Positions 1-64,000 of a stretch of DNA of 64,000 nt are shown piece by piece. Positions within the stretch are counted from its first letter, which is position 1. Every line of letters begins with the position of its first letter. Where the stretch lies: assembly GCA_965213705.1 (NCBI GenBank), contig OZ243913.1:1568001-1632000 (forward strand), read 5' to 3'. The stretch comes from Trueperaceae bacterium (GTDB lineage Bacteria; Deinococcota; Deinococci; Deinococcales; Trueperaceae). The notes beneath the pieces were generated by a model, which was not told where the DNA came from, made no database searches, and worked only from the letters and a program-made list of their open reading frames with translations. Both the position numbers and the translations under genes were made by a program.

Positions 1-719
1 AGCAAAAACGCCGCCACCGCCTCGGGAAAACCGAGCGACTTCGCCGTGGTCGAAAACACCACGACCAGCGCCAAGGTGAGCAGCACGAGCGTTTCGCCCT
101 CGCGGTCGAGGAGTCGCTCCAAATAAGGTTTTGCAAACCGCAGCAGCAAACCGTACACCGCCAAAAAGAGCGCCACGCCTAAAAAACTGGCCGCGCCGCC
201 CCCCGCCGTGACGATGCCCAACCCGCCCAGAATCACCACCATCGCCAGGTCTTCGTAAACGAGCACGCCTAAAGTGCGCTCGGCCTCGGGATAGGCGATG
301 AGGTCGCGCTCGGTCAGCAGTCTGGCGATGACGCCCGAACTCGAGATGTAGACAATCCCGCCTAAAAACAGCGCCGCCAGCACGCCGAAACCGAGCAGCA
401 GGCCGATAACGAAGCCCACGACGAAGTTCGCTAAGTCGATGGTTCCCGCCACGGTGATGGCCCGCCGCCCCTCGACGAAGCGCGCCACCGAAAACTCCAG
501 GCCCATGTAAAAGAGCAGTAAAATAATGCCGAGTTCGCCGAACAGGTCGGTCACGCGGGTGACTTCAAACAGCGTGACGACGCCGTACGGCCCGAACAGC
601 AGCCCCAGCAAGATGTAGCCGACGATGCTGCTGAGGCCAACTTTGCCGCTGAGCCAGCCCGCCGCGTACAGCCCCAAGGCGATTAAGCCGAACTCCCACA
701 GGGGCGAGAGGTCCAACAC
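1..719 (-). CDS. CPA2-family cation:proton antiporter (KhtU/YhaU-like), runs off left edge
   Basis: Manual translation from GTG 719: MLDLSPLWEFGLIALGLYAAGWLSGKVGLSSIVGYILLG...ELGIILLLFYMGLEFS...YISSSGVIARLL; adjacent to KhtT-like gene. Confidence 0.85.
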   Translation of the reverse strand, partial: MLDLSPLWEFGLIALGLYAAGWLSGKVGLSSIVGYILLGLLFGPYGVVTLFEVTRVTDLFGELGIILLLFYMGLEFSVARFVEGRRAITVAGTIDLANFVVGFVIGLLLGFGVLAALFLGGIVYISSSGVIARLLTERDLIAYPEAERTLGVLVYEDLAMVVILGGLGIVTAGGGAASFLGVALFLAVYGLLLRFAKPYLERLLDREGETLVLLTLALVVVFSTTAKSLGFPEAVAAFL

Positions 720-1223
720 CTAACCGTTTCCGAGGAGGAGCGCCTGCGCCGCCTGGCACTGGTCGTGCGAACCGATGAGCAGCACCGTGTCGCCCGCCTT
801 AAAGACCGTCTGCGGGTCGGGGTTGGGCAGGGCTTCCTCGCCCCGCATAATCGCGACGACCGACGCGCCCGTGCGGGTGCGGAGCGGCACCTGGGTGAGG
901 GTTTGGCCGATGATGGGCGCGCTATTCCCAAGTTCGACCCACTCTATCTCGAGGGCGCCCAGCGCCAGCTCGAGCTTGCCCAAGTCGGGCGCGGCGACGA
1001 ACGCTTGACCCAACAGGTTGGCGAGCTGTTGGGCCTCGTCCTCGTCCAGCTTGACCACGTCGCTCGGGCGGTCGTCTTTGTCCAAAAAGTGGTACACCTG
1101 CCGTTCGCCGTCCGGTTTGACGATAATCGCTAAGTTGCCGCCGTCGCGCAACGGCAGCACGTACTTTTTGCCGACGCCCGGCAGGGTGACCTCGCGGAGT
1201 TCAATGGGGGTGAGCGCTTTCAT
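720..1223 (-). CDS. khtT: K+/H+ antiporter regulatory subunit (KhtT-like, TrkA-C/RCK_C domain)
   Basis: N-terminal LPGVGKKY, C-terminal LRTRTGASVVAIMRG..PNP..GD RCK_C motif. Confidence 0.85.
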   Translation of the reverse strand: MKALTPIELREVTLPGVGKKYVLPLRDGGNLAIIVKPDGERQVYHFLDKDDRPSDVVKLDEDEAQQLANLLGQAFVAAPDLGKLELALGALEIEWVELGNSAPIIGQTLTQVPLRTRTGASVVAIMRGEEALPNPDPQTVFKAGDTVLLIGSHDQCQAAQALLLGNG

Positions 1224-1274
1224 GCGTCCCAGTCTAGCCTGCAGGCGACGCTCTCGGCAAATGGGAACCGGGCG

Positions 1275-1778
1275 TCACACCCGAACGCGCCGGTACACGG
1301 CCGCCGGGAGCAGCGTTTGCAGCGTCATCTCGCCCGGAGCCAAACCGCCCGCCAGCGTTGCCCAGGCCGCCTTTCTGACTTGCAACGGCACGCTCGTCGT
1401 CCCCGTCAGCAGGTAAGACGCCAGCTCGCTCAGGTAGGGTTCGTGCCCGACGAGGGCGACGGTCTCGTCGGCGGGCTTCATCCCTTCGCTGATGTCGATG
1501 AGGAGTTGGGCGTAATCGCCGCCGGTCAGCGTGTCCAGGTACTGCACGCGGCGGCCTTTTGCGAGCCGCCCCGCCAAGCGTTCAGCGGTTTGGGCCGCGC
1601 GGGTGTAGGGGCTCGAGAACAGCCGGTCAAAGGTAACGTCCAGGGTTTTCAAGACTCGAGCCAAGGTTTTCGCCTGCTTGCGTCCTTTGTCGTCGAGGGG
1701 CCGCTGGCTGTCGTCCAGATATTGCGGCGAGCGCTCCCCGGCGCTGGCGTGGCGAATCAGGTAAAGGGTGTGACTCAT
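1275..1778 (-). CDS. sixA: SixA-type phosphohistidine phosphatase
   Basis: LYLIRHA, SSPYTRAAQTA and VGHEP motifs. Confidence 0.85.
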   Translation of the reverse strand: MSHTLYLIRHASAGERSPQYLDDSQRPLDDKGRKQAKTLARVLKTLDVTFDRLFSSPYTRAAQTAERLAGRLAKGRRVQYLDTLTGGDYAQLLIDISEGMKPADETVALVGHEPYLSELASYLLTGTTSVPLQVRKAAWATLAGGLAPGEMTLQTLLPAAVYRRVRV

Positions 1779-1787
1779 CTGGGACAG

Positions 1788-2420
1788 TCAACCGTCTTGA
1801 AAGCTCGCGCCGAGACTCAGCAGCGCTTCGGCCCTGGTCAACTTGTCACCCGCGTTCGGGGTGAGGCGCACGACCGTGTCGACTATTTCGGCTATTTTTT
1901 GCAACTCGTCGGCGCTCGTGTCGCCCAGCGCCTCTATCTCGGCCTCGCTGAAGTGAACGCTCTGCGCGCCGCCGGGATACTCGGCGCTCACCGCGTCGAA
2001 AGAAAGCGTGGCGAGGTTTTTGCCCCCCCTTGCAACCCGGTAGTTCGTCCGCACGGTGGTGAGGTCGACTTGGCTGCGCAGGGCGGCCGGGTCGACCAGC
2101 GTCGACACAGGTCTGAACACGGCGCTGGGCCAGTCCTCCCCGTTAAAAGGCACCTCTATCTCGTCGCGCTCGTGGAGCGCACCCGAGACGCTGCCGGGCC
2201 GTTTCAGGGTCGCTAGGGTTCGGCCGCTTACCTTGCGTTTGCGCAACGCTAGGCCGTAGCCGTTCAGGGTCCGGGCCGCGTCGTCATAGTAGCGGTCGCG
2301 CTGCTCGACGGTTTCTGCGTCACTCAGGTTGTAGCCCGCTGCCGCGAACACCGGGGCCAGTTCTTCAGGGCTCGGAAAGGCCTCGAGCAGGGAAAACTTG
2401 AGTTCGCGCTCGAGGGGCAT
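1788..2420 (-). CDS. CYTH domain protein
   Basis: ERELKF N-terminal motif, YYD, LRKR, EAEIE. Confidence 0.8.
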   Translation of the reverse strand: MPLERELKFSLLEAFPSPEELAPVFAAAGYNLSDAETVEQRDRYYDDAARTLNGYGLALRKRKVSGRTLATLKRPGSVSGALHERDEIEVPFNGEDWPSAVFRPVSTLVDPAALRSQVDLTTVRTNYRVARGGKNLATLSFDAVSAEYPGGAQSVHFSEAEIEALGDTSADELQKIAEIVDTVVRLTPNAGDKLTRAEALLSLGASFQDG

Positions 2421-2457
2421 AAGGAAAGTTTACAGGTTTTGGGTGGATTGGGTCTCA

Positions 2458-2907
2458 TCACTCGGCAACCGAGTCAAAAGTCCCCACAGCTCTCAGATAA
2501 GTGACGCGCCGACCAACATACAACCATTCTTCGTGATAATAGAACATGATGGAATTGTCTGCGTTGTGAACAACCATTGCGTCATCTCTACTTGGCATAA
2601 ATATATTTATCCAGTTTGCTAAAAAATTGTCGGCATCTAAAACACAAACCTCATGAGGGCTATAGACAATTTGCACCGTTCCTTTGTTACTCAGTCGCTG
2701 TCTAAGCCACGCTAGCGCAACAGCTTCACTTGCAATACTATGTTGCTCGATGTTGTAAGTCGTTTCTTCATTCAAGCCGATACCTGCTTTACTGGAATAT
2801 TTCAGAGCGTAACCATAAGCATTTTGAGCACGTTTTTTGTCAAGCCAACGCGCTTCTAAACCCAACTCTTCATACTCTTTAGGTCGGAAGGATTTCATGT
2901 TGCTCAA
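2458..2907 (-). CDS. AT-rich hypothetical protein (possible immunity/DUF2947-like)
   Basis: 149-aa ORF filling a markedly lower-GC patch; C-terminus NFLANWINIF..DD..IMFYYHEE..G. Confidence 0.6.
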   Translation of the reverse strand: MSNMKSFRPKEYEELGLEARWLDKKRAQNAYGYALKYSSKAGIGLNEETTYNIEQHSIASEAVALAWLRQRLSNKGTVQIVYSPHEVCVLDADNFLANWINIFMPSRDDAMVVHNADNSIMFYYHEEWLYVGRRVTYLRAVGTFDSVAE

Positions 2908-2962
2908 GCATAGATTATCCTACACATTGCGCTATAACATCCTCGCCAAAACCGCTCGAGTC

Positions 2963-4210
2963 TCACGGCTCGAGCGGTTTTGGAATCCGCCGCGCCACCT
3001 GCCCGACGGTCAACCCTTGGACTAAAATGGCGAAAACCACCACGCCGTAAGTCATCGCTAAGATGAGGTGGCGTTCCTCACCCGGCGGCAGCGACAGCGC
3101 CAAGGCTATCGAGATGCCGCCGCGCAAACCGCCCCACACCATCATCCGCACCGTGTAGGGCAAAAAGTTGCGCCGCAAGCGCAATAGGTTGATGGGCACG
3201 CCCACGCTCACCAAACGGCTCAGCAGCACGAGGGGGATGACGAGGAGCGCCGCGTAGAATTCTATGGGCAAGAACTCGACGATGAGCATTTCCAGTCCGA
3301 TGAGGACGAACAGCACCGCGTTGAAAATCTCGTCGGTCATCTCCCAAAAGGTGTCCAGGTGTTCGCGGGTGCGCTCGCTCATGGCGAACAGCCGCCCGCG
3401 GTTGCCGATGAAAAGCCCCGCCACCACCATCGCCAGCGGCCCCGAGGTGTGCAGCGCCAGCGCCAGCGCGTACCCGCCCGTGACGAGCGCCAGCGTGATG
3501 AGCACTTCGACGCTGTAGTTGTCGACGTTTTTTAAGAGGTAATAAGCAATCAAACCGATGACGAAACCGTAAGCGACGCCGCCCAAGGCTTCGGTGGCAA
3601 AGAGCAGCGCCACGCCCTCGAAGCCCGCCTCGCCCCCGCCGTGCCCGGCCCCGACCAGGCTCAAAATCACGCTGAACACCACCACGCCGACCCCGTCGTT
3701 GAACAGCGACTCGCCCGTGATAAGGGTCTCTATGTCTTTCGGCACGCCCACGCTCCGCAGGATGCTCAAGACCGCAATCGGGTCGGTCGGCGAAATGAGC
3801 GCGCCGAACAGCAGCGCGTAAATAAAGGGCAGCTCCAGCCCCAGCAAGCCCGCCAAGCCGTAAGCGAGCCCGCCGACGATAAAGGTCGAGGTAAGCACGC
3901 CCAGGGTCGCCAAAATCAGCACCGGCCACTTTTGTTTGGCTAAGTCTTCTAAGTTCACCGTCAGCGAGCCGGCGAACAGCAAAAAACTGAGCATTCCTTC
4001 CAACACGAGCGCGTTGAAGTCCAAACCGGTCAAAAACCCTTCGGCCCAGTTCCTCACCTCCGGGCTGGCAAACCCCAGAAACAGCAGCGACAACACGATG
4101 GCGATTAAAGTCACGCCGATGGGCGTGGGCAGTTTGATGTAGCGCTCGTTGATGTAACCGAACACCGCGGTAAGGGTGAGGAGGATGGCTAAGACTTCGA
4201 AACCGTTCAT
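2963..4210 (-). CDS. CPA1-family Na+/H+ antiporter (NhaP-like)
   Basis: [21 protein letters not shown] and WGGLRG motifs. Confidence 0.9.
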
Positions 4211-4377
4211 GGAGTCAGTTTAACGAAGTTGGCGCGACGGGGCTCCGGGGGGCAAAAAGTTCAGGCGTTTTCTCAATGTCCTCAGGCCCTTGCACCCTTT
4301 TCAAGACGCCGGCGACACCGCTCGAGAAGCCGGTTGAAAGGCCCTGTTTTATGCGTCTCTGACGTGCTTTCTCGTGC

Positions 4378-4406
4378 TTGACAAACCCGGTGATAAGGCC
4401 TATACT
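4378..4406 (+). promoter_or_regulatory. sigma70 promoter TTGACA-N17-TATACT
   Basis: TTGACA 4378-4383, 17-nt spacer, TATACT 4401-4406. Confidence 0.85.
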
Positions 4407-4410
4407 GAAC

Positions 4411-4431
4411 ATACCTTAGTTTTTAAGGTAT
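4411..4431. promoter_or_regulatory. Palindromic operator candidate ATACCTTA-N5-TAAGGTAT
   Basis: Perfect 8-bp inverted repeat over the expected +1 of the 4378 promoter. Confidence 0.6.
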
Positions 4432-4478
4432 AACCGTGAAAAGAGCAGTTCAATCTCCGAGGAGGATGTACCGAACCC

Positions 4479-4970
4479 ATGACCATGACGCTTTCCACAC
4501 CTTTGCTAGAGGCCGCCACACGACCCATCCTCAGCCGGGGCCGGACACGCCGGTCCGTTTTGCAGGCGCACACGCGCGTTGGAGCTACCTTGGACGCTCA
4601 CCCCGGCAACCATCCCGCTCGAGTGTTTCGGGACCTGACCAGCAGTTTTCAGCAAGACGCCGCCGGCGAGCGCGTCGACGTGTTGGCCGCCGAACTCGCG
4701 TCCTGTGTGGCCGCCGCGCGCGGCTCGCTGTGCTTGGGGCTGGTTCACAAAGAAACCGTGCCCAAACTGTACGGCCTCGTCTTTTTGCTCGACGGCTACG
4801 GCCTGGTGCTGCGCCAGCGCTACCGCGAGCAAGGCGACGGCGTGTTCGTGTTTTTAGACCGTAAGGGCGACGCCGCGAGCGAGTTCGCGGGCAGCGTCGT
4901 TGTTGAGCGCGTTGTTGAGCGCGGCGTGCCTGAGCGCTTTGCCGACGTGGCGCTGCCGTGGGCGGCGTAG
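4479..4970 (+). CDS. Hypothetical protein, first gene of SSAP-primase operon
   Basis: 163-aa ORF with GAGGAGG upstream; no recognisable domain. Confidence 0.7.
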   Translation: MTMTLSTPLLEAATRPILSRGRTRRSVLQAHTRVGATLDAHPGNHPARVFRDLTSSFQQDAAGERVDVLAAELASCVAAARGSLCLGLVHKETVPKLYGLVFLLDGYGLVLRQRYREQGDGVFVFLDRKGDAASEFAGSVVVERVVERGVPERFADVALPWAA

Positions 4971-4976
4971 GGGAGG

Positions 4977-5780
4977 TTGACGATGGTTAACACCGAAACT
5001 CAGGTCGACTGGCCCGCGTTGCTGAACGCCCTCGCCGAGCCTTTTCCGCAAGAAGCCGTGTCGTGGCGCGCGGGCGCGTTGTCGCGCGACAAAAAGCGCG
5101 CGCAAGCCTTGCCCTACGCCGAGCCGCGCGTCTACGAAGACCGCTTGAACACGGTCTGCCCCGGCGACTGGAGCGTGCGGTTCGTGCCCTGGGGCGAGAA
5201 CCGCATCATCTGCGAACTCACCGTCCACGGCGTCACCCGCAGCTCGACCGGCGAAGAGAACGACGGCGGTTTCGCGCCCGGCACCGCCGCCGAGGCGCAA
5301 GCCTTCAAGCGCGCCTGCAGCAAGTTCGGGTTGGGCCGCTACCTGTACGACATCGGCATCGACTGGATTGACTACGACGAAGACAAACGTCGTCTCGTCA
5401 AGACGCCGAACCTGCCGGATAGGTTTTTGCCCGCGAAAAAGGTTGCGGTCAAGACTGGGACGGAAGCTAGAGCCGAGACCAGGATGAGCGCCAAACCCGC
5501 GCCGACACCCCTGCCCAAGCCTGTCCAAACCCTGCCGGCCAAACCGCTCGAGACCCCCCAAGCCCCGCTTCTCACCCCCGACCGGGCCGAGGCGATGGCG
5601 AAAGAGTTGGAAAAACTCGGTTTCGCCCGCGGTGTAGCGGGTGCGGCCAAGCCTAACGAACAGCTCAAACTCGCTACCTCGGTGCTGGGCCATCCGGTGC
5701 GCGCGTTCACCCAACTCACCGAGGCCGAAGCCTTGGAAGTCTGGGCCTCGGCCAAGCGCCTCAGCAAAAGCGTCGCGTGA
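4977..5780 (+). CDS. Rad52/Rad22-family single-strand annealing protein (DdrA/Sak-like)
   Basis: L.EPFP..V.WR, Y...R...DRLN.VCP.DW, LTV.GVTR...GE and AFKRAC.KFGLGRYLY motifs; Pro-rich linker; C-terminal LTEAEA module; GGGAGG RBS. Confidence 0.9.
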   Translation: MTMVNTETQVDWPALLNALAEPFPQEAVSWRAGALSRDKKRAQALPYAEPRVYEDRLNTVCPGDWSVRFVPWGENRIICELTVHGVTRSSTGEENDGGFAPGTAAEAQAFKRACSKFGLGRYLYDIGIDWIDYDEDKRRLVKTPNLPDRFLPAKKVAVKTGTEARAETRMSAKPAPTPLPKPVQTLPAKPLETPQAPLLTPDRAEAMAKELEKLGFARGVAGAAKPNEQLKLATSVLGHPVRAFTQLTEAEALEVWASAKRLSKSVA

Positions 5781-5938
5781 AGCCCGCGCCCGCCGGGGCG
5801 GTGTACGTGTGCCAGGGCTGCAAGCGGCGCGCGGAGGTGTGCGTTCCCGCCAAGGTTACCTGCAGCCGTTGCGGTCGCCCCATGAAGGTGGAAGATGAAA
5901 ACGGACATTCCCGCGCTCAAGGCGAACCGCGACTTTAG
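5777..5938 (+). CDS. Zn-ribbon microprotein (53 aa, not in ORF track)
   Basis: GTG overlaps upstream TGA (GTGA); YVCQGC...VTCSRCGRPM has two CxxC motifs. Confidence 0.6.
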   Translation: MKPAPAGAVYVCQGCKRRAEVCVPAKVTCSRCGRPMKVEDENGHSRAQGEPRL

Positions 5939-6845
5939 AACAATAGTTGCGACAACGCACCCTATCGGCAGGGACGGCAAGATTTGCTGTCCCTTCCACG
6001 ACGACGCACACCCGAGCTGCCACATCTACCCCGACGGCTACAAGTGTTTCGCCTGCGGCGCGCACGGCGACCACCTGACTTGGTTGGAAGAGGTGCAAGG
6101 GCTGTCGGTCGCGGCGGCCATCGCTTGTTTGGCGGGCGGTGGCGGCTCGCTGCCGCGCCGCCCGCCCCCACGCCGCGCCAAGGCGACAGTGAATTACAGC
6201 CCGATAAGCGCGGCTGCTTACAGCAGTTACGCTCACCGGTTGCGGGTCACGAACCGTTTGCCAAAAGCCCTCGAGCACCGCGGCCTCAACTTAGAGCAGG
6301 CCCTTCAACTCGGCGTCGCCGCGCTCGGTGACGACGCGCTGCTGCCCATCGCCGGGCCGTCGGGCGACATCTTGGCGCTCAAACGTCGTTTTTACGCCTC
6401 CCAGGACGGCTTGCGCTACGCCTACACGACCGCCGGCCACGGCAGCCCGGCCTGGTGCTCGCCCAACTTTCTGAGTTGCGAGCACGTGCTGGTGGTCGAG
6501 GGCGAACTCAACGGAATCGTGAGCTATTCGGTCCTCAAGGAGGTGGGAGCCGAGGTAGCGGTGATGGGTGTGGCGGGCGTGTACGGCGGTTTGCACGAGG
6601 CGGCGCTGCGCGGCAAACAGGTTTACGTGTGGGCCGACCGGGACGGACCCGGCACGCGCGCCAGAAAACGCTGGCAGTCCAAAGCGCGGCGCGCGGGCTG
6701 CGCGGTCGCCAAGGCGCTTCCCTCGACAAGCGCCGACGCCTGCGAGTTGGCCGGGCAAGAAGGGCGGCTCTACTTGGCCTCGTGGTTGTTGGAGGCGATG
6801 AACAAGCGCCTCAAAACCCGCACCCCACAAAAGGAGTTGGCATGA
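5895..6845 (+). CDS. DnaG-like primase: CHC2 zinc finger plus Toprim domain
   Basis: CPFHDDAHPSC..YKCFACG; Toprim VLVVEGE and VWADRDGPG (DxD). Confidence 0.85.
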   Translation: MKTDIPALKANRDFRTIVATTHPIGRDGKICCPFHDDAHPSCHIYPDGYKCFACGAHGDHLTWLEEVQGLSVAAAIACLAGGGGSLPRRPPPRRAKATVNYSPISAAAYSSYAHRLRVTNRLPKALEHRGLNLEQALQLGVAALGDDALLPIAGPSGDILALKRRFYASQDGLRYAYTTAGHGSPAWCSPNFLSCEHVLVVEGELNGIVSYSVLKEVGAEVAVMGVAGVYGGLHEAALRGKQVYVWADRDGPGTRARKRWQSKARRAGCAVAKALPSTSADACELAGQEGRLYLASWLLEAMNKRLKTRTPQKELA

Positions 6846-7090
6846 TTGGCGTAACGACAAGCGAATGTCCGCGTTGCCAGGGCGAAGGTGTCTTGCTGTT
6901 TGCGGGGCGTCCCGGCGCGTTCTCGAGCTTAGAAGACGGTTTTGTACCCTCGGAAGCCTTTCGCGCCTGCCCCGACTGCTCGGGCGAAGGCGAGTTGGAG
7001 GTCTGCGCGGAGTGCCTGCAACCGTTGACCATCCAGCGCGGGCGCGAAGTCTGCGGCTGCGCCGAGCTTGCTTGGTTGGACGCGGCCTGA
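6842..7090 (+). CDS. DnaJ-type CxxCxGxG zinc-finger microprotein (82 aa)
   Basis: AAGGAG RBS, ATGA overlap with primase stop; CPRCQGEG, CPDCSGEG, CAEC, CGC. Confidence 0.7.
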   Translation: MIGVTTSECPRCQGEGVLLFAGRPGAFSSLEDGFVPSEAFRACPDCSGEGELEVCAECLQPLTIQRGREVCGCAELAWLDAA

Positions 7091-7255
7091 CGTTCAGACT
7101 GATACCTTTTCCGTTTAATTATGAGGTATAAGGTCGCTCGAGCCGGCGCTGTCAAACAAAGGGTTGCAACCACTCATTAGCTGAGAGAAGTGTGTGAAAG
7201 GCGAGACCTCAGGCGAGTTGCGGAGATTCTCAGGCCTCGAGCCGGCCCCTACCGG

Positions 7256-7999
7256 TCAAGCGGCCTCGGCAGGCAGCAGCTTTCCGGCGCCCACACCTGT
7301 CAGGTAGGCCAAAAACGACGGCAGGATCGGCAACACGCAGGGCGACAAAAACGACAGCAAACCGGCCACAAGGGCGAGCCCGAAACCGGGCCGACTCCCG
7401 GCGAGGCTGTTTTCAAGACTGCCCAAACTCGCCAAGTACGGCGACAAGGCGGCGACCGAGTCGGTCAGCAGCAGTACGCCCACCAAGACGAGCAACACGC
7501 CGCCCGCTTTTTCAATCGTTCCGGTGTACCGGTTCAGTTTGCGCACGCTCGGCAGCGCTTGCGCGGCTATCAAAAACGGCAGCGCGAAGCCGAGCGAGTA
7601 AGCGCCCAGCAGCAAGCCGCCCTGCAGGGCTGAACCGCTCGTGCCTGCCACGAGCAAAATTCCACCCAAAATCGGCCCGACGCAGGGCGTCCAGCCCGCC
7701 CCAAAAGCTATGCCGACCAGCAGCGAGCCCGCATACCCCGACGGCTTGGTGCTGAAACGCGCCCGTAAATCGCGCTGTAAAAACGCCAGCGGAACCAGGC
7801 CCAACATCAACAAACCGAAAAAAATCAGCGCGACGCCCGCGCCGATGCGCAGCGCGTCGCCAAACCTAAACAGCAGGTCGCTCACCAAACCGGCGCTGAA
7901 GCCGAGGGCCACAAACACCGTACTCAAGCCCATGACAAACATCAGGCTGTGCAAGCCGATGTGAAGGCGCACGGGCAGGGCGGCTCGAGACGTACTCAC
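7256..7999 (-). CDS. ccdA: CcdA/DsbD-beta membrane electron transporter, circularly permuted
   Basis: WTPCVGP internal motif; the GLLSFLSPCVLP motif lies at the C-terminus; follows a TlpA gene. Confidence 0.85.
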   Translation of the reverse strand: MSTSRAALPVRLHIGLHSLMFVMGLSTVFVALGFSAGLVSDLLFRFGDALRIGAGVALIFFGLLMLGLVPLAFLQRDLRARFSTKPSGYAGSLLVGIAFGAGWTPCVGPILGGILLVAGTSGSALQGGLLLGAYSLGFALPFLIAAQALPSVRKLNRYTGTIEKAGGVLLVLVGVLLLTDSVAALSPYLASLGSLENSLAGSRPGFGLALVAGLLSFLSPCVLPILPSFLAYLTGVGAGKLLPAEAA

Positions 8000-8003
8000 G
8001 GTT

Positions 8004-8552
8004 TCACGGCTTCCAAGTCACGCCGATACTCGCCAGCAAACCGGGCGCTTCGGACGGCAGTAACAGGCCCACCTTGACGCCGCGAACGATTCCCTCAGCG
8101 TCGATGAAAAACGTCGTCGGCATCCCGCGCACGCGGTAGTTGCGGAGGGTCTTGTCGGTGGTCTCGAGCGCCGTGTCCTGCGCCTTGAACGCCTCCCGCT
8201 GCTCTTTCGTCGGGTCGAGGACAGTGGGCAAGGTAATCTCTAAACCCTGCAAAAAGGAAAGGGCCTCGGCCGGGTTTTCACCGTTGTTGACGAGGAGGAC
8301 GGCGAGGTTTTCTCCGGCTGCGTTGACTTCGCTGTAGAGCCGCTGGAAAAAGGGCAATTCTTCGACACAAGGCGCGCACCAGCTGGCCCACACGTTGAGG
8401 ATGAGCGGCTGGCCCCGGAAGTCCTCCAAACTGACGCTTTCACCCTGACCGTCGACGAGGTTGAACGCGGGCGCTTCGCTGCCCACGCCCTGCGCCGTCA
8501 CGGGCGTGGGCAGCGTCAAGAGAACGCCGAGGCAGAATATGAGCAGTTTCAT
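8004..8552 (-). CDS. TlpA/ResA-family thiol-disulfide oxidoreductase
   Basis: Signal peptide, LNVWASWCAPCVEELP, GMPTTFFID. Confidence 0.9.
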   Translation of the reverse strand: MKLLIFCLGVLLTLPTPVTAQGVGSEAPAFNLVDGQGESVSLEDFRGQPLILNVWASWCAPCVEELPFFQRLYSEVNAAGENLAVLLVNNGENPAEALSFLQGLEITLPTVLDPTKEQREAFKAQDTALETTDKTLRNYRVRGMPTTFFIDAEGIVRGVKVGLLLPSEAPGLLASIGVTWKP

Positions 8553-8605
8553 ACCTCGGAGGATAGCGAAAGCCCCCTCGGGTCGCCGTATCGAAGTTGA
8601 CCGGG

Positions 8606-9445
8606 CTAGCGGAGTTGCTCGAGCACGTCCGCGCCCAACTCACGCCCGAGCGCGACAGCCTCGGCCGCTTCGCCGACGACCTCGGCCTGGACCGAGAGCG
8701 CCCTGCTGTTGTCGGCCACCGCGCCGAACAGGGTCAGTTCGCCGTCGCTCGTGACCGTGGCGAGCGTGCCGACCGCGTACCGGTCGTGGCCCTCGAACAC
8801 GGCGGCGAAGCTGCGCTCGGCTACAGCGCGGTCAAAGCTCGGGCGGTGTTGGAGGCTGTAGGCGAGTTCGTAAGCCATGTCGTCGCTTTCTTGAACGACC
8901 AAGCCGGTACTGCCCTGGCCGGGCGCGGGCGGAAACAGGTCGGGCTCGAGCAGCGCGTCCGCCGCCGCGCGCCGCCCGAGTTCGCTCAGGTGCGCGCCGG
9001 GCACGAGCAGCGCGTGGACGCGCCCGGCAGCGAGTTCGGCCAGTTGCGCGTCCAAGTTACCGGTGAGGACTTGGGGCTGCAAGTCGGCCCTGGCCGCGCA
9101 CACGAAAGAATAGTCGCGTTCGCCCTGAACCCCCACGGCGGCGTTCGGCGGCAGCTCGGCGAGCGCGGCTTGGCCTTTGGTGAGCAGCGCAGTCCTGGGC
9201 TCGAGCCGCTTCGTCACCGCGACCAGCGCCACGCCTTCGGGCAGAACGAGCGGCAGGGTTGCTAGGTCGAACAGCGCGACACCGACCTGACCCCTGGAGA
9301 GAGCGCTCAGGAGTTCGGCGTCGCTTAAAAAGGTGCGTTGGTTAAACTGAACGTCGGGCCATTCTGTCGTGAGGTCGGCGAGGACGGTGCGCGTTTGGGC
9401 TACGGCCACAGCGCTGCCCCGACCCCCTAAAACGATTCTTGCCAT
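8606..9445 (-). CDS. HemC (porphobilinogen deaminase)-like protein with degenerate active site
   Basis: GGRGSAVAVAQ, PAPGQG and AERSF are retained; catalytic motifs are substituted. Confidence 0.75.
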   Translation of the reverse strand: MARIVLGGRGSAVAVAQTRTVLADLTTEWPDVQFNQRTFLSDAELLSALSRGQVGVALFDLATLPLVLPEGVALVAVTKRLEPRTALLTKGQAALAELPPNAAVGVQGERDYSFVCAARADLQPQVLTGNLDAQLAELAAGRVHALLVPGAHLSELGRRAAADALLEPDLFPPAPGQGSTGLVVQESDDMAYELAYSLQHRPSFDRAVAERSFAAVFEGHDRYAVGTLATVTSDGELTLFGAVADNSRALSVQAEVVGEAAEAVALGRELGADVLEQLR

Positions 9446-9482
9446 ACCTAAAGTTTACCCTCCCTCAAAATTTTGCCTTGTG

Positions 9483-10652
9483 TCACTTGCTCGCGGCCGC
9501 TCGCAACGCCGCGCCGCGGTCGGTCGCCTCCCACGGAAAACCCTCACGCCCGAAGTGTCCGTAGGAGCTGGTCGCCTTGTAGATGGGTCTACGCAAGTCG
9601 AGCTGTTCGATAATCGCCGCGGGCCGCGCGTCGAAAACCTCGTGAACGAGTTTGCTCAACGTCTCATCGCCAACTTGCGACGTGCCGAAACTGTCGACGT
9701 ACATCCCGACCGGCCGTGCTACCCCGATGGCGTAGGCGAGCTGCACCTGACAGCGCTCGGCCAGCCCCGCCGCGACGACGTTTTTAGCGATGTAGCGGGC
9801 GTAGTACGCGCCGCTCCGGTCGACCTTGGTCGGGTCCTTGCCGCTGAACGCGCCGCCGCCGTGGGGCGCTGCGCCGCCGTAGGTGTCGACGATGATTTTG
9901 CGCCCGGTGAGCCCGGCGTCGCCCTGCGGCCCGCCGATGACGAAGCGGCCGGTCGGGTTGACGTAGAACTTGGTCGCTTCGCTCAGGTAGTGTTCGGGGA
10001 TAACCGCGCACACGACTTCGCGGATGAGGTCGTCGCGCAAGCGCTCTTGGTCGACCTCCGGGTGGTGCTGCGCCGACAGCACGACGGCGCTGACGCCGGT
10101 CGGGGTCGCGCCGTCGTAAGAAACGGTCACTTGCGCTTTGCCGTCGGGGCGCAGGTACTCGAGCACCCCGGTTTTACGCACCTCCGCCAAACGCTGCGTT
10201 ATCTTGTGTGCCAGCGTGATGGGCAGCGGCATCAGTTCGGGCGTCTCCCGCGTCGCGTAGCCGAACATCAGCCCTTGGTCGCCCGCGCCGGTGCGGTCGT
10301 AGCGGTCGCCCGAGGCAGCCTCGAGCGCGCTACTCACCCCCTGCGCGATGTCGGGCGACTGCTCGTTGATGGCGACCAGCACCGCGCTGTGGTCGGCGTC
10401 GAAGCCGTAGTCGCTGTTCGTATAGCCGACCTCGCGCACCGTCTCGCGCACCAGCGCTTGAACGTCCACGTACCCCGTCGTGGTGATTTCACCGGTGACG
10501 AGCGCCAAACCGGTGCAAAGCAGCGTTTCCGCCGCCACCCGCGCCTGCGGGTCGAGCGCCAAAAGTGCGTCCAACACGCTGTCGCTGATGCGGTCGGCAA
10601 GCTTGTCCGGGTGGCCTTCGGTGACCGATTCGGCCGAGATGAGCTTAAACAT
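9483..10652 (-). CDS. metK: S-adenosylmethionine synthetase
   Basis: [25 protein letters not shown]. Confidence 0.98.
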
Positions 10653-10803
10653 GATGGCCTCCAGGCCGTGAGAGATGATGACTACAGCTCACAGGACGAG
10701 CGTTGGCCCGAACTGGCCGTCGGTTATTGTGGCACATCGGCTTTGCCAACGTCTCAGTACCATAAACTAATCCTCGAGGTCAGAACTTCAAGAGGTCGTT
10801 GAA

Positions 10804-11352
10804 ATGGGTCTGCTGGTCGCTTTGAGTTTTACAGCCGAAGACAGTGCAGCCAAAGCTGTTTTGTCAGAACTCTCGAGTTTGGCCGAACCGTACGAGTACA
10901 AGTTGTATTTGGGAATTCCACCCAAAGAGCAACACATGTGGGACATGACCGACGGACTCCAACAGCTTGCCGACCTCAGAGGCTGGAATACAATCATCTT
11001 GGTCTATACCTATAACGACCAGGGTTTACCCTTCGCTCGGAATATCAACGAGGAATTTAACGAGTTTCGTTTGGGCAGGGGAGGACCGCCTGTTTTCTTG
11101 AACTTTTTAGAAGAGGCGAACCAAATCTTGGCTGACCGGTTGAAAAGCTATACAGTCTCTTTCTCCGACGAGTGGCCGAAAGACACGGATATTAGGCTCT
11201 ACGAAGGTTCCCTCACCGAACTTCTGACGCTTTTAAAAGGACCGGGCGGTTGGATGATTGAGGTTTTCAACCCTGCCCAACAGATATACCGCATAAAGGA
11301 TGAGTGGCCGTTGGTTTTCACTGTTCACGCAACACCTCAAGATTCGCCCTGA
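10804..11352 (+). CDS. Hypothetical protein (lower GC)
   Basis: 182-aa ORF with upstream TAAACT and GAGG; atypical codon usage. Confidence 0.65.
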   Translation: MGLLVALSFTAEDSAAKAVLSELSSLAEPYEYKLYLGIPPKEQHMWDMTDGLQQLADLRGWNTIILVYTYNDQGLPFARNINEEFNEFRLGRGGPPVFLNFLEEANQILADRLKSYTVSFSDEWPKDTDIRLYEGSLTELLTLLKGPGGWMIEVFNPAQQIYRIKDEWPLVFTVHATPQDSP

Positions 11353-11357
11353 CGTTT

Positions 11358-11873
11358 TCAATCCAGTAAAACTTCCCCCTCGCTCAAGTCGTCGAACCGG
11401 TCGGCCAGGTCGAGCAATCCCTGGCTCGCCGTCGCCCGAAAGGCCAGCACTTCTACCCGGCAACCCCGCGCTTGGGCCAAGTCGAGCAGCGGCACGAAGT
11501 CACCGTCGCCGCTCGCTAGAACGACGACCTCGAGCCCATCCCAACTCCGCACGATGTCGGCGGCGATGCCCATGTCCCAGTCGCCGTCGATGACCAGCTC
11601 GCCGCTGTCCGAGCGGCGCTCGACACTTTTCTTGCGGCGCACCCGGTAACCCAGGCTTGACAATTTGGTTATAAACCCGAACGCGGCCGACTCGCCCTCA
11701 CGCTCGACCACGTAGGCGGTCGCGCTCGCGAGGCGGCGGCCCCGCAGCGCGACGTGCAAGAGTTTTTCGTAGTCCACCCGGCTCCCGAACTCTTGCCGGG
11801 CGGCGTAATAGAGGTTTTGCGTGTCGACGAACAGCCCGACGCGCTGCTCCGGCCACTCGCCCGGATTGGTCAC
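11358..11873 (-). CDS. NYN/LabA (DUF88) PIN-like nuclease
   Basis: FVDTQNL, DWDMG, LASGDGDFVPL. Confidence 0.9.
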   Translation of the reverse strand: MTNPGEWPEQRVGLFVDTQNLYYAARQEFGSRVDYEKLLHVALRGRRLASATAYVVEREGESAAFGFITKLSSLGYRVRRKKSVERRSDSGELVIDGDWDMGIAADIVRSWDGLEVVVLASGDGDFVPLLDLAQARGCRVEVLAFRATASQGLLDLADRFDDLSEGEVLLD

Positions 11874-12394
11874 GCCTCTCCCAAAAACTTCGCCATGATG
11901 AGGTTGTCCTCAAAACCCTGCTCGAGCCGAATCTGCGCCCGCTCGCGGCCTTCCAAGACGAAACCGTGCTGCTGGTAAAGGTTCACGGCCGCCCCGTTGT
12001 TGGCCCGCACGTTGAGCGAGATTTTCTCGACGCCGACGCGCAGCGCCCAGCGCTCGGCCTCGGCGAGCAGGGCTCCGGCGACGCCCTGACGGCGGCTCGC
12101 CGCTGCCACCGCGAGCGTCAAAACGGCGACGTGCTGCATCTTGGCCGCGGCGAGCCGGTTGAGTTCCAACCAGGCCGCAACCTCGCCCGCCGCCCCAGCC
12201 GCGACAAGATAATGGGACATTTTGGGCTCGAGCGACCTCACCCGCCGCGCTATGGACTCGGCGCTTGGCGGCCCGTTACCGACGAACCAGCGCTCCTCGT
12301 CGTAAATGGCTTTTTGCAAAACGGCCAGCGCCGCCGCGTCTTCCGAAGTGGCGTTGCGAACCCTGAACCGCGTGCGATTCGGCGCTAGAGACAT
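11870..12394 (-). CDS. GNAT acetyltransferase
   Basis: RRQGVAGALL, N..AVNLYQQHGF. Confidence 0.85.
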   Translation of the reverse strand: MSLAPNRTRFRVRNATSEDAAALAVLQKAIYDEERWFVGNGPPSAESIARRVRSLEPKMSHYLVAAGAAGEVAAWLELNRLAAAKMQHVAVLTLAVAAASRRQGVAGALLAEAERWALRVGVEKISLNVRANNGAAVNLYQQHGFVLEGRERAQIRLEQGFEDNLIMAKFLGEA

Positions 12395-12551
12395 GGTCCC
12401 AAGTATAAAGCGCCGTGCTTTCCAAAATCGCGTCGACCTTTCAATCCTACAAACGAGGTTGCCGCGCTCGTCAGCTAGACCTAGGGCTTTTTGACCCTGT
12501 TGGCGGCAACTCCAAAACGAGGCACAGCGAGTAAGTTAGCCCCTATCTTGC

Positions 12552-12592
12552 GCTCCCTTTTTAGGGGAGCTGGCGCGAAGCGACTGAGGGGT
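12552..12592. repeat. REP-like hairpin element
   Basis: GCTCCCTTTTTAGGGGAGC hairpin followed by GCGAAGCGACTGAGGGGT, just past the cysNC stop. Confidence 0.45.
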
Positions 12593-12603
12593 CCGCCCGA
12601 ACC

Positions 12604-14520
12604 CTACCCAACCAACATGTCCCGGCTTCTCAGGTAAGTCACGATTTTCTCGACACACTCCTCGACGCTGTCGCGCTCGGTGTGGAGCGTGATTTCGGGT
12701 TGGCGGGGCGGTTCGTAGGGCGAGTCGATGCCGGTGAAGTTTTTGATGTCGCCGCGCCTAGCTTTAGCGTAGCTGCCCTTGGGGTCGCGCGCTTCGCAGA
12801 CTTCGAGCGGCGTGTCGACGAAAATCTCCACGAACTCGTCTTCGGCGACGAGCCCGCGCACCATTTGGCGGTCGCTCCGAAAGGGCGAAATGAAAGCGGT
12901 CAGGACGATTAAACCGGCGTCGACGAACAGCTTGGCCGTTTCGCCGATGCGGCGGATGTTCTCTTCGCGGTCGGCGTCGGTGAACCCTAAGTCTTTGTTC
13001 AAGCCGTGGCGCACGTTGTCGCCGTCGAGGAGGTAAGAGTGGTGACCGAGTTGGAACAACCTGGCCTCGAGCGCGTTCGAAATCGTCGACTTGCCCGAGC
13101 CGCTAAGTCCCGTAAACCACAGCACGCACGGTTTTTGGCTTTTCTGGTTGGCGCGCGCCTCTTTACTGATTCGGTGCTCGTGCCAAAACACGTTGGTGGA
13201 CTTGTCCGGCATCGTCGTCGCCGAGCCCCTGTGAATTATCCCCGCCCCGACGGTGCCGTTGCTGACGCGGTCGATGAGGATGAAGTTGCCGGTCGATTTC
13301 GAGACGTCGTAGGGGTCGAAGGCGACCTCCTCGGTCAAGGCGAAGCGGCACGAGCCGATTTCGTTGAGTTTGAGCTGCTCTGCCTCGCACTGCTCCAGGG
13401 TGTTGACGTCGGTGCGGTAGTGGACGCGTTCGACGCTGCCCCGCACCGTTTTCGCCCCGAGTTTGACGAGGTATTGCTTGCCCGGCAAGAGCGGCGCGGC
13501 AGCCATCCACACCACCGCCGCGTCGAAGCTCGTGCCCAAGCTCGGCGCGCTGTCGGGGTGAACAAGCATGTCGCCGCGGCCGATGTCGAGTTCGTCCGCC
13601 AGGGTGAGGGTGACGGCTTGGCCCTCGGACGCTTCCCCGAGGTCCCCGTCGTAAGTGACGATAGAGGCAACCTGGCTCGTCTTGCGCGACGGGTACGCCA
13701 TCACCTTGTCGCCCACGGCGACGCGGCCCGCGGCGACGGTGCCGCAGTAGCCGCGAAAGTCGAGGTGCGGGCGGTTGACGTACTGGACGGGGTAGCGAAA
13801 TTCTTGAAAGGCGTCGCGTTTCAGGGGGACGTGCTCGAGCGTCCCCAGCAAACTCTCGCCTTTAAACCAAGGCGTATCGGCGCTCAGCTCCACGACGTTG
13901 TCGCCTTGAAGCGCCGACACGGGAACGAAGCGGAGGTCGGTAAACTCCAGCTCGTTTGCAAACGCTCGGTAGTCGGCCTCTATCTCGTCGAAAACGTCTT
14001 TGTCGAAGCCGACCAAGTCCATCTTGTTGACCGTGACGACGGCGTGTTTGATGCCCAAGAGCGAGACGATGTAGCTGTGGCGCTTTGTCTGCGTCTGTAC
14101 ACCTTTGCGCGCGTCGACCAAAATCACCGCCAAGTCGGCCGTCGACGCGCCGGTCGCCATGTTGCGGGTGTACTGCTCGTGGCCCGGCGTGTCGGCGATG
14201 ATGAATTTACGCGCCTCGGTCGAAAAGTAGCGGTAGGCCACGTCGATGGTGATGCCCTGCTCGCGCTCGGACTGCAAACCGTCGACGAGCAGCGCTAAGT
14301 CGACCTCATCCCCCGTCGTGCCGAACTTCTGGCTGTCGGCGGCAATGGCCTTGAACTGGTCCTCGTAAATCATCTTCGAGTCGTGGAGCAGGCGGCCGAT
14401 GAGCGTGCTCTTGCCGTCGTCGACGCTGCCGCAGGTGATAAAGCGCAAGAGTTCTTTGCGCTCGTGCTGCTGCAAGTAGCTTTGAATGTCGCTGGAAATC
14501 GTCTGAGACTGGTGGGACAT
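12604..14520 (-). CDS. cysNC: Bifunctional sulfate adenylyltransferase subunit 1 / APS kinase
   Basis: [13 protein letters not shown]ase motif, DTPGH, C-terminal [11 protein letters not shown] and [10 protein letters not shown]. Confidence 0.97.
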
Positions 14521-15419
14521 TAAAAATACCCTTGCCGTTTCTTTTCTTCCATCGACCCGGCCTGGTCGAAGTCGATGACGCGGCCCTGGCGCTCCGAACT
14601 TTTGGCGAGGAGCATTTCTTGGATGATTTCAGGCAGCGTGGTCGCGTGTGAGTCCACCGCCCCGCTCAAGGGGTAGCAGCCGAGCGTGCGAAAGCGCACC
14701 CACTCGAGCCTCGGGCTCTCGCCTTCTTTGAGCGGCATCCGCTCGTCGTCGACCATGATTTTCACGCCGTCCCGCTCGACGACGGGGCGCGCGGCAGCGA
14801 AGTAAAGCGGCACAATCGGAATGTCTTCCAAGTAAACGTACTGCCACACGTCGAGTTCGGTCCAGTTCGACAGCGGGAACACGCGGATGCTCTCGCCCTT
14901 GTTCACGCGGCCGTTGTAGAGGTTCCACAGTTCCGGGCGCTGGTTTTTGGGGTCCCAGCGGTGAGCGGCGTCGCGGAACGAATACACACGCTCTTTGGCT
15001 CGAGACTTTTCCTCGTCGCGCCGCGCCCCGCCGAAGGCGGCGTCGAACCCGTATTTGTTCAGCGCCTGCTTCAGGGCCTCGGTTTTCATGATTTCGGTGT
15101 GAACTTTGCTGCCGTGGCTGAACGGGTTAACGCCTTGCGCCACGCCCTCTTCGTTGATGTGGACAATTAAGTCCAGTCCGAGGCGCGCGGCGGTCTCGTC
15201 TCTGAACGCAATCATCTCTTTGAACTTCCAGGTCGTGTCGACGTGCAAGAACCGAAAGGGCGGTTTGGCCGGGTAGAACGCTTTCAGCGCCAGGTGCAGC
15301 ATCACCGAAGAATCCTTGCCGATGGAGTAAAGCATGACCGGGTTTTCGAACTCGGCGGCGACCTCGCGGATGATGTGAATGCTCTCGGCCTCGAGCTGTT
15401 GCAAGTGGGTGGACTTCAT
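14520..15419 (-). CDS. cysD: Sulfate adenylyltransferase subunit 2
   Basis: True start ATG 15419 overlaps cysQ stop; [33 protein letters not shown]. Confidence 0.97.
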
Positions 15420-16195
15420 TGACGACCTTTCGGCGCGTGCTCGAGAAAGCGCGTGGTGGGCTCGGCGCTGACGAGAAAGTGCGGGTTGAGGAGCGACGCT
15501 TTGGTGTTGTAGCGCAGCGGCGCGCCGGTCTCGAGATTGTAGACCATCCCGCCCGCCGCCTCGACGATGCACTGCGCCGCCGCCGTGTCCCATTCGGAGG
15601 TGGGGCCGAAACGCGGGTACAGGTGGGCTTGGCCCGCGGCGACGAGGCAGAACTTTAGCGAACTGCCCATCGTCACGGTCTCAACCTCGCCGAGTTGGAT
15701 TATGAACGTCTCGAAATCCTCGCTGCCGTGCGAGCGGCTGCCTGCCACCGTCCAAACGCCGCCCTCCGCGGGAAAACTTAGGGGCTCGAGCCGCCGTTCG
15801 CCGTCGTCCTGCCAAGCGCCCTCGTCCTTTACGCCCCAGTAGAGCGTGCCCAACACGGGCGCGTACACCACGCCTAAAACCGGCACGTGGTCCTCGATAA
15901 GTGCGATGTTGACGGTAAACTCCCCGTTGCGCTTGACGAACTCCTTGGTGCCGTCGAGCGGGTCGACGAGCCAGTAGCGCCGCCAAGAACGCCGCGTTTC
16001 CCAGGGCAGCGCCGCCGACTCTTCGGACAACACGGGGGTGTCCGGCGTGAGCGCTGTCAAAGCCTCGGTAATCAGCGCGTGCGACGCCAAGTCGGCCTCG
16101 GTCAGCGGGCTCTCGTCCGCTTTTTCGTAAACGCTGAAGTCTTGCGCGTAAACCTTCATGATGGCGTCACCGGCGCGGCGGGCAATGGTAAGCAC
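15416..16195 (-). CDS. cysQ: 3'(2'),5'-bisphosphate nucleotidase
   Basis: [28 protein letters not shown]; may start at ATA 16216. Confidence 0.95.
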
Positions 16196-16464
16196 GGGCT
16201 TTACCAGGTGATTTATGACCGTCTCCGAACGTTAAAAGGCGCGTTGCCGCAGCGTCGTAGCGGTCCTGCCGAAAAAAGCTGAGGTTCAATCATCCAAGGC
16301 TCACTTCTCGTCGTTGATAACTGAGGCGTAACGGGTCCCGGCTTGCTGTGACAAACTCAAATCACCTATGACTCCAAAGTTTACTCGAGTCCGGCAAAAA
16401 TGGCTGTGAGCCGCCCACTGCAGGGACGCTGCCCGATGTTTCTACAAGTCACAAGCTACGAGCC

Positions 16465-16692
16465 CTACTCCGCAACCTTCCGCAGCGAAAAACTCACCCG
16501 GATGTCGTCGCTGTTTTCCTCGGGATAATTCTGGTCCATCGCGGCGACCCGGTAGCGCGCTCCTTGCCACTCGACGACGCCGTCTTTGGCTAAGAAAGCT
16601 TTTTCGAACGTTTCATACTGCGCCTCGCTGAGTTCGTCGCCTTGTACTTCTAAATGCTCGTTTTGAGTAAGATCATCTTGAATCATGCTCAC
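16465..16692 (-). CDS. Small acidic hypothetical protein
   Basis: 75-aa ORF with TAAACT a few nt upstream of the start. Confidence 0.6.
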   Translation of the reverse strand: MSMIQDDLTQNEHLEVQGDELSEAQYETFEKAFLAKDGVVEWQGARYRVAAMDQNYPEENSDDIRVSFSLRKVAE

Positions 16693-16774
16693 AGTTTAGC
16701 CTTAAAAGTTTGCCGACAACATTTGGATAGACCTTGAGGCCCCCCGCATCTAAACTATAAGTCGGAGTGAAAGC

Positions 16775-17842
16775 ATGACAGCAACCGACTCAACCTCAAA
16801 GACCGAGCAAAACTACTGGCGAGCGGTGACGGCTCGAGATACCACCCACGACGGCAGCTTCGTTTACGCGGTGAAAACAACCGGCATCTACTGCCGCCCC
16901 TCGTGCGCGTCCCGCAAACCCAAGCGGGAAAACGTCACCTTTTTCAGACTGCCCGAACTGGCCGAGCGAGCGGGCTACCGGGCCTGTAAGCGTTGCCGCC
17001 CTACCGACAAACTCGACCCGCAGCTCGAGACCATGCAAGCGCTGTGCCGCTACATCGAAGCGAACAAAGAGCGTTCCCTCACGCTTGTCGAACTCGGGCA
17101 ACAGGTCGGCCTTAGCGCCTCGCACCTGCAGCGCACTTTCAAAAAGACGGTCGGTGTGACGCCGCAGGCCTACCTCGAGGCTTGCCGCCTGAACGCGGTC
17201 AAAGCCGCCCTGCACCAAGGCGACGACATCAGCGGGGCTACCTTTGAAGCGGGTTACGGCTCCTCGAGCGGTCTTTACGGTAAGGCGGACGCCGCCCTCG
17301 GCATGACGCCTAAAACGTACCAACGCAAGGGTGAGCAGGTTGCGATTTATTACGCCGTCACGGATTGTTCTTTGGGGAAACTGCTCGTCGCCGCGACCGA
17401 GAGGGGGATTTGCGCGGTGCGTTTGGGGGATGAGGAAGAGGGGCTCGAGCAAGAACTTTTCGAGGAGTTTGCCAAGGCGGACGTTCGGCGTGACGAGGTG
17501 GCGCTTGCAGATTGGCTTACCGCCGTCTTAGCACACCTGAAAGGCCAAGCCCCGCACCTGGACTTGCCCCTTGACGTGCGTGCGACCGCCTTCCAAAAGC
17601 GCGTGTGGCAGGCGTTGCAAGAAATTCCTTACGGCGAAACGCGCTCTTATGGGCAAGTGGCTGAGGCTATCGGGCAACCGTCGGCAGTGCGGGCAGTGGC
17701 GGGGGCTTGCGCTGCAAACCCGACCGCGCTCGTCGTACCCTGCCACCGGGTCGTGCGGAGTGACGGGAATTTGAGCGGCTACCGCTGGGGCGTGGAGCGA
17801 AAACAAAAGTTGTTAGAGCAAGAGCAAAGTGCCGCCTCGTGA
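16775..17842 (+). CDS. ada: Bifunctional transcriptional activator / O6-methylguanine methyltransferase
   Basis: CRPSC and RACKRC Zn site, AraC HTH, VPCHRV. Confidence 0.95.
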   Translation: MTATDSTSKTEQNYWRAVTARDTTHDGSFVYAVKTTGIYCRPSCASRKPKRENVTFFRLPELAERAGYRACKRCRPTDKLDPQLETMQALCRYIEANKERSLTLVELGQQVGLSASHLQRTFKKTVGVTPQAYLEACRLNAVKAALHQGDDISGATFEAGYGSSSGLYGKADAALGMTPKTYQRKGEQVAIYYAVTDCSLGKLLVAATERGICAVRLGDEEEGLEQELFEEFAKADVRRDEVALADWLTAVLAHLKGQAPHLDLPLDVRATAFQKRVWQALQEIPYGETRSYGQVAEAIGQPSAVRAVAGACAANPTALVVPCHRVVRSDGNLSGYRWGVERKQKLLEQEQSAAS

Positions 17843-17923
17843 CCGTCAGAGGGAAGCGGCTCGTGACTTAACCCCGTCTCGGCGCTGACGCTGTTCCCTT
17901 CGACCCAAGCGTAAGCTCGCCCG

Positions 17924-18850
17924 GTGACTTCCGTTTCCGCTTCGCCCGCTAATCGCCTCGGCGTCGGTCTGGCGCTGCTGGCGCTCTACCTCGTGTGGGG
18001 CTCGACGTATCTTGCCAATACCCTCGCCCTCGAGACCCTTTCGCCCTTTCCGCTGCTGGCTTTTCGCTTTTTGATGGCGGGCGGCTTGCTGTACGGCTTC
18101 TTACGACTGCGCGGCGTGCCGCAGCCGAGCCGCGCCGAGTGGCGGGGTGCAGGACTTACGGGAATCCTGCTCCTCAACTTAGGCCTCGGCATGGTGGTTT
18201 ACGCGCAGCAGTGGGTGGCCTCGAGCTTGGCCGCCGTCATCGTCGCGACCATGCCCCTGTGGCTCGCCCTGTTCGCGCGGCTGTTCGGGGCGCGTACGAG
18301 TTTGGCCGAAGTGTTCGGGATGCTGCTCGGTTTGGTCGGCGTCGCGCTGCTGAACGGGGAGCAGGACTTGCGTGCTCACCCTGGCGCGTTGTTGGTCTTC
18401 GTCGGGCCGGTTGCCTGGGCGTTCGGGTCGGCGTACAGCCGCAAGCTCACGCAGCCCAAGGGTTTGATGGCGAGCGCGGTGCAGATGCTCGCCGCGGGCG
18501 CGGTGTTCGTGCCGCTGGCTTTGCTTCAGGGTGAGCTTTTGCCCAAAACACCGTCTGCTACTTCGCTGTTGGCCCTCGTTTACCTGATTTTTTTCGGCTC
18601 CATCGTCGCTTACAGCGCCTACCTGTACTTGCTCGAGCAGCGCGTGAGTCCGGCCCTGGCGACGAGCTACGCTTACGTCAACCCGGTCGTCGCCGTTTTG
18701 CTGGGCGTGGGTTTGGCGGGGGAGACGGTTAGCGCGAACGGTTACCTGGGCATGGGCGTCATCCTGGCGGGCGTGGTGCTGGTAGTGACTTTAAGGGCGT
18801 GGCAAGGCAAAAAAAGAGGGACCGCAGCGAGCGGCCCCAGCGGCGTCTAA
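17924..18850 (+). CDS. EamA/DMT transporter (YedA-like)
   Basis: YLVWGSTY, FGSIVAYSAY, YAYVNPVVA. Confidence 0.9.
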   Translation: MTSVSASPANRLGVGLALLALYLVWGSTYLANTLALETLSPFPLLAFRFLMAGGLLYGFLRLRGVPQPSRAEWRGAGLTGILLLNLGLGMVVYAQQWVASSLAAVIVATMPLWLALFARLFGARTSLAEVFGMLLGLVGVALLNGEQDLRAHPGALLVFVGPVAWAFGSAYSRKLTQPKGLMASAVQMLAAGAVFVPLALLQGELLPKTPSATSLLALVYLIFFGSIVAYSAYLYLLEQRVSPALATSYAYVNPVVAVLLGVGLAGETVSANGYLGMGVILAGVVLVVTLRAWQGKKRGTAASGPSGV

Positions 18851-18854
18851 CGGT

Positions 18855-19310
18855 TTATTCCGTTTCGGCTGTCACAACCGGGCCGGTCATACCTGCGTGG
18901 ACGGTGCAGCGGTACACAACCAAAGCCGCCGCCAGTTCCGGCGTGACGGTAAAAGTGATGCCGTCGTCCGTCGCCTCAAACATGACGGCTTCGTCCTCCT
19001 CGAAGGTGCCGGGCGAGCCGCCTTGGGTCAACAACCGGGCGTCGTCTTCGCCCCGAAACTCGAAGGGATGAACCTCGCTGTTCACGTTGCTCAGGTCGAA
19101 GTGATAGCGCGTTCCGACCGTGAGGGTGAGGGTCGGGTTGTCGGCCTCGACTGCAACTTCGGCGTCGGCGGCGGTCACTTTCCAGGCGCTCGCGCCGACA
19201 TTTTGCAGGGTGACGTTCACGATTTCGTCGCTCGTTTCGGTTTGGGCGCAGGCCGAGGTGAGCGTGACCAAGACGACGAGTAAAATGGGCAGGACTTTTT
19301 TGATGTTCAT
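18855..19310 (-). CDS. Cupredoxin-like lipoprotein
   Basis: Lipobox TSAC; H(PF) plus YRCTVHAGM type-1 copper ligand pattern. Confidence 0.7.
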   Translation of the reverse strand: MNIKKVLPILLVVLVTLTSACAQTETSDEIVNVTLQNVGASAWKVTAADAEVAVEADNPTLTLTVGTRYHFDLSNVNSEVHPFEFRGEDDARLLTQGGSPGTFEEDEAVMFEATDDGITFTVTPELAAALVVYRCTVHAGMTGPVVTAETE

Positions 19311-19453
19311 GAGGGTCTCCTTGCTCTACCCATACACGCTTGAGCCGAATATGGATGAACTTGAGAAAATCAAAGGTGAAAAATGTGATGCCGCTTCTAT
19401 CAAATAACCTGACTTACATAGTTTTCGTCCGAACCTGTTAAGCTGCTTTCCAC

Positions 19454-20056
19454 ATGAACGATTCTCTACTTCAAACACGAATGCACGGCACGACCATCGT
19501 CGCCGTTCACCGCGACGGTGTCAGCGCCATCGCGGGTGACGGGCAAGTTACTTTAGGCGACACCATCGTTAAAAAGGGCGCGGTCAAGGTGCGCGAACTC
19601 GGCGACGGCAAGGTGCTGGCCGGTTTCGCGGGCGCGACGGCGGACGCGTTTACGCTGCTGGAAAAGTTCGAACAGTACCTCTCGAGCTACAAGGGCAACC
19701 TGCTCCGGTCCGCCGTCGAAACGGTCAAAGAGTGGCGCACCGACAAGATGCTCCGCAACCTTGAAGCGATGATGATTGTGGTCGACAGCGAGCGCGTCCT
19801 CATGCTGTCGGGCGTGGGCGACGTGGTCGCACCCGACAACGCCGTCGCCGCGACGGGCTCGGGCGGGCCGTACGCGCAGGCGGCGGCCTTGGCGCTGCTC
19901 GAGAACACGGACTTCAGCGCCGAAGAAATCGTGCGCAAGGCAATTCAAATTGCCGCCGAAATCGACATTTACACGAGCGGCAACGCGACCGTGTTGACGG
20001 TCGGCGGGGAAGACTTAGACGAAGAAGACTCAACTAAAGAAGAGGTCGAAGCGTGA
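19454..20056 (+). CDS. hslV: ATP-dependent protease subunit HslV
   Basis: [25 protein letters not shown]. Confidence 0.97.
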
Positions 20057-21405
20057 CGGACATTGCAGAGAACACCACCGCTAACAACGCTGGGAACAGT
20101 GCGGAAGCCATCGTCCGCGCCGCCGAGGGCCTGACGCCGCTGCAAATCGTTGAAGAACTCGACAAGCACATCATCGGCCAGCACAAAGCCAAACGGAGCG
20201 TCGCCGTAGCACTCCGCAACCACTACCGCCGCCGCCAACTCCCCGAGGCGCTGCAACTCGAGATAACGCCCAAAAACATCATCATGATAGGCCCGACCGG
20301 GGTCGGCAAGACCGAAATCGCCCGTCGCCTGGCGCGGCTGGCGCGCTCGCCCTTCATCAAAATCGAGGCGACGAAGTTCACCGAGGTCGGCTACGTCGGG
20401 CGCGACGTGGACTCCATCGTCCGCGACCTTGCGCAGGCCGCTTACGTGATGGTCGAGGACGAGAAAAAAGAGGCCGTCAAAGAGCGCGCCGAGCGCAACG
20501 CCGAGGAGCGACTTCTCGACGTGCTGCTGCCCGGCGGCACCACCGAAGGCCGCGACAAGATGCGCGAACTGCTCAAGTCGGGCAAGATGGAAGAGCGCCC
20601 TGTCGAAATCGAGGTCAAGGACGAGCGCCCGAACGCCGGCGTGATGATTCCGGGCATGGAAGAGATGGGCATGAACCTCCAGGACATGCTCTCGAACGTC
20701 ATGCCCAAACGCCGCGTGAAGCGCAAAACGACCGTCAAAGAAGCGCGCAAAGCCCTCCAGGGCGAAGAAGCCGAAAAACTCATCGACTTCGACGAGGTCG
20801 CGCGCGAGGCCGTGTACCGGGCCGAGAACCAGGGCATCGTCTTTATCGACGAAATCGACAAAATCGCCAGCGAGGAGAATTCTCGAGGCGGCGACGTGTC
20901 CGGCGAGGGCGTGCAGCGCGACCTGCTGCCGGTCGTCGAGGGCACGCAGGTCAACACCCGCTACGGCCAGGTCAAGACCGACCACGTGCTGTTCATCGCC
21001 GCGGGCGCGTTCAGTGTCGCCAAACCGTCCGACCTCATCCCCGAACTTCAGGGCCGCTTTCCGATTCGGGTCGAGTTGGAAGAACTCACCGCTTCGGATT
21101 TTCAGCGAATTCTTACCCAAACGCAAAACTCGCTCACCATGCAGTACACCGAGCTCTTAAAAGTTGACGGCACCCACGTCTCCTTCGACGAGTCGGGCAT
21201 CGTCGCGATTGCCGACTACGCCGAGCGCGTCAACCAAGAGGTCGAGGACATCGGCGCGCGGCGGCTCTACACGATTCTCGAGACCATCCTCGAAGACGTG
21301 AGTTTCGGTACGGGTTTGGGCGTGGTCAAGATAGACAAAGCTTACGTGGAGAAAAAGCTCGAGGACATCGTCGAGGACGAGGACTTGAGCCGGTACGTGC
21401 TGTAG
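20053..21405 (+). CDS. hslU: ATP-dependent protease ATPase HslU
   Basis: [27 protein letters not shown]. Confidence 0.97.
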
Positions 21406-21424
21406 GAGGGCGAAACCTACACTT

Positions 21425-21510
21425 GTCTTCCTGAACGTAGCACAGCGAAGTGAAAGAATCTCGTTTTTACCGCACCGTCGAGAGATTCTTTCGCTATCGC
21501 TCAGAATGAC
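21425..21510. repeat. 86-bp palindromic REP-like element, copy 1
   Basis: GTCTTCCTGAACG...GAAAGAATCTCG...CGAGAGATTCTTTC...CGCTCAGAATGAC; second copy at 26077. Confidence 0.8.
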
Positions 21511-21590
21511 GTGGAGCGTAATCTATCGAACCCCATTTGAGTCAGGCCAACCCTGAGTTTTTGTAGGGATGAGTGTGCTACAATCTCGCT

Positions 21591-21872
21591 GTGGTCAAAC
21601 GGATTTGCTTACCGCTGATTCTTGCTATCTGCGCAACTTTGCTGGTTAGTTGTGACGTGGATTCTTGGAACCGAAACGAAAACCTAGAAGTTCAGACGCC
21701 TTACCTCATGTATCCACTACCCTACGCCACAGAAGATGGACTCGCGCACCCCTACGCAGCCTGTCCGATAGATACCACGACCGAAGTTGTAACGGCTGAT
21801 TCCAGAACTGTCCAACAGTCTGAATCCAGCGAACTGAGCGAAACCTGCAAGGCGAAACCCGTAAACAGGTAG
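21591..21872 (+). CDS. Small lipoprotein
   Basis: Leaderless TACAAT-N6-GTG; signal peptide with LVSC lipobox. Confidence 0.6.
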   Translation: MVKRICLPLILAICATLLVSCDVDSWNRNENLEVQTPYLMYPLPYATEDGLAHPYAACPIDTTTEVVTADSRTVQQSESSELSETCKAKPVNR

Positions 21873-21913
21873 TTTGTAGAGAAAGTTTAGCTTTTTGTAT
21901 AGAGTTACACGTT

Positions 21914-23449
21914 TTAGTGTTCTGTTCCCTCCCAGTGCTGTCTCGCCTTTTCAAACGTCTGCGCGCCCACCTTTCTTCCCAATTCTCGCCCGCGCAGGTC
22001 GCCGTCTTGAAAGTGAATCCCGCCGTAGCGCCGCGACATCCCGGCCTCGGCGGCGGCGGTGCTGAAGGTGGGCCACTGCAGGATGACGGGGGTTTGGGGA
22101 CCGCGTTCAAACCGCAGACTTCCCGCTGGGGCAACGTATTGTCCTAAAAGTTTGCCCGTTTCCGACACGCTCACGCCGTCGTAAAACACATCACTGCCGG
22201 TAAAAAGTTTCAACACCTCGGCCCCCGCCGCGCTAAAGGCGCTGTGCCCCGAGACGTACTCGGGAAAGGCGGGCGTCATGGTGGCGGGTGCTTGGTAAGG
22301 TCGCCAGTCGGCAGCGTCGATGAGCGCCTTACCTTTGTTGGGGCCGCTCCAAGCGTTGAGCTTTTCCCCTTTGTACAAATAGTGAATCGCGCTGACGGGC
22401 CGCACGTAGTCGTAAAAGCGCTTGGCGTCCCAAACCGCTATCCCGGCGTCGAACAGGGCGGCGTTCAGCGTGAAGTAGAGTCTCACGTCGTCGTCCAGGG
22501 TGTGGTGGTCGCGCAGGGAAACGCCGTGGGCGAGCAGGTTCCAGTGGCCGGGCGGGGTTTCAGAGCGGGGGCCATCGGCCCAGTACTCGGCCATGACTTT
22601 TTGCGCGTCGGTGAGCGCGGCGCTGAGTTCTAACACTTCGGCGGTTTGCTCCCGGAAAGCTGCGTCGTTCGTCGTCACCCGGCCGAGCGCGTCGGTGTAG
22701 GGCTTTGATGAACCGAGCTGTGGCGGCGGCGGCGGGCGGAACTGGTCGCCGGACGCCAGCGCGAACCCCTCCACCGCGCCCCACTGCGGGGTCATGAAAC
22801 GCTGATCTTGATAGCTCGTCAGGTCGGTTTCGTCAACAACCGGCCACCCGTCCGCGTCAAGGCGGAGGCCGGTCGGCAGGCGTAGCGGCGTCCAGCGGTT
22901 GGGGTCGTCGCCCGCGTTGTAGTGGTACAGCTTGGGGTAAATAGTTGAAGTCGTGTCCAAAAAGCCGTCCGCGGCGTTGGCCCCGTCGACGGTGCGAAGT
23001 TCCAAGAGGTCTCGAGCCACCCTGTAACCCACGGCCGTCGGTGTATCGACGCCGCTCAAGTAGGGCGCGTAGCCGAGGTCGCTCAGCAGCGCGCTGAACG
23101 CTTTAGATGCAGTTTCGTACTCGGGGAAGAGGGCTAGAAGCGTCGTAAAGGCGGCTTGGCTCAAGGCCTCGGTTTTGTTCGCCTCGGTGTGTTCGGCGGC
23201 AGGGCGTTTGAGCGTGGGGTCGGCGGTGACCGGAGTTGCAGCGTCGTCGTAGAGACTCCAGGCGTCGAACATGGCTTGGTGAAGGATGAAGAGGGAACGT
23301 GTTACCACCGTCACCTTGTGCGACTTCGCGCGCACCGCGTTAAGCGCCGCCTCGTTCCACCTCACGACCACGCTCGGTTGCGTCTGAGCGACGCCGACAC
23401 CTGCAAAACAAAAAAGGCATAGAAGTAAGGCTCGAGTCCAGCGCTTCAT
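21914..23449 (-). CDS. Secreted vanadium-dependent haloperoxidase-like (PAP2 superfamily) protein
   Basis: Signal peptide; K-x6-RP, PEYVSGHS and SRRYGGIHF motifs. Confidence 0.85.
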   Translation of the reverse strand: MKRWTRALLLCLFCFAGVGVAQTQPSVVVRWNEAALNAVRAKSHKVTVVTRSLFILHQAMFDAWSLYDDAATPVTADPTLKRPAAEHTEANKTEALSQAAFTTLLALFPEYETASKAFSALLSDLGYAPYLSGVDTPTAVGYRVARDLLELRTVDGANAADGFLDTTSTIYPKLYHYNAGDDPNRWTPLRLPTGLRLDADGWPVVDETDLTSYQDQRFMTPQWGAVEGFALASGDQFRPPPPPQLGSSKPYTDALGRVTTNDAAFREQTAEVLELSAALTDAQKVMAEYWADGPRSETPPGHWNLLAHGVSLRDHHTLDDDVRLYFTLNAALFDAGIAVWDAKRFYDYVRPVSAIHYLYKGEKLNAWSGPNKGKALIDAADWRPYQAPATMTPAFPEYVSGHSAFSAAGAEVLKLFTGSDVFYDGVSVSETGKLLGQYVAPAGSLRFERGPQTPVILQWPTFSTAAAEAGMSRRYGGIHFQDGDLRGRELGRKVGAQTFEKARQHWEGTEH

Positions 23450-23476
23450 GCGTTCAAAGTATAAAACCTTCTCGAC

Positions 23477-25888
23477 TCAAGCGGCTTCATCAATCACTTT
23501 GACTTCGTAATCCTGGCCCTCCCACTTCTCCTCGTCCAGCCAGTAAAAGGTGAAGCGAACTGAACCTTGTTGGTCTTCGGCTAGGTCCAAGTCCACGTAC
23601 TCGAGGCCCACGGCAGTTTCTTCCGAGCGGGTATCCTCCACGTCCTCCCAGTCGTTCAGGCTCCAGCGCAGCCGGAACGCTTTTGGACACTGGACGCGCA
23701 GGCGGTAGCCGCGTTTGACGGTCGTGGGTTGGCGGTTGGGTTTCCAAATTTCTGTGTTTTGGCACTCATGCTTTTCCACATAGCGTTCATACACCTCGGC
23801 AATGCGGTCGAACACCGCGCCGTCGGCGGCCGAGCGGAGCAGCCTGAGGTATTCGGCGTGCGCCCACATGAGCGGCATCGCGGAGCCGGTCGGCTCGCCC
23901 AAAAACAAGAACTGCTCGGGCCGGTCGGCCTCGTCCCAGACTTGCTCGGGCAATAGTCGGCCGTCGTTGGCGAACCTCTCAAAAGCCTCGATAAACGGTT
24001 TCACGTCCCGCCCAGCCGCGAGTTCGTAGTGGCCGCGCTCGCCGCCGAGTAAGGGCCAGGCGCGGCCCTCGCCCCAACCCTCGTAAGGGCCGCCGTCGGG
24101 GCGCTGGCCGTAGCCGTCGTGGTTGTAGCGGTGCCAGGCGTCGCCCTGGGGGGCCTCGAGCTTGAGAACCTTGTCGATGACTCTGAGCGAGTTTTCCATC
24201 AGTTCGCTCCCCGCCGCCCGCACGCCGTAGCGCACGAGTTCCAAAAAGCCCGCATCGACGATGTCCTTAGCCGGAAACGCGACTTGTGTGCCCGGCGGGC
24301 GGTTGGCGATGTTGACGACGCCTTCGTTCGGGTTTTCGTTTGGGTGCGGACTCCCCGGCTCGGCCGGGGTGATGCGGATGTAGTGTTCGGCGATGTCCGG
24401 GTGCAGCGTGCCGGCATTCGTCACCGTCCAGGCTTCGACGTGGCAGTTTAAAAAGTCGGCGTAGGTTTGGAAGAAACTGGCGGTCTTGGCGTCGCCGCGG
24501 TCACGGGCGAAGTGCGCGGCGCAGGTCAAGGCGGCGATGTTGACGGCGAGGGTCGAAGGGGAGTAACCGCTGTTTTCCTCCCAACGCTCTTGCGGCGTGG
24601 CCGGGCCGTGGCGGACGAGGTAGGCCGCCGCTTTCAAGACCATCGGGTAGGGGTCGAAGTTTTGCAGCGCGTCCAGCGTGTGCAGCCGCCAGGCGAGCAG
24701 GATTGGAAAGGCGACCTCGTCGAGCTGTACGCCCGTCCAATACGGGTCGCCGTCGACCCAAAAGTTCTGGTGAAAACCGCCGTCTTTAAGCTGCGCCACG
24801 GCGATGTAGATAAGGGCGCGCAGCGGCGTGCTCGTGTTGCCAATCGCCAAGAGCCCCATCACGCTCTGCACCAGGTCTCGAGTCCACACGAGGTGGTAGC
24901 CGCCCTCGCCCGCCTCGTCGCCCTTCGCCTGGCCCCAGGGAATGCTGAGCGAGGCGACCATCGCGCCGGGGTAGGTTTTGTCCTCGTGGGCGAGCAGCAG
25001 GCTGTAGGAGCGGTGGTAGAGGGTGCCGTCGTCGCCGGCCACGGCCTCCAGCTCGGGCAGGTGGGCGCAACTGCGCTCCCACTGCCGGACGAAGTCGTCT
25101 TTGTGGTCTTCGAAGGGCAAACTCAGCGACTGAAGCAGCGTCGTCACGACGTTGTGCAGGGTGTGGCCGAAGGAAAGGGCCAGGGTAAAGCTGTCGCCCC
25201 CGCTCAGGTCGATTTCGCCGGTCAACGCGATGTTGCCGTCCTGCACGCAGTCGAAGGAAAAGTCCAGCGCAAAGTTTTCGCTCAGGTCCTGCCAGCCGTC
25301 GTTCTCGCCCACGTAGCCGCAAGAGCAAGCCTTGAAAGGCAGCGAGGCGGCCAGCGCCAAGAAAATATCGTCCTTGTAGGCGACGAACATCTTCCGACCG
25401 GCCTCGACGACCACCTGCGCGCTGTTGCCCTGACCGCCCACGTCTAAGTGCGGTGCGCAGAGGACGAAGAGTTGTAGCTTGCCCCGCAAAGCCTTTTCAA
25501 CCTCGAAACGGGTGTGGATGAGCAGGGTGGGCTCGTGCGGGTCGCTGATAATATCTTTGACGATTTTGTAGCGGCCCTCGGGGTCGCTCGTGGTAATGCG
25601 GAAGCCGAGGGCGTGCTCGTCCAGGATTTCGGTCTGCGCGTTCATGTTGCGGCGTTCGTCGTGGAAGAACGTTTCACCGTCGGTCACCAGAAACTGCAGG
25701 TCGCGCAGTTGCGGCCGGTCGATGGTGGGGTAGTAAACCTCGTTGACGAGTCCGCGGGACAGCGTAGCCCAAATCGTGCTCGAGGTCGAGTAAGCTGTCA
25801 CCACCCCGTCTTTCGCGCCGCGCGTCCACTTCGGCGTGGTGCCGGGGCCGCCGGGGGCGGGGTTGTGGCAGGAACCTAGTCCGTCCAT
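23477..25888 (-). CDS. GH15 glucan 1,4-alpha-glucosidase / glucodextranase
   Basis: Start ATG 25888 with GAGG RBS; GGYHLVWTRD, QERWEE, LPEQVW, PLMWAHAEY. Confidence 0.92.
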   Translation of the reverse strand: MDGLGSCHNPAPGGPGTTPKWTRGAKDGVVTAYSTSSTIWATLSRGLVNEVYYPTIDRPQLRDLQFLVTDGETFFHDERRNMNAQTEILDEHALGFRITTSDPEGRYKIVKDIISDPHEPTLLIHTRFEVEKALRGKLQLFVLCAPHLDVGGQGNSAQVVVEAGRKMFVAYKDDIFLALAASLPFKACSCGYVGENDGWQDLSENFALDFSFDCVQDGNIALTGEIDLSGGDSFTLALSFGHTLHNVVTTLLQSLSLPFEDHKDDFVRQWERSCAHLPELEAVAGDDGTLYHRSYSLLLAHEDKTYPGAMVASLSIPWGQAKGDEAGEGGYHLVWTRDLVQSVMGLLAIGNTSTPLRALIYIAVAQLKDGGFHQNFWVDGDPYWTGVQLDEVAFPILLAWRLHTLDALQNFDPYPMVLKAAAYLVRHGPATPQERWEENSGYSPSTLAVNIAALTCAAHFARDRGDAKTASFFQTYADFLNCHVEAWTVTNAGTLHPDIAEHYIRITPAEPGSPHPNENPNEGVVNIANRPPGTQVAFPAKDIVDAGFLELVRYGVRAAGSELMENSLRVIDKVLKLEAPQGDAWHRYNHDGYGQRPDGGPYEGWGEGRAWPLLGGERGHYELAAGRDVKPFIEAFERFANDGRLLPEQVWDEADRPEQFLFLGEPTGSAMPLMWAHAEYLRLLRSAADGAVFDRIAEVYERYVEKHECQNTEIWKPNRQPTTVKRGYRLRVQCPKAFRLRWSLNDWEDVEDTRSEETAVGLEYVDLDLAEDQQGSVRFTFYWLDEEKWEGQDYEVKVIDEAA

Positions 25889-26076
25889 GTTGTCCTCTCT
25901 TGACGTTGCGATAAAGTTTGAAGAGGTGCGTGCCTCGTCTTCTTGCCCCATTAAACCCTTGCCGTCAAGCGGTTGACAGTCGGGTGAAGCAAGGTTAGGA
26001 AAAAGTACCGAGGCCCGAGTAGAAAGTACCGAGTTGCAGAGGGAAGTTTGAAAGTTCTCGAGCCTTAGACAAACTC

Positions 26077-26162
26077 GTCGTTCTGAACGCAGCGCAGCGA
26101 AGTGAAAGAATCTCGCTTTCACCGTACCGCCGGGAAATTCTTTCGCTACCGCTCAGGATGAC
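26077..26162. repeat. 86-bp palindromic REP-like element, copy 2
   Basis: Colinear with and the same length as 21425-21510. Confidence 0.8.
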
Positions 26163-26202
26163 GGGAGTGGGTGCTCGAGCGCGTCCGCTGTCCCCCACCC
26201 TC

Positions 26203-27141
26203 CTACTTCGTGACTGAAGGAGCCGGCAACCGCTTCGCCCGCACCTCTTCGCTGATTTCGGCCACAATCAACGCGCCGACCAAAAACATCAGCAGCGCGA
26301 AGTACAGCCACAGCAAAATCGCCAGCAGGCTCGTCACCACCCCGTAGATGAGGTTGAACTGCTCGGGGTTGAAGGTGCGCTCGAAAACGGTGCGCATGAC
26401 GATGATGCTCGTCGTGCTGAACAGTGCGCCGACCGCCGCGCCCAGCCAACTGCTGCTGCGCCGTGGCAGGTAGCGAAAACAGACCGTAAACACGGTCGTC
26501 GCCACCGCAAAACGAATCACCTCCGTCCACCAGCCCTGCCCCCAGGTGATGCGCAAAGTCGGCACGTTTAAGTTGAACTCGTGAAGTTGCGCGGTGACGA
26601 GCGCGGAAAACTGGTTGATGGAGGTGCTGAGCAGCCCGCCGATAAGTTCGATGCCGATGACGAGCGCCACGGTTGCCACCAGCAGCACCGCCACCACGCG
26701 CTTGCGCCAGTAGCCGCGCATTTTGGGGACGTCGAAAATCACTTCCAGGGCGAGCTGGAGCGAGGTGAAAAAGTTGCTGCTGGCCCAGATGAGGACCAGC
26801 ACCGACACGACGCTGCGAAACAGCGCCCCCTGGCTCATCTGCGCCAATATAGCGTCGAAACTTTGGTTGATGAGGTTGACGCCGTTGTCCTGCAGGGGCA
26901 TAAGTTGCGCGACTAAGTCGGTCACCGCGAGGCGATACTGCTCGAGTAAGTCGGGGCGGTTGCGCAAAAAAAGCCTGAACCAGCCCGCCAGCAAGAGCAG
27001 CAGCGGCCCGATGGAGAAAGCCGCGTAGTAGGCGAGCGCCGCCGCGAGCAGGGGCAGCCGTGAGACGTTGAAACGCTTGTACAGCCGCAGCAGAAACGAT
27101 ACCGGCAGCGTCTCCGAAAACGTCTTGAGGTGGGCGCGCAT
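26203..27141 (-). CDS. YihY/BrkB-family membrane protein
   Basis: Leaderless ATG 27141; AAALAYYAAFSIGP, YGVVTSLLAILLWLY. Confidence 0.88.
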   Translation of the reverse strand: MRAHLKTFSETLPVSFLLRLYKRFNVSRLPLLAAALAYYAAFSIGPLLLLLAGWFRLFLRNRPDLLEQYRLAVTDLVAQLMPLQDNGVNLINQSFDAILAQMSQGALFRSVVSVLVLIWASSNFFTSLQLALEVIFDVPKMRGYWRKRVVAVLLVATVALVIGIELIGGLLSTSINQFSALVTAQLHEFNLNVPTLRITWGQGWWTEVIRFAVATTVFTVCFRYLPRRSSSWLGAAVGALFSTTSIIVMRTVFERTFNPEQFNLIYGVVTSLLAILLWLYFALLMFLVGALIVAEISEEVRAKRLPAPSVTK

Positions 27142-27173
27142 GGCTACAGTGTAAGCCGAACCGGGGCGCGTCT

Positions 27174-27731
27174 TTAGGCAGTAGGTGTGTTTTCGCGCCG
27201 CCGGTCCAGGTAAATTGCCACCAGCACGCCCGCCAGCGCAACCAGCGCGTGCAACCCCAGCCAGGTCGGGGCGGGTTCCCAGGGCAGGGTGACTTTGAAC
27301 AGGTCTTGGCGGGACAGCGTGTAGGCGATGACCTGTGGCAGCGCCACGAGGAGGGGGGACACGAGCAGCGCCGGGTAGCGCCAGGCGTACTCCAAACCCA
27401 ACGCTCCCAACAACGTCGAGGTTAAGACGATGGGCAACATGACGAGCCAGTTCGCGTCCCCCGACAGCAAGCCGACCGGCGGCGCGAGGAGCGCGGTCAG
27501 GTACACAAACCCCATCCCGGCGACGCTGAAACTCAGGTACATGACGAGCAAAATGCCCGCGCTGCGGTAGAGAAGCGGCAGCGGCGACACCGCCAGCGCC
27601 GCCGCCGTCAAAAACAGAAAAAAGCCGATGATGTAGCTTTGCGGCGCGGGCAGGGTGCGCATCGCCACCGCGCTCACCCGGCCTCGAGCGGTGCAGCCGC
27701 AAGCGTCTTGAGGCACAACAGGGTCATACAC
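27174..27731 (-). CDS. Membrane protein of unknown function
   Basis: Multi-TM ORF with host-like codon usage; true start may be ATG 27662. Confidence 0.7.
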   Translation of the reverse strand: MYDPVVPQDACGCTARGRVSAVAMRTLPAPQSYIIGFFLFLTAAALAVSPLPLLYRSAGILLVMYLSFSVAGMGFVYLTALLAPPVGLLSGDANWLVMLPIVLTSTLLGALGLEYAWRYPALLVSPLLVALPQVIAYTLSRQDLFKVTLPWEPAPTWLGLHALVALAGVLVAIYLDRRRENTPTA

Positions 27732-27767
27732 ATGAACAGCATCCTACCCTCACGGAGGGGGGCGGCG

Positions 27768-30632
27768 TCAAGCGACGTCCCGCACTTCCAGACGCTTGGT
27801 GATTTCGGGAATCCTGCGCAAAAACGAACCCGTCGAGGAGGTCGGGTGGGCGGCCAGGTTTTCCGGCGTGCCTTCCGCGACGACGGTCCCGCCGCGCACG
27901 CCGCCGTCCGGGCCTAAGTCGACAACCCAGTCGGCGGTCTTAATCACGTCCATGTTGTGTTCAATCACGACGAGCGTGTTACCCGCGTCGACCAGTCGGT
28001 GCAGCACGCCCAAAAGTTTGCGGGTGTCCTCGAAGTGCAGGCCGGTGGTGGGCTCGTCCAGGATGTAGAGCGTCTTGCCGGTCGAACGCTTGCCGAGTTC
28101 CGACGCGAGCTTGACGCGCTGCGCCTCGCCGCCGGACAGCGTCGGGCTCGACTGGCCGATCTTGATGTAACCGAGGCCCACGTCCTGCATGAGTTGCAGT
28201 TTGCGCGCGACGTTGGGGATGTTCTCGAAAAAGTCTAAGCCCTCGTCGACCGTCATGTCGAGCACGTCGGCAATCGAGCGCCCACGAATTTTGACCTCCA
28301 AAGTTTCCCGGTTGTACCGTTTGCCCTTACAGACCTCGCAAGGAACGTAAATGTCGGGCAGAAAGTACATCTCGACCTTGACCGTGCCGTCGCCCTTGCA
28401 GGCTTCGCAGCGGCCCCCCTTGACGTTGAACGAGAAGCGGCCCGCCTTGTAGCCGCGCTTGCGCGACTCGGGCGCGCGGGTGAACAGGTCGCGGATTTCG
28501 GTGAAGATGCCCGTGTAGGTCGCCGGGTTGCTGCGCGGCGTGCGCCCGATGGGACTCTGGTCGATTTCGATGACCTTGTCGATGTTCTCGGTCCCGTCGA
28601 TGCGGCTGTGTGTGCCGGGCGTTTCCTTGGCACGGTAGAGGTCTTTGGCTAAGGACGCGTGCAGTATGCGGTGGACGAGCGTCGACTTGCCCGAGCCCGA
28701 GGCCCCGGTGACGCAAGTCAGGGTGCCCAGCGGCAGCTCCACGGTGACGTTTTTTAAGTTGTGTTCCCGCGCCCCGACGATTTTGAGGCGCTTGCCGTTG
28801 CCGTCGCGGCGCTCTTCGGGCACGTCGATCTTTTTGTCGCCGCGCAGGTAGGCGGCGGTGAGCGAGTTCGGGTCTTTGAGCAACTCTTTCGGAGCTGCCG
28901 CCGCCACGACGCTGCCACCGTGAACGCCCGCGCCCGGCCCCAGGTCGACGATGTAGTCCGCGGCGCGCATCGTCTCCTCGTCGTGCTCGACCACGATAAG
29001 CGTGTTGCCCAAGTCGCGCAAGCTCAGGAGGGTTTTGAGCAAGCGCGTATTGTCGCGCGGGTGCAGCCCGATACTGGGCTCGTCGAGCACGTAGAGGACA
29101 CCGGTGAGTCCCGAACCCACCTGCGTCGCCAGACGGATGCGCTGCGCCTCGCCGCCGGAGAGCGTGTTGGCGCTGCGGTCGAGGGTGAGGTAGTCCAGTC
29201 CGACGTTTTCTAAAAACCCCAGGCGCGCATTGACCTCCCTGGTAATCGGCGTGGCGATGCTGTTGCCGGGTTCGGGGAGGTCGAGACTGCTGAAAAAGTC
29301 TCGAGCCTCGAGCACCGTCAGTCCCGACACCTGCGCGATGTTGCGGTCGGCGACCGTGACGGCTAGGACCTCGGGCTTGTAGCGCGTGCCGCCGCACGCG
29401 GGGCAGGGTTGCAGGCCCATGAAAGCTTCCAACTTTTCCCGCGCGAACTCGGTGTTCGCTTCGGCCAGGCGGCGCTCTAAGTTGGGAATCACCCCCTCGA
29501 AGTCGGCCTTGAAGCGCATCGTTTCCTTGCCGTCACGGGTGTAGACGACCTCGATGGGTTTGTCGGAGCCGTAGAGGATGACTTGTTTCGCCGGTTCGGG
29601 CAAGTCTTGCCACGGCGTCGACAGCTCGAAACCGAAGTGCTCGGCTACCGCGCGCAAGCGGTCCCAGTAAAAAATCTTGTTGCCGTCGCTGCGCCCGCCC
29701 GTCCAGGGCGCTATCGCGCCGCGGCTGATGGAGAGCGTCTCGTCGGGAATGACGAGGGCGGGGTCGAACTCTTGTTTGAAACCCAGGCCCGTGCAACTCG
29801 GGCAGGCACCGTAGGGGCTGTTGAAGGAGAAACTTCTGGGCTCGAGTTCCTCCAACGCCGTGCCGTGCTCCGGGCAAGCGAAGCGCTCGCTGAACAGTTC
29901 GTCGACGTTTTTTTCGGGCACGAACACACGCATCAGGCCTTCGCCCTTTTGCAGGGAGAGTTCCACAGACTCGGCCATGCGGGCGCGGTCTCCCTCGTCG
30001 ACTTTGATGCGGTCGACGACCACGTCGATGTCGTGTTTTTCGAAGCGTTCCAAGTTGCTCGCCAGGGCTTCCTCGAGCGTCATCACGACGCCGTCGACCC
30101 GCACGCGCGCGAAGCCCTCTTTTTTGAGGTCGGCGAAAAGTTTTTTGTACTCGCCCTTGCGCCCGCGCACCACCGGGGCCAAGAGCAGCGCTTTTTCATG
30201 GTTAAAGCGCGCCACCATCTTGTCGACAATTTCGCTCGCCGACTGCTTTTCAACGCGCCGTCCGCACACCGGACAGTGGGGGATGCCGGCGCGAGCGAAG
30301 AGCAGCCGCAAGTAGTCGTGAATCTCGGTCACGGTGCCGACCGTCGAGCGCGGGTTGTGCGAGGTCGTTTTCTGGTCGATGCTGATGGCCGGGCTCAGGC
30401 CTTCGATGGCGTCGACGTCGGGCTTGTCCATCAGTCCTAAAAATTGCCGCGCGTAGGCCGACAGGCTTTCGACGTAGCGGCGCTGGCCCTCGGCGTAAAT
30501 CGTGTCGAAAGCGAGCGTCGACTTGCCCGAGCCGGACACGCCGGTAAAGACGATAAAGGCGTTTCTGGGGAGTTCAATACTGACGTCTTTGAGGTTGTGT
30601 TCGCGTGCGCCGCGAACCACTAGGTTTTGCAA
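27768..30632 (-). CDS. uvrA: Excinuclease ABC subunit A
   Basis: GAREHNLK, two Walker A motifs, two LSGGEAQR motifs, Zn fingers. Confidence 0.98.
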   Translation of the reverse strand: MQNLVVRGAREHNLKDVSIELPRNAFIVFTGVSGSGKSTLAFDTIYAEGQRRYVESLSAYARQFLGLMDKPDVDAIEGLSPAISIDQKTTSHNPRSTVGTVTEIHDYLRLLFARAGIPHCPVCGRRVEKQSASEIVDKMVARFNHEKALLLAPVVRGRKGEYKKLFADLKKEGFARVRVDGVVMTLEEALASNLERFEKHDIDVVVDRIKVDEGDRARMAESVELSLQKGEGLMRVFVPEKNVDELFSERFACPEHGTALEELEPRSFSFNSPYGACPSCTGLGFKQEFDPALVIPDETLSISRGAIAPWTGGRSDGNKIFYWDRLRAVAEHFGFELSTPWQDLPEPAKQVILYGSDKPIEVVYTRDGKETMRFKADFEGVIPNLERRLAEANTEFAREKLEAFMGLQPCPACGGTRYKPEVLAVTVADRNIAQVSGLTVLEARDFFSSLDLPEPGNSIATPITREVNARLGFLENVGLDYLTLDRSANTLSGGEAQRIRLATQVGSGLTGVLYVLDEPSIGLHPRDNTRLLKTLLSLRDLGNTLIVVEHDEETMRAADYIVDLGPGAGVHGGSVVAAAAPKELLKDPNSLTAAYLRGDKKIDVPEERRDGNGKRLKIVGAREHNLKNVTVELPLGTLTCVTGASGSGKSTLVHRILHASLAKDLYRAKETPGTHSRIDGTENIDKVIEIDQSPIGRTPRSNPATYTGIFTEIRDLFTRAPESRKRGYKAGRFSFNVKGGRCEACKGDGTVKVEMYFLPDIYVPCEVCKGKRYNRETLEVKIRGRSIADVLDMTVDEGLDFFENIPNVARKLQLMQDVGLGYIKIGQSSPTLSGGEAQRVKLASELGKRSTGKTLYILDEPTTGLHFEDTRKLLGVLHRLVDAGNTLVVIEHNMDVIKTADWVVDLGPDGGVRGGTVVAEGTPENLAAHPTSSTGSFLRRIPEITKRLEVRDVA

Positions 30633-30702
30633 GAGCGTTGGCCCCCTTCGCAGGTCCAGGGTCGACGTTGAAGACAGCCTGTCAAACGACTGCGGCCGGC
30701 TG

Positions 30703-30729
30703 TCCCGTTCAAAACAGTAGAGTATAGCA
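30703..30729 (-). promoter_or_regulatory. uvrA extended -10 (TGcTATACT) followed by RDRM-like 17-mer
   Basis: TATACT 30726-30721; plus-strand TCCCGTTCAAAACAGTA at 30703-30719. Confidence 0.5.
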
Positions 30730-30927
30730 GAGGCTTCGGGGATAAGCTTGTAACGAGCAAAGAAGTACCGAGTGAAAAGTACAGGATAAAAAGTACCGAG
30801 TCGAAGGCGTTTTGACTCGCCACTAGGTACTGGGCACCGTCCTCCACTTTGAACTCGTTGCTAGGTACTCGGTACTTTCTACCCTCGGCCGACAAACGCG
30901 AAACCGTCCGGTCCGCCACGCACTCGG

Positions 30928-31344
30928 CTAAGCGTTCTCCTCGAGCCTTACCACCGTTTCGCCCGCCAGTACCCGGTCGACGGTCTCGAAAAGGGCGTCC
31001 GCGTCGCCTTTTTGCACGTAGCCTTTCGCGCCGGCGCGCAACGCGGTCGTGACGTAGCTCGCCTCGGCGTGGCTCGTCACCATGATGCACTTGAGGTGAG
31101 GCCAACGCGCCTGCAACTCCGCCACAAACGCGACGCCGCTCATGCCGGGCAAGGAAATGTTGACAAACACCAGTTCCGGCTCTAGGGCGTGGTCGCCCTC
31201 GGCGCGGCTCAGCCACGCCAAGCCCGCCTCGGCCGAGGCGACTTCGCCGACCAGCGCGAGGTCGCTCCTGGACTGGACGAGTTCGCTCAGCAACTCGCGC
31301 AACAGCGGATGGTCTTCGACAATCAAAACTCTCGTTTCTTTCAT
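30928..31344 (-). CDS. Single-domain receiver protein, phosphoacceptor D-to-N
   Basis: RVLIVEDH, LVFVNISLPG, GAKGYVQK; no output domain. Confidence 0.85.
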   Translation of the reverse strand: MKETRVLIVEDHPLLRELLSELVQSRSDLALVGEVASAEAGLAWLSRAEGDHALEPELVFVNISLPGMSGVAFVAELQARWPHLKCIMVTSHAEASYVTTALRAGAKGYVQKGDADALFETVDRVLAGETVVRLEENA

Positions 31345-31422
31345 AAATTTCCCCGTTACGTTTTCCTGGTGTAACCCGTACTTGTTGTAACCCGCACCTG
31401 TTGCGACGCACACCTGGGAATT

Positions 31423-32508
31423 TCAGTCTAGGGAACGAAGCGGTAGCCTGACTGTGGCGCGCGTTCCGTTGCCCGGGACCGAGGTGACGTCAAGCGTGCC
31501 GCCGTACAGTTCCAGGCGCTGCCGCACGCTCGCCAGGCCGAAGCCGCCGCTGTTGCCCTTCAAGTCGCCGTCGAAGCCGTCACCTTTGTCGGTGATGACG
31601 ATTCGCAACTCGTCGCCCCCTGGTCCGGTGGGTGAGGCTTGAACCGTCTCGAGTTCGACCTCGGCCGTTTGTACGCCTGCGTGTTTGACGACGTTGAACA
31701 GCAGTTCGCGCGCGATTTGAAAGAGCAGCAGCTTGACCGGCTCGCTCAGCTCGGGTTCTCCAGTCGGCAGCTTCAGGTGAATATCCAAGCCGTAGCGGTT
31801 CGCCATGTGCTCTTTTAGCCAGTGCAAACCTGCCACGAGCCCCTGTTGCAGCGCGGGCGGGCTGATTTCGACGCTCAGGTTGCGCGCCAAGGAAATCGCG
31901 TCTTTGAGAATGTCGAGGGCGGGCGCCAAGTCGGGTGCGCCTCGCTCAACCTTGCGCAGAGCAATTTGCAGCGCGAACAGTTGCTGTTGCAACTCGTCGT
32001 GAACGAGTTGCGCCAAGCGCCGCCGCTCGCGTTCCTCGGCCAGGGTGAGTTCCGAGGCGAGGTCGCGAACCTGCTGGGTACGCGTTTCAACCTGTCGGAC
32101 GAGCGTGTCGTTGAGGTGGGCAAGCGCGTCCTCGGCACGCTTTTTAGCGGTGTTGTCGCGGACGATTTTGGCGAAGCCCAACAGCGCGCCGTCTTTGTCG
32201 CGGAGCGCGCTCATGATGCCGACCGCCCAAAAGCGAGTACCGTCGGCCCGGAGGTGCCAGCGTTCGTCGTTGGCGCGGCCGGTTTCGGCGGCGACGCGCA
32301 TCTCGTGTTCGGGAACGCCGGTTTGCCGCTGCTCGTCGGTAAAAATCATCAGGCCCGAGTGCCCGACGAAGGCGTCGCGGTCGTAGCCGAACAGAGCGGC
32401 CACCCCCGGATGCCAGGTTTGGACGACGCCGTGGGTGTTCATCACGAACAGGGCGTAGTCGTGCAGGTTGTCGAGCGTGAGTTCGTACAGATAAGCGTCA
32501 GTCGGCAT
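31423..32508 (-). CDS. PAS-domain sensor histidine kinase (HisKA_3 type)
   Basis: PAS/PAC, ERRRLAQLVHDE, ELLFNVVKHA, DKGDGF, GFGL. Confidence 0.9.
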   Translation of the reverse strand: MPTDAYLYELTLDNLHDYALFVMNTHGVVQTWHPGVAALFGYDRDAFVGHSGLMIFTDEQRQTGVPEHEMRVAAETGRANDERWHLRADGTRFWAVGIMSALRDKDGALLGFAKIVRDNTAKKRAEDALAHLNDTLVRQVETRTQQVRDLASELTLAEERERRRLAQLVHDELQQQLFALQIALRKVERGAPDLAPALDILKDAISLARNLSVEISPPALQQGLVAGLHWLKEHMANRYGLDIHLKLPTGEPELSEPVKLLLFQIARELLFNVVKHAGVQTAEVELETVQASPTGPGGDELRIVITDKGDGFDGDLKGNSGGFGLASVRQRLELYGGTLDVTSVPGNGTRATVRLPLRSLD

Positions 32509-32686
32509 GTGACCCCCCGGTCCAACGACTGTGCAGTTTAAGTATCTCCATGGTGAATTTGCAGGAGCAAATTCACCCGAGTGGAGCGAGTACGGATAGA
32601 CCGACTAAGCATTCTGCAAAGTCACCATGGATTAGCTTACAGGGTGGTCGCTTAAAAGCGAGCAGCGGAAACGACACCGGCAAAGT

Positions 32687-33640
32687 TCAGCCCCGCGTCG
32701 TGCTCGAGAACAGTTGGCTGACTGAAGCGTTGTCGTGGACGTTGCGAAGCGCCGAGGCCAGCAGCGGCGCGACCGACAACACGTTCACCTTGCCGAGGTG
32801 CCCGGTGTAAGGAATCGTGTCGGTGACGATGACCTCGCTTATGGCCGGGTGCGCTAGGCGCTCCAAGGCCGGCCGGATAAACACCGGGTGCGTCGCGCCG
32901 ACACGGATGTCGGGCCGCGCGCCGAGTTCGACCAGCGCTTCGACGCCGCGCAAAATCGTTCCGGCAGTCGAAATCATGTCGTCGATGATGATGGGCCGCT
33001 TGCCCACCACCTCGCCGATGACGTGCGAAATGCTGGTTTCGGTCGGGCTTTTACGGCGTTTATAAAGAATCGCCAAGTCCAGCCCCAAGTAGTTTGCCAG
33101 CCGCCGACCCTCGGTCGCCCGGCCGATGTCGGGCGACACCACCACGCTGTTGCTGAGGTCGGTTTTTTTCAAGTACTGGCCGATGATGTCGAGCGCGGTC
33201 AAGTGGTCGACCGGCACGTCGAAAAAGCCCTGAATCTGGCCCGCGTGCAAGTCTACAGTGATGACCCGGTCTATTCCGACCGTCTCCAACATGTTGGCGA
33301 CGAGTTTGGCGGTGATGGGTTCGCGCGCCTGCACTTTTTTGTCCTGCCGCGCGTAGCCGAAGTAAGGCACGACCACGTTGATGCGCCACGCCGAGGCGCG
33401 CCGCAACGCGTCGGCAAAGACGAGCAGTTCCATGATGTTGTGGTTCACAGGCGCGCAGGTAGACTGGATGAGGTAGCAGTCGCAGCCGCGCACCGACTCT
33501 TCTATTTGCACGCGCGTTTCGCCGTCCGGGAACTGGGTCGCCCAACCCTTGGAAAGCGTCTCGCCCAAGTGTTCGGCGACCGCCACAGCCAAGTCGGGCG
33601 TCGCGGTGCCACCGAACAGCTTTATCTTCTCACCTATCAC
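32687..33640 (-). CDS. prs: Ribose-phosphate pyrophosphokinase
   Basis: FPDGE, PYFGYARQD, DLHAGQIQGFF, IDDMISTAGT. Confidence 0.96.
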   Translation of the reverse strand: MIGEKIKLFGGTATPDLAVAVAEHLGETLSKGWATQFPDGETRVQIEESVRGCDCYLIQSTCAPVNHNIMELLVFADALRRASAWRINVVVPYFGYARQDKKVQAREPITAKLVANMLETVGIDRVITVDLHAGQIQGFFDVPVDHLTALDIIGQYLKKTDLSNSVVVSPDIGRATEGRRLANYLGLDLAILYKRRKSPTETSISHVIGEVVGKRPIIIDDMISTAGTILRGVEALVELGARPDIRVGATHPVFIRPALERLAHPAISEVIVTDTIPYTGHLGKVNVLSVAPLLASALRNVHDNASVSQLFSSTTRG

Positions 33641-33696
33641 CGGTCATCCTTCAAGGTCGAGCCTCCAGACAAGTTCAGGAGGGAGTATACCTTTTA

Positions 33697-33813
33697 CGGC
33701 GGTGGGGTTACGCCGGTGGGGAGAGGCGGGTGGTTGCGCTCCCCGGTGGGCCGGGACCCGGACACACCCCGCGCCAGGACGAGCGTCTACCGTAAGGCGT
33801 TTCCGAAGCCGCC
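33697..33813 (+). ncRNA. Candidate structured RNA (unassigned family)
   Basis: Long imperfect rod with G-U pairs favouring the + strand, in a 500-nt intergenic region. Confidence 0.3.
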
Positions 33814-34057
33814 GGTACGGAAGAGCATGGCGGCTCGAGCCGTTTGCCCCTTTTCGGTCGGTTCTCTTTCAGCTCGAGCGCGGCGAGCACAAACTTTGTC
33901 GGGGCCGGCGGGAAACCGAAAAGTCCCTGCCAAGTTAATGGACGCGCAAGTTGGCGGGCGTGCAAGTTCATGAAGGTGCGCTGTCAAAACTTGCAGTCGG
34001 AATCCGCAGCAGCCCTCAGCGCCGACGTCCCCGCCACCTCGCGCTGTGACCGCCGCG

Positions 34058-34086
34058 TTGACGCTTGTCGGTGTTCGGGATAGGAT
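34058..34086 (+). promoter_or_regulatory. sigma70 promoter for TRAP genes
   Basis: TTGACG-N17-TAGGAT; AGGAGG RBS downstream. Confidence 0.7.
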
Positions 34087-34146
34087 GCGGACGAGTTAGT
34101 ATAAAATTACACAACGACGAACGAAGTTTGTTCAGGAGGTCAGGGT

Positions 34147-34746
34147 TTGACATTTCTACTGGGAATTTCTAAGCTCATCGACGCGGTTACGACGCGACTC
34201 GGTCAGGTGATGTGGTGGCTGACGCTGGTGATGGTGCTGATAGGTTTTTTCAACGTCGTCACGCGCTACGTGGGGCGGGCACTCGGCATCTCTCTGGGCG
34301 GCACGCTTTACATCGCGCTGCAAACCTACGCTTACGACCTGGTGTTTTTGCTCGGCGCGGCGTACGTGTTCCGGGTCGACGCGCACGTCCGCGTCGACGT
34401 TATTTACAGTTCTCTAAAACGCCGCACTCGAGCCCTGATAGACATTTTCGGCATCCTCTTTTTTCTGTTCCCGTTCAGCTACATGGGTATTTATTTCAGC
34501 CGCAGTTACGTCGCCAACTCGTGGCGGCAGCTCGAGGTCAACCGCAACGCGGGCAACATCCCGGTCTACCCTATCAAAACCATGATCATCGTGGCCTTCG
34601 CGCTGCTCATTTTGCAGGGCGTGAGCGAACTCATCAAGAACATCGCTTTTTTGCAGGGCCGCCCCGACTCCCGTTCGATTCACGCCGTCGAACCCGAACT
34701 GGAACCCATTGATGGCGGCGTCGCCGACAAAACCGAGGCGGTCTGA
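34147..34746 (+). CDS. TRAP transporter small permease (DctQ)
   Basis: 4 TM segments, HVRVD motif. Confidence 0.9.
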   Translation: MTFLLGISKLIDAVTTRLGQVMWWLTLVMVLIGFFNVVTRYVGRALGISLGGTLYIALQTYAYDLVFLLGAAYVFRVDAHVRVDVIYSSLKRRTRALIDIFGILFFLFPFSYMGIYFSRSYVANSWRQLEVNRNAGNIPVYPIKTMIIVAFALLILQGVSELIKNIAFLQGRPDSRSIHAVEPELEPIDGGVADKTEAV

Positions 34747-36108
34747 ATGGAATACTTGCCCTTTTACATGTTCGGCGCGGCGGTCGCGCTGCTCTTAATT
34801 GGCTTTCCGGTCGCTTTCAGTTTGGGCGGGACAGCGGTGCTTTTTACCCTTATCGGCAGCGACTTTTTACCGTGGCTGCCCTGGGAGCCGCTTTTCCGGC
34901 TGGCGCGACTCAACATCTTGCCGCAGCGCATTTTCGGCACCATCATGGAGAACTACACGCTCGTCGCGGTGCCGTTTTTTGTGTTCATGGGCGTGATGCT
35001 GGAAAAGTCGGGTCTGGCGGAGGAGTTGCTCGAGACGATGGGCTCGCTCTTCGGCAAACTGCGCGGCGGTTTGGCTATCAGCGTGGTGGTGGTGGGCGCG
35101 CTGCTGGCGGCCTCGACGGGGGTCGTCGGCGCGTCGGTGGTGACGATGGGCGTGCTGGCGCTGCCGGTCATGCTGAAATACAACTACAGCAAAAAGCTGG
35201 CGACCGGGGTCATCGCCTCGTCGGGCACCTTGGGGCAAATCATCCCGCCGTCCATCGTCTTGGTCATCCTGGGCGACCAAATTGGCGTGTCGGTGGGGCC
35301 GCTGTTTTTGGGCGCGCTCATTCCGGGCTTTATGCTGGCGGGTTTGTTCATCCTGTGGGTCGTTTTTGTGGCGTTCACCCAACCCAAGCAAGCGCCCGCC
35401 ATGCCGCCCGAGGCGCGCACCCTGCGGGGCGGGGCGCTGTTCGTCAAGGTGTTGCGCAGCCTCATCCCGCCGCTGTTTCTGATTTTGCTGGTCTTGGGCA
35501 CCATCTTTTTCGGCTTCGCCACCCCCACCGAGGCCGGCGCGATGGGCGCGATGGGCGCGATGCTGCTAGCCCTCGTCAACCGCCGCCTGACCTTACAAAA
35601 CCTGCTCAACACGATGGACCAGACCGTGCGCCTCACCTCGATGGTGTTTATCATTTTGATAGGCGCGACGGCCTTCAGCATGGTTTTTACCGCGATGCGC
35701 GGCGACATCTTGGTGGACTCGTTTTTGGTTTCGCTGCCGGGCGGTCAGTGGGGTTTCTTGTTTTTCACCATGCTGGTGATTTTCCTGCTCGGCTTTTTTA
35801 TCGACTTTATCGAAATCACTTTCATTGTCGTGCCCTTTATCGCGCCGATTGCGCTGCGCTTTTTCGGTCCCGACATGATGGTGTGGTTCGGCGTCGTCAT
35901 CGCCATGAACCTGCAAGCCTCGTTCTTGACGCCGCCCTTCGGTTTTGCGCTCTTTTACCTCAAGGGGGTCGCGCCGCCGTCCATCAAAACGACCGACATC
36001 TACCAGGGCATCGTCCCCTTTATCATCATTCAACTCATCGCGCTGCTGCTCATCATCTTGTTTCCCGGCATCGTCACCTGGCTGCCGTCGATTTCGGGGG
36101 CGAAGTAG
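34747..36108 (+). CDS. TRAP transporter large permease (DctM)
   Basis: GFPVAF, AVPFF, GTLGQIIPPS, FLTPPFG. Confidence 0.93.
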   Translation: MEYLPFYMFGAAVALLLIGFPVAFSLGGTAVLFTLIGSDFLPWLPWEPLFRLARLNILPQRIFGTIMENYTLVAVPFFVFMGVMLEKSGLAEELLETMGSLFGKLRGGLAISVVVVGALLAASTGVVGASVVTMGVLALPVMLKYNYSKKLATGVIASSGTLGQIIPPSIVLVILGDQIGVSVGPLFLGALIPGFMLAGLFILWVVFVAFTQPKQAPAMPPEARTLRGGALFVKVLRSLIPPLFLILLVLGTIFFGFATPTEAGAMGAMGAMLLALVNRRLTLQNLLNTMDQTVRLTSMVFIILIGATAFSMVFTAMRGDILVDSFLVSLPGGQWGFLFFTMLVIFLLGFFIDFIEITFIVVPFIAPIALRFFGPDMMVWFGVVIAMNLQASFLTPPFGFALFYLKGVAPPSIKTTDIYQGIVPFIIIQLIALLLIILFPGIVTWLPSISGAK

Positions 36109-36120
36109 GGGCTCGAGACC

Positions 36121-36144
36121 TTCACCTTGGCGCGCCAAGGTGAA
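36121..36144. terminator. Perfect 24-bp palindrome between convergent genes
   Basis: TTCACCTTGGCGCGCCAAGGTGAA; no U-tract. Confidence 0.45.
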
Positions 36145-36150
36145 CGGCGG

Positions 36151-36972
36151 CTAACCAGCCTTGACAAGCGTGCTGAGCCGTGAAGCAAAAACTGAGTACC
36201 TGCGAACTTGGTCGAGGTGGGTTTCGGGCAAGTGGCGCAGTCGGTAATGCCGTTCGACTTCCACCAAGCGCCGCAGCGCCGCTCTCACAGTCAGTTGCAG
36301 AAAAGTCGGCGTTGGCGTAACAAGCGACCACGGCGCTCGTTCCCACAGAACGGCGTCCACGCAAAAAAGGGCTTCCGCGTACGCTGCCGGTCGCCAGTAA
36401 GGGCTGAAATCGATAACGGCCAAGGGCTCACCTGCTTTGTAAAGCATGTTGCCGCTGATGTCGCCGTGGATAATTTGCTGGTGAAGCGTCAAGGGACGGA
36501 CGCAGCTCTGCAAATGCTCGTAAACCTCAGCCACTCTTTGGTGAGGTTGCCACTCGGCATTTTCCCAAACGATTCTGTCGGCCTGCGACCAGGGGTCGTC
36601 TCGGTCATCGAGAAATGCAGGTCTTGGACAGTCGGCAAGGGCTTTGTGGAAAGCTTGGCTGGCCGAAATCCGCTCGTCGTATCGCTCACCCAACAAGGTA
36701 GAACCCTCGAGGTATTCCCAGGCCGTCCAGCCCTCAAACACCCACCTTCCCGCACTCGAGACCAGCGGGAGAGGAACACGGAACCCCGTCTGCTTGATGG
36801 TGGCGTACACGTCGGCTACCCACTCGGCTTCCTCGACGCCGAAAGCGGGTTTGAGAACCGTGTCCCCAACTCGGTAAGTCGAGCCTTGACCCCCCTCGAG
36901 CTTGACGGCTACGCCCGAAACGGCAAAGGCTTCCAAAACGCTTTCTGGTGGTTGCACCGTGTTGTCTTTCAT
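36151..36972 (-). CDS. APH/kinase-like phosphotransferase (TIGR02569-like)
   Basis: GGQG, VLKP, IIHGDISGN, IDFSPYWRP. Confidence 0.8.
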   Translation of the reverse strand: MKDNTVQPPESVLEAFAVSGVAVKLEGGQGSTYRVGDTVLKPAFGVEEAEWVADVYATIKQTGFRVPLPLVSSAGRWVFEGWTAWEYLEGSTLLGERYDERISASQAFHKALADCPRPAFLDDRDDPWSQADRIVWENAEWQPHQRVAEVYEHLQSCVRPLTLHQQIIHGDISGNMLYKAGEPLAVIDFSPYWRPAAYAEALFCVDAVLWERAPWSLVTPTPTFLQLTVRAALRRLVEVERHYRLRHLPETHLDQVRRYSVFASRLSTLVKAG

Positions 36973-36984
36973 TTCAAGCTCAAA

Positions 36985-37911
36985 TCAGTAGCTCGAGATC
37001 GTCTCGAGCAGCACCGCCAGCGCCCCATCCCGGTCGATGTGTTTGCCCACCTGCGCGTTTTTGGGTAGGTCGCTCCGCACCTTGCGCTCGTCCACCACGG
37101 TCATGCCGCGGGTGTGCTCGCCGCGCAGTTCGACGGCGACGTTTCGCGGTTCGAAAGTTATCAGGTCGGGGTGCGTCAGGGCCAACACCGCGCAGGGGTC
37201 GTGGAGGGGCGCGGTGAAGGTGCCGAAAAAGCGCTCCGCGTAAGTTTGGCCGAAGAATTCAATCATGTCTGCAACGAAGTGGGCCGCGCGGTTGTCGACG
37301 GCGCGAATCGTCACCAGGTCTTCGGTGCGCAGGTCGAACTGGTGGGTCAGGTCGAGGCCGCACATCAAGATATTCGCGCCGCTCCTGAACACGATGTCCG
37401 CCGCTTCGGGGTCGGCCAAGACGTTGAACTCGGCGGCGGGCGTGGTGTTGCCAAAGGTGCTCGAGCCGCCCATCACCGAAATGCCTTTGAGCTTGGTTGC
37501 CAAGTTCGGCGCTAAACTCAGCGCGAGCGCGACGTTGGTCAGCGGCCCGACCGCGACGAGCCAGAGGTCGTCGTGTTGACGGATGGTGTCGATAAGATAG
37601 TGAACCGCGTCGTCTCCCGCTACCTCGCGTGTCAATGGCGGCAACTCGGGGCCGCCCAGCCCGGTTTCGCCGTGGATGTCGGGCGCGTGTAGGGGTTCGG
37701 CGACAAGCGGCGCGTTCGCACCCCGGTAAACGGGTACGTCGACGTCTAAAAGTTGCGTCGTGATGAGCGCGTTGTGGGTGGTGAGGTCTAAGTTCACGTT
37801 GCCGTTCACCGTCGTGACGCCGAGCAGTTCGGTGTGGCGCGCGGCGAGCAAAATCGCAATCGCGTCGTCGTGGCCGGGGTCGCAGTCGAGAATGATTTTG
37901 GGTTTGGGCAT
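36985..37911 (-). CDS. Inosine/uridine-preferring nucleoside hydrolase
   Basis: DCDPGHDD, AEFN, HDP. Confidence 0.95.
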   Translation of the reverse strand: MPKPKIILDCDPGHDDAIAILLAARHTELLGVTTVNGNVNLDLTTHNALITTQLLDVDVPVYRGANAPLVAEPLHAPDIHGETGLGGPELPPLTREVAGDDAVHYLIDTIRQHDDLWLVAVGPLTNVALALSLAPNLATKLKGISVMGGSSTFGNTTPAAEFNVLADPEAADIVFRSGANILMCGLDLTHQFDLRTEDLVTIRAVDNRAAHFVADMIEFFGQTYAERFFGTFTAPLHDPCAVLALTHPDLITFEPRNVAVELRGEHTRGMTVVDERKVRSDLPKNAQVGKHIDRDGALAVLLETISSY

Positions 37912-37929
37912 GGGAAAAGTGGGGAGGTA

Positions 37930-37986
37930 GGGGAGAGGAAGTAGGGGGGTAAGAGCTTTGGTTTTACTCCCCTACTTCCTCTCCCC
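37930..37986. repeat. Purine/pyrimidine inverted repeat (about 25-bp stem) after gyrA
   Basis: GGGGAGAGGAAGTAGGGGGGTAAGA / TTTTACTCCCCTACTTCCTCTCCCC. Confidence 0.75.
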
Positions 37987-37996
37987 ACTTCCTTAC

Positions 37997-40543
<2,547 letters not shown>

Positions 40544-41147
40544 TGCGGTGTCGTTGAGGCGAACGGGGGTTCAACCGAGGTCGAGAACGTGTGACGCCGA
40601 ACATTTAAGTCTACCACTCGCGGCCCCATCCTGTACGCTCCTGAAAAACAAGCGAGGGTGTGTGCTGGACGCGGTTTCGGAAGGTCGGCAAAAAGGGGCG
40701 AAGGCTTTCAGCGGGTGGCTCTGCTACCTGCGCCGAGGTACGCGGTTGTCGCGTCGCTACCTCGGCAGGTGACGCGCTCGAGCGCGCTCTGTTAGGTACT
40801 CGCACGCGGGGTAATCCCGTTACTACAGTGGGTGTTTCAGGCGCAACGACTGTGCAAAGATGGCTCATGCCCGCGTTGTCCCCGCCGACCGAACCCGAAT
40901 TGCCCAAAGGAGGTGTGGGCGTCCTGTCGAAGGTTTGTTGCCACGCGACCCTGCAAAAAGCCGACCCAGCCGTTTCGACCAGCACCAGCCGGCTGCCTCG
41001 AGCGCCCAAACGGGACGACGCCGGGCGGGTTGCGGGCCACTCGCCCAAAAAGTGCTCAGGTGCGGTTTTCGGTGCGGACTTTGGCAACCTCGTTGCGCCA
41101 CCGAACACGCGTCGGCGCGTCGTCGAGGCGCACCCGGAGGCCCGGCC

Positions 41148-42410
41148 GTGTTAGACCGAGTCGCACAGCAAACCGCACGCCAGACCGCACAGCAGACCGC
41201 ACGCCAGACCGCAGGGGAGCCTGCAGAGAAGACCACAGAGAAGACCGCAAAAACCGCAGCCGAGCCGCTCGCCCCGGCAACGGTCCGTGTCCTGCTCGTT
41301 GACGACGACGAGGTCGACCGCGAAGCCGTTACGCGGCTGCTCAAGCCCCCCCACGAGGTCCTGAAAGCGCCGACGGGTCGGGCGGCGCTCGGGCACCTGC
41401 GCGCAACGCCGCCCGACTGCGTCCTGCTCGACTATTTGTTGCCGGACTCGGACGCGTTTCAACTGCTGGAACGGTGCGTCGAGGTGTACGTGCCGGTGGT
41501 GGTTCTGACCGGTGAGGACAGCCCGGAGCTTATCGTCAGCATGTTGCAGCGAGGTGCGCAAGACTGTCTGGTCAAAAGCCAGTTGAACAAACGCGGGCTC
41601 GAGGCGGCCATCCACAACGCCGTCGAAAAAGTCGCCTTGCGCCGCGACTTGGACGTTAAACAGCGCTTACTCGCCTTGCAAGCGGAGGCGCTCGAGACCA
41701 AAAACCGGCAACTCCGCCAGCTCGCCTCGGACCTGACCTTGGCCGAGCAGCGAGAACGTCACCAGATTGCCCATGTGCTGCACGACGACTTGCAACAGCG
41801 TCTTTACGGGGTGAGGTTGCTCCTGCGCGCGGTGCAGCGCGACGTGCTCGGTCAGAACATACCGGGTCAAAACATACCGGGTCAAAACGTGCCGGGTCAA
41901 GGCTCGGCGCTAACGCACTTGCAGGAAGCTTACGACCAACTCGGCGAGGCTTTGCAAGCTTCGCGGCAACTCACGGTCGACTTGAGCCCGCCGGTTTTGA
42001 AAGGTGAAGGGTTGCTGGAAGCGTTGGGCTGGCTGGCTTCGCAGATGCGGGAGCGCTTCAACTTGCAGGTCGAACTCGAGAAAAAGAGCGATGTGCCGTT
42101 GCCGAGCGAGGCCATGCGTATTTTGCTGTTCCAAATCGTGCGCGAACTCCTCGCCAACGTCGCGGCCCACGCGGCTGTCGACCGGGTGCGAGTGACCTTG
42201 CAAGTTCAAGACGAATTCGTCTACGTGTCCGTCGCGGACGAGGGCCGGGGGTTCGACCCCGGGCTGCTGGCCGCGACACCTCCTTCGGCGGGGTTCGGTC
42301 TCTACGCGGTGCGCGAAAAGCTCGCCCTGTTCGGCGGCGGTTTCGTGGTGGAGTCCAGTCCGGGCCACGGCACCCGCGCGACGCTGACCCTACCGGTCGC
42401 CAACCTGTAG
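41148..42410 (+). CDS. Receiver plus HisKA_3 hybrid histidine kinase
   Basis: GGAGG RBS and GTG 41148; LLVDDD..VLLD REC; ERHQIAHVLHDD; DEGRGF. Confidence 0.85.
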   Translation: MLDRVAQQTARQTAQQTARQTAGEPAEKTTEKTAKTAAEPLAPATVRVLLVDDDEVDREAVTRLLKPPHEVLKAPTGRAALGHLRATPPDCVLLDYLLPDSDAFQLLERCVEVYVPVVVLTGEDSPELIVSMLQRGAQDCLVKSQLNKRGLEAAIHNAVEKVALRRDLDVKQRLLALQAEALETKNRQLRQLASDLTLAEQRERHQIAHVLHDDLQQRLYGVRLLLRAVQRDVLGQNIPGQNIPGQNVPGQGSALTHLQEAYDQLGEALQASRQLTVDLSPPVLKGEGLLEALGWLASQMRERFNLQVELEKKSDVPLPSEAMRILLFQIVRELLANVAAHAAVDRVRVTLQVQDEFVYVSVADEGRGFDPGLLAATPPSAGFGLYAVREKLALFGGGFVVESSPGHGTRATLTLPVANL

Positions 42411-42440
42411 CCCCAAACCTGTAAACCAAAAAGGTGTGAT

Positions 42441-42833
42441 GTGACCTACCAACTCTTTGTTATCGACGACCACGACGCCATGCGACGGGCGCTGGTTCGC
42501 TTTTTGAACGGGGAAGCCAACCTGAACGTCTGCGGCGAGGCGGCCTCCGCCCGAGAAGGTCTGCAACGGCTCGAGACGCTGACCCCCGACCTCGTTTTGG
42601 TCGACATGTCGATGCCCGAAATGAACGGGGTGGAGTTTGTGACGGCACTTCACGAGACGAACCCCACACTGCCTTGCCTCATGGTCTCGGCCCACGCCCA
42701 AAAGGACTACGTTCGCGCCGCGTTGCAGGCGGGCGCGCGCGGTTACGTGATGAAAGAAGACCCGCTCGACGTCCTCACGGCTATCTTTCAGGTCATAGGT
42801 GGCAAGGTGTACACGGGAACGGGCAAAGTTTGA
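42441..42833 (+). CDS. Single-domain NarL-type receiver protein
   Basis: VIDDH, LVLVDMSMP, GYVMK; ends without an HTH. Confidence 0.88.
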   Translation: MTYQLFVIDDHDAMRRALVRFLNGEANLNVCGEAASAREGLQRLETLTPDLVLVDMSMPEMNGVEFVTALHETNPTLPCLMVSAHAQKDYVRAALQAGARGYVMKEDPLDVLTAIFQVIGGKVYTGTGKV

Positions 42834-42891
42834 GCGAGTTTCGGGCATTCACTCTTGTTGCGCAGGCGCGGGCCTGAACAGCTGTCCGTCT

Positions 42892-43989
42892 TCAGCGCTC
42901 CCTCTTTTTCGGGCCGAAGCCAACCCGGACGGCAACGGCCAGGGACAAAAGCAGCAGCGTCGTCGACAGGCCCAGCGCCCCGACCGGCCCACCCAGCAGG
43001 TCGCCCGCCAGACCGCTCAAGCTCGGCCCCACCGCCTGCCCCACCGCAAAACAGGCGGTGGACAAACCCATCGCCCGCGCCCAGCCGCTCGGCGGCAACA
43101 GCTTGCGGAACACGTCGGTCAGCGCCGTAATCACGCCCAAAAAACTGATGCCGAAAACGAACGCCGACAACCACGGCGCACTGACCACGAGCGGGTAGAC
43201 GCTCGCCACGGCCAGACAGGCCAGCACAAGTTCCAAACTCCGCACCCCGCCGAAGCGCTCGACCAGCGGCCCCCAGGCCAGCCCGGTCAGCGACGCGCCC
43301 AGGCCGAGCACCGCCCAAAACGGGATAATGGGCACGGTGAGGCCGGTCGTCACAAAGGTCATGTAGCCGATATAGCCCGCCCCGTAAAGCCCGTAGGCGA
43401 CGAGGAGCGGCACGATGGGCCGCAAGCTGCCGTCGCCGCCGACCGCGCGGGCCGCGGGCTCGGCCAAGCCGCCCTGGGCCAGGTAAGCGACCAGGCTCAA
43501 CAAGACGGAAAGCGCGGCCAGGAGCAGCCAGCCCGTTCGCCAACTCGTCATCAGCGGCAACACGGCCGGCGACAGCAAGATGCCGATGCCCACGCCGCCG
43601 AAGTACATCCCCGTCGCCAAACCCCGCCCGCCGCTCGCCAACAGCAGCGCAGCGCCGCCGACGAACACGAACGCGCCGAGCACGCCCTGAACGAAGCGCA
43701 AAACGAGCAGCAGGTAAAAATCCCCGCCGAAAGCCAGCAGCGCTAAACTCAGCGCCTGCAGCCACAGCGAGGCGTAGAGCCCGCGCCGGTAACCGGTCGC
43801 GTAGAGCACCCGGTGACTGACAAGCGCGCCGAGGAGGTAACCCGCCGTGTTCGCGCTGCCCAGAACCCCGGCTTGAACGTAGCTGAGGCCGAGCGCAACC
43901 TGCATCGCGGGCAGTACCAGCGCGTACGCGAAACGCCCGACGCCCAGAGCGGCGGCGGGCGCAAAACCGAGGAGGAAGCCGAGGCGCAT
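42892..43989 (-). CDS. YbfB/YjiJ-family MFS transporter
   Basis: GVGRFAYALVLPAM, SANTAGYL; ATG 43989. Confidence 0.85.
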   Translation of the reverse strand: MRLGFLLGFAPAAALGVGRFAYALVLPAMQVALGLSYVQAGVLGSANTAGYLLGALVSHRVLYATGYRRGLYASLWLQALSLALLAFGGDFYLLLVLRFVQGVLGAFVFVGGAALLLASGGRGLATGMYFGGVGIGILLSPAVLPLMTSWRTGWLLLAALSVLLSLVAYLAQGGLAEPAARAVGGDGSLRPIVPLLVAYGLYGAGYIGYMTFVTTGLTVPIIPFWAVLGLGASLTGLAWGPLVERFGGVRSLELVLACLAVASVYPLVVSAPWLSAFVFGISFLGVITALTDVFRKLLPPSGWARAMGLSTACFAVGQAVGPSLSGLAGDLLGGPVGALGLSTTLLLLSLAVAVRVGFGPKKRER

Positions 43990-44147
43990 TAAAGTACCGA
44001 GGACCGAGTAGAAAGTAAAAAGTAAAAAGCGAAAAACAGAGTCAAGAGTGTTTGCTCCTCCGCTCTTCTGCTCTTTGCCCTTCGTGAAGGGAAAGCCTCG
44101 AGCGCACACGGCATGATAACGCCCGCGGGCCTGCTAAACTCAGCGCT

Positions 44148-45503
44148 ATGGCTTCTTCAACTATGACCCCGCGAGTTATCCCGCGAATCACCGTCGTCGG
44201 CGCGGGCTTAGCCGGGAGCGAGGCGGCGCTGGCCGCGGCGCGCTACGGCGTTCACGTCGACCTGTTCGAGATGCGTCCCGTCAAAACGACCCCGGCCCAC
44301 CACACCGACAAGTTCGCCGAGTTGGTGTGCTCGAACAGCTTCGGCGGCGAGGGCGAGACGAACGCCAAAGGCTTGTTGCAAGCCGAAATGCTGGCGGCCG
44401 GCGGCCTCATCATGACCGCGGCTTGTCGAAGTCGGGTGCCCGCCGGGGGCGCGCTGGCGGTCGACCGCGAGGCGTTCGGTGAGCTGGTGACCGGCACGGT
44501 CAAGCAGCACCCGAACATTACCGTTCACAGTGAAGAGCTGACCTACGTCCCCGAGGGCGTCACCGTCGTCGCCTCGGGACCGCTCACCTCGGACGCGCTG
44601 GCCGAGAGTCTGCGCGAACTCGTCGGGATGGACTTTCTGGGCTTTTACGACGCGGCCGCCCCCGTCATCGAGGCCGACAGCATCGACATGAGCGTCGCCT
44701 ACCGCAAGGGCCGCTACGACCAGAGCGCCGACTACCTCAACTTGCCCTTCGACAAGGCGCAGTACGACGTCTGGTATGAAGCGCTGCAACAGGCTCGAAA
44801 GCACACGCCGCACGAGTGGGAGAAGCTGGAATTTTTCGAGGGTTGTATGCCGATTGAAGAAATCGCGCGGCGCGGCTATGACACGCCGCGTTTCGGACCC
44901 ATGAAGCCGGTGGGCTTGGAGCACCCCGACACGGGCAAACGCTTTTTCGCGGTCGCGCAACTGCGCCAGGAAGACGTGCGCGGCCAGATGTACTCGCTCG
45001 TCGGCTTTCAGACCGGTTTGAAGTGGGGCGACCAAAAAGAGGTGCTGCGGCTCGTGCCGGGCTTAGAAAACGCCGAGGTCGTCCGCTACGGCGTGATGCA
45101 CCGGAACACCTACCTCAACGCGCCGAAACTTTTGTCGCCGGAACTGCACTTGCGCGAGCAGCCGCGCGTCTTCGTCGCAGGCGTGTTGGCCGGGACGGAA
45201 GGCTACTTGGAGTCTTCGGCGACGGGCTGGCTGGCGGGCACGAACGCGGCGCGCTACGCGCTCGAGTCCCCCCTCGTCCTGCCCCCCGAAGAGAGCATGT
45301 TGGGCGGCCTAGCGCGCTTTTTGGCGACCGCGCAAACTGAGAACTTCCAACCGATGAACGCCAACTGGGGCTTGGTACCCGCGTTGCCCAAACAAAAAGG
45401 CGAGGGCAAACGCGAGCGGCGCACGCGCACCTACCGGCGCGGCCTGGCGGCGTTTGAGAGCTGGCTCGAGACCGTCCGGGCGAAGGAGGAGGTTCCTCTC
45501 TGA
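44148..45503 (+). CDS. trmFO: Folate/FAD-dependent tRNA (U54) methyltransferase
   Basis: GAGLAGSEAA, AELVCSNS, VGFQT, YGVMHRN, EGYLES. Confidence 0.96.
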   Translation: MASSTMTPRVIPRITVVGAGLAGSEAALAAARYGVHVDLFEMRPVKTTPAHHTDKFAELVCSNSFGGEGETNAKGLLQAEMLAAGGLIMTAACRSRVPAGGALAVDREAFGELVTGTVKQHPNITVHSEELTYVPEGVTVVASGPLTSDALAESLRELVGMDFLGFYDAAAPVIEADSIDMSVAYRKGRYDQSADYLNLPFDKAQYDVWYEALQQARKHTPHEWEKLEFFEGCMPIEEIARRGYDTPRFGPMKPVGLEHPDTGKRFFAVAQLRQEDVRGQMYSLVGFQTGLKWGDQKEVLRLVPGLENAEVVRYGVMHRNTYLNAPKLLSPELHLREQPRVFVAGVLAGTEGYLESSATGWLAGTNAARYALESPLVLPPEESMLGGLARFLATAQTENFQPMNANWGLVPALPKQKGEGKRERRTRTYRRGLAAFESWLETVRAKEEVPL

Positions 45504-45570
45504 CTTTGCGGATGCGCCGAGGTACACTGGACAAAGGAACGAGTAACCAGCACAGTTTAGGAGGCTCCAC

Positions 45571-45765
45571 ATGCCTGAAATATTTACCGGTGAACATTCC
45601 CTGATAACAGCCATCATGGTCGTGCTGATTTTGGGCGCGTTTCTGACGATTTCTCTGGTGATGTTGTGGGCACCCTCGAGGCCCTTTCCCAGCCCCAAAA
45701 AAGAGTCCGAGCCGCGCCCCGACCAAAGCCCGAAGCAAAAAACTAAGGCGAGACGAAAACGTTGA
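45571..45765 (+). CDS. Small single-TM protein
   Basis: AGGAGG RBS; hydrophobic segment plus basic tail. Confidence 0.55.
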   Translation: MPEIFTGEHSLITAIMVVLILGAFLTISLVMLWAPSRPFPSPKKESEPRPDQSPKQKTKARRKR

Positions 45766-46024
45766 GCGTCCGGCTCGAGTCCGTTATTGACGGCCGCTTA
45801 ACCTCGGCGCGGGTTTGGGCGCGGCTGGGTGACGCGACTGACGGCAAGAAAACAGCAAAGCGTTCGTACGTGGCGTTACCTCGGCAAAGACCGTGAAACC
45901 GGGGACGGTCGGCGTTTTACGGTCGGCATTTCACAGCCGGCATTTCACAGCGGGTAGTGGCCCTGTTTGCGAGACTTGTGACGAAACCGCGAGTTTGCAA
46001 CGAAACGGCTGCTAAGCTACAGGT

Positions 46025-46078
46025 GGCAAGCGGGTCATCATCCCCTTCGACGTGGACTAACCCGCTTGCCCTTCTTTT
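46025..46078 (+). ncRNA. Candidate small RNA / terminator hairpin
   Basis: TAAGCT 46013-46018; 11-bp stem GGCAAGCGGGT/ACCCGCTTGCC; C-rich loop; CTTCTTTT tail. Confidence 0.4.
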
Positions 46079-46217
46079 CAAAATTTGGGCCGAATCTCCC
46101 GAAAACTCTTCTTGTCCACCCCGAGAAAAGTGCGTCGTGCTTGAAGCGCGCAGACCCTTTCTAAATTCACCGGTGCTGCTGAAGATTTCGCGCCCGAAGG
46201 TAAAGTAAACTTTCGGT

Positions 46218-47018
46218 ATGGAACTCTATCTGGGCACCGGCGGCTACTCCAACGACGACTGGCTCGGCCTCCTCTACCCGCCGGGCACGAAAAAGGGGCG
46301 GTACCTGGAGATTTACGCGCAGCACTTCAACGCGGTCGAACTCAACAGCAGCTTTTACGCCGTTCCCGGCATCAAAGCCTTTCAGGGCATGGTGGACAAG
46401 AGTGGGGCGCGGGTGCGCTTCGCGGTGAAAGTCCACCAGAGCGTCACGCACTCGCGCGACGCCGACGCGGACACCTACGCGCGGCTCGTCGAGTCGGTCG
46501 CGCCGCTACGCGAAGTGGGGATGTTGGGGCCGTTTCTGGTGCAGTTCCCTTACTCGTTTCACCGGACGCCGGACAACCGGGTGTACTTGAAAAACTTGGT
46601 CGACCGCCTGAGCGGTGAACGCCTGGCGGTCGAATTTCGCAACGAGGCGTGGCAAGTCGAAGACGTCATAGAGGCTTTTGAAACCCTGGGGCTGACCTAT
46701 GTAAGTGTGGACTACCCGCAGGTGTCGGGGATGCCCGCGCCCGAGTTGCACATTACTTCTGACGTTGTCTACCTACGGCTGCACGGCCGCAACGAGGCGA
46801 GCTGGTACGGCGGCAAAACGGCGGCCGAGCGGCACGACTACCTGTACACGCCCGACGAACTGCGGAGTTGGGTGTTGGGCATCAAAGAAAAAGAAGACGC
46901 GCTGACCGAAGTTTACGTGATGTTTTTAAACACCACGAAGGGCCACGCGCTGAAAAATTTGAAGATGCTCAAGGAGTTGTTTGCAGAGGTCGGCTTGAAC
47001 GCGCCCATCAATCCCTGA
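46218..47018 (+). CDS. DUF72 family protein
   Basis: GTGGYS, VELNSSFY, QFPYSF, VEFR, YLRLHGRN. Confidence 0.92.
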   Translation: MELYLGTGGYSNDDWLGLLYPPGTKKGRYLEIYAQHFNAVELNSSFYAVPGIKAFQGMVDKSGARVRFAVKVHQSVTHSRDADADTYARLVESVAPLREVGMLGPFLVQFPYSFHRTPDNRVYLKNLVDRLSGERLAVEFRNEAWQVEDVIEAFETLGLTYVSVDYPQVSGMPAPELHITSDVVYLRLHGRNEASWYGGKTAAERHDYLYTPDELRSWVLGIKEKEDALTEVYVMFLNTTKGHALKNLKMLKELFAEVGLNAPINP

Positions 47019-47033
47019 GGTTAGCCTGAGAGC

Positions 47034-47552
47034 CTACCTGTGCCGAAAGACTTCAAAGACCAAGTGGCTCAGCTCGTCTCTGAGCAACTTGTCCCAAGCC
47101 GTCTTGACCGCGTTGGACGACCCCGGCAGCGCGAACAGCAAGCCGCCCTCGGCAAGTCCGCCCACGGCTCGAGACAGCATCGCCGCAGGGCCGACTTCGT
47201 TGTAAGAAAGCACCCGGAACAGCTCGCCGAAACCGGGCATGGGTTTGACTATCAAGGACTCGACAATCGGCACGGTGAAGTCGCGCCCCGCGATGCCCGT
47301 CCCGCCCGAGGTGAGGACGACCTGAGCGTCGCTTTTGAGCAAGCGCTCCAAGGTTTCGCGGATTTGCTCGCGGTCGTCTTTGACGAGCACACGCTCGCTC
47401 AAGGTGTGGCCCGCGGCTGCCAAAGCCGCCTCGAGATAATCCCCGCTCGAGTCCGTCTCTAAGGTGCGGGTGTCGCTGACGGTGACGACGGCGACTCTTA
47501 CGCTGTCCGGCCCGGCGGCGCGGTGGGCGTCGCGCCCGCTGCTCGTTTTCAC
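47034..47552 (-). CDS. moaB: MoaB/MogA molybdopterin adenylyltransferase family
   Basis: [25 protein letters not shown]. Confidence 0.9.
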
Positions 47553-47625
47553 GCGCTTGCTTTCATAGACGAACAGCTTAGCAGACGGGCTCGAGCCGCT
47601 TCAACCTCGCCCGCCGCCTCAGCAC

Positions 47626-48522
47626 TCACCGGGTCGAAGCCTCGCCGTTTGCCTTCAGCGTAAAAAGGGTGAGTTCGGGTGGGGCGTTGAGCCTCAAAGG
47701 CACGACGCTGAAGCCGATGCCCCGGTTGATGTAGAGCCGGTTGCCCGCCGCGCCGTAGTTTTGGATGAAGCCGTCCGCGTGAACCTCGTCCTCCCTGGTG
47801 TAAGACATCCAGGTCCAGGAGGGTGTAAAGGGCAAGCGAAATTGCCCGCCGTGGGTGTGCCCCGCGACGGCCAGCGGCGCGGTGTCGGCGGGAAACGCTT
47901 TGAACGATTCCGGGTGGTGCATGAGGACGATGCGGGGGGCGTCGGCCGGCACGCCTGCGAGGGCGGCTTCGGGCCGGTCTTCGGCGGCGACGTGCGCGCC
48001 CACACCGACGATGTAGAGGGACGGTGACCCAGTCGTTTGAGTGGGGAGGGGGGCGGCTTCGTTTTGAAGCACCGTGATACCTGCGTCCTCCAACGCGCTT
48101 TGCACCGCACCGGCGAGTGCCGTGTTTTTCGGAGCTTCGCTGGTAGGCATGGCGTAGTCGTGGTTGCCCAGGACCGCGTAGGTGGGGATGCCCGCGCCGA
48201 CCAAAGGTGCGACCAGAGAGACCGCTTCGGCGATGACGGGGCTCGAGCTGTCCACGTGATACACGAAGTCACCCGCGATGAGCACAGCCGCCGGTTTTTC
48301 CTCGACCAGCCTGGCAACGATGCGCTGCACCGTCCAGGTGTTGCCGAACCACATCCCGACTTGCAAGTCGGCAATCACGGCGACCTGTCGGCCCTCCAAA
48401 GAGGCCGGAAGGTTGGGAAGCTGCACCTCGTAGGACTGCTCGTCGATAAAGTAGGGCTCGGCCACACCCCAAACGAGAAAAAGGCCGACGAGGGCGAGAA
48501 GGGTAAACAAAAATCGTTTCAT
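47626..48522 (-). CDS. Membrane-anchored metallophosphoesterase
   Basis: ADLQ, AGD, LGNHD, AGHTHGGQ; leaderless ATG 48522. Confidence 0.88.
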   Translation of the reverse strand: MKRFLFTLLALVGLFLVWGVAEPYFIDEQSYEVQLPNLPASLEGRQVAVIADLQVGMWFGNTWTVQRIVARLVEEKPAAVLIAGDFVYHVDSSSPVIAEAVSLVAPLVGAGIPTYAVLGNHDYAMPTSEAPKNTALAGAVQSALEDAGITVLQNEAAPLPTQTTGSPSLYIVGVGAHVAAEDRPEAALAGVPADAPRIVLMHHPESFKAFPADTAPLAVAGHTHGGQFRLPFTPSWTWMSYTREDEVHADGFIQNYGAAGNRLYINRGIGFSVVPLRLNAPPELTLFTLKANGEASTR

Positions 48523-48630
48523 CCCTGCATGATAGCCCAGGAGCATTTGACACGACACCTGCGTTCACCGCTGCGAAACCGAGGCGCGCTCGCGCGGTAA
48601 ACTAATCCTTAAGAAACGCTTGGAGGCACC

Positions 48631-49758
48631 ATGCAAGAACTCATCAGGCTCTTGAGCGCGGTCGAAGCGGCTCGAGCGGCCGGTCAACAGGCCGCTGTCG
48701 CCACCGTCGTGCGCGTCAAGGGTTCGGCCTACCGCCGCGAAGGCACGAAAATGCTCATTGACGCCGCCGGCAACCAGGTCTGCATGATTTCGGGCGGTTG
48801 TTTGGAGCAGGAGGTCGGCGAAGTCGCCCAGCGCGTCATGGCGACGGGCGAGCCCGTGGTGAAGTTCTTCGACCTCGACGAAGACCTCGTGTGGGGCCTC
48901 GGTCTCGGCTGCGGGGGCTCGGTGGACGTGTACATCGAGCCGTTCGACGAAGGCCGCGAGAACGCGCGCTGGTTGCAAGCGCTGAAAGAAGGGCGGGCCG
49001 CTGCCTTGGCGACGGTCATCGAAGCGGACTCGAGCCTCAAAGGAAAGCGCATGTTCATCGACTCGAGCGGCGCGACCCTCGGCAGTTTGGGAGACGAAGA
49101 GACTGACGCTGAGTTTGTCTTACGCGCGCGTGAAAAGACGGCCCAACTCTACCCGCGTTCGGAAACCGTGACGGTTCAGGCGCAGGGCGGCCGCGCCGAT
49201 ATTTTCTTAGATGTCAACGTGCCCCCGCCTGAACTCGTCGTGTTCGGCGCGGGTCACGACGCGATTCCCGTGGCAAGCTACGCGCACGAGTTGGGCTTCA
49301 AGACGACCGTCGTGGACGCGCGGCACGCCTTTGTGACCGAAGAACGCTTTCCCCACGCGGCGCTGGTGCGCACCCACCCGTCGGGCTTTGCCGACAAGGT
49401 GGAGGTGGGGCCGCGTAGTTCGGTGGTGATTATGAACCACCACTTGGAGCGGGACAAAGAAAGCCTCGCCTTCGCCCTCACCACAGCGGCACCCTACATC
49501 GGCGTGCTCGGGCCGAGTTCGCGCTTCGAGCGGATGCAGGATGCCTTGAAAGAAGAGGGCCGTGGCTTGACTGAGGCAGACTTGAACCGCGTGCGCAACC
49601 CTATCGGCCTGGACATCGGGGCTGACTCGCCCGCCGAAATCGCCATGAGCATCATGACCGAACTGCTGGCGCTGCGCGGCGGCTACGCAGGCGGGTTTTT
49701 GAACGACCGGCGCGGGCCGATTCACACGGACCGACCCCTGCGGGAGCCGGTTTCGTAA
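48631..49758 (+). CDS. XdhC/CoxF-family molybdo-hydroxylase maturation factor
   Basis: GSAYRREG, SGGCLE, GLGCGG, GAGHD, PIGLDIG. Confidence 0.92.
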   Translation: MQELIRLLSAVEAARAAGQQAAVATVVRVKGSAYRREGTKMLIDAAGNQVCMISGGCLEQEVGEVAQRVMATGEPVVKFFDLDEDLVWGLGLGCGGSVDVYIEPFDEGRENARWLQALKEGRAAALATVIEADSSLKGKRMFIDSSGATLGSLGDEETDAEFVLRAREKTAQLYPRSETVTVQAQGGRADIFLDVNVPPPELVVFGAGHDAIPVASYAHELGFKTTVVDARHAFVTEERFPHAALVRTHPSGFADKVEVGPRSSVVIMNHHLERDKESLAFALTTAAPYIGVLGPSSRFERMQDALKEEGRGLTEADLNRVRNPIGLDIGADSPAEIAMSIMTELLALRGGYAGGFLNDRRGPIHTDRPLREPVS

Positions 49759-49805
49759 AAAAGCGACGATCAGCTTTACAGACGATCAGCTTTACAACTG
49801 GACGC

Positions 49806-50339
49806 CTATAGCCAAACCGCCGCATCTTCTGGAAATGACAGTGGCGCAATGGGTTCAGAAAAATCCACGCGCGTAACGCTGCGGTAGCGGTCGGCGACCG
49901 GGTCGCGGTGAACCAGCCACTCGCTCGTCTTCAAATCGGCAACCCAATACTCGCGGATGCCCGCGGCGGCGTATTTCTCGAGCCTTCCTCCTGTATCGGC
50001 AGCCAGGCTCGTGTTGGACACTTCAACAAGGAGAAGTACGTCGTCGGGTTGAGGCCGCGTTTGGCGGTACGAGCGGCGTTTTAGGAGCATCACGTCGGGG
50101 TGGGGCAGCCACAGAGGGTCGCCGATGTCGAGGGCGTTTTGGCTGCGCACTCGAGCCCGGTCTGCAAACGCTTGCACAAAGCGTTCGTGTAGTTCGTCGA
50201 TAACACCTTCGTGGTTGGGGTTGGCCGGACTCATGGTGTAAATCACTCCGTCCAACAACTCGACCTTCTGGTCGGTGAACAAGCCTGCCTCGGCCATCGT
50301 CGTGAAGTCGTTTACCGTAAAGGTGCGCTGCTCGAGCAT
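49806..50339 (-). CDS. Uma2/DUF820 putative endonuclease
   Basis: ELLDG, PHPD, LLVEVS, YAAAGIREYWV. Confidence 0.9.
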   Translation of the reverse strand: MLEQRTFTVNDFTTMAEAGLFTDQKVELLDGVIYTMSPANPNHEGVIDELHERFVQAFADRARVRSQNALDIGDPLWLPHPDVMLLKRRSYRQTRPQPDDVLLLVEVSNTSLAADTGGRLEKYAAAGIREYWVADLKTSEWLVHRDPVADRYRSVTRVDFSEPIAPLSFPEDAAVWL

Positions 50340-50370
50340 CTTAATGGCAGTTTAGCCTATCCTCAAACCC

Positions 50371-51993
50371 TCAAGTACGAACTTTCTCTATCGCCCGCGG
50401 CCCGCGCCGCCCGAAACGCCGCGCCAACTCCAATTCGCTCAACACCAGCGCCGTCGGGCGGCCGTGGGGGCAGGCCCAGGGCGTGCGGCACTCGCGCAGG
50501 GCGTCGAGCAGGGTTTGCGCCTCGGCACCCGCCAGGACGTGGCCCGCTTTGATGGCCGGGAGACAGGCCAGTCGGCCCAGCACCGTGCGCCAGGCCTCCG
50601 CGACGCTGTTCCGGCCCAAACTGCCCTTGACAACCTCGCTCACCAGGTCGGGGCGGCCCGCCAAAAACGCCGGGACGCTGCGGACGCGCCAGTTGGCAGC
50701 GCCGAACTCCTCGAGCACCAACCCACGCAGGGCGAGTTCGTCACGCCGTTCCTCGTAAGCTTGCGCTTCAACCGCGCTGAGGCTGAGGAGTTCAGGGCTG
50801 GGCAGCTCGAGCGGCGCTTCGCGTGAAAAGCGCGCCTCCAACTCCTCAAACAACACGCGCTCGTGCGCCGCGTGTTGGTCAACGACCCACAGCCGCCCGT
50901 CGCCCTCGGCGAGGAGGTACAGCTCGCGGTAGGTGCCGACGTGCCAAAGCGCGGGAAAGTTCGTCCGCGGTGCGTTGCCGACGCCCTCGAACACGTGCAA
51001 CTCGGGCAGCGTCGGGGCGAGCGGGTGCGCTGCAAGGGCGCTTTCGACGGCGCCTTGCACGAAGGCGCTCACCGCCGCCTCTTGCAAGAACTTGACCCGG
51101 CTCTTGTCCGGCGCGGTGTTGACGAGGATTTCGTCCGGGTTCACGCTCAAGTTGAGAATCCCGACCGGAAAGTGTGTGTTCGTCAAAAGTTCGCGGTAAC
51201 CGTGCAGGACGGCTTTGAGCAGCGCTTCCGGCCACGCGACCGGGCGGCCGTTCACCGCCAGCAACAGCCGGTCTTTGCGCGGGCGCGACAACTCGGGGCG
51301 GGACAACAGGCCGGTTAAAACACGAGACCCGGCCTCGGCGCGCAGCTCGAGCAGCCGGTTCGCCGTCACCGGCCCCCACAAAAACTTGACCGCCTCTGTA
51401 ACGTTGCCGCCCGCCTGCGTCCACTTGGTTTCGCCGTCCACGACGAGCTTAACGGCAAGTTGCGGGTGATGGAGCGCGTAACGACCCAGCAGCGCGACAC
51501 ACTTTTTGGCCTCGAGCGCGCCTGACTCCAGCGCCGCCCGGCGCGCGGGCAGGTGTTCGAACAACCCCGTCACCGTGACCGAAGTGCCGCCTGGGGCGGG
51601 GTGTTCCTGGAGCGTGCTCGTCTCGCCACACGCGCGCACCGTCGCCCCGCCGAGTTGCCCGGCGGGGCGGCTGGTGATTGAGACCTGCGCCGCGTTCCGC
51701 ACCGCGTACAGCCCCTCGCCCCGAAACCCGAGCGTGTCGATGTGAGTCAGGCTCGAGAGTTTCGAGGTGCAGTGGACGTCCACAGCCAGCGGCAGCTCGT
51801 CCCTGGGGATGCCCACGCCGTTGTCGGTGACGGTGATGCGTTTTACACCGCCGTCTTCGAGCGTGACCTCGAGCCGCGTCGCGCCTGCATCGAGGGCGTT
51901 CTCGAGCAGTTCCTTGAGCACGTCGGCGGGCGCGTTGATGACCTCGCCCGCGGCGATTTCGCGGATGAGGTCAGGTGGGAGTTTGCGAATCAT
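50371..51993 (-). CDS. mutL: DNA mismatch repair endonuclease MutL
   Basis: IAAGEVI, ENALDAGA, GFRGE, DQHAAHER, CPHGRP. Confidence 0.96.
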   Translation of the reverse strand: MIRKLPPDLIREIAAGEVINAPADVLKELLENALDAGATRLEVTLEDGGVKRITVTDNGVGIPRDELPLAVDVHCTSKLSSLTHIDTLGFRGEGLYAVRNAAQVSITSRPAGQLGGATVRACGETSTLQEHPAPGGTSVTVTGLFEHLPARRAALESGALEAKKCVALLGRYALHHPQLAVKLVVDGETKWTQAGGNVTEAVKFLWGPVTANRLLELRAEAGSRVLTGLLSRPELSRPRKDRLLLAVNGRPVAWPEALLKAVLHGYRELLTNTHFPVGILNLSVNPDEILVNTAPDKSRVKFLQEAAVSAFVQGAVESALAAHPLAPTLPELHVFEGVGNAPRTNFPALWHVGTYRELYLLAEGDGRLWVVDQHAAHERVLFEELEARFSREAPLELPSPELLSLSAVEAQAYEERRDELALRGLVLEEFGAANWRVRSVPAFLAGRPDLVSEVVKGSLGRNSVAEAWRTVLGRLACLPAIKAGHVLAGAEAQTLLDALRECRTPWACPHGRPTALVLSELELARRFGRRGPRAIEKVRT

Positions 51994-52152
51994 AGGGCTT
52001 CTCTTGACCTAATAGCGTAACACTCGAGACGCATTTTCTCAGTCGTTGCGGTTGCTCACGGTAGGCAGTTGATGGCAACAGCACATACTCGACCCACTTT
52101 GCTAGACATTCATATTGAGGTTCGAACTTGTGTTAAGGACCCAACAAAGTCT

Positions 52153-53109
52153 TCAGTTCAAGCCACGAAACTCGTCAAGGGCGGCGGTCATGGCCTCGGG
52201 AAAACCGGCCCCACCGTGACCGGCATCATCCAGGACGACCAGGTGGCTATCGACCCAAGCGCGGTGCAGAATCCAGGCAGTGTCCAGCGGGCCGGAGACA
52301 TCCCAGCGGCCGTGAATCAGCACCGCCGGAATGCCGGACAGACGATGGACGCCAGTCAACACCTCACCGTCAACCAGGAAGCAGCCGTGGCTCCAGTAGT
52401 GGGTGACCAAACGGGCGAAGACGAGGCGGAACTGCGGGTCCTCAAAGCGCGGGCTCGGTTCCCACCCCGGCATGAGCGAGACATGTACGTCCTCCCACCG
52501 GCACCACTCGAGCGCGGCGCGTTCACGCACCCGCGGGTCGGGGTCGGCGAGTAGTCGAGCATAGGCGGCTGACAAGTCACCCCCGCGTTCAGCTTCGGGA
52601 ACAACAGCGGTAAAACGCTCCCATTCACGAGGAAAGATGCGGCCCATGTCGCGAGTTATCCACTCCGTTTCGCGCCTCGAGCCAGCAGTGACCGCGCCCA
52701 ACACCATGCTTATAACCCGCTCAGGATAACGCTCGGCGTAGACTAGGCCGAGCGTGACACCCCAGGAGACACCCACGACGACCCACCGTTCGATGCCGAG
52801 GTGTTCTCGCAACCGTTCGAGGTCGGCTACGAGATGGTCGGTGGTGTTCGTACTCAGGTCAGCGTCAGGTTCGGAAGCCAGCGGACGACTCCGCCCACAC
52901 CCACGCTGGTCGAAAAGGACGGCTCGGTAAGCGTTCGGGTCGAAGTTGCGGCGCGCGCCGGGGGTGCAGCCGCTGCCCGGCCCGCCATGTAAATAAACCG
53001 CCGGAGTGCCTGAAGGATTGCCTATTTCTTCCCAATAAAGTAAGTGACCGTTGCCGACCTCGAGAGTTCCAGAGGTATAGGGTTCTATAGCTGGATAACG
53101 TTCAGCCAT
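52153..53109 (-). CDS. pip: Proline iminopeptidase
   Basis: ATG 53109 with GAAGGA RBS; LHGGPG, GVSWG nucleophile, HGRWD, AGH. Confidence 0.92.
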   Translation of the reverse strand: MAERYPAIEPYTSGTLEVGNGHLLYWEEIGNPSGTPAVYLHGGPGSGCTPGARRNFDPNAYRAVLFDQRGCGRSRPLASEPDADLSTNTTDHLVADLERLREHLGIERWVVVGVSWGVTLGLVYAERYPERVISMVLGAVTAGSRRETEWITRDMGRIFPREWERFTAVVPEAERGGDLSAAYARLLADPDPRVRERAALEWCRWEDVHVSLMPGWEPSPRFEDPQFRLVFARLVTHYWSHGCFLVDGEVLTGVHRLSGIPAVLIHGRWDVSGPLDTAWILHRAWVDSHLVVLDDAGHGGAGFPEAMTAALDEFRGLN

Positions 53110-53137
53110 CTGTCCTTCTTGCAGCAACCACTCTGCA

Positions 53138-55657
53138 TTACTCCCCCGGCCCCAGCCCTCGAGCCTGTTCCTGCAACTTGTGCAGCAAGTTGAGCGCGTC
53201 CAGCGGCGACAAGCGGCTGACGTCTTGCGATAGAAGAGTGTCCACGACCTCCTGAGCAGAGTCGTTTTGGGAGGACTCGAGGCCGCAAAACACGGCGTGC
53301 GCGCGCTCCAAAACGGCCCCCGGCACGCCCGCCAACTTGGCGACTTGGAGGCCGTAAGCCTTGCTCGCCGGGCCTTGTAAAACCTGGTGGTAAAACACGA
53401 GCCCGCCCGCCTCTTCCTTGGCGGCGACGTGGTAGTTCCGCGCCCGCCCCAAACGCCCGACGAGCGTGGTGAGTTCGAAGTAGTGCGTGGCAAAGAGCGT
53501 AAACGCGCCCACGCAGTCGTGCAGGTACTCCGACGCCGCCCAGGCGAGGGCGAGGCCGTCGTAGGTGCTCGTGCCGCGGCCGATTTCGTCCAACAGAACG
53601 AGGCTCTGCGGCGTGGCGTTTTGCAGGATACGGGCCAACTCGCTCATCTCGACCATAAAGGTGCTGCGGCCCCCGGCGATGTCGTCCGACGCGCCGATGC
53701 GGGTGTAAATCCGGTCGAACAGCGGCAGCGTGGCGGTCTCGGCCGGCACGAACGAGCCCACCTGCGCGAGCAGCGCGACGAGCGCGGTCTGGCGCAGGTA
53801 GGTGCTCTTGCCGCTCATGTTCGGCCCGGTCAGCACGACGAGGTGTTCGGTTTTTGAAAGGCTCGTGTCGTTGGCGATAAAGCTGTGGTACTGCTCGACC
53901 ACCGGGTGCCGCCCGCCACGTACACTAAGCGTGTGGTCGGCGCTGAACGCCGGGCGGCAGTAGTGGCGCGCGGCTGCGACCTCGGCGAGGGCGGCGTAGG
54001 TGTCGAGTTCGGCCAACACGCAGGCCACGTCGCGCACGTCTTGGGCGCGACCCGTGAAGCTCGAGCGCACCCCTTCAAACACCGCGTACTCGCGCCGTTT
54101 GGCGCCGTCCTCGGCGCGCAGGATTTCGCGCTCTTTGTCGCGGACGTCGCTGCGGGTGTAGCGCTGCCGGTCTTTGAGGGTTTGGACGACGCGGTAATCC
54201 TCCGGCACCGCGTCGTAGGAGGGCCGCGTGACTTCTAAGTAATAGCCGAACACGCCGTTGAAGCCGACCTTGAGCTTGGGGATGCCCGTGGCCTGGCGCT
54301 CGCGGAGTTCCAACTCGGCCATCCAGGCGCGGCCCGCTTCGGCGGCGTGGCGCAGGCTGTCGAGGTCACTGTCGAAACCGTCCCGAATCAGGCCGCCCTC
54401 GGTGATTTTCAAGGGCGGGTCGTCCACGAGCGCCGCGCTGATGAGCGCTTGCACGTCGCTCAAGTCGTGGAGGCGGTGGGTCAGGTTGGACAGCGCGCGT
54501 TCGTCCCGGCTGGCGAGCAAGCTTTTCAGACCCGGCAACAGGCTCAAGCTGCGGGCGAGGGCGGTGAGGTCTCGAGCGCTGGCGCGGTCGGCGGCAATTC
54601 GGGTGGCTAGGCGCTCCAAGTCGTGAACTCGGTAGAGCGCCTTGCGCACCTCGGCGCGCAGCACGCCGTCCTGAACAAAGGCCTCGACTGCGTCCAGCCG
54701 GTGTTCGATCAACGTGCGGTCGAGAAGGGGGTGGCGCAACCAGGCTTTCAAGAGCCTGCGGCCCGGCGCGGTGCGGGTTTCGTCGAGGATGCTGAAAAGT
54801 GTGCGCCCGGAGCCCATCGCCGCCTCGAACACTTCCAAAGTGGACAGCGCTACTTCGTCTAAGTGCATGTACGCGCCGGGGTCGTAGCGCAGAAAGCCCG
54901 TCACCTGCGGCAGCGCGCCGCGCTGCGTGGCGCGGGCGTAGGACAGGACCGCACCCGCGGCGCGCAAGAGCGCCTCGGTGTCCGCCCCGGTGGGCAGCGC
55001 GCCGAACTGCTGTGTGAGGGTCGTTTCGGCTTCCGCTAAATCGAAACGCCCCTGCGTTACCATGATGGGGAAGCGCTCGCCGAACAGGGTGCGGAACGCC
55101 TCCTGCTCGTACAGTTCGGGGGCCAGCAACACCTCGGCGGGGCGGTAGCGGCGGAGTTCGTCGAACAGGCTGCTCTTGGCGAAGGTTTGCGAGCCGCGAA
55201 ACTCGCCCGTGGTCACGTCGAGGAGCGCCAGGCCATAGCCGTCGCCGGTCGCCACGGCGGCGAGGTAGTTCGCGTCCGGGCGCAGCAGCCGTTCGTCGGT
55301 CACGGTGCCGGGCGTGATGAGTTGCGCCACCTCGCGCTTCACCAAACCGTCGGCGTCGGCGGGGTTGCCTACTTGGTCGGCGACGGCGACGCGGACGCCT
55401 TGGTTGAGCAGGCGTTCAATGTGCGTGTCCGCCGCGCGAACCGGAATGCCCGCCATCGGGGTGGTGAAGTCCTTGCTCGTTTTGTGCGTCAGGATAATTC
55501 CGAGGGCTCGAGCCAGCTTCTCCGCGTGCTCCCCGAAACACTCGTAAAAGTCGCCCACCTGAAACAGCATGAGGTAGTCCGGGTACTGCTCGATAAGCTC
55601 GACGTACTGCGTCAACAGGGGCGGCAGCGGGCCTTTGCCTTCGCCTTTTAAGACCAT
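53138..55657 (-). CDS. mutS: DNA mismatch repair protein MutS
   Basis: FQVGDFYE, TGPNMSGKST, STFMVE, DEIGRG. Confidence 0.97.
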   Translation of the reverse strand: MVLKGEGKGPLPPLLTQYVELIEQYPDYLMLFQVGDFYECFGEHAEKLARALGIILTHKTSKDFTTPMAGIPVRAADTHIERLLNQGVRVAVADQVGNPADADGLVKREVAQLITPGTVTDERLLRPDANYLAAVATGDGYGLALLDVTTGEFRGSQTFAKSSLFDELRRYRPAEVLLAPELYEQEAFRTLFGERFPIMVTQGRFDLAEAETTLTQQFGALPTGADTEALLRAAGAVLSYARATQRGALPQVTGFLRYDPGAYMHLDEVALSTLEVFEAAMGSGRTLFSILDETRTAPGRRLLKAWLRHPLLDRTLIEHRLDAVEAFVQDGVLRAEVRKALYRVHDLERLATRIAADRASARDLTALARSLSLLPGLKSLLASRDERALSNLTHRLHDLSDVQALISAALVDDPPLKITEGGLIRDGFDSDLDSLRHAAEAGRAWMAELELRERQATGIPKLKVGFNGVFGYYLEVTRPSYDAVPEDYRVVQTLKDRQRYTRSDVRDKEREILRAEDGAKRREYAVFEGVRSSFTGRAQDVRDVACVLAELDTYAALAEVAAARHYCRPAFSADHTLSVRGGRHPVVEQYHSFIANDTSLSKTEHLVVLTGPNMSGKSTYLRQTALVALLAQVGSFVPAETATLPLFDRIYTRIGASDDIAGGRSTFMVEMSELARILQNATPQSLVLLDEIGRGTSTYDGLALAWAASEYLHDCVGAFTLFATHYFELTTLVGRLGRARNYHVAAKEEAGGLVFYHQVLQGPASKAYGLQVAKLAGVPGAVLERAHAVFCGLESSQNDSAQEVVDTLLSQDVSRLSPLDALNLLHKLQEQARGLGPGE

Positions 55658-55726
55658 AGGGCAACTATACCGCGTTGGGTAGGGGGAGTTGTTTATGAAG
55701 TTGCGGGGGAAAGTGTGCCGTAGAGT

Positions 55727-56173
55727 TTAATTCTGTTCAGGCAACTCGTAACTCAGCGTCTGCATGTGAGAATCAGAGACACCTACAGACTGCTGCAAAA
55801 AACCGGCTTTGCTTAAAAATGCCAAGGTGGCCTGATTGGATGGGTCGACGTGGACAGTGAGCTTCCGGTACCAAGTTTTCAGGGTTTCGATAATTCGAGT
55901 CCCATAACCCCGCCTACACAGCGCCGGTTTGACGGCTAACCCCGCGGTGACACACTCATTCAAGCCCGGCCCAAAGTATAGGTCGGCAACAGCTACAAGC
56001 GTGTCTGCGTGTATGACAGCTAAAGTTGTGCCTTCCTCAGGTTTACTCGTGAGAGCAGCCTCGAGCCAGTCATCCCCTATAGGACCGAGGTATCTGTTCA
56101 AACTTTGGTCCTCAAACCAATGGCTGTACTCTTCGAAATGCGCCTCGACGAACAGTTGATACTGAAGTTCCAC
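55727..56173 (-). CDS. GNAT acetyltransferase (lower GC)
   Basis: RRGYG, N...LAFLSKAGF; real start probably GTG 56173, after fabI. Confidence 0.7.
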   Translation of the reverse strand: MELQYQLFVEAHFEEYSHWFEDQSLNRYLGPIGDDWLEAALTSKPEEGTTLAVIHADTLVAVADLYFGPGLNECVTAGLAVKPALCRRGYGTRIIETLKTWYRKLTVHVDPSNQATLAFLSKAGFLQQSVGVSDSHMQTLSYELPEQN

Positions 56174-56220
56174 CCCCGACAGCACTTGACGCTCGGAGGC
56201 GGGAACAGTACTGATGCGCT

Positions 56221-57018
56221 TCAGCTCGAGCCCTCCTCCAAAAACATCCCCATCGCGTGGTAGCCCGCGTCGACGTAAATCGTCTCGCCGGTGACGCCGC
56301 TGCCCAGCGTGTCGGCGATGAGCGACAAGGCCAGGCCACCGACCTCTTCCTGAGTGATGTTGCGTTTCAACATGCTCTTGGCCCCGGCCTCGCCGAACAT
56401 CTCGGCGAAGCCCGAAATGCTGCGGGCGGCGATGGTGCGCAGCGGCCCGGCACTGATGGCGTTGACGCGGACACCTTGCGGCCCGAGGTCGTAAGCGAGG
56501 TAGCGCACGCTTGCTTCCAAGGCCGCCTTGGCGACCGCCATCATGTTGTAGTGCGGCACCACGCGCTCGGCGGCGAGGTAGGTCAGGGTAGTAATGCTGC
56601 CGCCCTCGGTCATCAGGTCCTGCGCGCGCTGCGCGACGCCCACGAGCGAGTAGGCCGACACGTCCATCGCCGTCATCCACTCCTCTCGGGTGGTTTGTAC
56701 GAACGGCTTCTCAAACGTTGTGCCGGGCGCAAACGCGACCGCGTGAACGACGAAGTCGAGCGAGCCGAAGGCGTCTTTCACCTCTTTGAAGAGTGCGTCC
56801 AAGTCGTCGTCGCTCGTCACGTCGCAGGGGACGAGGAGCGGGTCGCGGCAGTCCCCAGTGAGCTTTTCCAGCGTACTTTTGAGCCGGTCGCCCTGGTAGC
56901 TGAAGGCCATGCGCGCCCCGGCGCGGTTCAGGATGTCGGCGATGGCCCAGGCGATGGAGCGCTGGTTGGCGACGCCGAACACGAGGCCCTGCTTGCTGGA
57001 TAGGTCGATGTTGAGCAC
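56221..57018 (-). CDS. fabI: Enoyl-ACP reductase
   Basis: GVANQRSIAW, YNMMAVAKAALE, NAISAGP; GGAG RBS and GTG 57018. Confidence 0.95.
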   Translation of the reverse strand: MLNIDLSSKQGLVFGVANQRSIAWAIADILNRAGARMAFSYQGDRLKSTLEKLTGDCRDPLLVPCDVTSDDDLDALFKEVKDAFGSLDFVVHAVAFAPGTTFEKPFVQTTREEWMTAMDVSAYSLVGVAQRAQDLMTEGGSITTLTYLAAERVVPHYNMMAVAKAALEASVRYLAYDLGPQGVRVNAISAGPLRTIAARSISGFAEMFGEAGAKSMLKRNITQEEVGGLALSLIADTLGSGVTGETIYVDAGYHAMGMFLEEGSS

Positions 57019-57027
57019 GGTTGACTC

Positions 57028-57111
57028 CAAACTTGGTTTAGACCTCAAACTTGAGTTGCACCTCAAACTTGACTTGTACCTCGGCTTGACAACGACCTCG
57101 GCTTGGCAACG
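57028..57111. repeat. 17-18-nt period tandem repeat upstream of fabI
   Basis: CAAACTTG at 57028, 57046 and 57064; ACCTCGGCTTG twice. Confidence 0.7.
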
Positions 57112-57301
57112 TCGCGGTTTGAGCCGAGTTTAACCCAGGAAAGCAGCCGAGACCGCGGGGGAGGCTCGAGCCAAGAGCTGAGACCGACCTCAGCCCTGTT
57201 CCGGGAGACAGTTTTACAAAGTAGGGGTGACTTACGCCTGGCACCGTCAGGGGACAGCCTTGCGTCAATTCAGGCGGACCCGTCGTAAGAATTCTGTTAT
57301 A

Positions 57302-58480
57302 ATGTGCGGTTTAGGCTGGGGTGTGGCTCTTTTTTCTTCTACCGTCACCCCGGCGGCTTCCGCCGAACACCTCAAGCGCCGCTTTTACCTGGTCCTCCTC
57401 AGCGTGCTCGTGGTCTCGAGCTTCGCGAGTCTTTTGCTCTTTACCCAAGACTATTTTTTCGACAGGGTTTTGAGCCCGGCGTTACTCCTCATCCTGGCGG
57501 GCTTGACGACGTGGCTGTGGTGGCAGCCGACCAGCCTGAAAGCGGTCGAGCGCGGCGTCACCCTCGCCGCGGCGCTCAGCTACGCGCTCATCTTGGCGCA
57601 CACGCTTTACCTGTCGTCCGAGGAGGGGGCGAGAGCGGCGTTCTTGGACATCTTCAGGTTGTGGGGGCCGCTCATCTACCTCTGGTCGTACCTGGCTTTG
57701 GGCAAACGGCGCGGTCTCGCCGCCTCACTGGCTTTTTACGCGGCTACTTTGCTCGTGAGCCTGCCGTACTTTCTCTTCTACCCGCTTGCAGACGCGGCCT
57801 TCGGCGGGCGCTATTTGCTGGGCGACTTTTACCTAGCCAGCCTCGCTTACATCGCCGGGCTTCACGTCTTCGCCACTTTTCTCGAGTGGCAGGTCGCGGA
57901 GCGGCTCGCCGCGGAGGCCCTGACCCACTACGCCTACACCGACCCGTTGACCGAGCTGCCCAACCGCCGCTACTTAGCCGAGGCGCTCGAGCGCAGTCTG
58001 GAACGTCAGGACGGCAGGCTGCTGGGCGTGTTGTTCGTCGACCTAGACGAGTTCAAGGCGGTCAACGACCGCTGGGGCCACCAGGCGGGCGACGCGCTGT
58101 TGGTGGCGGTAGCGGCGCGCTTAAAAACTTGCGTCAGGCTCGAGGACACCGTGGCGCGCCTGGGCGGCGACGAGTTCGCGGTGGTGTTGCCCGACTTAAA
58201 GGACAAAGAGGACGCCGCCAAGATAGCTCGAGGGGTGGTCACGGCGCTCGCGGTCCCTTTCGAACTGTCCGGCGGCGTCGCGAGCGTTACGGCGAGTGTG
58301 GGCGTGAGCCTCTACCCGCAAGACGGAACGAGCGCCGAGGGTTTGCTGCTGAGAGCCGACCGGGCGATGTACCGCGTCAAGGCGGGCGGCAAGAACGGCT
58401 ACTGTGAAGACGTCCGCTACGAAGACGTCCGCTGCGAAGACGCGAACGGGGTGCGCCTGCCCGCCCTGGCAGGAGCCTAG
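57302..58480 (+). CDS. Membrane-bound diguanylate cyclase
   Basis: Multi-TM N-terminus, DPLTELPNRR, RLED I-site, GGDEF; exact start uncertain. Confidence 0.9.
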   Translation: MCGLGWGVALFSSTVTPAASAEHLKRRFYLVLLSVLVVSSFASLLLFTQDYFFDRVLSPALLLILAGLTTWLWWQPTSLKAVERGVTLAAALSYALILAHTLYLSSEEGARAAFLDIFRLWGPLIYLWSYLALGKRRGLAASLAFYAATLLVSLPYFLFYPLADAAFGGRYLLGDFYLASLAYIAGLHVFATFLEWQVAERLAAEALTHYAYTDPLTELPNRRYLAEALERSLERQDGRLLGVLFVDLDEFKAVNDRWGHQAGDALLVAVAARLKTCVRLEDTVARLGGDEFAVVLPDLKDKEDAAKIARGVVTALAVPFELSGGVASVTASVGVSLYPQDGTSAEGLLLRADRAMYRVKAGGKNGYCEDVRYEDVRCEDANGVRLPALAGA

Positions 58481-58585
58481 CCGAGGCCGACCAAAGCCGT
58501 CACTTTGTTCGAACGCCGCCGCAAGCGCAAACTTGAACACATTCGACTTGCCGCGCCGGGTGTCGGTGAAGCGGTTGCTCAGCTG

Positions 58586-58722
58586 TCATACGGGTTCCGA
58601 TTGATTCGTTGCAAGCGAATCAATCCGAGCGTAGCGAGGAGGAACAGAGATACGGACGGAACGGTATGGAATAGCGCCGAACGTTTTTCTTGGTGCTATG
58701 GAATTTAGCGGAATCCGCATCT
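58586..58722. mobile_element. Deinococcus-type small noncoding repeat (MITE-like)
   Basis: Terminal IR ATACGGGTTCCG / CGGAATCCGCAT; internal hairpin GATTGATTCG..CGAATCAATC. Confidence 0.6.
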
Positions 58723-58846
58723 CTCGTCCGTAGTTCGTTGCTCGCCTGTCAGACTCGGCCTAGCCCGCCGTGACTTTTCAAATTAACGGCAGCTGGCCGC
58801 GAACCCCGGCCCCGCGAGCCTCCCGAACCCCCACCGCGCCGGCTAC

Positions 58847-59899
58847 TCACCAGTCGTCGTTCGCCATAAGCGTTTTGAAGCGGGCTCTCGCTTCGCCGGC
58901 CTTGCCCTTTTCGCCGCGCGCTTCCCAGGTGTCGGCCAAGCCTTCCCAGGCGTTTTCGCTGTAGGGCTCGTGCTCGGTCATGGTGAAGTAAAAGCGAGTA
59001 GTCGTTTCCAAGTCGCCGTCGTCCAGGGCTTTTTCCGCGGCGGCCTCGAGCAAGCTCAAGTGCTCGGTGTGGAGCCCGGTGCGGGTGTTTTCGACCCAGG
59101 ACGAGTCGAAGCCGAGCAGGTAGTCGCCGCGGTACAGCTCAATGGCGCGGCGGTAGTCGGCTAAGTTGCCGCTCGCTTTCGCCTTGGTGCTCAAGTGCCG
59201 GTAACGCTCGACGTCGTAAGCGATTTTGAACTTGTCGTGCAGGTAGTAGCGGCGGTTGGCCGACTCGATGAGTTCGCCGCCCATCGCCTTGCGCAGCCGG
59301 TACAAGGTGGTGTGAAAGCTGCTCGAGGCCTTGGCCTCGGTCTTGCCGGGCCAGAGCGCTTCCGCGACTTCGAAGGTCGTCACGCCGCTGCGGTGTTCGA
59401 GCAAGTAAAACAGCAACTCCAAAGCCTTGAGCGAGTCCCAGTCGAGCCGTTCGCCGTCGCGTTCGACGATGGGCGACCCCAAGCCCTTGGCCTGCACGTT
59501 GCCTTCGACCGGGCGGAGCAGTTCTTCGATGCGCGTCAGGCGCACCTGCACCGCCTCGACGAGTTCGTCTTTGGTGAACGGCTTGGTAAGGTAGTCGTCC
59601 GCGCCCAACGTCATGCCCTTGCGGACGCTCGAGCGGTCGTCGAGCGCGGTCAAAAACAAAAACGGCACCGACCGGAGTTCGGCGACCTCGCGCACCTTTT
59701 GATAAAAGCCGTAACCGTCCAGTGCCGGCATCGACACGTCGCTGACAATCACGTTGGGATGCAAACCCTCGCCGAGTTCTGTCAACGCGTCGTGAGCGTT
59801 GTCGAAAGTGAGGACGCTGTAACCGGCACTTTCCAAACTGACCTGGGTCAGTTTGAGCAGTGCGGGCTCGTCATCGACGGCTAAAACCAGTGCAGACAT
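58847..59899 (-). CDS. Response regulator with wHTH and BTAD domain
   Basis: VDDE, SDVSMP, DDYLTKPF, LWPG..FHTTLYRLRK, LYRGDYL. Confidence 0.88.
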   Translation of the reverse strand: MSALVLAVDDEPALLKLTQVSLESAGYSVLTFDNAHDALTELGEGLHPNVIVSDVSMPALDGYGFYQKVREVAELRSVPFLFLTALDDRSSVRKGMTLGADDYLTKPFTKDELVEAVQVRLTRIEELLRPVEGNVQAKGLGSPIVERDGERLDWDSLKALELLFYLLEHRSGVTTFEVAEALWPGKTEAKASSSFHTTLYRLRKAMGGELIESANRRYYLHDKFKIAYDVERYRHLSTKAKASGNLADYRRAIELYRGDYLLGFDSSWVENTRTGLHTEHLSLLEAAAEKALDDGDLETTTRFYFTMTEHEPYSENAWEGLADTWEARGEKGKAGEARARFKTLMANDDW

Positions 59900-59950
59900 A
59901 GGTACCTCGGTCGTTCGGTCGGTGTAGGCGGGCGGTTGTTCGGCAAGTCG

Positions 59951-60163
59951 TTACGCCCAGCCTTCGGTAGGGCGGTAGTGTACGAGCGCGCTGTACTCCA
60001 CGCTTGGGCCCAGTGTCGTCGTCGCAAAGCCGATGTCTACGACGACGTCGGTATCTGTAAGCGACGCCAAAAACGCGTTCAAACGCTCTTCGAACAGGTC
60101 GAAGTCGGTCGCGCTGACGAGTTTGCACTTGGCGGCCACGTCGGTAAAGCCACTCTCCCTCAA
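59951..60163 (-). CDS. Small hypothetical protein
   Basis: C-terminal part of track ORF (KLVSA...FEERLNAFL...YSALVHY); start overlaps upstream stop. Confidence 0.6.
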   Translation of the reverse strand: MRESGFTDVAAKCKLVSATDFDLFEERLNAFLASLTDTDVVVDIGFATTTLGPSVEYSALVHYRPTEGWA

Positions 60164-60942
60164 GCTTGGTCTTTTCGCGCCGCCCTGCGCAGCGCGATTG
60201 GGTCGTCTCCGATGATAGCGTCTACGCCGAGCTTGGTAAGCGAGGTAATTCTCATGTCGCTGTTGACCGTCCAGGTGTTGACCGCGAGACCGCGTGCGTG
60301 GGCGCGCTGCAGCAGCGCCGCCGTGACTTGCGACTCGTGTGGGTGGAGCGCGTCCGTGTGCAGCCAACCCGCCAGCCAGGGCGTGCGCAGCAGCAAGGGC
60401 AAGTCGGGCGCGTAGAGCAAGCCGGTACGCAACCGCGGCGAAAAAAACCGCACTTTGAGCAGGCTCGCGGGGTTGAAGCTCGAGACCAGCACCCGGTCGG
60501 CCAACCCCGACGCCCGCACCGCCCTCACCAGGTCGCGTTCAAGACGATGCGTCCGCCAGCCCGCCGCTTTGACCTCCAAGTTGAGCAGCGTGCCGGGACA
60601 GCTTTGGGCGAGGTCGAACAGTTCCGAGAGTTTGGCGATGCCTGGCTGTGCCGCGCGCAACTCTTCCCAACCGAGGTCGGCGACGCGCCGGCCCTGCACC
60701 GTAAAGTCGTGAAACAACACCAGCACACCGTCGCGGCTGCGCTGCACGTCGCACTCGACGCCGTCCAGACCCGAGCGAAACGCGTAGCGGAACGCTTCCA
60801 GCGTGTTTTCCGGCCGCGCGCCGCGCACGCCGCGGTGACCGAGCAGCAGCGGCAGTTTCCGGGTCACGCCGGGCAAGCGCCGGGGCCGCCACAGCGCGGT
60901 GCGCCAGAGCAGCGCCAGGACGAGAAGGAACAGGACCGGCAC
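60160..60942 (-). CDS. Glycerophosphodiester phosphodiesterase
   Basis: GHRG, PENT, ECDV, HD, NLEVK, SSF, WTVN; leaderless GTG 60942. Confidence 0.92.
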   Translation of the reverse strand: MPVLFLLVLALLWRTALWRPRRLPGVTRKLPLLLGHRGVRGARPENTLEAFRYAFRSGLDGVECDVQRSRDGVLVLFHDFTVQGRRVADLGWEELRAAQPGIAKLSELFDLAQSCPGTLLNLEVKAAGWRTHRLERDLVRAVRASGLADRVLVSSFNPASLLKVRFFSPRLRTGLLYAPDLPLLLRTPWLAGWLHTDALHPHESQVTAALLQRAHARGLAVNTWTVNSDMRITSLTKLGVDAIIGDDPIALRRAARKDQA

Positions 60943-61354
60943 AGGTTTCAGCTTAACGCAGCCGCGGCTCGAGCGGTGCGTCGGCAACAAGCTTGCCTGG
61001 ATGGCGTTTCTGTGAATGACCGGGACTTCAACGACTCAAGAGAAGCGGACGCGAGAAGAGGTCGACCCGCGCGGTCGTCTCGGTGCCAATTCGCACCAGG
61101 TGGAAACAAGGTTTTTGGCTGTGAGGGTTTTGCTGTAACCGGAAACGGCGTTCTCTCAACATGTTTCCTCTCAACGTGAGGTTCGCCGGCGGGCCCGACC
61201 GGCAAAGCAGCACACCCGCCCCGCGCGTTTGGCCTGGTTCCGTCTGTTCAGGACGAGCGCCTGCGCCGGTCTGGGGTCGCTCGAGCGTGTCCGCATGAGG
61301 TTTTCGCATGAGTTTTCAACCCGTATGCGTTAAACTGGGTCACGGAGGCCTGCG

Positions 61355-61702
61355 GTGAAAGCAGCTCGAGTCGTTCAGTTTGTTTTACTTTTCATTGTCG
61401 TCGCTTACTTGTGGTGGGTGTACAGCGTCAACCAAGCGTACATCGACCTGCCCGGCTTCGTCGCGCTCCCGGCGGGTGTCGTCGTGGCGTTGGTCTTGCT
61501 GCTGGGCTGGCTGCTGGGCTGGCTGCCCAACCGCTTTGCACTGTGGCGCGCCCGGCGTGCGAACGCCAAGTTGAGAGCGCGGCTGGCCGAGTTTGAACCT
61601 TCCGGCGGCCCCGAGCCGGTCAGAACCCTGCGCGACCCCGCCATCCCCGACCGAAACGAGCCCTATCCGGTCGCGCCCGGCCCGGACTACGAAAACCTGT
61701 GA
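61355..61702 (+). CDS. LapA-like two-TM membrane protein
   Basis: GGAGG RBS; TM-loop-TM followed by a coiled segment. Confidence 0.6.
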   Translation: MKAARVVQFVLLFIVVAYLWWVYSVNQAYIDLPGFVALPAGVVVALVLLLGWLLGWLPNRFALWRARRANAKLRARLAEFEPSGGPEPVRTLRDPAIPDRNEPYPVAPGPDYENL

Positions 61703-61777
61703 GGCCGGCGCTTTCGAACACCGCTCAGGTGCGGCGAGCCTGTAGAACCCGAGCCGGCTCGAAGTGAGCGGAACCTG

Positions 61778-64000
61778 ATGGCGGTCGACACGGCCGGCTC
61801 GTCCGGCCCACGCTGGACGGTGCGCCCGCCGCCGCCGCCCGGCGTGGTGCGGGAGCTGGCTCGGGCCCTGTCGGTACCGCCGCTCTTAGCGAGCATCATG
61901 GCGGCGCGCGGCTTGACCGTGGGAGCGACTGCGTTTTTACAGCCCCCCTTAGAGCTCAGCCGAATTCCCAGTTTAGACGCGGCGGCGGAGCGTTTGGAAC
62001 ACGCCCTCCAAAACAAACGCCGCGTCCTCGTCCACGGCGACTACGACGCCGACGGCATCAGCGGCACGGCGGTCCTCACCTTGGGTCTGCGCGCCCTCGG
62101 CGGCGACGTGACGCCGTTTATCCCCGACCGCCTGCACGACGGTTACGGCGTTCACCCCGACCGGGTTGAGGAGCATATCGAGAGGGCCGACCTGTTCATC
62201 ACCGTGGACTGCGGCATCAGCAACCTCGAAGAACTGGCGCGCCTGCAAGCGGCGGGGGTCGAGACCATCGTCAGCGACCACCACCAGCCGGGGACGGAAC
62301 TGCCCGCCGGAATCGTCGTCCACCCGAAACTGTCGCCGCTGGCGAAACAAGGCTTGCCCGAACTCACCGGGGCGGGCGTGGCGTATCACCTGTTGTGGGC
62401 GCTCCACGAACGGCTGGGTCTCGAGCCGCCGGTCGACTACAGCGACCTTGCCACCCTCGGCACCATCGCCGACGTCGCGCCGCTTTTGGGTGAGAACCGG
62501 GCGCTCATCCAAGAGGGGTTGGCGCGGCTCGCTAATTCGCGTTGGCCGGGGGTTCGGGCGATGATTGCGCAGTCGCGGCTCAAAGGGCCGCCGAGCGCCC
62601 AAGACGTCGCTTTCGTGCTGGCCCCGCGCCTCAACGCCGCCGGGCGCTTAGGCGAGGCCGACGTCGGGCTGGAACTGCTCATGACCGCCTCGGAACGGCG
62701 CGCCCGAGAACTGGCCGTCTACTTAGACGCGCGCAACTTGGAACGGCGCAAAATCCAGGACGGCATGTTCCAAGAAGCCCTTCTCAAGTGCGACGACACA
62801 GCGCCCGCCCTGGTGCTCGACGACCCCGGCTGGCACCCCGGCGTCATGGGCATCGTGGCGAGCAAGTTGTTAGAGCGCTACTACAAACCCGTCTACATCA
62901 TCGCGCGGGGCAAGGGCTCGGTGCGCTCCGTCCCCGGCGTCTCGGCGGTGGCGGGTTTGCAGCACGCCGCGCCGCACCTGAAGCGCTTCGGCGGACACTC
63001 GCAGGCGGCGGGGTTCGCGCTGCAGGACCAGGACGTAGCCGCGTTTCGTTCGGCCATTTACGACTTCATGGCGCAACACCCCGCCCGCGAGCGCGTCGTG
63101 GCCGCGGACGCGCTCATCTCGAGCACGCAAGTCGACGACGACCTGTTCAGGGCGATGGCTACCCTAGAGCCCTACGGCGAGGGCCACCGCGCACCCCTGT
63201 TCGCCCTCACCGACCGCCTCGACGCGGCGCGGGCGGTCGGGCAGACGAAGACGACGCTGCAACTCCGCGTCGGCGGGCTCAAGGGCGTCGCCTGGCAGAA
63301 GGGCGAGCTGGCCGAGCAGCTACCCAGCGGCGCGGCGGTCAACACAGTTATCAGCCTGCAAGAAAACGAGTGGCAGGGCAAACGCAGTTTGGAGTTCGTC
63401 GCCGACGACGTGCGCGCGGCGCGCCCCCTGGGGTTCGCCGAGCCGGGGGCGACCGGCAAGTTTTTCAGGGGTCGACCCCGTGACGAGGCCGGCGCCAAAA
63501 AGGTGCACACCCTTCAAGACTTACGCAAAGACGCCCCCTGCTTGTGGCTGCACGCCCTGCCCCTCGAGCCCGACCCCCTGCGCGCAACTCGCGCCCTGCA
63601 CCGCTTGACTGGTGCCGAGGTCTACTTCGACTTGAGCGAAGCAGCCCTGCGCGATTTGGAGACCGCCGCGGCGCACTACCCGAGTCTTCACGACGTGCGC
63701 CGCGGCTTCGTCGCGCTCAAAAGGGGCGGCTGTTTGCCCTTTGAAGACGCGAAAGCCGACGTGGTCGCCGGAATCCTGCGCGAACTCGACCTCGTCGACG
63801 TGGCCGGCCGCGTCCTCCGCGCTCAAAAACGCGACCCCTACCAGTCGGAGACGTTGCTGGACGGGTTGCTCGAGCGCTACAAACTGCAAACCTTTCTAAA
63901 CGCCTATCGGCACCTGGACGACGCCGCTTTTGCCGCAACGGTCGGGATTTTGTTCAAAGACGAAAGCGTTGCGGAAGACGGCACTGGACAAGTGAGTTTG
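61778..64000 (+). CDS. recJ: Single-stranded DNA exonuclease RecJ, runs off right edge
   Basis: Manual translation: HGDYDADG, GYG, TVDCG, SDHH, GTIADV, APRLNAAGR, FGGH.QAAG. Confidence 0.95.
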   Translation, partial: MAVDTAGSSGPRWTVRPPPPPGVVRELARALSVPPLLASIMAARGLTVGATAFLQPPLELSRIPSLDAAAERLEHALQNKRRVLVHGDYDADGISGTAVLTLGLRALGGDVTPFIPDRLHDGYGVHPDRVEEHIERADLFITVDCGISNLEELARLQAAGVETIVSDHHQPGTELPAGIVVHPKLSPLAKQGLPELTGAGVAYHLLWALHERLGLEPPVDYSDLATLGTIADVAPLLGENRALIQEGLARLANSRWPGVRAMIAQSRLKGPPSAQDVAFVLAPRLNAAGRLGEADVGLELLMTASERRARELAVYLDARNLERRKIQDGMFQEALLKCDDTAPALVLDDPGWHPGVMGIVASKLLERYYKPVYIIARGKGSVRSVPGVSAVAGLQHAAPHLKRFGGHSQAAGFALQDQDVAAFRSAIYDFMAQHPARERVVAADALISSTQVDDDLFRAMATLEPYGEGHRAPLFALTDRLDAARAVGQTKTTLQLRVGGLKGVAWQKGELAEQLPSGAAVNTVISLQENEWQGKRSLEFVADDVRAARPLGFAEPGATGKFFRGRPRDEAGAKKVHTLQDLRKDAPCLWLHALPLEPDPLRATRALHRLTGAEVYFDLSEAALRDLETAAAHYPSLHDVRRGFVALKRGGCLPFEDAKADVVAGILRELDLVDVAGRVLRAQKRDPYQSETLLDGLLERYKLQTFLNAYRHLDDAAFAATVGILFKDESVAEDGTGQVSL

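Follow-up and report, generated by a model that had tools for sequence, protein, structure and literature searches.

Five open reading frames on the forward strand of a Trueperaceae chromosome, enclosed by genes of the opposite strand, raise the question whether they form a domesticated, inducible module in the service of the host or the stripped early region of a prophage or satellite. Both possibilities had been put forward in a sequence-only reading of the window, i.e., the whole stretch of 64,000 nucleotides analyzed here. The frames lie at 4479/4590-4970 (orf1), 4977/4983-5780 (orf2), 5777-5938 (orf3), 5895-6845 (orf4) and 6842-7090 (orf5), and they abut or overlap as described, with a GTGA overlap at 5777 and an ATGA overlap at 6842; orf3 and the primase frame orf4 share 44 nt. 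The flanking genes, encoding a Na+/H+ exchanger and a CcdA/DsbD membrane protein, are both minus-strand host genes and match their description as housekeeping neighbors. Hallmarks of a prophage, satellite or ICE (integrase, att repeats, helicase, structural genes) are absent at the locus. At E≤1e-5, Pfam assigned none of the 53 other window genes, taken from our own gene calls, to an integrase, capsid or phage-helicase family (8 genes had no family at all), with the window covering only 4.4 kb on the upstream side of the operon. A long att-like direct repeat was sought, and the longest sequence common to both operon flanks is 8 nt. Likewise, tblastn searches and gene listings of the 15-18 kb loci in relatives, some but not all of which were also Pfam-scanned, revealed no hallmark genes of mobile elements. 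An ATACCT...AGGTAT inverted repeat 3' of orf5 (7102-7129) was rejected as an element end, being kept neither in G001, the nearest relative of the genome of the window (G000), nor in G021. The GC content of the operon is 65.8% versus 60.9% for the genome; CTCGAG occurs at 1.45/kb versus 2.09/kb, the 4 sites in the operon being too few to distinguish the two.

The operon is preceded by a sigma70-type promoter on the forward strand, TTGACA-N17-TATACT (4378..4406), which fits the consensus at 11/12 positions. One such promoter was found versus 0.2 expected in shuffles, confirming the near-consensus promoter of the sequence-only reading. Starting 5 nt beyond the -10 box, we detected a palindrome absent from that reading, TACCTTA-GTTTT-TAAGGTA (4412..4430), likely a LexA (SOS) box positioned over the transcription start. 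The promoter hexamers and their spacing to the box are identical in 15/15 aligned genomes and degenerate in G033 and G066. In G000, the same TACCTTA-N5-TAAGGTA palindrome stands upstream of recA, uvrA, both lexA genes and SRAP. Its position before recA, uvrA and the two lexA genes makes it the likely LexA operator, which would place the operon in the SOS regulon. At up to 2 mismatches, the G000 genome contains 14 sites, 13 of them intergenic, against 0 in the reversed control. The box is present in 110 of 128 Trueperaceae genomes (reversed control 0-1 per genome) and in 0/5 genomes of other families. These fixed-pattern reversed controls were used instead of a weight-matrix count, which is circular as the matrix was made from the same sites. 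The box precedes the operon in 20/20 genomes, at a distance of up to 1.5 kb from the SSAP gene orf2 in 19 of them, and accompanies 0/15 non-operon SSAP copies. The same box was also seen before genes for a Panacea-domain antitoxin, GemA-like and Sak4-like proteins and before several genes without assigned function.

LexA was found in 121 of the 128 family genomes. The two LexA-family proteins of G000 combine PF01726 and PF00717 with an intact Ala-Gly cleavage site, Ser and Lys; both score slightly below the TIGR00498 cut-off (103.4 and 107.6 vs 110.95). Of 20 LexAs with the recognition helix HY[VM]SL, 19 lie no more than 110 nt from the box. Next to the LexAs of genus g30 (helix TYVTL), a TACGGTA half-site replaces the common one in 6/7, one g30 genome retaining the common half-site despite the altered helix. 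The LexA of G023 (helix DYTTL) goes with the site TACCCAA-N5-TTGGGTA, and in G018 the box has 3 mismatches. This covariation of helix and site lends indirect support to the LexA assignment. In 11/20 operon genomes, which fall in a weakly supported branch (88/74), lexA is itself the first gene of the operon.

The operon core, consisting of the box, orf1, the SSAP and two Zn microproteins, is found in 20/128 family genomes and 9/36 genera, a set that includes the unpublished G033. At least one housekeeping flank gene is shared in 16 of these 20 genomes, so that such clusters occur at a common chromosomal site rather than only inside intact prophages or ICEs. The operon was not found in the other 108 genomes, many of which are incomplete MAGs, and it is therefore dispensable. 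In the SSAP tree, a single branch (97/95) unites the 20 operon SSAPs with one off-site copy (G151), and its genus-level subclades mirror those of the GyrA tree; a topology holding genus g24 together was not rejected (AU p=0.17). Between G000 and G001, dN/dS is 0.13 for the orf1 core, 0.13 for orf2, 0.34 for orf3, 0.23 for orf4 and 0.16 for orf5, compared to 0.06-0.27 for six flanking genes, and operon dS is similar to that of the flanks. Three other close pairs gave operon values of 0.01-0.16. With nine genera and dN/dS of 0.13-0.34, the cluster is neither strain-specific nor decaying. The domesticated, inducible module of the sequence-only reading thus gains support from a site shared across the family, from purifying selection and from a likely LexA operator over the transcription start, its role in repair or restart remaining a prediction.

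orf2 (4983..5780, forward strand) encodes a 265-aa Rad52/Rad22-family ssDNA-binding protein, a predicted annealase, with a clade-specific C-terminal domain. Both family assignments made from the letters alone passed their cut-offs, PF01807 for orf4 and PF04098 for orf2 (25.7 bits vs 20.3; phrog_1097 E 3e-20). The core motifs of orf2 are invariant across 96 sequences. No match was found among PDB sequences, phage and plasmid collections returned only distant SSAPs below 60% identity, and viral contigs gave no SSAP relative; a PF04098 genome scan overlooked both known copies and is uninformative on absence. The orf2 core aligns with the Deinococcus DdrA-type core at an HHalign probability of 99.9% and about 40% identity, whereas the C-terminal domains do so at 0.5%. 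Our Deinococcus "DdrA" reference comprises single-copy proteins so identified by an RDRM-like upstream motif. In the SSAP tree, 9 Deinococcus sequences (99/97) and 34 clade-A sequences (100/100) are separate and join a third sequence in an open fork. Scanning with an RDRM consensus, we found a like site at 7/9 Deinococcus loci and none within 250 nt of orf2. Clade, operator and C-terminal domain thus each set orf2 apart from DdrA; it is not a DdrA orthologue, and its likeness to DdrA is confined to the Rad52-family core. The 'annealase' label follows from family membership by analogy; DdrA itself binds 3' ends, with no annealing detected in vitro (PMC515370).

orf4 (5895..6845, forward strand) encodes an accessory DnaG-type primase with a CHC2 zinc domain (PF01807, E 2e-11) and an RNA-polymerase/Toprim domain. 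The Toprim profile match lies below the cut-off, and the fold agrees with the CHC2-Toprim call: the model (pLDDT 92.6) has the Aquifex primase 2au3 as its best Foldseek match (E 3e-11) and also matches 1nui and 5w33. The zinc ligands C32, C51 and C54 are kept in 92/92 sequences and H35 in 91/92; among the residues of the catalytic Toprim domain and its basic N-terminal subdomain, E202, D248, K163 and R165 are present in 92/92, D250 and D281 in 91/92. As judged from these residues and the model, orf4 is an intact DnaG-type enzyme. The motif EGELN is found in 92/92, element copies included, with Asn206 replacing the metal-binding Asp of the DnaG motif EGxxD; this second acidic residue is missing in some element primases. 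DnaG-type primases normally require a helicase. With 316 aa, orf4 stops behind the Toprim region and has no C-terminal helicase-binding domain, and G000 has a full-length dnaG elsewhere (G000:1,134,098, a 641-aa frame), as it has its own Rad52-family genes besides the operon copy.

The primase is present in only 3/20 operons; with 17 operons lacking it, the SSAP-primase pair finds no support as the essence of the module. Operon-type primases form one branch (100/98), and their sister clade consists of primases from integrase-primase-helicase elements. This 12-sequence group was partly picked from an earlier tree, 3/12 being verified in an operon and 7 more being tied to an SSAP only by metagenomic contigs of the same size. 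In two further same-size pairs (P0141, P0142), the primase groups with element primases, and chance is the probable explanation. In the GyrA tree, g1 and g21, which carry the primase, do not group as sisters, hence several losses or one transfer are needed. For off-operon Trueperaceae primases, the next gene was AAA_25 (6) or DUF3987 (2) in 8/8 tested. Viral contigs yielded one distant primase only, and metagenome contigs 40 loci, mostly matching the zinc domain only, two of which were inspected.

orf1 (4590..4970, forward strand; 126 aa, ending in -AA) belongs to a Trueperaceae-specific family with a predicted small alpha/beta domain. A longer frame from 4479 is possible. The start is probably TTG 4590, since homologues begin at this codon and the first 43 codons of the longer frame show a dN/dS of 0.53 vs 0.13 for the remainder. 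The family has 57 relatives, occurs in 20/20 operons and has no match in Pfam, PHROGs, NCBIfam, PDB sequences or the ESM Atlas. Its model (pLDDT 87.6) has no clear fold match: Foldseek against pdb and viral structures gave nothing at E≤0.001, and the best VIA-align Z of 6.3 covers helical hairpins only. Weak R3H-domain hits appeared in Foldseek and are a lead at most. orf3 (5777..5938, forward strand) is a 53-aa microprotein with two CxxC motifs, a predicted zinc ribbon, in 17/20 operons; its dN/dS is 0.014-0.055 in three genome pairs and rises to 0.34 in G000-G001, the pair in which orf3 and the primase overlap. orf5 (6842..7090, forward strand), found in 19/20 operons, is an 82-aa Cys-rich protein with DnaJ/anti-TRAP-like CxxCxGxG repeats, sub-cut-off matches to PF00684 and PF15777 and Atlas matches under 0.9 to unnamed viral clusters. 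It ends in -AA in 19/19 copies, compared to 92/3946 called genes. Both Zn-finger microproteins announced earlier are thus present as frames, with zinc-ribbon profile matches only below cut-off. Together with orf1, they are steady SSAP companions, inherited from the same element module and probably accessory in role.

Mobile elements are the likely source of the operon genes, as far as their sequence relatives tell. Outlying SSAP relatives adjoin homologues of ardC, orf1 and orf5, with integrases where checked, and many operon genomes carry related integrase-primase-helicase elements. At 2,202,969, G000 itself has a cluster of an orf1 paralogue, a zinc finger and ardC without SSAP. An ardC-orf1-orf5-SSAP module of integrative elements was likely fixed once, early in the family, losing ardC and gaining the box. 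The primase was likely captured once from integrase-primase-helicase elements and kept by a minority of lineages. In one clade, lexA is found between promoter and orf1. The stripped prophage or satellite of the sequence-only reading hence survives as ancestry of the parts, and not as a description of the present, intact and conserved state. As both donor pools persist in the same genomes, the steps of domestication (loss of the ardC and helicase partners, gain of the operator, entry of lexA) are traceable.

We therefore consider it probable that the locus is an intact, conserved Trueperaceae operon, likely domesticated and likely LexA-repressed until damage, whose products would protect and rejoin ssDNA ends. 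Observed directly are gene content, conservation, purifying selection, the operator and its recurrence, and family and fold of SSAP and primase, and onto these a mechanism can be projected. RecA-triggered self-cleavage of LexA would free the strong promoter. The Rad52-type protein would then coat and shield gaps as well as 3' ssDNA ends and probably pair complementary strands without RecA. Where present, the helicase-free primase would prime long ssDNA with RNA at a distance from the replisome, allowing fill-in. C-terminal -AA or -VA ends constitute a ClpXP degron and may allow the proteins to be cleared after repair. A more specific proposal, an SOS-controlled, helicase-independent DnaG-type primase built from element parts that primes SSAP-coated ssDNA for fork restart or gap filling, is put forward tentatively and we rate it as doubtful.

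The operon might also be damage-inducible but aimed at mobile DNA, its products interfering with or competing for ssDNA intermediates of an invader and SOS marking element induction. We regard this as unlikely. It would account for the descent of every operon part from element modules, the patchy presence (20/128), the box before the antitoxin, GemA-like and Sak4-like genes and the lack of repair homologues of orf1, orf3 and orf5; yet the fixed site and low dN/dS differ from rapid turnover, the Pfam scan of the window revealed no defence-system genes among the neighbors, and lexA itself heads 11/20 operons. Quite improbable is a host-held helper that gives SSAP and primase in trans to excising integrative elements and is kept for their useful cargo. 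The G000 cluster without SSAP, the related elements in many operon genomes and the off-site SSAP copy of G151 are consistent with it, but such elements encode their own primase and helicase, and the operon is under the same strength of selection as the housekeeping flanks. We give very little credence to a non-LexA regulator at the palindrome or a signal other than DNA damage: a near-universal LexA does not discriminate by presence alone and several boxed genes lack an assigned function, whereas the box marks lexA, recA and uvrA, site changes accompany changes of the LexA helix, and both G000 LexA-family proteins keep the Ala-Gly site, Ser and Lys. A decaying prophage or satellite region without host function, suggested by tight overlaps and by gene families typical of phages and elements, is largely refuted by its distribution over nine genera at a shared site and a dN/dS far below 1 at flank-like dS, besides intact catalytic residues, a conserved promoter and operator, and no att repeat or integrase.

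Searching mostly freely readable papers (main texts), we found no description of the Trueperaceae operon or its box. Deinococcus DdrA (DR0423) resembles orf2 in being a chromosomal, damage-response protein with a Rad52-family core (PMC515370). It differs in being under RDRM and DdrO/IrrE, while orf2 sits behind a likely LexA box, belongs to another clade, has an unrelated C-terminal domain and is encoded alongside orf1, zinc proteins and, in some cases, a primase in one operon. Phage Sak/Erf-type SSAPs and element-borne Bet-Exo are likewise of mobile origin, and their tested role is RecA-independent repair or replication (PMC5499656, PMC7498323). In contrast, the Trueperaceae operon is chromosomally fixed, has a host operator, is inherited across genera without integrase and, unlike Bet-Exo or Sak-Ssb, contains no exonuclease or SSB gene. 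orf4 shares CHC2 zinc and Toprim domains with Glu and DxD with the Aquifex (2au3) and T7 gp4 (1nui) primases, but it lacks the helicase-binding domain, carries Asn for Asp in the Toprim helix and is second to a replicative dnaG. Its closest kin, the primases of satellite-like integrase-primase-AAA_25/DUF3987 elements, form its sister clade, whereas orf4 has no adjacent helicase gene and lies behind a likely SOS box. The lexA-headed translesion-polymerase damage operon of Deinococcota offers a parallel in organization; here, the cargo is an SSAP, small proteins and a primase, and recA and uvrA carry the same box.

Deinococcus has the Trueperaceae as its sister group. In G000 (98% complete), DdrB was not found, nor was an IrrE-type protease, the only PF06114 match being an ArdC peptidase. 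The operon is a candidate for what these bacteria use in their place, combining a separately recruited Rad52-type protein with a likely SOS switch. Its accessory primase bears on the standing question of a DnaG-type primase serving repair without the replicative helicase, and if orf4 does act independently of a helicase, it would be a repair-dedicated DnaG-type primase in the role of eukaryotic PrimPol.

The five co-directional ORFs, all on the forward strand, are orf1 (4590-4970, probably starting at TTG 4590), the SSAP gene orf2 (4983-5780), orf3 (5777-5938), the primase gene orf4 (5895-6845) and orf5 (6842-7090). Together with their overlaps, the TTGACA-N17-TATACT promoter (4378-4406) and the opposite-strand flanks, they match the description in the sequence-only reading. 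Its claim that integrase and capsid genes are lacking holds as well, as neither family, nor a phage helicase, was found in the window's other genes, of which 53 were called. It also saw no att repeat, and the longest repeat joining the operon flanks does not exceed 8 nt. A palindrome, TACCTTA-N5-TAAGGTA (the box), is located at 4412-4430, 5 nt downstream of the -10 hexamer. Homologues with source names belong to Trueperaceae or Deinococcota. Close to the operon are two inserted orphan genes of low GC (2458-2907 and 10804-11352); they have no Pfam match and were not found at the same site in genomes G001 and G021.

The orf2 product belongs to the Rad52/Rad22 family. A match was present in 27/27 genomes of the genus Deinococcus in our sample; the nine fetched form a clade of their own, and seven carry an RDRM-like site. 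DdrA and orf2 have the core in common but differ in the C-terminal domain and the operator. Accordingly, orf2 is no orthologue of DdrA, though it may function in a similar way. Regarding separate ddrA and dnaG genes, a full-length dnaG was found elsewhere in the genome, and the other Rad52-family gene (L213, G000:C1:681555-682262, in the genome holding the window) is divergent: two core motifs, KR and GRYLY, are lost from it, and it is without a box. This paralogue is near-universal in the family, giving weak matches in most of its genomes and lying near gyrA in several, and its C-terminal domain is common with Thermaceae homologues (99.6%). In genome G036, two identical SSAP matches (L116, L117) both adjoin ccdA and tlpA, the second without orf1, reflecting either a duplication or an assembly artefact.

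The orf1 family is specific to Trueperaceae (29/128 genomes); in the order-wide sample, three other families (94 genomes) gave no match and a fourth (54 genomes) gave a single marginal one, and its confident model had no clear structural match. Both orf3 and orf5 encode Cys-rich microproteins without assigned family. Ala-Ala C-termini, which we take to be ClpXP degrons, end 19/19 orf5 copies, 79/120 orf2 homologues and 30/57 orf1 homologues, against a background of 92 in 3946 called genes.

Beyond the observed anatomy, conservation and operator placement, we propose a working in which SOS induction would release the strong promoter, the SSAP would protect ends and probably anneal them, the primase, where present, could prime long ssDNA without a helicase, and the proteins would then be rapidly proteolysed. 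We regard this as the most likely working, with good but not full confidence. Counting against it, neither an exonuclease nor an SSB partner is encoded in the operon, 17 of the 20 operons lack the primase, and annealing by DdrA was not detected (PMC515370).

The orf4 model (pLDDT 92.6) resembles Aquifex DnaG and a T7 primase fragment, which identifies a DnaG-type primase. Its CHC2 ligands, K163, R165, E202, D248, D250 and D281 are kept in 91-92 of 92 sequences, EGELN stands where DnaG has EGxxD, and the protein ends past the Toprim region. That it is a helicase-independent repair primase is possible but rather doubtful. The three carriers (G000, G001, G021) are not sisters in the GyrA tree. 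Of 16 off-operon primase matches in the family, eight were tested, each with AAA_25 or DUF3987 as next gene and three with confirmed integrase domains; four further loci are similar by sequence, and the rest resemble prophages, are broken or are unclear. The primases of operon type fall in a single branch (100/98) whose sister is the element primases, although the operon group was picked in part from an earlier tree and the support carries that caveat.

Some SSAPs outside the operon branch lie in ardC-orf1-orf5-SSAP modules (G012, G107, G116 and locus L171; variants in G072 and G133), and integrase, DUF3987, ParB or SSB genes occur near the two ardC-type modules scanned against Pfam. None of 15 non-operon SSAP copies had a box within 1.5 kb. 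With distant homologues from elements or phages as the root, transfer would have run from element to operon. Rad52-, RecT- and ERF-family genes are described in PMC8987985 as phage captures, sporadic among phage-related genes. An orf1 paralogue with a zinc-finger ORF and ardC (L214, G000:C1:2202969-2204802), without box or SSAP, neighbours toxin-antitoxin genes and a split integrase-like frame, and is likely an element remnant of the donor type. A role of the operon in conflict with mobile DNA was considered and appears improbable; that it serves as a helper for resident elements is more improbable still.

The proposed control by SOS draws on the box itself. The genome G000 has 14 sites with at most 2 mismatches, 13 of them intergenic though 79% of the genome is called genes, and the reversed pattern gave 0 sites in the same scan. 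Boxed genes include recA, uvrA, two lexA, SRAP, a GemA-like gene (G000:C1:2005065-2005535), a Panacea antitoxin (1679079-1679603), genes for a 215-aa protein (697849-698496) and a 126-aa protein with a weak PriL match (2604825-2605202), and others, several of them small and uncharacterised. A boxed Sak4-like AAA_24 ATPase (L205, G000:C1:1943810-1944811) is a candidate second phage-type annealase of the regulon. The box sites do not include the region upstream of a second uvrA (window 27771-30632), whereas the uvrA at G000:691,812 has one. The pattern occurs in 110/128 family genomes versus 0/5 from other families, and LexA in 121/128. Recognition-helix changes in LexA accompany operator changes: the box precedes 19 of 20 LexAs bearing HY[VM]SL, genus g30 LexAs with TYVTL have a TACGGTA half-site in 6/7 (L217-L223), and the G023 LexA (L226, DYTTL) has TACCCAA-N5-TTGGGTA. 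Promoter-to-box geometry is constant in 15/15 aligned genomes. A regulator other than LexA is very unlikely.

Clusters with orf1 adjoining the SSAP gene were found in 20/128 family genomes and 9/36 genera; all 20 have the box, 17 orf3, 19 orf5 and 11 lexA at the head, the unpublished G033 counting among both the 20 and the 11. At least one flank of cyth/sixA/nhaP or ccdA/tlpA/hemC/metK is kept in 16; of the remaining four, G066 lies at another site and three loci are too short for a flank call. The GyrA tree (30 genomes; G008 omitted because the gene is split) places the operon in basal and crown lineages and groups the 11 lexA-led cases weakly (88/74). The SSAPs of the operon fall in a single branch (97/95), which also takes in one off-site copy. 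Four loci (L296 in G134, G008:C39, G018:C9, G135:C288) have lexA followed by a divergent orf1, with orf3 too in G134 and no SSAP in the stretch seen; these are reduced or variant cassette forms. Between G000 and G001, dN/dS is 0.13-0.34 with dS similar to the flanks (Nei-Gojobori, custom script); three other close pairs gave 0.01-0.16, and the G000-G021 pair is near saturation. A strain-specific, decaying copy is contradicted by this range and by the 20 genomes, and a relic is hardly credible.

The operon is real, old and under selection. We found no description of it or of the box in the literature searched. Between a domesticated, inducible module and a stripped prophage, the data favour an old, selected, probably domesticated cluster with likely SOS control. 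A primase in only 3/20 operons speaks against a general SSAP-primase pairing. In Trueperaceae, the operon is likely a domesticated cluster around a Rad52-type gene, under SOS control, to which a captured primase is an accessory.
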